NCBI RefSeq assembly: GCF_001652585.1
Contig: NZ_LWLG01000003.1
Location: 30,001-62,000, forward strand
Length of the DNA stretch: 32,000 nucleotides
Direction: 5' to 3'
Origin: Thermosulfurimonas dismutans
GTDB taxonomy: Bacteria > Desulfobacterota > Thermodesulfobacteria > Thermodesulfobacteriales > Thermodesulfobacteriaceae
Part shown: in pieces, positions 1 through 32,000 of the stretch
Position numbering within the stretch: the first letter of the stretch is position 1
Layout: each line of letters opens with the position of its first letter
Notes under the pieces: model-generated
The model's input: the letters and a program-made list of their open reading frames with translations, nothing else
The model's database searches: none
Told to the model about the DNA's origin: nothing
Made by a program: the position numbers and the translations under genes

Positions 1-1242
1 TTGAGAATTAAGCCCTGCGGTCTTGCGAGCGAACCTGGGGGCATGACCCAGCGAAGCTGCGTTTATTTCGGCGCCCGCTATGTGCTTGGGCCGATACGGG
101 AGGCGGTGCATCTGGTGCATGGCCCCGTGGGCTGCGGTTACTATGGAGCTATGGTCCGGGGGGAGGCCAAAGACCTCTTTGGAACCGCACTTACAGCCGG
201 AGAGATTATTTTTGGAGGTCTTGATAAACTGAGGAAGGCCCTGCATGAGGCCTTTGCCCTTAGACCCTCGGCCCGCGGGGCCTTTTTGTACGCTACCTGC
301 ACAACGGGGCTTATCGGGGAAGATCTTGCAGGCCTTGCCCGCGAAATCGAGAGAGAATCTGGACGCAGGATCGTGGTGGTGGACTGTCCGGGGTTTTCCG
401 GAAAGAGCCAGGCCGGGGGCCACGCTGTGGCCTACCGGAGTTTACTTAACTTGGTTCGGCCCTTTTCCAAGGCCGAGCACCCCACGGTAAACCTCATCGG
501 AGAGTACAATGTAGCTGGAGAGGCCCGGGAGATAAAACGACTTCTTGAGAAACTTGGGGTTAAGGTCCACACGGTGCTTACCGGTGATACCCGTTTTTCG
601 GAGATAGAGCGACTTTCCCGGGCTCATCTGAATCTCCTTTTCTGCGGTTCAACCGCTAGGGAGTTTGCCTCGGCCCTGAAGGAGCGATTTGGTCTTCCCT
701 ACCTAAAGGTCTCCTTTTATGGGCTTTCGGCCGTGGGGGCTTCTCTTCGGAAGGTAGGAGAGGCCTTGGGCCTCTCTTCTGACAAGGTGGAGGATCTGAT
801 TCGGGAGGAGGAGACCCGGACCTTTAGGGAGATAAGGTCCTGGCTTAAACTCTTTTCCGGAAAAAGAGTACTGGTGGTACTTGGGGCCGGGAGACTGGGA
901 CCCTTAGGGAGAATGCTTAGAGAACTCGGCTTTGAGGTCATAGGGGCGGCTTCGGTCTTCGGGAGCTCCGAAGATCACCAAGAGGCCGCTCCCTTTTCCG
1001 GTTTTCTTACCGATGATCCCGGAGATGACGAATTTGAAAGGGCCCTTTCTATGCTTAAGCCCGATCTCGTGATCACCAACGCCCGAGAGCAGTGGCGAGC
1101 GGTAAAACTTGGTTTTCCCACCCTCTCTTTTCCTCAAGAGCGCAGACGCGGCCCCTACACCGGTTATCAAGGTTTTGTCAATTTTGTTTATAGTTTGGTC
1201 CGCGTTCTTCGGGCTCCGGTGTGGCGCCTCAAAGCCCTATAA
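1..1242 (+). CDS. nifE: nitrogenase component-1 family protein, NifE-like (5'-partial, open to the window edge)
   Basis: The ORF runs from base 1. It carries NifD/E-family signatures: SCVYFGARYVLGPIREAVHLVHGPVGC, NLIGEYNVAGE, LNLLFCGSTAREFA...SFYG, and a C-terminal PQERRRGPYTGYQGF...APVW. The QER motif (no His at the NifD His442-equivalent position) and the CGS/SFYG context resemble NifE more than NifD. A nitrogenase-like paralog (Nfl/Mar type) cannot be excluded. Confidence 0.6.
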   Translation: MRIKPCGLASEPGGMTQRSCVYFGARYVLGPIREAVHLVHGPVGCGYYGAMVRGEAKDLFGTALTAGEIIFGGLDKLRKALHEAFALRPSARGAFLYATCTTGLIGEDLAGLAREIERESGRRIVVVDCPGFSGKSQAGGHAVAYRSLLNLVRPFSKAEHPTVNLIGEYNVAGEAREIKRLLEKLGVKVHTVLTGDTRFSEIERLSRAHLNLLFCGSTAREFASALKERFGLPYLKVSFYGLSAVGASLRKVGEALGLSSDKVEDLIREEETRTFREIRSWLKLFSGKRVLVVLGAGRLGPLGRMLRELGFEVIGAASVFGSSEDHQEAAPFSGFLTDDPGDDEFERALSMLKPDLVITNAREQWRAVKLGFPTLSFPQERRRGPYTGYQGFVNFVYSLVRVLRAPVWRLKAL

Positions 1243-1350
1243 CCTGAACCGCAAAAAGTTCCCTCGCCAAAGACCTTACCTACTTATAAAACCATCTCGA
1301 AAGGATCATTTTCGGCCTTTTTAAGTTACTTTTTGTCACTTTTGTAAACT

Positions 1351-1369
1351 ACATTATTAACAATAATGT
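1351..1369. promoter_or_regulatory. perfect 8-3-8 inverted repeat ACATTATT-AAC-AATAATGT, a candidate activator site upstream of the amtB promoter
   Basis: The palindrome was read directly from the sequence. It lies about 70-85 bp upstream of the -24 GG of the putative sigma-54 promoter, a typical position for an enhancer-binding-protein site. It does not match the NtrC consensus. Confidence 0.3.
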
Positions 1370-1436
1370 CATAAAAATCGTTAAGCTGCTTTCATTAAAT
1401 CCTTCTAGGGCTATTCGTTACAGTAATTTTCATATT

Positions 1437-1451
1437 TGGCATAAATCTTGT
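1437..1451 (+). promoter_or_regulatory. sigma-54 (-24/-12) type promoter candidate for amtB-glnK
   Basis: TGGCATAAATCTTGT compared with the consensus TGGCAC-N5-TTGC: the GG (1438-1439) and the -12 dinucleotide (1450-1451, GT instead of GC) have the correct N10 spacing. It sits about 37 bp upstream of the amtB ATG, in front of a strong RBS (GGAGGAGG). Confidence 0.5.
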
Positions 1452-1487
1452 ATTCAAGATTGGTAAAAACGAAGGAGGAGGTAGGGT

Positions 1488-2870
1488 ATGGAGAGTGGCA
1501 GGTTTTATTCGGGTAAAAGGGTTGGGCCGATTTTATCGGCGGTGTTTTTACTGGGCTCAGGGATGGCCCTGGCCGGGGACCCCACCGGGGCCGAAACCCT
1601 GAAGTCCGACCCCGGGCTTCCGGTGGACTATGTCTGGGTGTTGGTGTGCGGATTCTTGGTGATGTTCATGCAGGCGGGCTTTGCCTGTGTGGAGGCCGGT
1701 TTCTGCCGGGCCAAGAATGCCACCAATCTCTTAACCAAGAACCTCATGGACTTTGTGGTGGGGGCACTGGTTTTCTGGGCCGTGGGTTATGCCCTGATTA
1801 CCGGCACGGACTGGAAGGGCCTCATCGGGACTTCGGGCTTTTTCCTCTCTGGTGAGGGTTACGATGTCGGCAACTACCTTTCCTTTTTCTGGCAGATGGT
1901 CTTTGCCGCCACGGCGGCGACCATCGTCTCAGGGGCCGTGGCCGAACGTATCAAGTTTCAGGCCTATCTCCTTTATTCCATAGCGATTACCGGTTTCATC
2001 TACCCGGTTTACGCCCACTGGGTCTGGGGCGGGGGTTGGCTTTCAAAACTGGGCTTCGGACTCGGACACCTAGACTTTGCGGGCTCCGGTGTGGTGCATG
2101 CCGTAGGAGGTTTGGTGGGGCTTGCCGGGGCCATCGTTCTCGGGCCGCGTTTTGGAAAGTTCGACAAAAACGGCAAACCCCGGGCCATTCCCGGGCACAA
2201 CATCCCGTTGGCTGCGCTCGGGGTCTTCATCCTCTGGTTTGGCTGGTACGGCTTTAACCCCGGTTCCACCTTTTCTGCCCATCACCTGCGCATCTCGGTG
2301 ATCGCGGTGAATACCACCCTTGCGGCCGCGGCGGCCTCCCTTACAGCCCTTATCCTCGTGCTCGCCAAGACCCGAAAGTTTGATCTCGGTATGGCCCTGA
2401 ACGGCGTGCTTGCTGGCCTGGTGGCCATTACCGCTCCCTGTGCCTGGGTTGAGGCCTGGGCCGCGGTGGTGATCGGTATCGTCGCTGGCATCATCCTTGT
2501 GGCTGGGGTCTATTTCCTTGAGGCTATAAAGGTTGATGACCCGGTGGGAGCCGTCCCGGTACACGGTTTTAACGGCCTATGGGGTCTTATCGCCGTAGGT
2601 CTGTTTGCCGATGGAACTTACGGAAACTACGCCATCGAACCCCCCTTTGTGAAGGGACTCTTCTACGGGGGCGGGGTAGATCAGCTCATCGCCCAGGTGA
2701 TCGGGGCGGTAGCGCTTTTCGTCTGGGCCTTCGGTGCGGGGCTTGTGCTCTTCAAGGTGCTCGATCTCGTAGTCGGCATCCGGGTCTCTCCGAAGGAGGA
2801 GATTCAGGGGCTTGATCTATTTGAACACGGTACCCCGGCTTATCCCGAATTCTATACCGTAAGGAGGTAA
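1488..2870 (+). CDS. amtB: ammonium transporter (Amt family)
   Basis: 460-aa polytopic membrane protein with an N-terminal signal-like segment. Amt signatures are DFAGSGVVHAVGG, WFGWYGFNPGS and VHGFNGLWG. It is immediately followed by a P-II gene. Confidence 0.97.
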   Translation: MESGRFYSGKRVGPILSAVFLLGSGMALAGDPTGAETLKSDPGLPVDYVWVLVCGFLVMFMQAGFACVEAGFCRAKNATNLLTKNLMDFVVGALVFWAVGYALITGTDWKGLIGTSGFFLSGEGYDVGNYLSFFWQMVFAATAATIVSGAVAERIKFQAYLLYSIAITGFIYPVYAHWVWGGGWLSKLGFGLGHLDFAGSGVVHAVGGLVGLAGAIVLGPRFGKFDKNGKPRAIPGHNIPLAALGVFILWFGWYGFNPGSTFSAHHLRISVIAVNTTLAAAAASLTALILVLAKTRKFDLGMALNGVLAGLVAITAPCAWVEAWAAVVIGIVAGIILVAGVYFLEAIKVDDPVGAVPVHGFNGLWGLIAVGLFADGTYGNYAIEPPFVKGLFYGGGVDQLIAQVIGAVALFVWAFGAGLVLFKVLDLVVGIRVSPKEEIQGLDLFEHGTPAYPEFYTVRR

Positions 2871-2874
2871 AACC

Positions 2875-3213
2875 ATGAAGGAAATAAGAGCCATCATCAG
2901 ACCAGAAAAAATGGAGGAGGTTTTGGCGGCTTTGGAAAAGGTGGGCCATCCCGGGGTCACGGTCTATCAGGTGGAGGGTCACGGGCGGCAGGCCGGCCTG
3001 GTGGAACAGTTCCGGGGACGGGAATTCCGGGTGGATCTCTTGCCCAAGATGGAAGTGAGGGTGGTCTGTAAGGACGAAGATGTGGAGAAGATTATGCAGG
3101 CCATCGCTTCGGCGGCCCGCACCGGCGAGATCGGAGACGGAAAGATCTTCGTCTACGAGGTCATCGAGGCCCTTAGGATACGCTCCGGCGAACGGGGAGA
3201 GGCCGCTATTTAA
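2875..3213 (+). CDS. glnK: P-II nitrogen regulatory protein, amtB-linked (GlnK-type), with Phe at T-loop position 51
   Basis: 112 aa with the P-II motifs GxGRQ and TGEIGDGKIF. It starts 4 nt after the amtB stop. The T-loop reads GHGRQAGLVEQFRGREF, so residue 51 is F rather than Y. Confidence 0.93.
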   Translation: MKEIRAIIRPEKMEEVLAALEKVGHPGVTVYQVEGHGRQAGLVEQFRGREFRVDLLPKMEVRVVCKDEDVEKIMQAIASAARTGEIGDGKIFVYEVIEALRIRSGERGEAAI

Positions 3214-3301
3214 ATTTTTTGTTGGACAAATGTTAAAAAATTGTTTAGACTATCAAAATTGAATGTTAAAAAAATAACAAAAATGTAAAGGGAGGTGTAG
3301 G

Positions 3302-4096
3302 ATGGGAGGTGCTAGAAGGATCTGGGTAGTGTTAGGGTTTGTGGTATTCGGGTTATGGCTTCTTGCGGGAGGGGTAAGGGCCGAGGAGGCCAAGCCCTCG
3401 GCGGATTTCACGGTGGATGTGCTCTCGCAGTATGTCTGGCGGGGCTTCGGACTTTCGGACGACTCGGTAGTGATTCAACCCTCGATGACGGTCTCCTACC
3501 TCGGGGCCTATGTGAACCTCTGGGGTAACTATGACACCGACGAGAAGGGTAGTGACGATGCCAACTGGAACGAGACGGATTTCACGTTCGGATATACCTA
3601 CGACAAGTTGCCCTACGGAATGAGTCTGGATGTAGGAGGCATCTATTACGCCCTGGATGGTATCGACGATTCCTTTGAGCTCTTTGCCGGGCTTTCGGCC
3701 ACCTGTCCGAAGACCGGGATCAACTTTGGTCTTACGATTTATCGCGAACTCTCCCACTATCCCGGCACCTGGTATGAGCTCTCGGCCGGGCGGGACTTTG
3801 GGCTACCCTGGTACAAGGCCACTTTGAGCCTCTCGGCCTCGGCCATGTACCTCGACTCCGACGACAAGGGTGCCTATCCCGATCCCGACGATCCTAACGA
3901 TGAGTTTTCCGGCTGGCTCTATCTCCAGCTTGGGGCGGAGGTCAGCGTCCCGGTTGGTCGGTACTTCACCGTGACTCCCAAGGTCTACTACAGTTTTTCC
4001 CTTTCCGACGACGCCGACGATCTCATTGAGGACGGCTCCTGGGACAACCACCACGACCACTTCTTCGGCGGCGTGAGTGTGAGCTTTTCCTTCTAA
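3302..4096 (+). CDS. outer-membrane beta-barrel protein, TorF/Gcw_chp (TIGR02001-like) putative porin
   Basis: It has a signal peptide (WLLAGGVRAEEA). The N-terminal pattern SADFTVDVLSQYVWRGFGLSDDSVVIQPS matches the family start (S..Y.[FW]RG......P..Q). Alternating aromatic/Gly strands are present, and the C-terminus VSVSFSF ends in Phe, as is typical of OMPs. Confidence 0.7.
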   Translation: MGGARRIWVVLGFVVFGLWLLAGGVRAEEAKPSADFTVDVLSQYVWRGFGLSDDSVVIQPSMTVSYLGAYVNLWGNYDTDEKGSDDANWNETDFTFGYTYDKLPYGMSLDVGGIYYALDGIDDSFELFAGLSATCPKTGINFGLTIYRELSHYPGTWYELSAGRDFGLPWYKATLSLSASAMYLDSDDKGAYPDPDDPNDEFSGWLYLQLGAEVSVPVGRYFTVTPKVYYSFSLSDDADDLIEDGSWDNHHDHFFGGVSVSFSF

Positions 4097-4117
4097 GGTA
4101 TTATCCTCGACTCCGAA

Positions 4118-4166
4118 GAAAGGGCCCGGTTTGGTCTTGTAGGCCAAACCGGGCCCTTTCGCTTTA
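4118..4166 (+). terminator. rho-independent terminator candidate downstream of the porin gene
   Basis: There is a perfect 17-bp stem, GAAAGGGCCCGGTTTGG (4118-4134) with CCAAACCGGGCCCTTTC (4144-4160), and a 9-nt loop. It is followed by GCTTTATAAT, a weak T tract. Confidence 0.6.
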
Positions 4167-4179
4167 TAATTCAGCCTTT

Positions 4180-4273
4180 AGGCCGGGGTCGGAATCGAAC
4201 CGGCCAGCTACCCCTATTCTGGGTGCCCACAGGGTTTGCAGCCCCGGGGGAGCACCAGCCCCCTCTCCCGGCC
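4180..4273 (-). tRNA. tRNASec-shaped long-variable-arm tRNA with GCA (Cys) anticodon, no encoded CCA
   Basis: The minus-strand sequence is GGCCGGGAGAGGGGGCTGGTGCTCCCCCGGGGCTGCAAACCCTGTGGGCACCCAGAATAGGGGTAGCTGGCCGGTTCGATTCCGACCCCGGCCT. Acceptor: GGCCGGG pairs with CCCGGCC (7 bp), followed by U (4180) at the discriminator position. D-arm: 6-bp stem GGGGGC/GCTCCC (one G.U) with a 4-nt loop TGGT. Anticodon arm: CGGGG/CCCTG with loop CTGCAAA, giving anticodon GCA. Variable region: about 25 nt, foldable into a stem of roughly 7 bp. T-arm: GCCGG-TTCGATT-CCGAC with one C.A mismatch. An alternative 8/5 reading starts at 4274 (G.U closing pair, discriminator A4179). A TATAAT box on the minus strand (plus-strand coordinates 4285-4290) lies about 11 nt upstream. 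Confidence 0.75.
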
Positions 4274-4387
4274 CCCAGTAGAGAATTATATCTTGTTCAT
4301 TTCTATTACAGAAATAGATTTTAAAAATAAAAAGGGGGGGAGAGATATTGGTGAGTGGAGTAATATTATTAAAGTCGAGGTTTTAAG

Positions 4388-5302
4388 GTGAGAGGACTTT
4401 ACTATTCACTAAATCAATTCCTGAAGGAGAGATTCGGAGAGCGGGTCCAGAAGGTGCCGCTTGATGCGGGGTTCACCTGTCCTAACCGGGACGGTAGCAA
4501 GGGTCGGGGCGGGTGCCTTTATTGTAACGCTTACGGTTCCGGTACCGGTGCTTTCCGGGAAGGGCTTTCGATAAGGGAACAGATGCTCCGCGGCATGGAG
4601 CACATGGCCCGCCGCTACGGTGCCCGGAAGTTCCTGGCCTATTTCCAGGCCTTCTCGAACACCTACGGCCCGCTGGAGGTCCTTCGCGCCCGCTATGAGG
4701 AGGCCCTGGTGGATGAGCGGGTGGTGGGATTCTGTGTCGGAACGCGTCCGGACTGCGTGGATGAGGCTGTGGCCGGCGTTCTTGCGGAGTTCAAGAATCG
4801 AGACCTCATGGTCTGGGTGGAACTCGGGCTCCAGAGCGTGCACAACGAGACCCTTGCCCGTATAAACCGGGGCCATACCTTCGAGGACTTTGTGAAGGCC
4901 CTTGAAGTCTTAAAGGCGCGAGGCCTTCTCGTCTGTGTGCACATCATCTTCGGACTTCCAGGGGAGTGGCATCTTGAGATGCTTGAGACCGTAAAGACGC
5001 TCGCCCGGTTGCCCATTGATGGTATCAAATTTCATGAGCTCTACGTGGTGAGGGGGTCCGGGATGGAGAGACTCTATCGAGAGGGTCGGTATCAGCCTTT
5101 AACCCAGGGGGAATACGCAGATCTCGTGGCCGAGGCCATCGCTCATCTTCCTCCGAAGGTAGTCATTCAGAGGCTTACTGGAGATCCGCGGCCGGAGGAA
5201 CTGGTAGCCCCGGATTGGGCCCGGGACAAAGCCGGCACCCGCCGCCTCATTGAGGAGACCATGTTAAACCGCGGTCTCTATCAGGGGAAGTATCTGGAAT
5301 AG
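4388..5302 (+). CDS. radical SAM protein, TIGR01212 (YhcC-like) family
   Basis: GTG start with GAGG 7 nt upstream. The N-terminal motif FTCPNRDGSKGRGGCLYCN is the atypical Cys cluster of the TIGR01212 family. The size (304 aa) and the C-terminal QRLTGD-type region also fit. Confidence 0.85.
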   Translation: MRGLYYSLNQFLKERFGERVQKVPLDAGFTCPNRDGSKGRGGCLYCNAYGSGTGAFREGLSIREQMLRGMEHMARRYGARKFLAYFQAFSNTYGPLEVLRARYEEALVDERVVGFCVGTRPDCVDEAVAGVLAEFKNRDLMVWVELGLQSVHNETLARINRGHTFEDFVKALEVLKARGLLVCVHIIFGLPGEWHLEMLETVKTLARLPIDGIKFHELYVVRGSGMERLYREGRYQPLTQGEYADLVAEAIAHLPPKVVIQRLTGDPRPEELVAPDWARDKAGTRRLIEETMLNRGLYQGKYLE

Positions 5303-5359
5303 ATTCCTTACCGTCAGCCGCTTGCCGGGATATAGGCTCCGGAATAGAATGGAGGGACT

Positions 5360-6754
5360 ATGAAATGGGATAAAAGGAAAATTCTTGAGATCGATCGGAA
5401 ACATATCTGGCATCCTTTCACCCAGATGAAGGATTACGAAGACCGGGACCCTCCGGTCATCGTGGAAGCCCAGGGGGTGAAATTCCGAACCATAGAGGGT
5501 CGTGAGCTCTACGATACCATCTCCTCCTGGTGGACCAATGTGCACGGGCATCTCCATCCGCTCCTAAATGAGGCTATCCGGGAACAGCTCACCCGACTGG
5601 ATCATGTCAATTTTTCCGGTTTTACGCATCCGTACGCCGTGGAAGTAATCGAGAGACTCCGGAGGTTTCTTCCTCCAGAGCTTTCCCGGTTCTTTTTCTC
5701 GGACAACGGTTCCACTGCGGTGGAGGTGGCCCTCAAGATGGCCTTTCAGTTCTGGCAAAACCGGGGTTTTACCCGCAGGACCCGCTTTGTTTGCCTGGAG
5801 AACGGCTATCACGGAGACACCATTGGGGCCGTGAGCGTGGGTGGGGTGGATCTCTTCTTCAAGCTCTACAAGCCCCTGACCTTTAAGACCTTTCGGGCTC
5901 CGGCGCCTTACTGCTACCGCTGTCCCGAAAATCTCGACCGCAATTTTACACTGGAGGCTTCGAAACCTTCTTGTAATTTTCGATGTCTTGAGGAGTTAGA
6001 GAAAATTTTTAAAGAATATCATGAAGAGATCTGTGCCGTGATCGTGGAGCCCAGGTTGCTGGCAGCCGGAGGTATGATTGTCTATCCCGCCGAATACCTG
6101 CGGGGTTTGATAGAGTTGGCTCGGCGATACGAGGTTCTCACCATCTTCGATGAGGTGGCTACTGGGTTTGGCCGTACCGGCACCATGTTCGCCATGGAAC
6201 AGGCGGGGGTGGTACCGGATATCCTCTGTCTGGCAAAAGGACTTACCGGTGGAGTGCTCCCTATGGCCCTTACAGTGACCACCGAGCGGATCTTCCAGGC
6301 CTTTTACGCTGATTACCTTGAGGGTAAAACCTTTTACCACGGCCATTCCTTTACGGCCAATCCCATCTGTTGCTCGGTGGCCATAGCCAACCTTAAACTC
6401 TTTGAGGATGAAAAGCCCCTGGAGAAGGGTAGGGAGGTCCGGAACTATTTCCATCGGCGTCTCGTGGAACTCTTTTCGGATCGTCCCTATGTGGGAGACA
6501 TCCGCTACCTTGGATACGTGGGGGCCGTGGAACTAGTGGCGGACCGAAAGACCAAGAAACCCTTCCCACCGGAAAAGCGCGTGGGTTTTCGCATCTACAT
6601 GACCTCCCTTGAGAGGGGGCTGGTTCTTCGTCCCCTTGGGGATGTGATCTACTGGTTCCTGCCCCTCTGTGTTACCAAAGAGGAGGTGGAGGAGATCCTC
6701 ACCCAGAGTCTGGCAGTCATTGAGGAAGTGGTCACGGATCTGTCTGCCGGCTAA
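5360..6754 (+). CDS. bioA: adenosylmethionine-8-amino-7-oxononanoate aminotransferase
   Basis: Class-III aminotransferase with a BioA-type N-terminus (HIWHPFTQM, SSWWTNVHGH), FDEVATGFGRTG, and the PLP lysine context LCLAKGLTGG. It sits in the bio cluster. Confidence 0.95.
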   Translation: MKWDKRKILEIDRKHIWHPFTQMKDYEDRDPPVIVEAQGVKFRTIEGRELYDTISSWWTNVHGHLHPLLNEAIREQLTRLDHVNFSGFTHPYAVEVIERLRRFLPPELSRFFFSDNGSTAVEVALKMAFQFWQNRGFTRRTRFVCLENGYHGDTIGAVSVGGVDLFFKLYKPLTFKTFRAPAPYCYRCPENLDRNFTLEASKPSCNFRCLEELEKIFKEYHEEICAVIVEPRLLAAGGMIVYPAEYLRGLIELARRYEVLTIFDEVATGFGRTGTMFAMEQAGVVPDILCLAKGLTGGVLPMALTVTTERIFQAFYADYLEGKTFYHGHSFTANPICCSVAIANLKLFEDEKPLEKGREVRNYFHRRLVELFSDRPYVGDIRYLGYVGAVELVADRKTKKPFPPEKRVGFRIYMTSLERGLVLRPLGDVIYWFLPLCVTKEEVEEILTQSLAVIEEVVTDLSAG

Positions 6755-6759
6755 AAGCT

Positions 6760-7911
6760 ATGCTAGAGGACATTCGCCGGGAACTTGCGGGCCTCGAAGA
6801 CAAAGGCCGGCTCCGGACTCTTCGCACGATTTCGGAGAGGCGTGGTCCTTTCGTGGAGATCGAGGGTCGGCGGCTCCTTAATCTGGCCTCGAACGACTAT
6901 CTGGGTTTAAGTGTTGGGCTTGAGCCGGATAAAATCCTTGAGATCCTTCGTGAATTCGGAACGGGTGCCGGAGCCTCGAGACTCCTTTCTGGAAACCACC
7001 TCTACTATGAAATCCTGGAGGAGACTCTGCGGTCCCTTTACGGGCGCCCGGCTCTGGTTTTCGCAAGTGGATATCTCGCAAACCTGGGGGTGCTCTCCGG
7101 GCTTCTCGGTCGCCGGGACGTGGTCTTCGCCGACAAGCTGATTCACGCCAGTCTTATCGATGGTCTGCGCCTCAGCGGAGCCACCTTCTACCGCTATCCT
7201 CATCTCAATCTCGAACTCTTGGAGGACCTTCTCAAGGAGCACCGGTCCCGTTTCCGACGGGCCGTGATCCTAACCGAATCCGTCTTCAGCATGGATGGAG
7301 ACTTTCCGGATCTGAGAACCTTGGTGGCTCTGAAGAAGCGTTACGAGGCCTTCCTGATGGTGGACGAGGCCCATGCGGTAGGGGTGTTCGGGAAGAGGGG
7401 GCTTGGTCTTTCCGAGGAAGAGGGCCTTCTCGAGGAGATAGATGTTCTGATAGGAACCTTTGGAAAAGCCCTGGGAAGTTACGGGGCCTTTGTGGTCACC
7501 CATGAGGAGATTCGTCGTCTCCTCATCTCGCGGGCGCGATCTTTCATCTTCACTACCGCCCTTCCGCCGGTGGTGGTGGCGGCTTCTCTGAGCGGGTTGA
7601 GGAGAGCCGTTGACATGGAGCGGGAAAGGCGTAAGCTCCGGGAACTTTCCCGGAAATTACGGCGCGAACTCCGCTTGTCTCGAGGAGGGCTTCAAGACGA
7701 GGTCCCCATCGTGCCGGTGATTATCGGAGAAGATCGGAAGGCCCTTGAGGTCTCGAAAAGGCTCTTTGAGGCCGGCTTCTTTGCCCCGGCCATCCGTCCC
7801 CCCACCGTCCCAGAAGGCACAGCCCGACTGCGGCTTTCCCTTTCGGCCTCCATGGACTGGAGCCACCTTGAACCCCTGATCGGAACTTTGAGGTCGCTGG
7901 CGTGCGCCTAG
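6760..7911 (+). CDS. bioF: 8-amino-7-oxononanoate synthase
   Basis: Alpha-oxoamine synthase motifs are present: NLASNDYLGL, SVFSMDGD, VDEAHAVG, GTFGKALG. It lies between bioA and bioG. Confidence 0.95.
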   Translation: MLEDIRRELAGLEDKGRLRTLRTISERRGPFVEIEGRRLLNLASNDYLGLSVGLEPDKILEILREFGTGAGASRLLSGNHLYYEILEETLRSLYGRPALVFASGYLANLGVLSGLLGRRDVVFADKLIHASLIDGLRLSGATFYRYPHLNLELLEDLLKEHRSRFRRAVILTESVFSMDGDFPDLRTLVALKKRYEAFLMVDEAHAVGVFGKRGLGLSEEEGLLEEIDVLIGTFGKALGSYGAFVVTHEEIRRLLISRARSFIFTTALPPVVVAASLSGLRRAVDMERERRKLRELSRKLRRELRLSRGGLQDEVPIVPVIIGEDRKALEVSKRLFEAGFFAPAIRPPTVPEGTARLRLSLSASMDWSHLEPLIGTLRSLACA

Positions 7912-8564
7912 CTCTCCTGGGAAACCTTGAGGCCGAGGAACTGATCGTCTTCTTTGCCGGCTGGGCCATGGATGAACGGCCCTTTCACGGACTCTGTGGA
8001 GAGGAGACCGCCGTGGCTGTGCTCTACGATTACCGGGATCTTGAGCTTCCCGAAATTCCTAAGGGATACAGCCGGGTCTATATCTTGGCCTGGTCCCTTG
8101 GAGTCTATGCGGCTTTGAAAAATCTTTCTTCCCTCGATGGAGAAATCCTTTTCCTTGCAGGCACCGGCGCTTTCTCTCATCCCGAATTTGGGATCCATCC
8201 CCGCGTGATGAACCTCACCCTTAAAGGCCTTGAGGAAAGGAGAGAGAAAAGTTTGCTGGCCTTTTACGCCAACATGTTTTCGGGAGAGCTGGGGCTGGAG
8301 ATTTTCCTTGAGAACCAACCCCAGAGAAACCTCTCCGAGGTTGTTGAGGAACTGAAGATGGCGGCCGAGAGGGGGCCCCTCTTTCCTTCAAATTTCAGTA
8401 AGGTCCGGGCCGTCTGTACTTTGAGGGATCGCATTGTGCCCTTTGAGGCCCAATTAAGATACTGGGAAAGGGTAGGGGTCCCGGTGAGGACCTTGGAGGC
8501 CGGCCATTTCCCCTTCTATCGCTTTTCTTCCCTTAAGGAGTTATTTTTTAGGGAAGATGTATAA
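7902..8564 (+). CDS. bioG: pimeloyl-ACP methyl ester esterase, BioG (DUF452) type
   Basis: From memory of the Haemophilus BioG pattern, the matches are LIVFFAGWAMD, YDYRDLEL, ILAWSLGVY (nucleophile Ser), GTGAFSHPEFGIHPRV and LKGL. GTG start overlapping the bioF end by 10 nt. Confidence 0.82.
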   Translation: MRLALLGNLEAEELIVFFAGWAMDERPFHGLCGEETAVAVLYDYRDLELPEIPKGYSRVYILAWSLGVYAALKNLSSLDGEILFLAGTGAFSHPEFGIHPRVMNLTLKGLEERREKSLLAFYANMFSGELGLEIFLENQPQRNLSEVVEELKMAAERGPLFPSNFSKVRAVCTLRDRIVPFEAQLRYWERVGVPVRTLEAGHFPFYRFSSLKELFFREDV

Positions 8565-9321
8565 CGGTTCCGTTGGCCAAAGGGCTAAAATCTCACGGGA
8601 GCAGCTTAGGCGGCGCTTCAGACGTGCTATGCCCTCTTATGAGAAGGCCGCCGTGGTCCAGAAGAGGATGGCCGAAAGGCTCGCCGAGGTCCTGGCGGAG
8701 CTCTCCTCTTTCTATCCCCGGGTCCTGGAGATCGGGGCCGGGACCGGGTTTTTCACCAGGGCCGCCAAAGAGAGGTTTTCTTGGTCCCTTTACCTGGCCT
8801 GCGATCTCCTTCCGGAGTGCGCTTGCTTTCTTGAACCTTTAGGAGTCCACTTCGTAGTGGCCAATGGGGAGGATCCCTCGTGGGTTCGGGGAACCTTTGA
8901 TCTTATAGTCTCAAATGCGGTCTTTCAATGGTTCGAAGACCTCGGAGAAAGCCTCCTGGCCCTTGCCGAACGTCTGTCTCCGGGAGGGTTCTTGGCCTTT
9001 ACCACCTTCGGACCGGATACCATGAGGGAAATACCTCGGGAACCTCCTCCGGGTCTCCTGTCTCTCCCTCGTCTGACCTCTCTGAAACCTCCAGGTTTGG
9101 AGGAGATTCGGGCTTTTCGCTGGCAGGAGGTTCTCTATTTTGAAGAGCCCCTGGCGGTCCTGCGACATATCCGGGAAACCGGGGCCCTGGGGGGCTTGCC
9201 CACTCGCTGGTCGCTCAGGGCCCTTAAGGCTTGGCAGCAGTCTTACGAAAGGTATAAACTGGAAAAGGGCTATCCCCTTACCTTTGAACCCATATTGGTA
9301 ATATGGCGAAAGGTCGGATAA
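8557..9321 (+). CDS. bioC: malonyl-ACP O-methyltransferase
   Basis: Class-I SAM methyltransferase (VLEIGAGTGFFT; DLIVSNAVFQW) with a BioC-type N-terminus (F..A..YE.AA.VQ). It sits between bioG and bioD. Confidence 0.85.
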   Translation: MYNGSVGQRAKISREQLRRRFRRAMPSYEKAAVVQKRMAERLAEVLAELSSFYPRVLEIGAGTGFFTRAAKERFSWSLYLACDLLPECACFLEPLGVHFVVANGEDPSWVRGTFDLIVSNAVFQWFEDLGESLLALAERLSPGGFLAFTTFGPDTMREIPREPPPGLLSLPRLTSLKPPGLEEIRAFRWQEVLYFEEPLAVLRHIRETGALGGLPTRWSLRALKAWQQSYERYKLEKGYPLTFEPILVIWRKVG

Positions 9322-9995
9322 TCTTCGTTACCGGAACGGATACTGGGGTTGGCAAGAGCTATGCCACCGGGGTCCTTGCTAGGGCCTATCTGGCCCTGGG
9401 AAAGACCGTCATCACCCAGAAACCCGTTCAGACTGGAACCCGTGAGCCGGAAGACATCTTGATCCATCGGCGTATGATGGGCCTACCTCCGGATCCTCCG
9501 GAGCTTCTTTCCCTTACTTGTCCCTATATCTTTAAGTATCCCGCGGCTCCGGAGACCGCGGCCTCCCTTGAAGGCCAGAAAATAGATTCCGGACATCTTT
9601 TGGCGTGTCTTAGGGAACTATCGCAGACCTATGAAGTGGTTTTGGTGGAGGGGGCCGGCGGTCTTTACGTGCCTCTCACCGAAGATCTCACCGTCCTGGA
9701 CTTCATTTCTCTTCTCATGTGTCCGGTCTTAGTAGTCTCGGCTGCTAGACTCGGGACCATCAATCATACCGTATTAACCATAAAGGCCTTAAAGGCCCGT
9801 GGTCTGTATGTGGCCGGATTGATCTATAACCTCCATTTTGCTACCGATGAGTTCCTAGCCGAAAGAAGCTTGGAAGACATTAAGCGCCTCGCGGAGATAG
9901 ATCAGGTTCTGAAACTTCCAAATATTACCGATGAAATACCCTCGATTGAGGCCCTTCTCTCCTTCGTTGAGAACACCCCGGGCCTCAGGCCCTAA
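9303..9995 (+). CDS. bioD: dethiobiotin synthase
   Basis: P-loop IFVTGTDTGVGKS, EGAGG and the LGTINHT motif. Its start overlaps the bioC end by 19 nt. Confidence 0.95.
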   Translation: MAKGRIIFVTGTDTGVGKSYATGVLARAYLALGKTVITQKPVQTGTREPEDILIHRRMMGLPPDPPELLSLTCPYIFKYPAAPETAASLEGQKIDSGHLLACLRELSQTYEVVLVEGAGGLYVPLTEDLTVLDFISLLMCPVLVVSAARLGTINHTVLTIKALKARGLYVAGLIYNLHFATDEFLAERSLEDIKRLAEIDQVLKLPNITDEIPSIEALLSFVENTPGLRP

Positions 9996-10914
9996 GCCCG
10001 GAGGTGTAGCCTAGATCTAGAATCATCTGTCGGTCGTCGGAGAGGTTGCGGCCCATGGTGGTGAGGTAGTTTCCTACCATAAGGGCATTGGCCGGAAACA
10101 AGATAAGGGCCTGAAGGTCCCGTAAATTATATTCTCGTCCTCCACAAACTCGAATCTCGGCCTCAGGGAGCATAAAGCGTAAGACCACAAGAATGGCTAG
10201 ACACCTGAGAGGGGTTAGATAGGAGGCTTCCTCTAGAGGGGTCCCCGGGATGGGATGCAGGAAGTTAACCGGCACGGAGTCAACTTCTAGTTGACGGAGG
10301 GTTTCTGCAAACTCAAGCACGTGTTCCGGACTTTCCCCCAGGCCAAAAATCCCGCCACAGCAAAGAGAAAGCCCCACTTCTTTGACCCTTTCGGCAGTTT
10401 TAAGTCGTGCTCGCCAATCCTGGACGGTGCAGATGTGGGGGTAGAAGCTCCCGGCGGTCTCCAAATTGTGATGATATCGAGAAAGCCCGGCCTCCTTGAG
10501 TGCCCGCAGTTCCTCTACCCCCATTTGCCCTAAGGAGGCGCAGAGTTTGAGTTCTGGAAACTCCTTTCGGCAGCGCTCTATGACTCGAAGGAGCCGTTCA
10601 AGATCCTGCGGCTCCAGGGTTACCCCACTGGTCACGAAGCTAAAACGATCAATTCCGGCCTGTGCGGCCCTTTCGGCCGCCGAAAGGAGTTCATTCTCAG
10701 AGAGCAGGGGGTATACCGGGGCTTCCGTATGCCAGCGAGCCGACTGGGCACAAAACTTGCAATCCGAGGGACAACGTCCGCTTTTGGCGTTTACAATAGC
10801 ACAGGTTTCAACCCGCCGGCCAAAACGCCTTTCTTTAAGCCGGCGGGCCTCCTCCAGATACGGCCAAAGTTCAAACTTGCCCTGGAGGAGGGCCCGCAGT
10901 TCTTCAAAATTCAC
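9985..10914 (-). CDS. bioB: biotin synthase (radical SAM)
   Basis: CPSDCKFCAQS (CxxxCxxC) plus BioB-type downstream motifs (YHHNLET, CCGGIFGLGE). Its 3' end overlaps the bioD 3' end by 11 nt (convergent). Confidence 0.95.
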   Translation of the reverse strand: MNFEELRALLQGKFELWPYLEEARRLKERRFGRRVETCAIVNAKSGRCPSDCKFCAQSARWHTEAPVYPLLSENELLSAAERAAQAGIDRFSFVTSGVTLEPQDLERLLRVIERCRKEFPELKLCASLGQMGVEELRALKEAGLSRYHHNLETAGSFYPHICTVQDWRARLKTAERVKEVGLSLCCGGIFGLGESPEHVLEFAETLRQLEVDSVPVNFLHPIPGTPLEEASYLTPLRCLAILVVLRFMLPEAEIRVCGGREYNLRDLQALILFPANALMVGNYLTTMGRNLSDDRQMILDLGYTSGLRA

Positions 10915-10934
10915 CCGCTACTTATAGCTCCGGT

Positions 10935-13364
10935 TTATTTGATGCCCAATTCTTTTTCTTTTTCCGCTACCAAGAGCCGAGTTTGAGCTACAGTGTCCGG
11001 GGTCAAACTCATGGAATCAATCCCGCATTCCACCAGAAATTCTGCAAAGTCTGGAAAGTCGCTCGGGGCCTGGCCGCAGATACCGATCTTGCGCCCCCGT
11101 TTTTTGGCCACTTGGATGACCTCCCGCACCAGGCGCTTCACGGCTTCGTTACGTTCGTCATAGATGTGGGACACCAGTTCCGAGTCACGGTCGAGCCCCA
11201 AGGTGAGCTGGGTGAGGTCGTTCGAGCCGATGGAGAAGCCATCGAAGATTTCGGCGAACTGGTCAGCAAGCACCACGTTGCTCGGGATCTCGCACATCAC
11301 GTAGATTTCAAGGCCGTTTTCTCCCTGTTTGAGCCCGTATTTTTCCATGACTTGGATAACTCGTTTCCCTTCCTCCGGAGTGCGGCAGAAGGGGATCATA
11401 ACCTTCACGTTGGTAAGCCCCATCTCATCGCGCACCTTTTTCAGGGCCTTGCACTCCAGTCCGAAGGCCGGCTCGAAATTGGGGTCATAATAGCGGGAGG
11501 CCCCGCGCCAGCCAATCATGGGATTGTGCTCCACGGGCTCGTAGAGGAAACCACCGAGAAGGTTGGCGTACTCGTTGCTCTTGAAATCCGAAAGTCTTAC
11601 GATGACATCGTTGGGGTAGAAGGCGGCCGCAATGGTGGCGACCCCCTGGGCCAGTTTGTCTACATAAAAGTCGGCCTTGTTCTCGTAGCCTGGGGTGCGC
11701 TTTTCGATCTCCCGCACCAGGCGCTTTATCTTGCGATCCTTCTCGGCCTGAGCCTTCAGTTCCTCGAAGTTCAAAAGGGCCAGGGGATGAATGCCGATGT
11801 GCGAACCGATGATGAACTCCAATCGGGCTAGACCCACCCCGTCGTTGGGGATCTGGGCCTGGGCAAAGGCCTGTTCGGGAATACCCACGTTCATCATGAT
11901 TCTGGTCTTGGTTCGGGGTAGCTTTTCTAGGTCTATGCGCTCGACCTCGAAGGGTATAAGGCCTTCATAGAGACGGCCTTCTTCACCCTGGGAACAGTCT
12001 ACCGTGACTTCCATACCATTCTGAACTACTTCCGTGGCGTTCCCCGTGCCCACGATACAGGGGATCCCAAGCTCCCGGGAGACGATGGCCGCGTGACAGG
12101 TACGGCCTCCGCGGTTGGTCACGATGGCCGCGGCCACCTTCATGATGGGTTCCCAATCAGGATCGGTCATGTCCGTTACTAGAACCTCGCCAGGCTTGAA
12201 CTCCTGAATACCCGAAACATCCTGGATCACCCGCGCTTTGCCCTGGCCGATCTTGTTGCCCACAGCCTTACCGGTGCAGAGGACCTTACCTTCACCCTTA
12301 AGCTTGTAGATCTCATAGAATTTTTCAGACTTGACGGCATGCACGGTTTCCGGACGGGCCTGCACGATGAAAAGCTCACCGGTGCCTACCTTCTTCCCGT
12401 CACCATCCTTGGCCCACTCGATATCCATGGGCCGACCGTAGTATTCCTCAATGAGAATGGCCCATTCAGCCAGTTTCAAGATCTCGTCGTCGGAAAGTAT
12501 GAAGCTTCGACGCTCGGCCTGGGTGGTCTTTACGTCTTTTACCGGCGAGTCTCCTTTGGAGCAATAGACCATCTTGTGCTCTTTGGAACCGAGTTTCTTG
12601 GAAAGAATGGGGCGGAAACCCTTCTTGAGAGTGGGTTTAAAGACGTAAAATTCATCTGGGTTGACTTTTCCCTGAACTACGTTTTCCCCGAGTCCCCAAG
12701 CTCCAGTGATATAGACTACATCGCGAAAACCACTTTCGGTATCAAGCGTAAACATCACCCCTGAGGAGGCGAAGTCACTACGGATCATTTTTTGGACGGC
12801 CACTGAGAGATAGACGCTGAAGTGGTCAAAACCTTTGTCCTCACGGTAAGAGATAGCTCGGTCAGTAAAGAGAGAAGCGAAACATTTCTTAACATGTTCA
12901 ATGACGTTATCCGCCCCCCGGATGTTGAGATACGTCTCCTGCTGGCCAGCAAAGGAGGCTTCCGGAAGGTCCTCGGCCGTGGCCGAGGAACGCACCGCTA
13001 CGTCCACCTTCTTCCCGTACTTTTCTTCCAGCCTGGCGTAAGCCTTGCGGATTTCCTCCTCCAGTTTTGGGGGCATTTTGGCCTTGAGGATGAGGTTACG
13101 GACCTTTTTGCCCCGCTTTTGAAGATCTTTCACGTTATGGGTATCCAAACCCTCCAAGGCCTTTTTGATCTTGTCCGCTAGCTTATTTTCTCGGATAAAA
13201 TATCGATAGGCCTCCGCAGTAACTGCAAACCCATCAGGCACTTTGACACCCTTGGGGGTAAGGTTCCGAAACATCTCACCCAAGGAGGCATTCTTCCCCC
13301 CTACCAAAGGTACGTCCTTGATTCCGATCTCATCAAACCATAATATTAATGGTGCGTCCGACAT
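10935..13364 (-). CDS. ppsA: phosphoenolpyruvate synthase (pyruvate, water dikinase)
   Basis: 809 aa with the N-terminal VPLVGGKNASLGEM ATP-grasp domain, the phospho-His swivel motif GGRTCHAAIVSRELGIP, and the C-terminal PEP-utilizer TIM barrel (SIGSNDLTQ). Confidence 0.97.
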   Translation of the reverse strand: MSDAPLILWFDEIGIKDVPLVGGKNASLGEMFRNLTPKGVKVPDGFAVTAEAYRYFIRENKLADKIKKALEGLDTHNVKDLQKRGKKVRNLILKAKMPPKLEEEIRKAYARLEEKYGKKVDVAVRSSATAEDLPEASFAGQQETYLNIRGADNVIEHVKKCFASLFTDRAISYREDKGFDHFSVYLSVAVQKMIRSDFASSGVMFTLDTESGFRDVVYITGAWGLGENVVQGKVNPDEFYVFKPTLKKGFRPILSKKLGSKEHKMVYCSKGDSPVKDVKTTQAERRSFILSDDEILKLAEWAILIEEYYGRPMDIEWAKDGDGKKVGTGELFIVQARPETVHAVKSEKFYEIYKLKGEGKVLCTGKAVGNKIGQGKARVIQDVSGIQEFKPGEVLVTDMTDPDWEPIMKVAAAIVTNRGGRTCHAAIVSRELGIPCIVGTGNATEVVQNGMEVTVDCSQGEEGRLYEGLIPFEVERIDLEKLPRTKTRIMMNVGIPEQAFAQAQIPNDGVGLARLEFIIGSHIGIHPLALLNFEELKAQAEKDRKIKRLVREIEKRTPGYENKADFYVDKLAQGVATIAAAFYPNDVIVRLSDFKSNEYANLLGGFLYEPVEHNPMIGWRGASRYYDPNFEPAFGLECKALKKVRDEMGLTNVKVMIPFCRTPEEGKRVIQVMEKYGLKQGENGLEIYVMCEIPSNVVLADQFAEIFDGFSIGSNDLTQLTLGLDRDSELVSHIYDERNEAVKRLVREVIQVAKKRGRKIGICGQAPSDFPDFAEFLVECGIDSMSLTPDTVAQTRLLVAEKEKELGIK

Positions 13365-13401
13365 CAGGGCCCCTCCTTACTGCATATTTTGCGGTGAGGA
13401 A

Positions 13402-13431
13402 ACCATAACAAAAGGTGCAATTTTCTGTCAA
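13402..13431 (-). promoter_or_regulatory. sigma-70 type promoter candidate for ppsA
   Basis: On the minus strand: TTGACA (plus-strand coordinates 13426-13431), an 18-nt spacer, then TATGGT (13402-13407). This lies about 38-67 nt upstream of the ppsA ATG at 13364. Confidence 0.35.
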
Positions 13432-13475
13432 GTTCCTGCCTTGCAGGGCTCAAATTCTGGAGTAAAAGAGGGAGC

Positions 13476-15695
13476 ATGAGCAAGAAAGGCTTGATCGTAG
13501 TGGAATCGCCTACCAAGGTGCGGACCATCAAAAAGGTGGTGGGCCGAGATTACGAGGTCTGCGCCTCGGTGGGGCATGTGAAGGATCTTCCCAAAAACCG
13601 GCTCGGAGTGAAGATCGAAAACGGCTTTAAACCCGAATACGAGATCATAAGGGGCAAAAAGAAGGTCCTTACGGAGATCAAGAAGCTCGCCCGGCAAGCC
13701 GAAACCATTTACCTTGGGCCAGATCCTGACAGGGAAGGGGAAGCCATCGCCTGGCACATCGCTGAGGAACTGCAAAGTCTCAAGAAACCCATCAAACGGT
13801 TGCTTTTCTATGAGCTTACCACCCGGGGTATCAAGGAAGCTCTCTCCCAGCCGGTGGAACTTGATCCTGACAAATACGAAGCCCAGCAGGCTCGTCGGGT
13901 CCTCGATCGGCTGGTGGGATATAACCTCTCTCCGCTACTTTGGGAAAAGGTCAAACGCGGTCTTTCGGCCGGTCGGGTCCAGTCCGTAGCCCTAAGGCTT
14001 ATTTGTGAAAGGGAACGGGAAATTCAGGCCTTCCGGCCAGAGGAGTACTGGACCATCGAGGCAGAGCTTCGGACCCCTGAAGGTGAAACTTTCAGGGCCA
14101 AGCTGGAAAAGCATGCCGGAAAGAAAGTTCAACTTCGAAACCAGGAAGAGGCTGAAAGGGCGGTGGCCGAGCTTTCCCGGCTTTCCAAGGAAGAAAGATT
14201 TTCGGTTTCCAAGGTGACCAAAAAGGAAGCCCGCCGGAATCCTCCCCCTCCTTTTATTACTAGCACCCTTCAGCAGGAGGCCTTCAGACGTTTCCGATTT
14301 CCGGCCAAGAAGACCATGTATCTGGCCCAGAGGCTTTATGAAGGGGTGGATATCCCCGGCGAGGGACCGGTGGGCCTTATCACCTACATGCGTACAGATT
14401 CCGTGCGTGTGGCCGAGGAAGCCAAAAATGTGGCCCGCGAGATCATTGCCTCGACCTTTGGAAAGGATTTTCTCCCTAACAAACCGCCGGAATACAAGGC
14501 CCGTAGCACCGCGCAGGAGGCCCATGAGGCCATAAGGCCTACTCGTTTTGACCTTCCTCCGGAAAAGCTGAAGAACGTGCTCTCGTCAGACGAATATAGG
14601 CTTTATGAGCTCATCTGGCGTCGGTTCTTGGCTTCTCAAATGGTCCCAGCACGTTTTGAGGTTACCAAGGTCGAGGTCACCGCTGATTCCTGGCTTCTTA
14701 TCTCCCAGGGGAGGCGTCTGGTGCATCCCGGTTTTCTGGCCGTCTATGATCTACAGGAGGAGAAGGAATTTGGCCTTCCTCGTCTTGAGGAAGGCCTTTC
14801 CCTCAAGGTTTTGAAAATCGAGCCTCAACAGCACTTTACTAAACCGCCGGCCCGGTACACCGAAGCCACTCTTATTCGGACCCTGGAGGAAAAGGGTATC
14901 GGGCGACCATCCACCTACGCCCAGATCGTGAGTACCATCAAGGAAAGGGGATATGTGGAGACGGTCTCGGGTAGTCTCAAACCTACGGAACTTGGCTTTT
15001 TGGTAAACGATCTTTTGGTGGCCTCTTTCCCGGACATCATCGAGCCCGAATTCACCGCCCGCATGGAGGAGTTTCTGGACGAGATCGCCGAGGGCAAGGC
15101 CGAAAAGGAACAGGTTTTACGATCCTTTTACGAAGCTTTTTCCAGGAAGTTGGATTCGGCTGCGGCTGAAATGGCGGATCTGAAAGCCGGCATTCCGAGC
15201 GGAGTCAAGTGCCCGGAATGCGGAGCGGAGATGCTCCTAAGGGTGGGTCGGGCCGGGCCATTTCTGGCCTGTAGTCGTTATCCGGATTGCAAGGTGACCG
15301 GAGATTACGAAAGAGACGAGACCGGAGCCCTCAAACTTGTTCGCAAGGAAGATCAGGTTAACGGTCAGTGTCCAGAGTGCGGCGGGCCTTTGGTCCTAAG
15401 AAGGGGGCGGTTCGGCGAATTTTGGGCCTGTGGGCGTTATCCCGAGTGTCGTTACACCCGTCCGGTGGGTACGGGTATTGCTTGCCCCAAGGAAGGCTGC
15501 GATGGCGAGATCGTAAAACGGCGTTCTAAAAAAGGCAAAATTTACTACGCCTGTCTTAGGGCTCCAGAGTGCGATTTTATTTTGTGGGACGAACCGGTGG
15601 CCGAGGAATGTCCAGAATGCGGGGCCCCCTTTGTGGCCATGAAGTCAGGACGGCATTCCCGGAAATACTGTCCCTTCTGTAAGGCCATCCTATGA
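13476..15695 (+). CDS. topA: DNA topoisomerase I with four C-terminal zinc ribbons
   Basis: TOPRIM N-terminus (LIVVESPTKVRTI), DPDREGEAIAWH, and the active-site region ITYMRTDS. The C-terminus carries four ribbons: CPECG...C..YPDC, CPECG...C..YPEC, CPKEGC...C...PEC and CPECG-x16-CPFC. Confidence 0.97.
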   Translation: MSKKGLIVVESPTKVRTIKKVVGRDYEVCASVGHVKDLPKNRLGVKIENGFKPEYEIIRGKKKVLTEIKKLARQAETIYLGPDPDREGEAIAWHIAEELQSLKKPIKRLLFYELTTRGIKEALSQPVELDPDKYEAQQARRVLDRLVGYNLSPLLWEKVKRGLSAGRVQSVALRLICEREREIQAFRPEEYWTIEAELRTPEGETFRAKLEKHAGKKVQLRNQEEAERAVAELSRLSKEERFSVSKVTKKEARRNPPPPFITSTLQQEAFRRFRFPAKKTMYLAQRLYEGVDIPGEGPVGLITYMRTDSVRVAEEAKNVAREIIASTFGKDFLPNKPPEYKARSTAQEAHEAIRPTRFDLPPEKLKNVLSSDEYRLYELIWRRFLASQMVPARFEVTKVEVTADSWLLISQGRRLVHPGFLAVYDLQEEKEFGLPRLEEGLSLKVLKIEPQQHFTKPPARYTEATLIRTLEEKGIGRPSTYAQIVSTIKERGYVETVSGSLKPTELGFLVNDLLVASFPDIIEPEFTARMEEFLDEIAEGKAEKEQVLRSFYEAFSRKLDSAAAEMADLKAGIPSGVKCPECGAEMLLRVGRAGPFLACSRYPDCKVTGDYERDETGALKLVRKEDQVNGQCPECGGPLVLRRGRFGEFWACGRYPECRYTRPVGTGIACPKEGCDGEIVKRRSKKGKIYYACLRAPECDFILWDEPVAEECPECGAPFVAMKSGRHSRKYCPFCKAIL

Positions 15696-15895
15696 GATCT
15701 TATAGACCGTGTGAATCTCCGGAAGGATTCCAGGAAGACCTGATCTGTCCGGTATGTGGTGGTCCGGCGGAGCTTTACGGCCGGTGAGCCGGAGCCAGGG
15801 TGAGGTGTCTCACCTGCGGAAGGGACTGGCCAGCCGCTTGGTTTAGGGAAGAGATAGAGGCCCTTAAAGAAAGGTGGCTGAAAGATTTCTCGTAA
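15692..15895 (+). CDS. candidate small TopA-type zinc-ribbon protein with an in-frame UGA at codon 32 (recoding candidate or disrupted gene)
   Basis: The ATG overlaps the topA stop (ATGA). The translation is MRSYRPCESPEGFQEDLICPVCGGPAELYGR-[UGA 15785-15787]-AGARVRCLTCGRDWPAAWFREEIEALKERWLKDFS-stop. The CPVC-x16-CLTC spacing equals that of the last TopA ribbon (CPEC-x16-CPFC) only if the UGA is counted as a residue. There is no homology evidence, and a conventional annotation would stop at 15787. Confidence 0.35.
15796..15816 (+). promoter_or_regulatory. SECIS-like RNA hairpin downstream of the in-frame UGA
   Basis: CAG(G)GUGAG-GUGU-CUCACCUG: the 6-bp perfect upper stem GGUGAG/CUCACC starts 11 nt after the UGA. 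The apical loop is GUGU, with G and U at +23/+24 counting the U of UGA as +1. Two further base pairs follow below a bulged G. No T tract follows, so it is not a terminator. Confidence 0.35.
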
Positions 15896-16569
15896 AACCC
15901 TCGCCTGGTTTTACCTGTGGCCCCAGGGCTCTCCTGGTCCTTACGGAACCGGATTTTCGGTTTTTCGGAAAGGTCTTTCGATTTGCCCGCCGAACTAGAC
16001 TATTCCTTTCGGAGGTCCTTTATGACGAAAGGGGAGTCCTCTTAGGACCTGCTCTGGGGGCTCCTCAGGTGGCCATGCTTCTGGAAAATCTCCGGACCGC
16101 GGGGGTAAGGGAGATTCTCCTTTTAGGTTGGGCCGGGGCCTTGACCTCGAAGATCCCCCTCAGAAGTATCTTTCTTTCCCAAAAGGCCTTGGCTCTTGAA
16201 GGTACATCTCGGCTTTATTTTCCGAGAAGAAGGGTCTTTTTCCCGGAAAGGAATCTTTTTCAAAAGTTTAAGGCCAACCTCCTCCGGTTGGGCCTCCCTT
16301 TTAAGGAGGGGGCTGTGGTTTCAACGGATGCCCCTTACCGAGAAGACGAAGTTTTCCTCGAAAAATACGGCCGACGATATGAGGCCGTAGATATGGAGAC
16401 CTCGGCGGCCTTGGCCGTAGGAGGGGCCCTTGAACTTTCGGTGGTCGCCTGTCATTTCATTTCCGATAGGCTTACCTTGGCCGGAAGGCAAACCGTATCA
16501 TCAAGAGAGCTTAGAGCCTGTCGAGAAGCCCTTATTGAACCCTTAAGGACTTTTCTGGAAGGTGAATGA
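15874..16569 (+). CDS. nucleoside phosphorylase/nucleosidase family (PNP_UDP_1) protein
   Basis: 231 aa with GPALGAPQVAMLLENL (a phosphate/ribose loop-like motif) and VDMETSA, characteristic of the PNP/MTA-nucleosidase/futalosine-hydrolase fold. The specific substrate cannot be assigned. GTG start. Confidence 0.6.
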   Translation: MAERFLVKPSPGFTCGPRALLVLTEPDFRFFGKVFRFARRTRLFLSEVLYDERGVLLGPALGAPQVAMLLENLRTAGVREILLLGWAGALTSKIPLRSIFLSQKALALEGTSRLYFPRRRVFFPERNLFQKFKANLLRLGLPFKEGAVVSTDAPYREDEVFLEKYGRRYEAVDMETSAALAVGGALELSVVACHFISDRLTLAGRQTVSSRELRACREALIEPLRTFLEGE

Positions 16570-16584
16570 GGCTAAAATAAGAAC

Positions 16585-17460
16585 ATGCGAAATCCATTTG
16601 AAGTTTTGGGTTTATCTCCGAAGATCGTAAAGGAGCTCGACGAGGAGAGTCTTTTCAGGTTGGTTAAGGCCTGCTACCGGGCTCTTCAGCAGGTTTACCA
16701 TCCGGATCTCGCGAGCGGTTCTAGGGAAAAGGCCCTGGAATTGAACTTGGCCTTTGAGGCCCTCAATCTTTCTAAAAACCCCGAATCATTTCGTCGTCAT
16801 CGTCAGGCTTACGTTAGGCGTCTTTCCCGTAAGACCTTGAGGAATCGTATGGAAGCTCTAAGCCTGAAACTCGGAAGACTTTTCAGGGAAAAGGTGATCC
16901 TGGAGGAGGCTTTTTGGGGAGAACTTGTCTCTCGAGCCAGGGAATCGGAGCACCTCCTCTCGCCCCTGCCCCGAAACTTGAGGCTTCACCTCTTCGATCT
17001 TGCCACCAAATATCATTTGCCTTTCCCGGTTTTCGGTCGTAGAGCCCCCTTTAAGGAATTTTTGTTTGATGAGGAAGGATATCTTTATCTGAAATATGCT
17101 AGAGGTAAGACTCTCAGGAAGGTCTCCCGGATAAAAATGATAGGCTGTGTCCCCCGGGAAAAAATTGAACCCTGGATGCTCCTAGAGAAGAGGCCTGGGA
17201 ATGAAAGTCTAGTGGCTGAAGAATATATGAAGGCCGAGACTTTTCGCCGAGCCTGTCTCCCTTTTCTCAAAACTAGACTCGAACCCAATAGCTACCTGTT
17301 TTCCTTCCGGAATGAAGATTTTTCCCGCGTCTACCTTGAAGGTCTGATCCTTCGCCTTTCTCCCCTTTGCCCAAAATCTATCACAAATGTAAAGCTATCC
17401 TCACAAAAATTACAAATTTGTGAAGAGAAAACCTCTCTTTTGTCTTTCCCTGAGTCTTGA
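16585..17460 (+). CDS. J-domain (DnaJ-like) protein with an uncharacterized C-terminal region
   Basis: The N-terminus is NPFEVLGLSP...YRALQQVYHPDL, carrying the HPD tripeptide, followed by LAFEALN. No Gly/Phe region or zinc-finger domain follows. Confidence 0.8.
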   Translation: MRNPFEVLGLSPKIVKELDEESLFRLVKACYRALQQVYHPDLASGSREKALELNLAFEALNLSKNPESFRRHRQAYVRRLSRKTLRNRMEALSLKLGRLFREKVILEEAFWGELVSRARESEHLLSPLPRNLRLHLFDLATKYHLPFPVFGRRAPFKEFLFDEEGYLYLKYARGKTLRKVSRIKMIGCVPREKIEPWMLLEKRPGNESLVAEEYMKAETFRRACLPFLKTRLEPNSYLFSFRNEDFSRVYLEGLILRLSPLCPKSITNVKLSSQKLQICEEKTSLLSFPES

Positions 17461-17883
<423 letters not shown>

Positions 17884-17886
17884 GGA

Positions 17887-20295
17887 GTGCTTTCGGAGGT
17901 AGTTTCCGAAAGTTCTGGTCCTCAAAGGGAGCGGTGCCTATATCTGGATCGTTTTGTTAAAGATTTATGGCTTCCCCTTTTCAAAGAGACGGGCACCGTG
18001 GAGGACAATCTTTCGCTGGTGGCCCTTGGGGGTTATGGGGAAGGGCTTCTTTGTCCGGGTTCGGATGTAGATCTCCTTTTTCTGCACCAAGGGCTTTCGG
18101 AAAACATTTTGGCAAGATTCGTAGAAAAGGTGGTCTATCCCCTGTGGGATTATCGTTTCGAGGTCAGCTATCGGGTCTTTACCCCCAGGGAGGCCTTGGA
18201 TTTTGCGGCTGAAGATCCCACTTTTTTCACTTCTCTTCTTTCGGCACGGCTTCTTTGCGGCTCAGAAGCGCTTTTCCAGGAACTCCTGGAAGGATTTGAG
18301 GGGCTTCTTTCTGGCCGGGAAAAGGAGTTCTACGAGAGGCTAAAGGCTTTGAGGGAGGCCCGGCTTTCGCGTTTAGGGGAGGAAGTTTATTTTCTGGAGC
18401 CCCACCTAAAGGATGGGCCTGGCGGTCTTCGGGACTTCCAATTTTTTCTCTGGGCAGGCAGGATCATTTTCGGTTTCGAAAAACTTTCAGATTTTACTGA
18501 GGCCGGTCTCATAAGTTTGGAGGAAGAAAAGAAAATTTTGGCCGCCGCCGAATTTTTGCGACGGGTAAGGGAGGAACTGCATATCCTTTGTGCTCGCAAA
18601 GAGGATCGTCTCTTTATGGAATATCAACCTGAGATCGCGGCCCGTTTGGGGTTCGGATCCGGTGATCGGGCCGGTACCGAAGCCTTCATCTCTAAACTAT
18701 TTACCGCTTTTTCAACTATCAAGGAGGCTGTGGAAAACCTTATTGAGGAAATAGAAGATCTTTTCTTTACCTCGCAAAGAAAGAAACGTCTTACCCTTAT
18801 TCAACCGGTTCCATCCGGGCCTTTTCTTCGCCGTATTTTTGAGACTCTGGCCCGAGAAGGTCGGCCCTTTGATCGCAATCTCAAGCGTTATCTTCGGAGC
18901 CGTAAATGGTCGGAAAAGGATCTGGTGGACCTCCGGGAGGCCTTTTCTGAGCTTCTGACCCTTCCTTATAGTCTTACCATGTTGCACACTATGCGAGAGA
19001 CGGCTATCCTGTTTCGGCTCATACCGGAGTTTAAAGACCTTTGTGGAAGGGTACAGTACGATGTTTACCACTTGTATGCCTTAGATGAACACTTGTTTCT
19101 TACAATCTCGGCCTTGCACCACCTTAAGAAAGAAAAGTCGGAACTTTGGACGTCCATCGAAAATGAGAAGATCCTTTATTTCGCAGCCCTGCTTCACGAT
19201 CTAGCCAAAGGAGAGCCTGATCACGCCCGCCGAGGGGCCGAAAAGGTTCTTAAAATAGCTTCCCGCTTTAATTTTCAAGCCGAAGAAATTAAGGAGATAG
19301 CCTTTCTGGTAGAACAGCATCTTCTGCTGATGGACACGGCCTTGAGAAGGGATCTAGCTGAAGAAAAGGTCATTGAGGAAGTGGTACTTCGGACGGAGAG
19401 GGTCGAAAGGCTTACCGCTCTCTACTTCCTTACTCTTGCGGATGCTATGGCCACCGGGCCTAGGGCTTTGAATGCCTGGAAGGCCGGTCTCCTTGAAGAA
19501 CTTTTCTCAAAGGCCAAAAAGCTGTTTGAAAACCGTATGGAAAGGGAGAGTCTGAAGGATCTTTCTCAAAAGAGGACCAAACTCTATGAAAAGTTTCGAC
19601 CCGAGCTAGTGGATCGCATCCCTTTACCTCAGCTCGAAATTTATGATGTGGGAGAACTCGAAGAATTACTTTCTTTGGTTCAGGGATTTCTTTCCGAGAA
19701 CGCCTTATTTCTTTTTGCGGAGCATCGTCTTAACGGAGTTGTTAAGGTTTTTATCGTAACAAAAGATAAAACTGGCCTTTTTTCTGATATTGTAGGGACT
19801 TTCTTCGCTTCTGGTTTCGACATCCGGAGGGCGCGGGCTTTTACTTGGGCTGGAGGCCTAGCGGTGGACGAATTCTGGGTGGAACCTCTGGTAGAAGGAG
19901 CAGAGCTTTCAAACTGGAAGGGACTGTTTGAAAAGGTCCTTGCTGGCAAGGAGTATACCGAAGACCTTGTGCAGCGGAGAAAGGAAGCCTTTTTGAGACT
20001 GGGCCCTAAGATTCCTTTGGTGTCCTTTCCGGAGATTAGAATTGACCAGGAGGCTTCTGACTTTTATACTCTTTTGGAAATTTATGCTCCAGATAAGCCG
20101 GGTTTACTATATGAGATAGCTTCTATCATTTCAGAACAAAAATTTATAATTGGTAAGGCTATTCTTTCTGAAAAAGAGGATCTAGTGGCCGATATTTTTT
20201 ATCTTCAGACCCAAGAAGGAGAAAAGCTTTCGGCCGAGGAGGTCGAAGGCCTGGTTCAAAAACTCCAAATAAAACTAAAGGAGGTTGTATCATGA
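17887..20295 (+). CDS. glnD: [protein-PII] uridylyltransferase/uridylyl-removing enzyme
   Basis: 802 aa with the nucleotidyltransferase motif [19 protein letters not shown], an HD domain ([10 protein letters not shown]) and two C-terminal ACT-like repeats. GTG start 4 nt after the glnB stop. Confidence 0.92.
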
Positions 20296-21704
20296 CACCC
20301 AAAGAGGTAATGGAATTCGCCAAGAAAAACGGTGTTCGTATGGTTGATCTTAAGTTTCTAGACCTTCCCGGCATTTGGCAGCACTTTACGGTGCCCATCG
20401 AGCAGTTTTCCGAAGAGTCCTTTGAAGAGGGGTTCGGTTTTGACGGTTCCTCTATTCGTGGCTGGCAGGAGATTCATGAAAGCGACATGTTGGTGATCCC
20501 CGATCCCAACACGGCCATCATAGATCCCTTTTTTGAAGTGCCTACTCTTTCTCTGATTTGTAACGTAGTAGATCCTATTACTCGTGAGCCTTATTCTCGT
20601 GATCCGCGCTATGTAGCCCAGAAGGCCGAGGCCTACCTCAAGAGCACCGGTATTGGCGATACGGCCTATTTTGGTCCGGAGGCCGAATTCTTTATCTTTG
20701 ACGATATTCGCTACGACTCTGCGGCCCATTTTGCGTATTATTTCGTGGACTCCATTGAGGGTATCTGGAATACAGGCCGAGAGGAGTGTCCCAACCTGGG
20801 TTACAAACCCCGACACAAAGAGGGCTACTTCCCGGTGCCGCCCTCTGACAAGACTCAGGATCTGCGTACCGAGATGACCCTCTATCTCCAGAAGGTGGGC
20901 ATTGAAGTCGAGTGTCATCACCACGAGGTTGCTACCGGCGGTCAGGCCGAAATTGATATGCGTTTTGCTCCGCTGGTCAAGATGGGAGACAATCTCATGT
21001 GGTTCAAGTATGTCTTGAAGAACGTGGCTTACAAACACGGTAAAACCGTAACCTTTATGCCTAAGCCTCTTTTCGGGGACAACGGCTCTGGTATGCACAC
21101 CCATATGAGTATCTGGAAGGGGGACACCAACGTTTTTGCCGGGGATCGCTATGCCGGACTTTCTGAAACCGCTCTTTACGCTATCGGTGGCATCCTGAAG
21201 CACTGCCGGGCGGTCTGTGCCTTTACCAACCCCACTACCAACTCCTACAAGCGGCTTACTCCTGGTTTTGAGGCCCCGGTGAACCTCTGTTACTCCAGCC
21301 GGAACCGTTCGGCGGCTATTCGTATTCCCATGTATAGCGCCAGCCCCAAGGCCAAACGGATCGAGTTCCGCACTCCGGACCCCTCCTGTAACGGCTACCT
21401 GGCTTTTGCCGCCATGTTGATGGCTGCTCTCGACGGTATCGAAAACCGAATTGATCCGGGAGAGCCCATGGACAAGGACCTTTACAGCCTGCCTCCCGAG
21501 GAGCTCAAGAATATTCCCACCACCCCGGCTACTCTAGAAGAGGCCCTTCAGGCCTTGGAGGAGGATCATGAGTTCTTGATGAAGGGAGATGTCTTTACCG
21601 AAGACCTTATTGAGACCTGGATCAAGTACAAACGGGAAAACGAGGCCGACCAGGTGCGTCTCCGTCCGCATCCCTACGAGTTCTTCCTCTACTTCGATAT
21701 CTAA
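20292..21704 (+). CDS. glnA: glutamine synthetase type I
   Basis: 470 aa with GS-I motifs [27 protein letters not shown] and [10 protein letters not shown]. The adenylylation-loop-like sequence [10 protein letters not shown] is present. The ATG overlaps the glnD stop (ATGA). Confidence 0.97.
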
Positions 21705-21723
21705 AATGATAACCTAAGGATGT

Positions 21724-21764
21724 AGGGCCCCTCCTTGCGGATTTCCGGGGAGGGGCCCTTTTGG
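21724..21764 (+). terminator. rho-independent terminator after glnA (shared with the convergent response-regulator gene)
   Basis: An 11-bp GC-rich stem, AGGGCCCCTCC (21724-21734) with GGAGGGGCCCT (21749-21759), is followed by TTTTGGTT. It abuts the stop of the minus-strand gene at 21765. Confidence 0.8.
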
Positions 21765-22112
21765 TTAGTGTACCTTGAGGTAAGGTTCGAGATCTTTGAT
21801 GGTGAAAGGTTTGAAGATGACCGGAACTCCCTTTCCGCAAGGTTCCTCGGTTACGAGCGGGGTATAACCTGTAATGCAGACTACGCGGATGTGGGGATAG
21901 CGTTCCAAAATCCATACCACGAGCTCAGGACCGGACATTCCCGGAAGCACTACATCCACCAGGGCAAAATCGATCTCCATTCCTCTCGCACTCAGGATTT
22001 CCTGGGCTTCCATGGCGTCTTTGGTATAAAAAACTTGATGCCCCAAGGTTTCGAGGAGTTCTTTAAGGGTTTCTCCCAAAAGAGCTTCATCTTCCACCAG
22101 AAGGATATTCAT
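21765..22112 (-). CDS. response regulator, receiver domain only (CheY-like)
   Basis: 115 aa with NILLVEDE, the phospho-acceptor context FALVDVVLPGMSG, and a conserved KPF near the C-terminus. There is no output domain. Confidence 0.9.
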   Translation of the reverse strand: MNILLVEDEALLGETLKELLETLGHQVFYTKDAMEAQEILSARGMEIDFALVDVVLPGMSGPELVVWILERYPHIRVVCITGYTPLVTEEPCGKGVPVIFKPFTIKDLEPYLKVH

Positions 22113-22127
22113 ACGGCCTCCTATTAA

Positions 22128-23774
22128 TTAATGATCGTTTACGGGCAGAAGGATTTTAAAAATGGTTTCCTTTCCCGGTCTTGAGGAGATGACAATACAA
22201 CCTTCGTGGGCATAGACCATGGTTCTTACCGCGGCCAAGCCCAGCCCTCGTCCTAATCCTTTAGTAGAGTAAAAGGGTTCCAAGACTTTAGGTAAAAATT
22301 CAGGGGGAATGCCCTTTCCTCGGTCTCTGACTTCAAGGACTACCCAACGCAAGGCTTCTTTCTGACTACAAAATCGAGCCTTATAAGGACTTTTTGAGTT
22401 TTTACCGTGTTTGTGTTTATCCGTGAGATAAATTTTTACGGTTATGACACCGGCTTCTTTACCGTAAGCTTCTATGGCATTTACTGCCAAGTTGACCAGG
22501 ATCTGTTCCAGGGCTAGCGGATCTATCTTTACTAGAGGGAGATTCTCTTCTATTCGAATTCTTAGTCTTAGATGGGGAGGAAGTAGGGCTTTAATGAATT
22601 TTATTATTCTCGGAATAAATTTTTTAAGGTCAATCAGTTTTTTGCCTAGGACTTCTCCTCGAGCATAAAGGAGTAATTGTCGAACCAAAACCGCCAGATC
22701 TTGAGCCGCAAATTCAGCTTTATGGAGCCAAAATTGTATCTCGGAAGTTTCTTTTCCCTTTTTGGACCTGAGGATTTCAAGCGAGCTTATTACCACGTTT
22801 AAGAGATTGTTGAACTTGTGTGCCAGGTTACCAGCCAAGATATTGATAGCTTTAGCCTTTTCGGCTTCGGTTATTTCTTCTTGGAATTTTAGTTCCTTGG
22901 TTATGTCTTGAACTGCTATGACTACCAGATTAGGATCAAATTTCTTTAAAGTGCAGATCAAATGCGCTTCCCGAGGGGTTTCGGTCTTTAAGTGCCGAGA
23001 AATATTTTCGCCAGGCAACAAATCCTGGGCTTCCTTTATAAGGGTCTTAATAAGGCTATTAAAATAGGTCGGTTTGAATTCTTCGCACATAACCTCAAAA
23101 TCGCTATTGGAAAAGAGTTTGCGAGGAGGTTTTTGGTTTATGGCCCATAAAGAGAGTCCGAACCCTACCTTTTCTGATAGAGCTCGAAGAAGGGCCTGTT
23201 CTCCCCTTTTCTTTTTTTCGCTTTCCTTCGCCTCAAGAAGAAGGCCATAAAATTCCCCCAGTTTTTCCAAGATCTCTTTTTCTCGTCGAGTGTAACGCTT
23301 GGCTGCATTAGCAATAGCTAACAAACCTTTAGGTTTTCCGTTTCTCAATACCGGATATATAGCTATTCTTTGAATGGGAAGATGCCCCCCCGGAAGACCT
23401 TTATGATTAGGATCTTTAAGGAGGGCATTACTGATGTAGACCTTCTTTTCGGCTATAGCCTTGGCAAAGACCCCTCCTAAAGAAGGAATCCTTACTATCT
23501 TTTTTATTTTGCAACCCCGATAGCAGGCATCTGCAAAGTTTGGAAAATACCAGCTTTGAGAGAGTTCATCCCAGATTCCTACAAGGGCAAGCGGACTTCC
23601 GGTAAGACGTTTCAGGTTTTTGATGATTTCTCGACTTAGTTCTTCAACGCATTTTTCACTAGCCTGCCGAGCGAGGTTATAAAGGCAGGCTTCGAGTTTT
23701 TTTCTAAAAGAGAGCTCATCTTTGAGACGCTTTTGATCCGTTTTCACATCCCCCCCGTGGGGGTCTTTTAGCAA
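22128..23774 (-). CDS. sensor histidine kinase with N-terminal GAF-like sensory region
   Basis: H-box LAHKFNNLLNVV and HATPase_c motifs (NLAVNAIEA, RDRGKGIP, GLGRGLGLAAV). The N-terminal part, about 300 aa, is cytoplasmic and GAF/PAS-like, with no obvious TM segments. The track start is TTG at 23774; an in-frame GTG at 23747 preceded by a G-rich SD is an alternative start. Confidence 0.88.
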   Translation of the reverse strand: MLKDPHGGDVKTDQKRLKDELSFRKKLEACLYNLARQASEKCVEELSREIIKNLKRLTGSPLALVGIWDELSQSWYFPNFADACYRGCKIKKIVRIPSLGGVFAKAIAEKKVYISNALLKDPNHKGLPGGHLPIQRIAIYPVLRNGKPKGLLAIANAAKRYTRREKEILEKLGEFYGLLLEAKESEKKKRGEQALLRALSEKVGFGLSLWAINQKPPRKLFSNSDFEVMCEEFKPTYFNSLIKTLIKEAQDLLPGENISRHLKTETPREAHLICTLKKFDPNLVVIAVQDITKELKFQEEITEAEKAKAINILAGNLAHKFNNLLNVVISSLEILRSKKGKETSEIQFWLHKAEFAAQDLAVLVRQLLLYARGEVLGKKLIDLKKFIPRIIKFIKALLPPHLRLRIRIEENLPLVKIDPLALEQILVNLAVNAIEAYGKEAGVITVKIYLTDKHKHGKNSKSPYKARFCSQKEALRWVVLEVRDRGKGIPPEFLPKVLEPFYSTKGLGRGLGLAAVRTMVYAHEGCIVISSRPGKETIFKILLPVNDH

Positions 23775-23845
23775 ATAATTTTTAGGATGACAAGAGAAAG
23801 GATATCTGGTAATAAAAGGCCAAAATTTTAAGAAGGAGGAAGCTG

Positions 23846-24271
23846 ATGGAGCGCACGTTATCGCTTATTAAGCCGGATGGAGTTTCACGTAATTTAATAG
23901 GAGAAGTGATCCGCTTTTTCGAGAAAGCTGGCCTGAAAGTCGTAGCCCTGAAAATGCTCCGTTTGACCAAAGAAGAGGCCAAACAGTTTTACATTGTCCA
24001 CAAAGAAAGGCCCTTTTATGACAGTCTCACAGATTACATGTCTTCCGGGCCCATTGTGGCCATGGTACTCGAGGGCGAGAATGCTATCGCCCGTTGCCGG
24101 GAAATTATGGGGGCCACCGATCCCGCTGAGGCCGCGGAAGGCACCATTCGAAAAACCTTTGGGCTTGACAAGGAAAAGAATACCGTTCATGGCTCGGATA
24201 GTCCTGAATCCGCAGCCCGTGAAATCGCTTTCTTTTTCAGCGAGCTAGATCTCATTTCTGGTACTAGATGA
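23846..24271 (+). CDS. ndk: nucleoside diphosphate kinase
   Basis: [13 protein letters not shown], the active-site sequence NTVHGSDS, 141 aa, and a strong RBS AAGGAGG. Confidence 0.97.
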
Positions 24272-25176
24272 GAGAATCCGAGTTTTTGCTTCGCATAAGG
24301 CCTTACCTTTACGAAAAAGAAGGCCTGGTCAGTAGTGCAGATGAGGATTGTGCGGTAATCGCCGAGGGCCAGGCCTTCAGGCTCTATACCGTAGACGCTC
24401 TGGTCGAGGATATTCATTTTAAGTGGTCCTATTTTACTCCTTACGCCTTAGGCTTTAAGCTAGCGGCCGTAAATTTAAGCGATATCGCGGCTATGGGAGG
24501 CATTCCGGAATGGGCCCTTCTTACGTTAGGCTTTCCGGAGCCTCCCAGGGGAGATTTTATAGAAGGATTTTATCGTGGGCTCGTCGAGGGGCTTTCACGT
24601 TTCGGGGCTAGGCTGGTTGGCGGCGATACGGTAAGGAGTCCCGTTTTTTGGGCCGCCCTTTTTCTTTCTGGTCGGACCGAAAATCCTATCCTGAGGAAAG
24701 GGGCCAGCCCCGGGGACCTTATTTATGTTTCTCGTTCCCTAGGGGCCTCGGCCGCGGCCCTGAGATACTTCCTTTCCGGAGAGGAACCTCCGGAATTCCT
24801 CAGGAAGGCCCATCTCTTCCCAGAACCGGAGATCTCCTTGGGGCGGCTTCTCTCTGAAAAGGCTCTAGCTTCGGCGATGATGGATGTGTCTGATGGACTG
24901 CTTCTTGACCTTTCAAAACTTTGCCGGACAAGCGAAGTAGGGGCCGAAATCGAGGAGGTCCCGGTAGCACCAGGGGCAACCGAGGAGGAAGCTCTCTCTG
25001 GAGGCGAAGATTACGCCCTAATTTTCACCGTCCCCAAGGAGAAAGAGAGATTCCTCTTAGAGAGCGTGGACCGGCCCCTTTACCGTTTAGGAAAAATTAT
25101 TTCCCAGAAAGAAAAAATATATCTTTACGGACGGCCCGTCGCTCCCGAAGGTTTCGATCACTTCGAGCTGGGCTAA
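24268..25176 (+). CDS. thiL: thiamine-monophosphate kinase
   Basis: AIR-synthase-related fold with ThiL motifs: [38 protein letters not shown]. The start overlaps the ndk stop (ATGA). Confidence 0.9.
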
Positions 25177-25514
25177 AATAACGGCGGCGCATGTACGATG
25201 AAAAGCCTTAAAGGCTCATCCCCAGAGTTTTTGACTCCATGTTCTTCACCAGGGGGAATCAAAATATAGTCCCCCGGGCCGATTTTCTGCCAACTACCGT
25301 TGAGGTAGGCCTCTCCCTCTCCAGAAAGGACGTAGATAGAGTCCGCCTGGGTTTCGTGGGTGTGAATGGGGATTTCCACCCCGGGTTTAATTTCCAGCAT
25401 GGAAACGCTTAAACGAGGATCTTTTTCGCGATTTATGAGAAGCGCAAACCCCACCCCTTCAAACTTCGGATGTGGTCCAAACTTGATATCTTCTTTCTTG
25501 TAGAAGTAAGCCAT
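25173..25514 (-). CDS. cupin domain protein
   Basis: 113 aa with cupin motifs IPIHTHETQADSIYVLSGEG and PPGEEHGVKN. Its 3' end overlaps the thiL end by 4 nt. Confidence 0.8.
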   Translation of the reverse strand: MAYFYKKEDIKFGPHPKFEGVGFALLINREKDPRLSVSMLEIKPGVEIPIHTHETQADSIYVLSGEGEAYLNGSWQKIGPGDYILIPPGEEHGVKNSGDEPLRLFIVHAPPLF

Positions 25515-25570
25515 CCTTGCTTCACCTCCCTAGAATGTTTTAAAATGCTATCTAACTATTATTCGAAATA

Positions 25571-26758
25571 ATGAGAAGATCCTCTATAAAGCTTATCATT
25601 TTCCCTGGTTATTATGTGCCTCATCTTGGAGGTCTTGAGACCCACACTGACGAGTTTGCTAAACATCTTTCAGCTGATCCCCGTTTCGAGGTTACGGTTT
25701 TCGCTCCTAACATCCCTCTCGCTCCGGAGTTTGAAGTCCGCCACGAGCGAGTTAAGGTTTATCGTTACCCGGCTTTTGAGATAGTGTCAAACTATCCTTT
25801 TCCTAAACTCTGGTCCCTCAGGTTCTGGCGGTTATGGTTTTCTCTTTATCGTATGGAATTCGATATGGTAATGACCCGCACTCGTTTTTTCTTCAATTCG
25901 TTTCTCGGATTTCTTTTTGCCAAGTTGCGCCTGCGGAGGCTACCGCTAATTCATGTGGAGCACGGAAGTGCCTTTGTGGAGCTTGAGAGCCGCTGGAAAA
26001 CCCTAGCGGCCCGTTTCTATGATCTTACAATAGGTAAGATGATCTTCCGCGGAGCGGACAGGGTTATTGCCATATCCCAGGCCGTAAAGCGTTTCGTAGA
26101 AGAAAACTTTTTGCCCGGAGCTTCCATCCCGGTTATCTACCGTGGGCTGGAATTGGAGGAAATCGAACGGATTCCTCCACATTTGGAGGTCATGGAGAAG
26201 TTTTCTCAGTATATAAAAGTATGCTTCGTGGGTCGGTTTTATAAATGGAAGGGAATTGCTAATTTGATTACTGCCTATAAAAGTCTTCCTCTGGATCTCA
26301 AAGAAAAAACCGTTCTCCTTTTAGTAGGCTATGGAGAGGACGAACCCCGCTTGAAGGCTTTGGCAGAAGAAGATCTCGACCGGAGCATATATTTTTTAGG
26401 AAAACTGCCCTTTGAGGAAGCTATAGGCGTGATCAAAGCCTCTGACATTTATGTCCACCCATCATCGCAGGGAGGGGGGCTTTCGGCTTCACTCCTTCAG
26501 GCTATGGCCTGCGGGTTGAGCATTGTGGCCAGCCCTTATGAGGGTGCCGCTGAGGTCATCCGAGACGGGGTAAACGGTATTCTTCTAAAGGACAACTCGC
26601 CCGAAGATATCAAGAAAGGCCTACTAGCGTTGATAAAAGAGCCTGAAAAGCGGTCGCACCTGGGAAAAGAAGCCAGGCGGCTCATTTACCAGAAATTTCG
26701 CTGGGAAAACGCCATTGAACTTTACCGGAGGGAGTTCGAAAGGTTAGAGTTGGAATGA
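25571..26758 (+). CDS. glycosyltransferase, GT4 family (GT-B fold)
   Basis: N-terminal HLGGLETH, EHGS, and the C-terminal Glycos_transf_1 signature GRFYKWKG...GGGLSASLLQAMACGLSIVAS...GAAEVI.DGVNG. Confidence 0.85.
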   Translation: MRRSSIKLIIFPGYYVPHLGGLETHTDEFAKHLSADPRFEVTVFAPNIPLAPEFEVRHERVKVYRYPAFEIVSNYPFPKLWSLRFWRLWFSLYRMEFDMVMTRTRFFFNSFLGFLFAKLRLRRLPLIHVEHGSAFVELESRWKTLAARFYDLTIGKMIFRGADRVIAISQAVKRFVEENFLPGASIPVIYRGLELEEIERIPPHLEVMEKFSQYIKVCFVGRFYKWKGIANLITAYKSLPLDLKEKTVLLLVGYGEDEPRLKALAEEDLDRSIYFLGKLPFEEAIGVIKASDIYVHPSSQGGGLSASLLQAMACGLSIVASPYEGAAEVIRDGVNGILLKDNSPEDIKKGLLALIKEPEKRSHLGKEARRLIYQKFRWENAIELYRREFERLELE

Positions 26759-28275
26759 ACACTTATACGAAGGCTGCTAGAGGGGTATTCTACCACCTTT
26801 TAACTTATGCCCTTTCGATTCCCTTGGCTTATGTTGTAAGGATACTCTATGCTCATCATTTGCCCAAAGTGGAAGTAGGACTTTTTTACGCCTTGTGGGA
26901 TCTTTTCTTACTGGTGGCTCTTTTTAGATCCCTCGGTGTAGATCAGGCCCTTGTACACTACATCCCCCGCTTTACTGCCCGGAAAGAGGAAAGACATCTG
27001 CCTTCCCTGGTTCTTGCTGCCCTCATTATTCAGCTCTGTGCTACTCTGACGATAGCCTTTATTCTTATCTTACTATCTCCTCAAATTATACATTATTTCC
27101 TTAACGCTAGAGGGGAATTGACCTCCTATGGTCAAACAGCCCAACGAGCTTTAATCCTTTTCGCGCTGGGATATTTTACCTTTTCGAGTTTTTCGGATCT
27201 TTTGGTTGCTTTTTTTCAGGCCCGCCACCGTCAGGGAGTGGTTAGTCTTTATCGGTTATTAAGAACCTTACTGGTACTGATTTTTTCTGTCCTTCTTCTC
27301 AAATTTTTAGATAATGTATACCTTCCATGTCTGGCATATTCCCTAAGTGCTTTGATACTGGTTGGAGTGTATGGATTCTGGGCCTACCACGAGGTTAAAA
27401 CGCGATTGCCATCTTCTTGGATTATTCCTGATTCCAAAAAGTTTTACCGACATGCCAAGCTCATTCTTCCTTACGGACTCTTTATCATGGCCAGCGGGGC
27501 CGGCCATTTTATTCTCACCTACACCGATGGCCTATGTCTTACCTATTTTGGAGGTCTTAAGGCCGTGGCTGAGTATAGAAACGCGGCCACTCCCACAGCA
27601 AATATCCTTTACTACTTTGGAACCTCGGTGAGCCTGGTACTTTTTCCCATAGTTTCAGAACTAAAGGAAAGAAAAGCGCGAGACCTTTTGATCCAGAGTC
27701 TAAACAAAGTCTTTCAGTACACTCTGCTCCTTACTCTGCCGGTAGCCACTCTGCTTATCTTTTATTCTAAAGGAATAGTAAACCTGTTCTTCGGAAAAAA
27801 TTACCTTGGTGCGGTAACTCCTTTGAGAATCCTTGCTCTTGGAATGATCTTTTCTTTGCTCAACAATATAGGTTTTGCCGTTCTTAAAGGCCTGGAGGCT
27901 CCTCAACTTGTTACTAAAGCAATTTATGTAGGAGCGGCTCTGAATTTAGGACTCAATTTGTTTCTAGTGCCGAAGTACGGAGCCGCGGGAGCAGGTCTCG
28001 CCACCTCTCTGAGTTTTTTTGTTATGAACCTCTCGGTTTTCAGATTTATAAAAACAATTTTGAAGTATAATATTGTAAAAAAGGAGTGGTTTAAAATCGT
28101 TCTGATCTCGCTTTTAAGCCTGGGACCAGTTTTTATCATAAAAAAATGGTTGGGAGGAACTTCTTATTCGACAATTATCGAACTGATAAGCTATATAACA
28201 ATCTATATTCTTGTAAGCACACGTCTAGGCTTAGCAACCAAAGAAGCAATTACTATCATTCTTGCGAAAAAGTAA
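26755..28275 (+). CDS. polysaccharide flippase (Wzx-like, MOP superfamily)
   Basis: 506 aa with 12 or more predicted hydrophobic helices, Polysacc_synt-like organization, located inside a glycan cluster. Start overlaps the GT4 stop (ATGA). Confidence 0.82.
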   Translation: MNTYTKAARGVFYHLLTYALSIPLAYVVRILYAHHLPKVEVGLFYALWDLFLLVALFRSLGVDQALVHYIPRFTARKEERHLPSLVLAALIIQLCATLTIAFILILLSPQIIHYFLNARGELTSYGQTAQRALILFALGYFTFSSFSDLLVAFFQARHRQGVVSLYRLLRTLLVLIFSVLLLKFLDNVYLPCLAYSLSALILVGVYGFWAYHEVKTRLPSSWIIPDSKKFYRHAKLILPYGLFIMASGAGHFILTYTDGLCLTYFGGLKAVAEYRNAATPTANILYYFGTSVSLVLFPIVSELKERKARDLLIQSLNKVFQYTLLLTLPVATLLIFYSKGIVNLFFGKNYLGAVTPLRILALGMIFSLLNNIGFAVLKGLEAPQLVTKAIYVGAALNLGLNLFLVPKYGAAGAGLATSLSFFVMNLSVFRFIKTILKYNIVKKEWFKIVLISLLSLGPVFIIKKWLGGTSYSTIIELISYITIYILVSTRLGLATKEAITIILAKK

Positions 28276-29176
28276 ATTGCCAATATTTCAAAAGTTCATC
28301 TAAAATTCCCAACTGTTTTCCAAGGATTGTAGCATCTTCAGTCAGTATCTTTCGTAAAGCCTTTAAAGAATTTTCATCTGCAAATATTTCCGAATGATTG
28401 GTATCTAATAACATTTTTCTCGCCAAACTATCAAACATATAAAGCAAAGTTTCCGGAAAAACTTTTTTGGAAAGGTTGATCAGTTTTCGATTATACAATA
28501 AATGGTAAATTTTTTCACAAATTTTATTGCGAAAAGTTCCTCCTATATTTAATTTAGGGATTTCAAATTTTACCAGTTCTTGCAAAGACACACCTAAGAA
28601 TAATTCTAGATCTTTTAGAACTACCAATCGCTTATCAAGAAGTTTTTCAAAAATTACAATTTTAATATGTTGATACGAAACTTTCTCTAACCATCGAACA
28701 AGCTGTTTCCAAAAAAAACTATGGGAAATATACGGTTCCGGATGACCAGTTTCAAAGCACTTAACAATCTCTTCTAGAGACCTCTTTTCCCATCCTTCTC
28801 TCAATCCCATGAAATATTCTGAGAGGGTTCGTTTGAGAGGATCTCGAAGCACTACAATAAACTTAAGCTCTTGGAAGGCTTTACCGTAAGCATGCCGGAT
28901 ATTGTCAATAGTGGCAGGATGATGAAAATAAATGACACTGGCATCCACTAAAATTTGCTCCTTACTTGCTTTCTCGTAAAGGCGCGCATATTCTTCCAGG
29001 CTTTTCACATGCTTTCCGGGCTGAGAAAAAAACAGGGGCTCCTTCAACTTGTTTGGGAAAAAAAATCGCGGAGACTGATTCAACCAGTAGTAGAAAGAGG
29101 TCGTTCCGCACTTAGCCGCACCAATAATAAAGAGATCCGGAAGCTTTAAGGTTTTTTCTCCAGACTTTATTAACAT
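28256..29176 (-). CDS. sulfotransferase family protein (PAPS-dependent)
   Basis: The 5'-PSB loop is PDLFIIGAAKCGTTSF and the 3'-PB motif is VVLRDPLKRTLSEY. The gene is AT-rich. Its 3' end overlaps the flippase 3' end by 20 nt. Confidence 0.8.
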   Translation of the reverse strand: MLIKSGEKTLKLPDLFIIGAAKCGTTSFYYWLNQSPRFFFPNKLKEPLFFSQPGKHVKSLEEYARLYEKASKEQILVDASVIYFHHPATIDNIRHAYGKAFQELKFIVVLRDPLKRTLSEYFMGLREGWEKRSLEEIVKCFETGHPEPYISHSFFWKQLVRWLEKVSYQHIKIVIFEKLLDKRLVVLKDLELFLGVSLQELVKFEIPKLNIGGTFRNKICEKIYHLLYNRKLINLSKKVFPETLLYMFDSLARKMLLDTNHSEIFADENSLKALRKILTEDATILGKQLGILDELLKYWQFTFSQE

Positions 29177-30387
29177 ACCGCCCTTTCAAGTACTCTTTCC
29201 CATCGGTCTATAACTGAGCGCCATTCGAAATCTTGACTTCTCAGAAAGCCTTGCATGTAGCGAGTTCGCAAGCCTTTGTCCTTCGTAATAGCAAGCATTA
29301 AAGAGCTTAGTTCTTCTTCCTGTGGTAAGAAGGGGCGACCCTCCAAGCCTTCCCATATTGTTTCTTGCGGGAGAGGGGAACAGAGAATTCCAAAACTTCC
29401 GTAGTAAGGATAGTCTAATTTTTCTTCTATATCCACCTCCGGGCAAAGGATCTCCCGGGGTCCTGAAGGACAGTCCACCGATATTACTGGTACACCTATT
29501 GCTAACGCCTCTATGAGCACATTCGGAAGTCCCTCCCACAGGGAGGTAAAAACAAAACAATGCGCCCGCGCCAAAAACTTAAAGGGATTCCTTTGAACCC
29601 CCAAAAAATGCACCCGCCCCTCAAGACCAAGATTCCTAACAAGCTCCTCCAACTTATCTCTGAGCTCCCCATCCCCAAGAATCACCAACCTAGCATCTGG
29701 GCACTCATCCACCATCTTTCTAAAAGCCCTGATTAGAAACCACTGACCCTTTTGGAAAGTCAAACGTCCCATGTTGATGAAAACGGGCCCCTTTCGGAAA
29801 ATGGCCTCTTCCGCCGGGGACAAAGGAGCGCGGGCTTTGGCTCGATAGAGCTCCAGCGGATGAGGATTGGGGATCACTTCCATCTTTTCGGAAGGCACCT
29901 TAAAGTCCCGAACCAGACACCTCTTAATCCCTTCAGAGACAACTACTATCCGTGAAGCCTTAGGATAAAGGCATCGGATCAAGGCCCGGTGGAGGATGCC
30001 ATAGAGGGTCCTCCTAGGATACATCGCACCGGGGTGTATTCGCACAGAGATCACCACGGGCTTGCGAAGGGTTTTTCCTACCATAATGTTGATAAAGTTG
30101 GACAGTTCCAGGAAAGAGAGGAGAAGATCAGGGGCATTTCTTCGGGTTAGATTCAAATATCTAAAAAAAAGCAACGGCAGGATAGCGAGTTTTATCCAAT
30201 AGGGAGTGTATAAGGAAAGTCTCGAGAGAGGACGATACGCTACTCCTCCACTGATATCATAAAAACAGTCCTTCTCCAGTCCATAAAAAAGAATACGGTG
30301 TCTTTTGGCTAGCTCTCCCACCAGCGTTGCCGCCACCCTCTCCGCCCCTCCGGTAGTGAGAGAATTGATGAGGAATTGAAAAGTCAT
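29170..30387 (-). CDS. glycosyltransferase, GT4 family
   Basis: N-terminal SLTTGGAERV, and the C-terminal GRLTFQKG...FTSLWEGLPNVLIEALAIGVPVIS signature. Confidence 0.85.
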   Translation of the reverse strand: MTFQFLINSLTTGGAERVAATLVGELAKRHRILFYGLEKDCFYDISGGVAYRPLSRLSLYTPYWIKLAILPLLFFRYLNLTRRNAPDLLLSFLELSNFINIMVGKTLRKPVVISVRIHPGAMYPRRTLYGILHRALIRCLYPKASRIVVVSEGIKRCLVRDFKVPSEKMEVIPNPHPLELYRAKARAPLSPAEEAIFRKGPVFINMGRLTFQKGQWFLIRAFRKMVDECPDARLVILGDGELRDKLEELVRNLGLEGRVHFLGVQRNPFKFLARAHCFVFTSLWEGLPNVLIEALAIGVPVISVDCPSGPREILCPEVDIEEKLDYPYYGSFGILCSPLPQETIWEGLEGRPFLPQEEELSSLMLAITKDKGLRTRYMQGFLRSQDFEWRSVIDRWERVLERAVC

Positions 30388-31364
30388 GGTTTAAGATAAT
30401 ACATGTGAAAAGAAAAAAGACGATTGGATTGTTCAAAAAAAGTAGCTAAGGAGTCTATATCTTTAATTTCTTCTAATTGTTTGGCAAAAGGATTTAGAGT
30501 TTTGAAGAGGTTGACTTTATTTTTAAAATACAAAGAAAATAAGATAGGATAGTCATAGATAACTTTTATTAACTTTCCTCCAAATTCTTTGAAAGTATTC
30601 AAGAGCTTTAAAGTGTTCTTCTTTCCAATAATATGTGGATGCACCTCTAATACCAATCCGTAATTTTTTTGTTTGCAGAAAAAATCTTTAAAATGGCAAA
30701 ACAGTTCATATTCATAACCTTCAACATCCATTCTTACTAAAAAGCTCTTAGAATTTAAAATGGTTTTATAATGATTTATTAAAGTCTCTAAACTAATAGT
30801 CTGAACTTTTTCTAAGTAAAAATTTTTGAAAAAAGGTAAGGTCTTTAAAGAACTCCAATTACCTTGACTAGGGATCTTTATTTCAACCCATTCATCGGAA
30901 CGCAAAGAAACAGCTTTTTTAATTAAAAAAGTTTTGCTTATTATATTTTCTTTAGCATTATTAAAAAAGAGATTCTCTTTAAGTAATTCAAAATTTCTAT
31001 GAACAGGCTCGACTGCAACAATATTACTTAGTGAATTCTCGAGTTCCAAGAGACAATAAAATCCTATATTAGCTCCAATATCAAAAATTACATCAAATTT
31101 ATGATTTTCCAAGAATTTCCTAAAAAATAACACATTATGTTCTTCTCTTATTCTAGCCAATAATAACTCATTTGTTATTCCTTCATCATTTAGATCTAAT
31201 ATCATAGAGAATTTATTAAAATATTTAGGTCTTAGAACAATAAACCTGACTCCTTTCTTTTTTAGAGTTCTTTTGAGTAAGCCAATTTTTAAAAAACACA
31301 AAACTTTTAAATAAGTATCTAAAATTTTTATACCAATTGTATAGAGATTAGAAAATATTAACAT
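30384..31364 (-). CDS. FkbM-family SAM-dependent methyltransferase
   Basis: FDIGANIGFYCL (the FkbM/TIGR01444 SAM loop) and VRMDVEGYE. The coding sequence is very AT-rich. Confidence 0.75.
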   Translation of the reverse strand: MLIFSNLYTIGIKILDTYLKVLCFLKIGLLKRTLKKKGVRFIVLRPKYFNKFSMILDLNDEGITNELLLARIREEHNVLFFRKFLENHKFDVIFDIGANIGFYCLLELENSLSNIVAVEPVHRNFELLKENLFFNNAKENIISKTFLIKKAVSLRSDEWVEIKIPSQGNWSSLKTLPFFKNFYLEKVQTISLETLINHYKTILNSKSFLVRMDVEGYEYELFCHFKDFFCKQKNYGLVLEVHPHIIGKKNTLKLLNTFKEFGGKLIKVIYDYPILFSLYFKNKVNLFKTLNPFAKQLEEIKDIDSLATFFEQSNRLFSFHMYYLKP

Positions 31365-32000
31365 ATGTTTTGCCTGTATGCTCTATATAATTAAAATACC
31401 AATCTAAGAATAAAATAGTTCGGATTAAATAAACACGATAAAGAACAAATTTTTTGCTAAATAACGTATGATAATTTAAAAATTTGTATAATGTAAATGA
31501 CAGTCCTTCCAAAATACCCAAAGCCTGAGCAAGAAAGCTTTTTAGCCACTTCTCTCTCAAAATCCATTCTTCAATAGGAGGAATGAATCCCTGTTTACTC
31601 CTTTGAACGATGATTTCCGGCACAATATCCTTGATAATCTCCCGCATGAGCTTTTTGGTCTTGAAGAGATCCACCTTCCAGCAGGTAGGGATGCGCTGAC
31701 TGAATTCGACAAAGCGGTAGTCCAGAAAAGGGCTGCGCACCTCAAGAGCGTTAGCCATGGAGGCCCGATCAACCTTGGTCAAGAAATAGTCCGGAAGGGT
31801 GTTGTATAGGAGATCAAAAATGCGCAAGGCCTCGGCCAGAGAACCTCCGGCTTTTGGGAGGCAAAAACGAAGTTTTTCGGTGGTCCACTCCCGGTAAATC
31901 GGAGGACGATAGGCATCCTCAGGAAGAGAATCAGCAAAAAATCTCTCGGGCGGACTCAACGAAAGCCGAAAAGCTTCCTTCAGAAGATACAGATTAGACG
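31348..32000 (-). CDS. asparagine synthase (glutamine-hydrolysing)-like amidotransferase, C-terminal part (5'-partial, open to the window edge)
   Basis: The reading frame stays open upstream of the track's TTG at 31959 as far as base 32000 (..SNLYLLKEAFRLSLSPPERFF..). The AsnB C-domain motif KVDRASMANALEVRSPFLDYRFVEF is present. Confidence 0.8.
   Translation of the reverse strand, partial: SNLYLLKEAFRLSLSPPERFFADSLPEDAYRPPIYREWTTEKLRFCLPKAGGSLAEALRIFDLLYNTLPDYFLTKVDRASMANALEVRSPFLDYRFVEFSQRIPTCWKVDLFKTKKLMREIIKDIVPEIIVQRSKQGFIPPIEEWILREKWLKSFLAQALGILEGLSFTLYKFLNYHTLFSKKFVLYRVYLIRTILFLDWYFNYIEHTGKTYVNIF

Follow-up and report, generated by a model that had tools for sequence, protein, structure and literature searches.

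Thermosulfurimonas dismutans carries a 94-nt tRNA gene with a tRNASec-like cloverleaf and the identity set of a cysteine tRNA, and a related genome retains this combination, with compensatory changes. The gene lies in a 32-kb stretch of DNA, the whole of which was analysed and is referred to here as the window (Table 1). As read from the sequence, the Cys identity set consists of the discriminator U73, the GCA anticodon and the G1:C72 pair; a G3:U70 pair is not present, and the G+C content of the tRNA is 72%. A first-pass annotation had described a tRNASec-shaped tRNA with Cys identity (GCA, U73), which is borne out by the score of the Rfam tRNASec model, by the reading of the sequence and by the literature on this class of tRNAs. 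The individual features it listed are all found: a 6-bp D stem closed by a 4-nt loop, a variable region of about 25 nt, an anticodon loop CUGCAAA giving GCA, and a U at the discriminator position when the acceptor stem is read with 7 bp. With moderate confidence we favour the interpretation that this is a functional gene of the tRNAReC type (selC* tRNACys), whose product would, by analogy to characterized members of the class, be used with SelB at UGA codons followed by a SECIS element.

Table 1 Features of the tRNA locus in the window (position 1 is the first nucleotide of the window)
Feature	Position	Strand	Description
tRNA gene	4180-4273	minus	94 nt, counting discriminator U73 (4180); Cys identity elements on a tRNASec-like scaffold
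Acceptor stem	4273-4267 : 4187-4181	minus	7 bp; GGCCGGG : CCCGGCC
Linker	4266-4264	minus	AGA, 3 nt; unpaired purines after the acceptor stem
D arm	4248-4263	minus	6-bp stem GGGGGC/GCUCCC (one G.U), 4-nt loop UGGU; a single C follows
Anticodon arm	4241-4235 (loop)	minus	Loop CUGCAAA; 5-bp stem CGGGG/CCCUG plus 26.44 mismatch
Anticodon	4237-4239	minus	GCA; placed by the Rfam alignment where tRNASec has its anticodon, the same from ARAGORN at relaxed threshold
Variable region	4205-4229	minus	25 nt; 6-bp helix GCACCC/GGGU-A-GC with one bulged A, loop AGAAUAG
T arm	4188-4204	minus	GCCGG-UUCGAUU-CCGAC; 5-bp stem with C50.A64 mismatch (4203/4189)
-10-like box	4285-4290	minus	TATAAT; 11 nt upstream of G1
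Hairpin	4118-4160	called on plus	20 pairs (12 G-C); 20 nt past the tRNA 3' end, before the stop codon of the porin-like gene
mnmL/ytqA	4388-5302	plus	tRNA-modification radical SAM gene, divergent neighbour; TIGR01212, 366.7 bits; 100% identical over 304 residues to a T. dismutans protein
Putative porin gene	3302-4096	plus	TorF/Gcw_chp-like, convergent neighbour; closes the amtB-glnK unit

The Rfam model for tRNA-Sec (RF01852) was matched over its full length (model positions 1-91) with 53.3 bits against a gathering score of 47 (E 3.1e-08), and it was the sole Rfam family at or above its gathering score across the 32-kb window. ARAGORN, one of the programs that had been proposed for a check, reported no tRNA anywhere in the window at default settings. 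At a relaxed threshold it returned a tRNA-Cys(gca), in agreement with the expected anticodon, with the acceptor stem misplaced 2 nt too far 5'. A pattern combining D loop, anticodon loop and T loop had one match in the window and none in 100 shuffles. Given the RF01852 score, the result of the shuffles and an ortholog with compensatory changes (see below), the match exceeds chance. The minimum free energy (MFE) fold of the single sequence contains no cloverleaf in the anticodon and variable region (z-score -1.0), and the cloverleaf with a 7-bp acceptor stem and a 5-bp T stem (7/5) reaches -46.4 kcal/mol compared to -49.4 kcal/mol for the MFE fold, values that carry little information for a tRNA of such high G+C content. 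Standard tRNA finders can overlook or mislabel such a gene. The genome paper of T. dismutans lists 48 tRNA genes, covering all 20 amino acids, and leaves Sec unmentioned (PMC4911364).

A homologous tRNA was identified in a metagenome-assembled genome (L110, GCA_054044485.1) at the same place, divergent from mnmL/ytqA, the MnmL proteins being 86% identical. In the alignment of the two tRNAs (A1) the D arm is identical, as are the 5' strand and the loop of the anticodon arm, and the discriminator U73 is kept; the downstream flanks of the two genes are unrelated. The G2:C71 pair of T. dismutans is replaced by A2:U71 in L110, the variable-arm helix GCACCC/GGGU-A-GC corresponds to the re-paired GCUUCU/AGAGGC, and the C50.A64 mismatch stands against U50:A64 within a perfect 5-bp T stem. 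These three differences establish the acceptor/T branch of the T. dismutans tRNA as 7/5, with 12 bp in total. The T-stem C.A mismatch and the unpaired base next to the acceptor stem, both pointed out in the first-pass annotation, are indeed present, but the 8/4 or 8/5 branch that it had considered does not hold, as L110 is a plain 7/5 tRNA. We rejected an 8/4 reading with a bulge, the one that Rfam's alignment draws through G9:C65, since A9 and a perfect T stem are found in L110 and this structure is less stable (-43.1 kcal/mol). The 8/5 reading is unsupported by the L110 ortholog, and an eighth pair G-1:U73 was discarded as well, L110 having a C at position -1. Across the subgroup of 7/5 tRNAs described below, column 8 is unpaired with its T-stem partner column, and columns 80:96 are paired in 11/11 sequences. 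The T. dismutans tRNA thus lacks the longer acceptor stem (8 bp) or altered 8/4 branch that is a feature of tRNAReC. Each phylum has its own arrangement of selC* tRNACys according to Mukai et al. (PMC5389517), so that an 8-bp acceptor stem or an 8/4 branch is possibly not strictly class-defining.

For a survey of related tRNAs the pattern TGGT-N12-CTGCAAA-N20-45-GGTTCGANTCC was scanned over 185,579 species genomes, yielding 102 loci. Several architectural types were distinguished among them, the acceptor and T stems being called by fixed-register parsing and pair counting. One subgroup has the 7/5 branch, the 3-nt linker, the 6-bp D stem and U73 as in T. dismutans; it occurs in Gemmataceae and other Planctomycetota, Actinomycetota, Terriglobia, Dehalococcoidia, Elusimicrobia and Ca. 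Vecturithrix. By its structure the T. dismutans tRNA belongs to this subgroup, which spans several phyla and whose members outside the window all score as tRNA-Sec in Rfam. The 7/5 cloverleaf was scored on an alignment (A2) of 11 sequences that had been picked for fitting this register; here 97.2% of the cells are paired, 18 of 23 pairs have changed on both sides, and the covariation score is 0.734 as compared to 0.20 in shuffles and at most 0.19 in slid registers. The D arm of the subgroup takes part in this, with changes on both sides in five of its six pairs. The GCA anticodon and G1:C72 are invariant in the alignment, and U73 is found in 10 of the 11 sequences. At position 50:64 the commonest pair is U:A (8/11), and T. 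dismutans is the sole member that is unpaired there.

A second type, found in Peptococcaceae, has an 8-bp acceptor stem in 23/23 distinct sequences, and its eighth pair covaries (A:U in 16, G:C in 7). In the same 23 sequences the linker has 1 nt and the D stem 5 bp, and all of them carry U73 and an encoded CCA. Most of the relatives have CCA in their genes; in T. dismutans the discriminator U is followed by AAA (the flank reads AAAGG), so that the gene does not encode CCA. Metagenomes scanned with a pattern specific for the Thermosulfurimonas type gave no match. A relaxed pattern gave 20 matches: 17 belong to the Peptococcaceae type, three (L113, L126, L120) are unrelated, shorter tRNA-like sequences, and the Thermosulfurimonas type is not among them.

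The tRNA gene is flanked on one side by a nifE-like gene, amtB, glnK and the TorF-like porin gene and on the other by mnmL, bioA, bioF, bioG, bioC, bioD, bioB, ppsA and topA. Farther along the window glnB, glnD, glnA, ndk, thiL and genes for glycosyltransferases follow, all of it ordinary chromosomal DNA. The earlier description of the context, an amtB/glnK/porin-like unit opposite mnmL/ytqA and bio genes and a window free of selA, selB and selD, was thereby confirmed. An AIR-synthase-family ORF (24268-25176) was considered as a selD candidate and turned out to be ThiL (TIGR01379, 231.6 bits). Scanning the window for selenoprotein genes by in-frame TGA codons revealed coincidental frame continuations only, and no selenium genes were found near the tRNA, neither in the T. 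dismutans window nor at the L110 locus.

An upstream block at about 4285-4316, TATTTCWGTAATAGA ... ATATAMT, is common to T. dismutans, L110 and a further relative (L104). The TATAAT box, which is part of this block, was not called in a consensus promoter scan due to a weak -35 element. The hairpin downstream of the tRNA is likely a terminator for one or both of the convergent transcripts. In T. marina (L103) no tRNA was detected upstream of mnmL or by the pattern scan, and it is missing upstream of mnmL in an 80%-identical relative (L106). For three 89%-identical relatives (L104, L105, L109) the contigs start just upstream of mnmL, that of L104 within the promoter block and short of the place of the tRNA, so that these three have no bearing on its presence.

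Selenium-related genes are frequent neighbours of the relatives in other genomes. A match to YedE, YedF, TusA-like, SelD or SclA-like proteins is present in the available flanking DNA of 40 of the 111 tRNA-bearing loci, and in 31 of the 111 such a match lies at most 1.5 kb from the tRNA, usually directly downstream on the same strand. A locus of the 7/5 type (L100) has the order yedE, tusA-like gene, gene for a cysteine desulfurase or SclA-like protein, tRNA, yedF and selD. In this selD gene a UGA lies in frame at the active site (TTAAG*AAK), and an active-site UGA is found in all five complete selD genes located near these tRNAs. Two further loci of the 7/5 subgroup show the tRNA followed by yedE (L010) or preceded by yedF (L081). 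The location of these 7/5 relatives in selenium gene clusters supports the assignment of the T. dismutans gene to tRNAReC, and so does an MccSep gene of the UGA type, with a SECIS-like element, that has been reported for T. dismutans (PMC13510729).

Members of the class were described by Mukai et al. (2017; PMC5389517) as selC* tRNACys, which are tRNASec-like and combine U73 with GCA or UCA as anticodon. They were found in anaerobes of the Firmicutes, Thermodesulfobacteria, Nitrospirae and Proteobacteria, always together with a full Sec apparatus, and in some delta-proteobacteria selB* and cysS* are located downstream (PMC5389517). The later name tRNAReC goes back to Vargas-Rodriguez (2018), as cited in PMC11415595 and PMC13582414. 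The first-pass annotation was correct in stating that tRNAs of this kind are on record for anaerobes (PMC5389517); on their function, which it had left open, the literature is further along. PMC11415595 and PMC13582414 describe a GCA tRNA of Desulfotomaculum nigrificans that is charged with Cys, delivered by SelB, unused by EF-Tu and inserts Cys at UGA. According to both papers, tRNAReC of the GCA type and of the UCA type recode UGA with a downstream SECIS element as Cys.

If the T. dismutans gene is functional, transcription would be driven from its own promoter, as suggested by the TATAAT box 11 nt upstream, the transcript would be trimmed, and CCA would be added by the CCA-adding enzyme. 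CysRS is predicted to charge the tRNA with cysteine, recognizing U73 and GCA. By analogy to D. nigrificans, SelB may carry the Cys-tRNA to UGA-SECIS sites in selenoprotein mRNAs, where Cys would replace Sec. The tRNA might in this way provide a selenium-independent back-up, with its clearest use where SelD is itself a selenoprotein. UGA-containing selD genes beside the relatives fit this idea, since no Sec is made without SelD.

Nevertheless, several points count against this proposal. The main doubt on SelB delivery arises from the 12-bp 7/5 branch, as opposed to the 8-bp acceptor stem of the Peptococcaceae type, the family of D. nigrificans. Branch length reportedly decides between SelB and EF-Tu in E. 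coli, a result ascribed to Baron and Bock in 1991. Furthermore, a GCA anticodon reads UGA only via a G.A mismatch at the wobble position. The assignment to tRNAReC as such is weakened by the T-stem C.A mismatch, which is absent from the relatives, by the lack of a selenium gene nearby and by the absence of the tRNA from the region upstream of mnmL both in T. marina and in the 80%-identical relative.

The doubt raised by the 12-bp 7/5 branch makes an EF-Tu-dependent extra tRNACys the leading rival. The tRNA would then be an isoacceptor charged by CysRS and reading UGC and UGU codons, either a minor addition to a regular tRNACys or, less likely, the only tRNACys of the genome. We regard this as possible, though rather unlikely. 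Its 7/5 geometry, backed by the L110 ortholog and by covariation, would suit EF-Tu, GCA is cognate for UGY codons, and no selB-like or selenium gene is located nearby; tRNASec-like allo-tRNAs with a 12-bp branch are used by EF-Tu of E. coli (PMC5389517). However, an ordinary isoacceptor leaves unexplained why tRNASec-like D and variable arms are retained and covary across phyla and why yedE, yedF and a UGA-containing selD are found beside 7/5 relatives, and a housekeeping role fits poorly with its patchy occurrence within Thermosulfurimonas. The C50.A64 mismatch is a further point against it, as the T-stem region holding pair 50:64 tunes the affinity for EF-Tu.

On a more tentative note, the 7/5 form with a 3-nt linker might be a distinct tRNAReC-like lineage that perhaps works unlike the SelB-dependent D. 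nigrificans type. It could be an EF-Tu-compatible tRNA in a tRNASec body, or a substrate of a SelB that is indifferent to whether the branch has 13 bp. In T. dismutans the gene would, in addition, have become uncoupled from the yedE, yedF and selD genes that accompany it in other genomes. We consider this conceivable but rather unlikely.

That the gene is a decaying or idle copy, a once-functional tRNAReC gene which lost its selenium-gene context and is drifting, appears improbable. The C50.A64 mismatch is unique among the 11 members of the subgroup, the gene is solitary, with no yedE, yedF, selD or selB as neighbours, and none was detected in T. marina, judged from the pattern scan and the region upstream of mnmL. 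In contrast, the remaining helices are all intact, the differences from L110 are compensatory and not disruptive, and conservation extends to the -10 box and the upstream block. With 72% G+C, the tRNA could remain functional despite one C.A mismatch.

Even less credit is given to a genuine tRNASec variant with a sense anticodon, which would be charged by SerRS through the long variable arm, converted from Ser to Sec by SelA and used for Sec at selected UGC or UGU codons. The tRNASec-like D arm and the long variable arm would be accounted for, tRNASec with a GCA anticodon is known, for example from Aeromonas salmonicida (PMC11415595), and some U73 tRNASec-like tRNAs have been proposed as Ser acceptors (PMC5389517). 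However, U73 together with GCA identifies a tRNA to CysRS (PMC5389517), SelC is by working definition a tRNA with G or A as discriminator (PMC13582414), and the branch is 7/5 and not the bacterial 8/5.

A non-translational tRNA-like RNA, which might be a decoy or a sensor of SelB, SelA or CysRS or else affect the divergent mnmL in cis, is the least credible explanation: its place beside mnmL is conserved in two genomes and in other phyla yedE or yedF follows immediately 3' of the tRNA, in the same orientation, which would suit a leader element, but the cloverleaf is complete with standard T and anticodon loops, most relatives encode CCA, and class members were shown to be active in translation (PMC5389517 and PMC11415595).

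The favoured assignment to tRNAReC has consequences for the annotation of selenoproteins. tRNAs of this type make the boundary of Cys decoding and Sec decoding less sharp: in genomes that have them, Cys may be inserted at the UGA of a selenoprotein gene, with effects on how selenoproteomes are predicted. T. dismutans, a cultured thermophile with a reported UGA-type selenoprotein gene and a tRNA whose acceptor branch is of canonical length, offers a natural case for testing if the choice of SelB or EF-Tu still depends on branch length in this class. The tRNA joins a published class in a phylum for which the class was already reported, and it may already stand in published supplementary lists; its added interest is limited to the 7/5 architecture and the missing selenium-gene context.

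Among the known systems, tRNAReC is defined for working purposes by 80 nt or more, GCA or UCA as anticodon and U as discriminator (PMC13582414), and the T. dismutans tRNA has 94 nt, GCA and U73. Its body is tRNASec-like by the RF01852 score, the 6-bp D stem with a tetraloop and the 25-nt variable region. It shares with tRNAReC/selC* tRNACys the score with a tRNASec covariance model, U73, GCA, G1:C72 and a length above 80 nt; Thermodesulfobacteria are among the phyla listed for the class, and T. dismutans resembles the hosts of tRNAReC in being an anaerobe reported to use Sec. The architecture differs from that of the Peptococcaceae type, with its 8-bp acceptor stem, 1-nt linker and 5-bp D stem, in the 7/5 branch, the 3-nt linker and the lack of an encoded CCA, and from the reviewed delta-proteobacterial tRNAReC, which has an 8/4 branch with a bulge. 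Compared to the class it also stands apart by its C50.A64 mismatch and by having no selB*, cysS*, yedE, yedF or selD next to it.

The resemblance to bacterial tRNASec lies in the 6-bp D stem, the 4-nt D loop, the long variable arm and an anticodon loop CUNCAAA that is one base away from CUUCAAA. In contrast to selC, which has a UCA anticodon, G or A as discriminator and an 8/5 branch of 13 bp, the T. dismutans tRNA has GCA, a U where bacterial tRNASec has G, and a 7/5 branch of 12 bp, and its anticodon stem has 5 bp plus the 26.44 mismatch instead of 6 bp. GCA tRNASec of the Aeromonas salmonicida type is a Ser-to-Sec tRNA with a G73-type identity. The T. dismutans tRNA has a GCA anticodon on a tRNASec scaffold as well, but its identity elements point to Cys. 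For the tRNA of A. salmonicida, PMC11415595 cites the translation of targeted UGC codons as Sec. Allo-tRNAs, which are EF-Tu-compatible in E. coli, have a tRNASec-like D arm and a 12-bp branch in common with the T. dismutans tRNA (PMC5389517); their branch is 8/4 or 9/3, with Ser or Ala identity elements and varied anticodons, whereas here a 7/5 branch and Cys identity are found. Finally, canonical bacterial tRNACys(GCA) has the same anticodon, U73, G1:C72 and 7/5 branch. It is a class I tRNA whose D arm has a 4-bp stem and a large loop of 7-11 nt and whose variable loop has 4-5 nt, whereas the T. dismutans tRNA, 94 nt long and missed by ARAGORN at default settings, combines these Cys elements with a 6-bp D stem, a 4-nt D loop and a 25-nt variable region.

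Genes encoding tRNASec-like tRNAs with a GCA anticodon and U73 are usually followed directly, on the same strand, by yedE or yedF, and a selenium gene lies within 1.5 kb of the tRNA in 31 of the 111 loci. In the Peptococcaceae type, which has an 8-bp acceptor stem, yedE is found 3′ of the tRNA after a gap of about 25 nt, while in the Nitrospirota type the downstream partner is yedF (the table gives the loci with either order). Neither gene is mentioned in the main text of Mukai et al. 2017 (PMC5389517); their link to the tRNA may be covered in the later paper on this tRNA class (Vargas-Rodriguez et al. 2018).

Genes beside tRNASec-like tRNAs, by locus (L numbers) or window position
Feature	Position or loci	Remark
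Intergenic region tRNA-mnmL	window 4274-4387	
mnmL/ytqA	window 4388-5302	tRNA-modification gene
tRNA-mnmL region of L110	L110:3893-4918	
Order tRNA, yedE	L111, L119, L084, L101, L079, L008, L070	
Order tRNA, yedF	L086, L044, L058, L102, L045, L063	
Cysteine desulfurase or SclA-like gene	L100:2330-3502	
7/5-type tRNA	L100:3798-3891	
yedF	L100:3971-4567	
selD	L100:4731-5777	active-site in-frame UGA, TTAAG*AAK
Cloacimonadota-type loci	L002, L007, L011, L014, L019, L039, L049, L060, L061, L076, L080, L082, L083, L090, L092, L094, L096, L097, L099	

A compact selenium cluster surrounds a tRNA of the 7/5 type (7-bp acceptor stem, 5-bp T stem) in Ca. Vecturithrix (L100:700-5777), in the order yedE, a tusA-like gene, a cysteine desulfurase or SclA-like gene, the tRNA, yedF and selD. 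All five complete selD genes near these tRNAs (L100, L071, L095, L042, L056) carry UGA at the catalytic Cys/Sec position; thus, in these five organisms SelD is a selenoprotein. Within the window, an ORF of the AIR-synthase family (24268-25176) was considered as SelD and rejected, as its selD-model score of only 58.3 bits falls short of the cutoff, 125; it encodes ThiL (TIGR01379, 231.6 bits).

In both genomes carrying the tRNA next to mnmL/ytqA, that of the window and a related MAG (L110), the two genes are divergent neighbours and the intergenic block is conserved. MnmL functions in the mnm5s2U34 pathway, whose nucleoside is the precursor of 2-selenouridine. The association of tRNA and mnmL may be a coincidence. 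Contigs of further MAGs with an MnmL of 89% identity (L104:1-95, L105:1-95, L109:1-48) all start just upstream of mnmL, that of L104 within the conserved promoter block and just short of the expected tRNA site, which suggests that the assemblies break either at a repeat or at the tRNA itself, whose G+C content is very high.

The window is also dense in nitrogen-regulation genes (1-1242, 1488-3213, 17545-21704), comprising a nifE/nifD-like gene, the amtB-glnK pair and, together with glnD and glnA, another gene for a PII protein. According to the T. dismutans genome paper, N2 fixation was left untested (PMC4911364).

Shorter tRNASec-like tRNAs with GCA and U73 occur in Actinomycetota, in a gene context unlike that in anaerobes. 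In a member of the Jatrophihabitantaceae (L066:2229-6620) the tRNA shares an array adjoining RtcB with 22 further tRNA genes, and in Actinoplanes (L069:54-212, L003, L032, L093) it adjoins an ordinary tRNA; the Actinoplanes branch looks like 8/4. One identical tRNA-like sequence was present in a Clostridium MAG (L006:1160-1218) and a Bacteroides MAG (L023:1123-1181); its loop reads CUGCAAA, its variable region is of medium length, and a U stands 3′ of a 7-bp acceptor stem.

Cloacimonadota possess a separate tRNASec-like type with anticodon GCA, discriminator G and encoded CCA. Its pair 1:72 is apparently mismatched (C.A or A.G), the acceptor register having been parsed by eye only. The Cloacimonadota type appears closer to a tRNASec that carries a Cys anticodon than to a tRNACys.

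What the first reader, a model, noticed from the sequence alone, without database searches (positions are those of the whole stretch)
15692..15895. Tiny TopA-like zinc-ribbon ORF, translationally coupled to topA, interrupted by an in-frame UGA that preserves ribbon spacing
Seen in the sequence: an ATG overlapping the topA stop (ATGA at 15692-15695) opens a 31-codon ORF that ends at UGA (15785-15787). The same frame then stays open for another 35 codons, to TAA at 15893-15895. The first half contributes one zinc knuckle (CPVCGG) and the second half the other (CLTCG). Neither half alone is a sensible domain. With the UGA counted as one residue the motif is C-x2-C-x16-C-x2-C, identical in spacing to the last TopA ribbon encoded just upstream (CPECGAPFVAMKSGRHSRKYCPFC). 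The residues around the UGA (LYGR-UGA-AGAR) also mimic the GRAG/GRFG turn of TopA ribbons 1 and 2. Inference: the UGA position is, or recently was, a sense position. The possibilities are Sec or another recoding event, stop-codon readthrough, or a fresh nonsense mutation or sequencing error in a duplicated detached topoisomerase zinc ribbon. An in-frame GTG at 15800 preceded by GGAG would allow independent initiation of the second half, which is a competing explanation.
Basis: partly seen in the sequence, partly recalled or inferred. Interest (0 to 1): 0.7.

Follow-up and report, generated by a model that had tools for sequence, protein, structure and literature searches.

The report
Small zinc-ribbon selenoprotein gene after topA
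The "interrupted" mini-gene after topA is most likely an intact gene for a 67-residue zinc-ribbon protein whose in-frame UGA encodes selenocysteine; it belongs to an already catalogued but functionally uncharacterised selenoprotein family (OS_HP3 / NCBIfam NF041197).

Summary
ATGA overlaps the topA stop at 15692-15695, an in-frame TGA lies at 15785-15787, and the frame stays open to TAA at 15893-15895.

The TGA is not an error or a pseudogene lesion. It sits at the same codon in three related Thermodesulfatator-like genomes and in five more distant homologues. Five other homologues carry TGT or TGC there, giving a Sec/Cys pair.

A hairpin starts 10 nt after the UGA: a 7-8 bp stem with a GUGU loop, 17 nt from the UGA to the loop. 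It meets the published bacterial SECIS criteria and is codon-for-codon conserved. It shows a compensatory G-C to A-U change in AT-rich relatives, and the closest Cys-form homologue has lost it.

The joined protein matches NCBIfam NF041197, "dual CXXC motif small (seleno)protein", which is OS_HP3 of Zhang & Gladyshev 2007. Cys or Sec at the UGA column is worth about 10 bits to that match.

A specific relationship to TopA ribbons is not supported. The fold is a generic zinc ribbon with the Sec at the β-hairpin tip, followed by a C-terminal helix. TopA coupling is specific to this lineage.

Sec machinery could not be checked in 32 kb. The only related gene found is a selC*-type tRNA with a GCA anticodon. 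The protein's function remains unknown.

The parts
13476..15695 (+). topA (739 aa, type IA topoisomerase with C-terminal zinc ribbons). Its TGA stop overlaps the start of the small gene.
   Evidence: ORF; Pfam Topoisom_bac 431.7 bits, Zn_ribbon_Top1 125.7 bits, Toprim.
15692..15895 (+). Complete selenoprotein gene: 67 codons including Sec32, plus the TAA stop. It is a member of the dual-CXXC small (seleno)protein family (NF041197 / OS_HP3).
15692..15695 (+). ATGA start/stop overlap with topA (translational coupling).
   Evidence: One search shows an ATGA overlap in L002, a TGATG overlap in L003 and a 10-nt gap in L001.
15746..15757 (+). First metal knuckle, Cys19-Pro-Val-Cys22.
   Evidence: C19 and C22 invariant in 18 family members.
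15785..15787 (+). In-frame UGA, the predicted selenocysteine codon (Sec32).
   Evidence: TGA at the same column in L001-L003 and in L085, L086, L094, L099 and L100. TGT or TGC there in five Cys-form homologues. The NF041197 score drops from 36.9 to 26.9 bits when C at this site is replaced by X.
15788..15824 (+). SECIS-type stem-loop inside the coding sequence. Upper stem GGGUGAG (15798-15804) pairs with CUCACCU (15809-15815). The apical loop is GUGU (15805-15808). Weaker lower pairs are 15789-15791 with 15822-15824 and 15795 with 15818. The same bases encode A-R-V-R-C-L-T-C, the second knuckle.
   Evidence: bSECIS criteria from PMC13188914. Stem codons identical in all four Thermodesulfatator-like genomes. 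Compensatory G-C to A-U change in L085/L086. Hairpin lost in the Cys form L090.
15806..15817 (+). Second metal knuckle, Cys39-Leu-Thr-Cys42.
   Evidence: C39 and C42 invariant.
15845..15892 (+). C-terminal amphipathic acidic helix (REEIEALKERWLKDFS).
   Evidence: AF2 model of homologue P0002 has a helix at residues 51-70. The E/D-x-I-E-x-x-K-E pattern is conserved in the family.
15874..16569 (+). Downstream gene of the PNP_UDP_1 (nucleoside phosphorylase) superfamily. Its start overlaps the last 22 nt of the small gene.
   Evidence: The same neighbour is present in L001-L003.
4181..4273 (-). tRNA-Sec-like gene with a GCA (Cys) anticodon and U73 (selC* tRNA-Cys type). This is context only, as an indirect marker of a Sec-using genome. 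It is not the tRNA that would read this UGA.
   Evidence: Mukai et al. PMC5389517.

Best explanation
Coordinates 15692-15895 hold one gene, not two fragments. Ribosomes finishing topA start at the overlapping ATG. At UGA 15785-15787 the hairpin 10 nt downstream acts as a bacterial SECIS: it recruits SelB carrying Sec-tRNA(Sec), so selenocysteine is inserted and translation continues to TAA 15895. The hairpin has a 7-bp stem and a GUGU loop, and it also encodes the second CxxC knuckle. The product is a 67-residue cytoplasmic protein. It has a four-Cys zinc-ribbon (or rubredoxin-like) metal site of the form C-x2-C-x16-C-x2-C. The invariant Sec lies on the tip of the beta-hairpin between the two knuckles in a G-x-U motif, and an acidic amphipathic helix follows. 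It is a new member of the predicted selenoprotein family OS_HP3 / NCBIfam NF041197. What is shown: the conserved UGA, the Sec/Cys pairing, the SECIS-type structure tied to the UGA, and the family match. What is inferred: actual Sec insertion, metal binding, and the biochemical role. The role I think most likely is that the exposed selenolate serves as a redox-active or nucleophilic group that the ribbon delivers to a partner.
For: 1. The TGA falls at the identical alignment column in the window, L001, L002 and L003, whose TopA proteins are 67-74% identical to the window's. The same holds in five more distant homologues.
2. Amino acids are conserved on both sides of the TGA while synonymous sites vary.
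3. Five homologues carry TGT or TGC at that column. In an 18-member alignment this column is invariant, together with the four Cys and Gly30.
4. All 18 members match NF041197. The window protein scores 36.9 bits with C at the site and 26.9 bits with X.
5. The hairpin meets the four published bSECIS criteria.
6. The four stem codons are identical in all four Thermodesulfatator-like genomes, against 4 of 15 for other invariant residues with more than one codon.
7. One upper-stem pair changes G-C to A-U through two synonymous changes in L085 and L086, and two lower-stem pairs also covary.
8. The closest Cys-form homologue keeps the amino acids KVRCLSC but has lost the hairpin, which folds at 0.0 kcal/mol.
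9. UGA is otherwise an ordinary stop here: 9 of 26 long ORFs use it, including topA.
10. The window carries a selC*-type tRNA, and every selC*-bearing genome examined by Mukai et al. had selA, selB, selC and selD.
11. The family is listed as a selenoprotein family in PMC1976440 and PMC13188914.
Against: - No selA, selB, selD or UCA-anticodon tRNA-Sec lies within the 32 kb window. The Sec trait of this genome is therefore inferred, not shown.
- The window protein scores 3 bits below the curated NF041197 cut-off (36.9 against 40).
- A hairpin of this loose type follows 8.4% of all TGA triplets in the window, so the hairpin on its own is weak evidence.
- The covariation rests on few sequences. 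In the shuffle control, 33 of 500 shuffles reached the observed score.
- No member of the family has been tested experimentally for selenium, according to the papers read.
- The biochemical function has no support from a conserved gene neighbourhood.
Confidence: 0.87

Rival explanations
1. The UGA is decoded, but not (or not only) as Sec. Cys, Trp or Arg would be inserted by a near-cognate tRNA or by a selC*-type Cys-tRNA, giving a five-Cys protein, for example under selenium limitation.
For: Cys forms of the family exist, so Cys is functionally tolerated. selC* tRNA-Cys species with a UCA anticodon can read UGA as Cys in some bacteria (PMC5389517), and this window carries a selC*-type gene.
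Against: The selC* gene here has a GCA anticodon, not UCA, so it cannot pair with UGA. The conserved SECIS-type hairpin, and its loss in the Cys-codon homologue, point to SelB-dependent decoding. If Cys were the intended residue, a UGY codon would serve without any RNA element.
Confidence: 0.07
2. There are two separate short products. Translation stops at UGA to give a 31-aa peptide, and a second 31-aa peptide starts at GTG 15800. Alternatively only one of the two is real.
For: GTG 15800 is preceded by GGAG in the window. Gene callers in public data do call the halves separately (P0014, P0016, P0018-P0020).
Against: The GGAG is absent from L001-L003, and the GTG is GTA in L085 and L086. Neither half holds a complete metal site. 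Cys-form homologues are continuous single ORFs. The family model spans both halves, and each half alone scores 15.4 bits or less, or nothing.
Confidence: 0.03
3. The ORF is a pseudogene, sequencing error or recent nonsense mutation in a ribbon duplicated from topA.
For: The ORF lies next to topA and has the same C-x2-C-x16-C-x2-C spacing as the last TopA ribbon.
Against: The TGA is present in nine independent sequences from different assemblies, and both halves are under purifying selection. There is no PF01396 hit, and hhalign aligns only 11 columns. Family members elsewhere are not linked to topA.
Confidence: 0.01
4. The main role is regulatory. Inefficient UGA/SECIS decoding makes the mini-ORF a selenium-dependent gate, and ribosomes reach the overlapping start of the downstream PNP_UDP_1 gene (15874) only when Sec is inserted.
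For: The chain topA, small ORF and PNP-like gene is tight: an ATGA overlap at 15692 and a 22-nt overlap at 15874-15895. The same arrangement occurs in L001-L003.
Against: The peptide sequence itself is conserved across the family in unrelated gene contexts, including Cys forms that have no gate. This argues that the protein is the functional product. Coupling to the PNP-like gene is confined to one lineage.
Confidence: 0.02

Closest known systems
OS_HP3 / NCBIfam NF041197 'dual CXXC motif small (seleno)protein' (Zhang & Gladyshev 2007, PMC1976440; listed in PMC13188914)
   Same: It is a small protein of about 55-80 aa with two CxxC motifs 16 residues apart and one Sec (or Cys) between them. 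A SECIS lies directly after the UGA. It occurs in anaerobic sulfate-reducer lineages. The HMM match covers model positions 1-46 of 53, and Cys/Sec at the UGA column is worth about 10 bits.
   Different: The window sequence scores 36.9 bits, just under the curated cut-off of 40. Its local motif is G-R-U, whereas the review lists 'RxU'. Here the gene is translationally coupled to topA and overlaps a PNP_UDP_1 gene, a context not seen in the other members examined. The 2007 paper reported no Cys homologues, and five true Cys forms were found here.
Bacterial SECIS elements (E. coli fdhF type; bSECIS consensus of Zhang & Gladyshev as summarised in PMC13188914)
   Same: The stem-loop lies within the coding sequence immediately 3' of the UGA. 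It has a 4-nt apical loop starting with G-U, a 7-8 bp upper stem, 17 nt between the UGA and the loop, and a hairpin energy of -8.4 to -11.5 kcal/mol. From my own knowledge, the minimal fdhF element sits 11 nt after the UGA, a very similar geometry.
   Different: There is no bulged U in the upper stem, unlike fdhF (own knowledge). The lower stem is weak in the window sequence. The hairpin also encodes a metal-binding knuckle, so RNA and protein constraints coincide.
TopA C-terminal zinc ribbons (Pfam PF01396 Zn_ribbon_Top1)
   Same: It shares the generic zinc-ribbon topology, a CPxCG first knuckle, a G-R-x-G-like turn, and the same x16 spacing as the last ribbon of the adjacent TopA. E. coli TopoI ribbons appear among the weak Foldseek matches (E 0.5-0.9).
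   Different: There is no PF01396 match. hhalign aligns only 11 columns. The best sub-threshold Pfam match is Lar_restr_allev PF14354 (about 22 bits against a gathering score of 28.6). It has an extra C-terminal helix and a Sec.
TFIIS / Rpb9 / RPC10-type zinc ribbons
   Same: These are the best, though non-significant, structural matches (E 0.14-0.2). From my own knowledge, in those proteins the functional residues sit on the tip of the beta-hairpin between the knuckles. The Sec sits at that position here.
   Different: No sequence relationship was found. The tip carries Sec rather than an acidic pair. The resemblance is an analogy of architecture only.

Membership tests
NCBIfam NF041197 / OS_HP3 dual-CXXC small (seleno)protein | Significant match to the family HMM across both CxxC motifs | tested here: met
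   Window protein: E 3e-9, model positions 1-46 of 53. All 18 collected relatives match at E<=1e-3.
NCBIfam NF041197 / OS_HP3 dual-CXXC small (seleno)protein | Score at or above the curated cut-off (40 bits) | tested here: inconclusive
   The window protein scores 36.9 bits, 3 bits short. Its orthologues L001 (42.6) and L003 (41.9) and homologue P0001 (44.2) pass. L002 (29.1) and P0002 (39.3) do not. The cut-off is an operational threshold; orthology to passing members is clear at 53-62% identity.
NCBIfam NF041197 / OS_HP3 dual-CXXC small (seleno)protein | Two CxxC motifs with a single Sec/Cys between them at a fixed position | tested here: met
   C19, C22, U/C32, C39 and C42 are invariant, and the x16 spacing has no gaps in 18 sequences. 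Replacing C with X at the site costs 10 bits.
Bacterial selenoprotein gene (UGA = Sec) | In-frame UGA conserved in orthologues, with coding conservation on both sides | tested here: met
   (nine distinct TGA-bearing sequences).
Bacterial selenoprotein gene (UGA = Sec) | Cys-containing homologues aligning Cys to the UGA | tested here: met
   P0006, P0011, P0013, P0015 and P0022 carry TGT or TGC at the column.
Bacterial selenoprotein gene (UGA = Sec) | SECIS stem-loop meeting the bSECIS criteria: loop 3-9 nt with G in its first two positions, upper stem 4-16 bp, 16-37 nt from UGA to loop, MFE <= -7.5 kcal/mol | tested here: met
   Loop GUGU, stem 7-8 bp, spacing 17 nt, hairpin energy -10.1 kcal/mol (criteria).
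Bacterial selenoprotein gene (UGA = Sec) | Genome encodes selA, selB, selC (UCA anticodon) and selD | not testable with these tools
   None of these lies in the 32 kb window. The genome itself was not found in the collections. The only indirect support is a selC*-type tRNA together with the literature statement.
Bacterial selenoprotein gene (UGA = Sec) | Selenium demonstrated in the protein | not testable with these tools
   This needs 75Se labelling or mass spectrometry.
TopA-type zinc ribbon (Pfam PF01396) | Match to the PF01396 model, or profile similarity to the adjacent TopA ribbons | tested here: not met
   No PF01396 hit at E<=10 for any of four orthologues, although TopA itself scores 125.7 bits. 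hhalign aligns 11 columns at 54.6% probability.
selC* tRNA-Cys (Mukai et al. 2017), for the tRNA at 4181-4273 | tRNA-Sec-like covariance-model match, GCA or UCA anticodon, and U73 discriminator | tested here: met
   RF01852 scores 53.3 bits against a gathering score of 47. The anticodon loop reads CUGCAAA where the consensus is CUUCAAA. The base after the acceptor stem is U. The detailed acceptor/T-arm geometry was not resolved.

The most novel reading that the evidence does not exclude
In this lineage the Sec-tipped ribbon may have been recruited as a functional partner of TopA, and its synthesis may depend on selenium. It could act as a trans-acting extra ribbon or as a redox- or selenium-sensitive modulator of the topoisomerase. 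UGA/SECIS decoding would also gate translation of the overlapping downstream PNP_UDP_1 gene. That would link selenium status to DNA topology or nucleoside metabolism.
Probability: 0.06. Interest if true: 0.7.

Novelty: new member of a known kind. Interest (0 to 1): 0.3.

Why it matters
This resolves an apparent broken mini-gene as a bona fide recoded gene that standard gene callers miss or mistranslate. Public predictions either split it at the UGA or render Sec as Trp by using genetic code 4.

It also extends a family that was predicted in 2007 from two sequences with no Cys homologues. The family now has a set of nine TGA forms and five true Cys forms, with a hairpin that appears and disappears together with the UGA. 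That is the classical comparative signature of a real selenoprotein.

The protein is among the smallest selenoprotein architectures: a four-Cys ribbon with one invariant Sec on an exposed hairpin tip. No structure, partner or function is known, so it is a tractable target for biochemistry. It does not reveal a new coding mechanism or a new kind of system.

Tried and rejected
- Word-indexed protein search with the joined 67-aa sequence found nothing. The four-sequence alignment had to be used instead.
Homologues P0001 and P0002 were used in their place.
- The metagenome scan with A1 chose poor patterns. It returned only a duplicate of L003 and the C-terminal ribbons of anaerobic ribonucleotide reductase (L082-L084), which share only CPVCGGPAEVY and are unrelated.
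- P0004 (ARVRCLTHG) lies among small phage-like genes and is not an orthologue. P0003 and P0005 are generic ribbons.
- Rfam has no family matching the hairpin.
- A search for a second in-frame-TGA gene in the window, which would have shown Sec use directly, found none.
- The exact TopA sequence is not on record, so the source genome could not be identified beyond a Thermodesulfatator-like member of Thermodesulfobacteriota.
- Gene-neighbourhood comparison gave no conserved partner.
Full report
**Observation.** topA (13476-15695; Pfam Topoisom_bac, Toprim and three Zn_ribbon_Top1 stretches) ends in TGA within ATGA at 15692-15695. The ATG opens a frame that reads MRSYRPCESPEGFQEDLICPVCGGPAELYGR, then TGA (15785-15787), then AGARVRCLTCGRDWPAAWFREEIEALKERWLKDFS, then TAA (15893-15895). 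The C-x2-C-x16-C-x2-C count is correct, and so is the GTG at 15800 preceded by GGAG.

**Orthologues.** A genome-collection scan with TopA showed the window comes from a relative of Thermodesulfatator in the Thermodesulfobacteriota. The best TopA identities are 74%, 70% and 67% (L001-L003), and the genome itself is not on record.
- All three relatives carry the same small ORF directly after topA, with an in-frame TGA at the same codon. The sequences read ...AELVGR*NRARVRCLTCA......AELVGR*AQARVRCLTCG... and ...AVIVGR*AQARVRCLTCG....
- The start overlaps the topA stop in L002 (ATGA) and L003 (TGATG), and lies 10 nt downstream in L001.
- The codon table shows synonymous variation at conserved residues on both sides of the TGA: C19, G23, A26 and G30 before it, and P47, E54, E61 and E65 after it.
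- Both halves are therefore under protein-level selection in one frame. A fresh nonsense mutation or a sequencing error is excluded.

**Family.** With C substituted for the UGA, all four proteins hit NCBIfam NF041197.2, "dual CXXC motif small (seleno)protein".
- The window protein scores 36.9 bits, L001 42.6, L003 41.9 and L002 29.1, against a curated cut-off of 40.
- With X at the site the window score falls to 26.9 bits. The model therefore expects Cys/Sec exactly at the UGA column.
- The 2026 review PMC13188914 equates NF041197 with "hypothetical protein OS_HP3". OS_HP3 was predicted in the Olavius symbiont metagenome by Zhang & Gladyshev 2007 from two Sec sequences and no Cys homologue, with a SECIS shown in their Fig. 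5E (PMC1976440).
- A member in Desulfosarcina widdelii is mentioned in PMC12013277.
- None of the papers read gives a function or an experimental test.

**Wider family and the Sec/Cys pair.** The alignment search and an exhaustive profile search of 1.84 billion representatives found 18 proteins at E<=1e-3.
- Several show "W" at the site. All five that I checked (P0001, P0002, P0007, P0009, P0010) carry TGA in the DNA. The gene callers had used genetic code 4 on short AT-rich contigs.
- Five others (P0006, P0011, P0013, P0015, P0022) carry genuine TGT or TGC.
- Further hits are half-proteins that end or begin at the TGA (P0014, P0016, P0018-P0020).
- In the 18-sequence alignment the invariant residues are C19, C22, G30, U/C32, C39 and C42, and the x16 spacing never varies.
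- All 18 match NF041197.

**SECIS.** Ten nt after the UGA lies GGGUGAG-GUGU-CUCACCU (15798-15815).
- It satisfies the bSECIS criteria quoted in PMC13188914: a 4-nt loop beginning G-U, a 7-8 bp stem, 17 nt from the UGA to the loop, and a hairpin energy of -10.1 kcal/mol. The six close sequences range from -8.4 to -11.5 kcal/mol.
- Such a hairpin alone is weak evidence, because 8.4% of TGA triplets in the window have one by these loose rules. The comparative data carry the argument.
- The four stem codons (Val GTG, Arg AGG, Leu CTC, Thr ACC) are identical in all four Thermodesulfatator-like genomes. Elsewhere only 4 of 15 invariant residues with more than one codon keep the same codon.
- In the AT-rich homologues L085 and L086, Val GTG becomes GTA and Leu CTC becomes CTT. 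This converts one G-C pair to A-U while keeping both amino acids.
- RNAalifold adds a lower stem with two more covarying pairs.
- In the closest Cys-codon homologue (L090) the peptide KVRCLSC is retained but the hairpin is gone, folding at 0.0 kcal/mol.
- More distant TGA forms, such as L094, have a different hairpin at the same distance.
- The statistics are limited by the small sample: 33 of 500 shuffles reached the observed covariation score.

**Is UGA otherwise a stop, and is Sec machinery present?**
- UGA terminates 9 of 26 long ORFs in the window, including topA and the two downstream genes, so there is no global reassignment.
- The window holds no selA, selB or selD and no other candidate in-frame-TGA gene.
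- Rfam finds a tRNA-Sec-like gene at 4181-4273 on the minus strand (53.3 bits). Its anticodon loop is CUGCAAA, giving anticodon GCA, and the discriminator base is U.
- That is the signature of selC* tRNA-Cys described by Mukai et al. (PMC5389517). They found these genes in Thermodesulfobacteria, among other groups, and report a complete selA/B/C/D set in every selC*-bearing genome.
- This is indirect support only. This tRNA cannot read UGA.

**Protein architecture.**
- The AF2 model of homologue P0002 has mean pLDDT 73.8, and 81-89 in the core.
- It gives strand, knuckle, strand 28-32, turn 33-38, strand 39-42, knuckle, strand and helix 51-70.
- The Sec column (residue 35 there) lies in the turn, at the tip of the beta-hairpin opposite the metal site. 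From this topology I infer that it is not a ligand of the same metal in a monomer.
- Foldseek finds only generic zinc ribbons, none significant: RPC10/Rpb9/TFIIS type, aIF2-beta and TopoI.
- No relative has a solved structure.
- The best Pfam match is a sub-threshold hit to Lar_restr_allev. PF01396, the TopA ribbon model, does not hit, and hhalign against the four TopA ribbons aligns only the first knuckle. A specific origin from TopA is not supported.

**Context.**
- In this lineage the gene sits between topA and a PNP_UDP_1-superfamily gene whose start overlaps its last 22 nt. L001-L003 have the same arrangement.
- In L090 the order is metK, ahcY, the small gene, then an FtsJ-type methyltransferase. 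In L096 the small gene lies after a YjeF-type gene and next to a lactamase_B gene. In L095 it lies near a hemerythrin gene.
- No neighbour is conserved across the family, so context gives no functional lead. SAM-related genes flank the small gene in L090, and a PNP_UDP_1 gene flanks it in the window lineage. I note this but cannot evaluate it.

**Mechanism and verdict.**
- The best explanation is a single gene decoded by SelB/SECIS-dependent Sec insertion (confidence about 0.87).
- The product is a metal-stabilised ribbon presenting one invariant selenolate on an exposed hairpin tip, followed by an acidic helix that probably serves as a docking surface.
- The most likely role is as a redox-active or nucleophilic module acting on a partner. 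This last step is inference.
- The rivals are each unlikely: Cys or other insertion at UGA, two separate peptides, a pseudogene, or a purely regulatory gate.
- The finding is real, but it is a new member of a known, predicted family and not a new phenomenon.

Noticed in passing
window 4181-4273 (-): A tRNA-Sec-like gene (Rfam RF01852, 53.3 bits) has anticodon GCA (Cys) instead of UCA and a U73 discriminator. ARAGORN does not call it. It fits the selC* tRNA-Cys class of Mukai et al. 2017. Its neighbours are a TorF-like porin gene and an MnmL/YtqA radical-SAM gene, with no selB* or cysS* nearby. A terminator-like hairpin follows at about 4117-4161.
   Followed up: partly
P0001, P0002, P0007, P0009, P0010 (loci L085, L086-L088, L094, L099, L100): Public protein predictions of this family show Trp at the Sec position because gene callers applied genetic code 4 to short AT-rich contigs. 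The DNA has TGA in all five cases checked. Other entries (P0014, P0016, P0018-P0020) are halves cut at the TGA.
   Followed up: yes
window 15805-15808 and 15794-15817: The apical SECIS loop GUGU contains the UGU codon of Cys39, and the stem encodes V-R and L-T of the second metal knuckle. RNA and protein constraints coincide, which explains why ARVRCLTC is invariant at both the amino-acid and the nucleotide level in this lineage.
   Followed up: partly
window 15874-15895; L003 about 6380-6405: The downstream PNP_UDP_1-superfamily gene starts inside the last 22-26 nt of the small ORF, in both the window and L003. topA, the selenoprotein gene and the PNP-like gene therefore form a chain of overlapping reading frames. 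Ribosomes that stop at the UGA would be about 87 nt upstream of that start.
   Followed up: no
L090/L091/L092 1354-4796; L086 300-1121: In the AT-rich lineage the family member lies after metK and ahcY and directly before an FtsJ-type methyltransferase. In the window lineage it precedes a PNP_UDP_1 gene. From my own knowledge, that superfamily also contains the MTA/SAH nucleosidases. A link to SAM metabolism is possible but may be coincidence.
   Followed up: no
L082-L084 (metagenome contigs): The C-terminal ribbon of anaerobic ribonucleotide reductase-like proteins (…CPVCGGPAEVYSRITGYYRPV…) shares an 11-residue string with the first half of the small protein. The match is confined to the first knuckle, and I judge it generic or due to chance.
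   Followed up: partly
window 7902-8564 (+): A 220-aa ORF embedded in the biotin operon (bioA, bioF, this ORF, bioC, bioD, with bioB on the opposite strand) has no NCBIfam match. It may be an unrecognised pimeloyl-ACP methyl ester esterase (BioH/BioG analogue).
   Followed up: no
window 1-2870 and 17545-21704: The window also holds nitrogen-metabolism genes: a NifE/NifD-like gene (well below the family cut-offs), an amt ammonium transporter, and then glnB (PII), glnD and glnA. These look ordinary. ORF 16585-17460 has only a weak DnaJ-domain hit.
   Followed up: no
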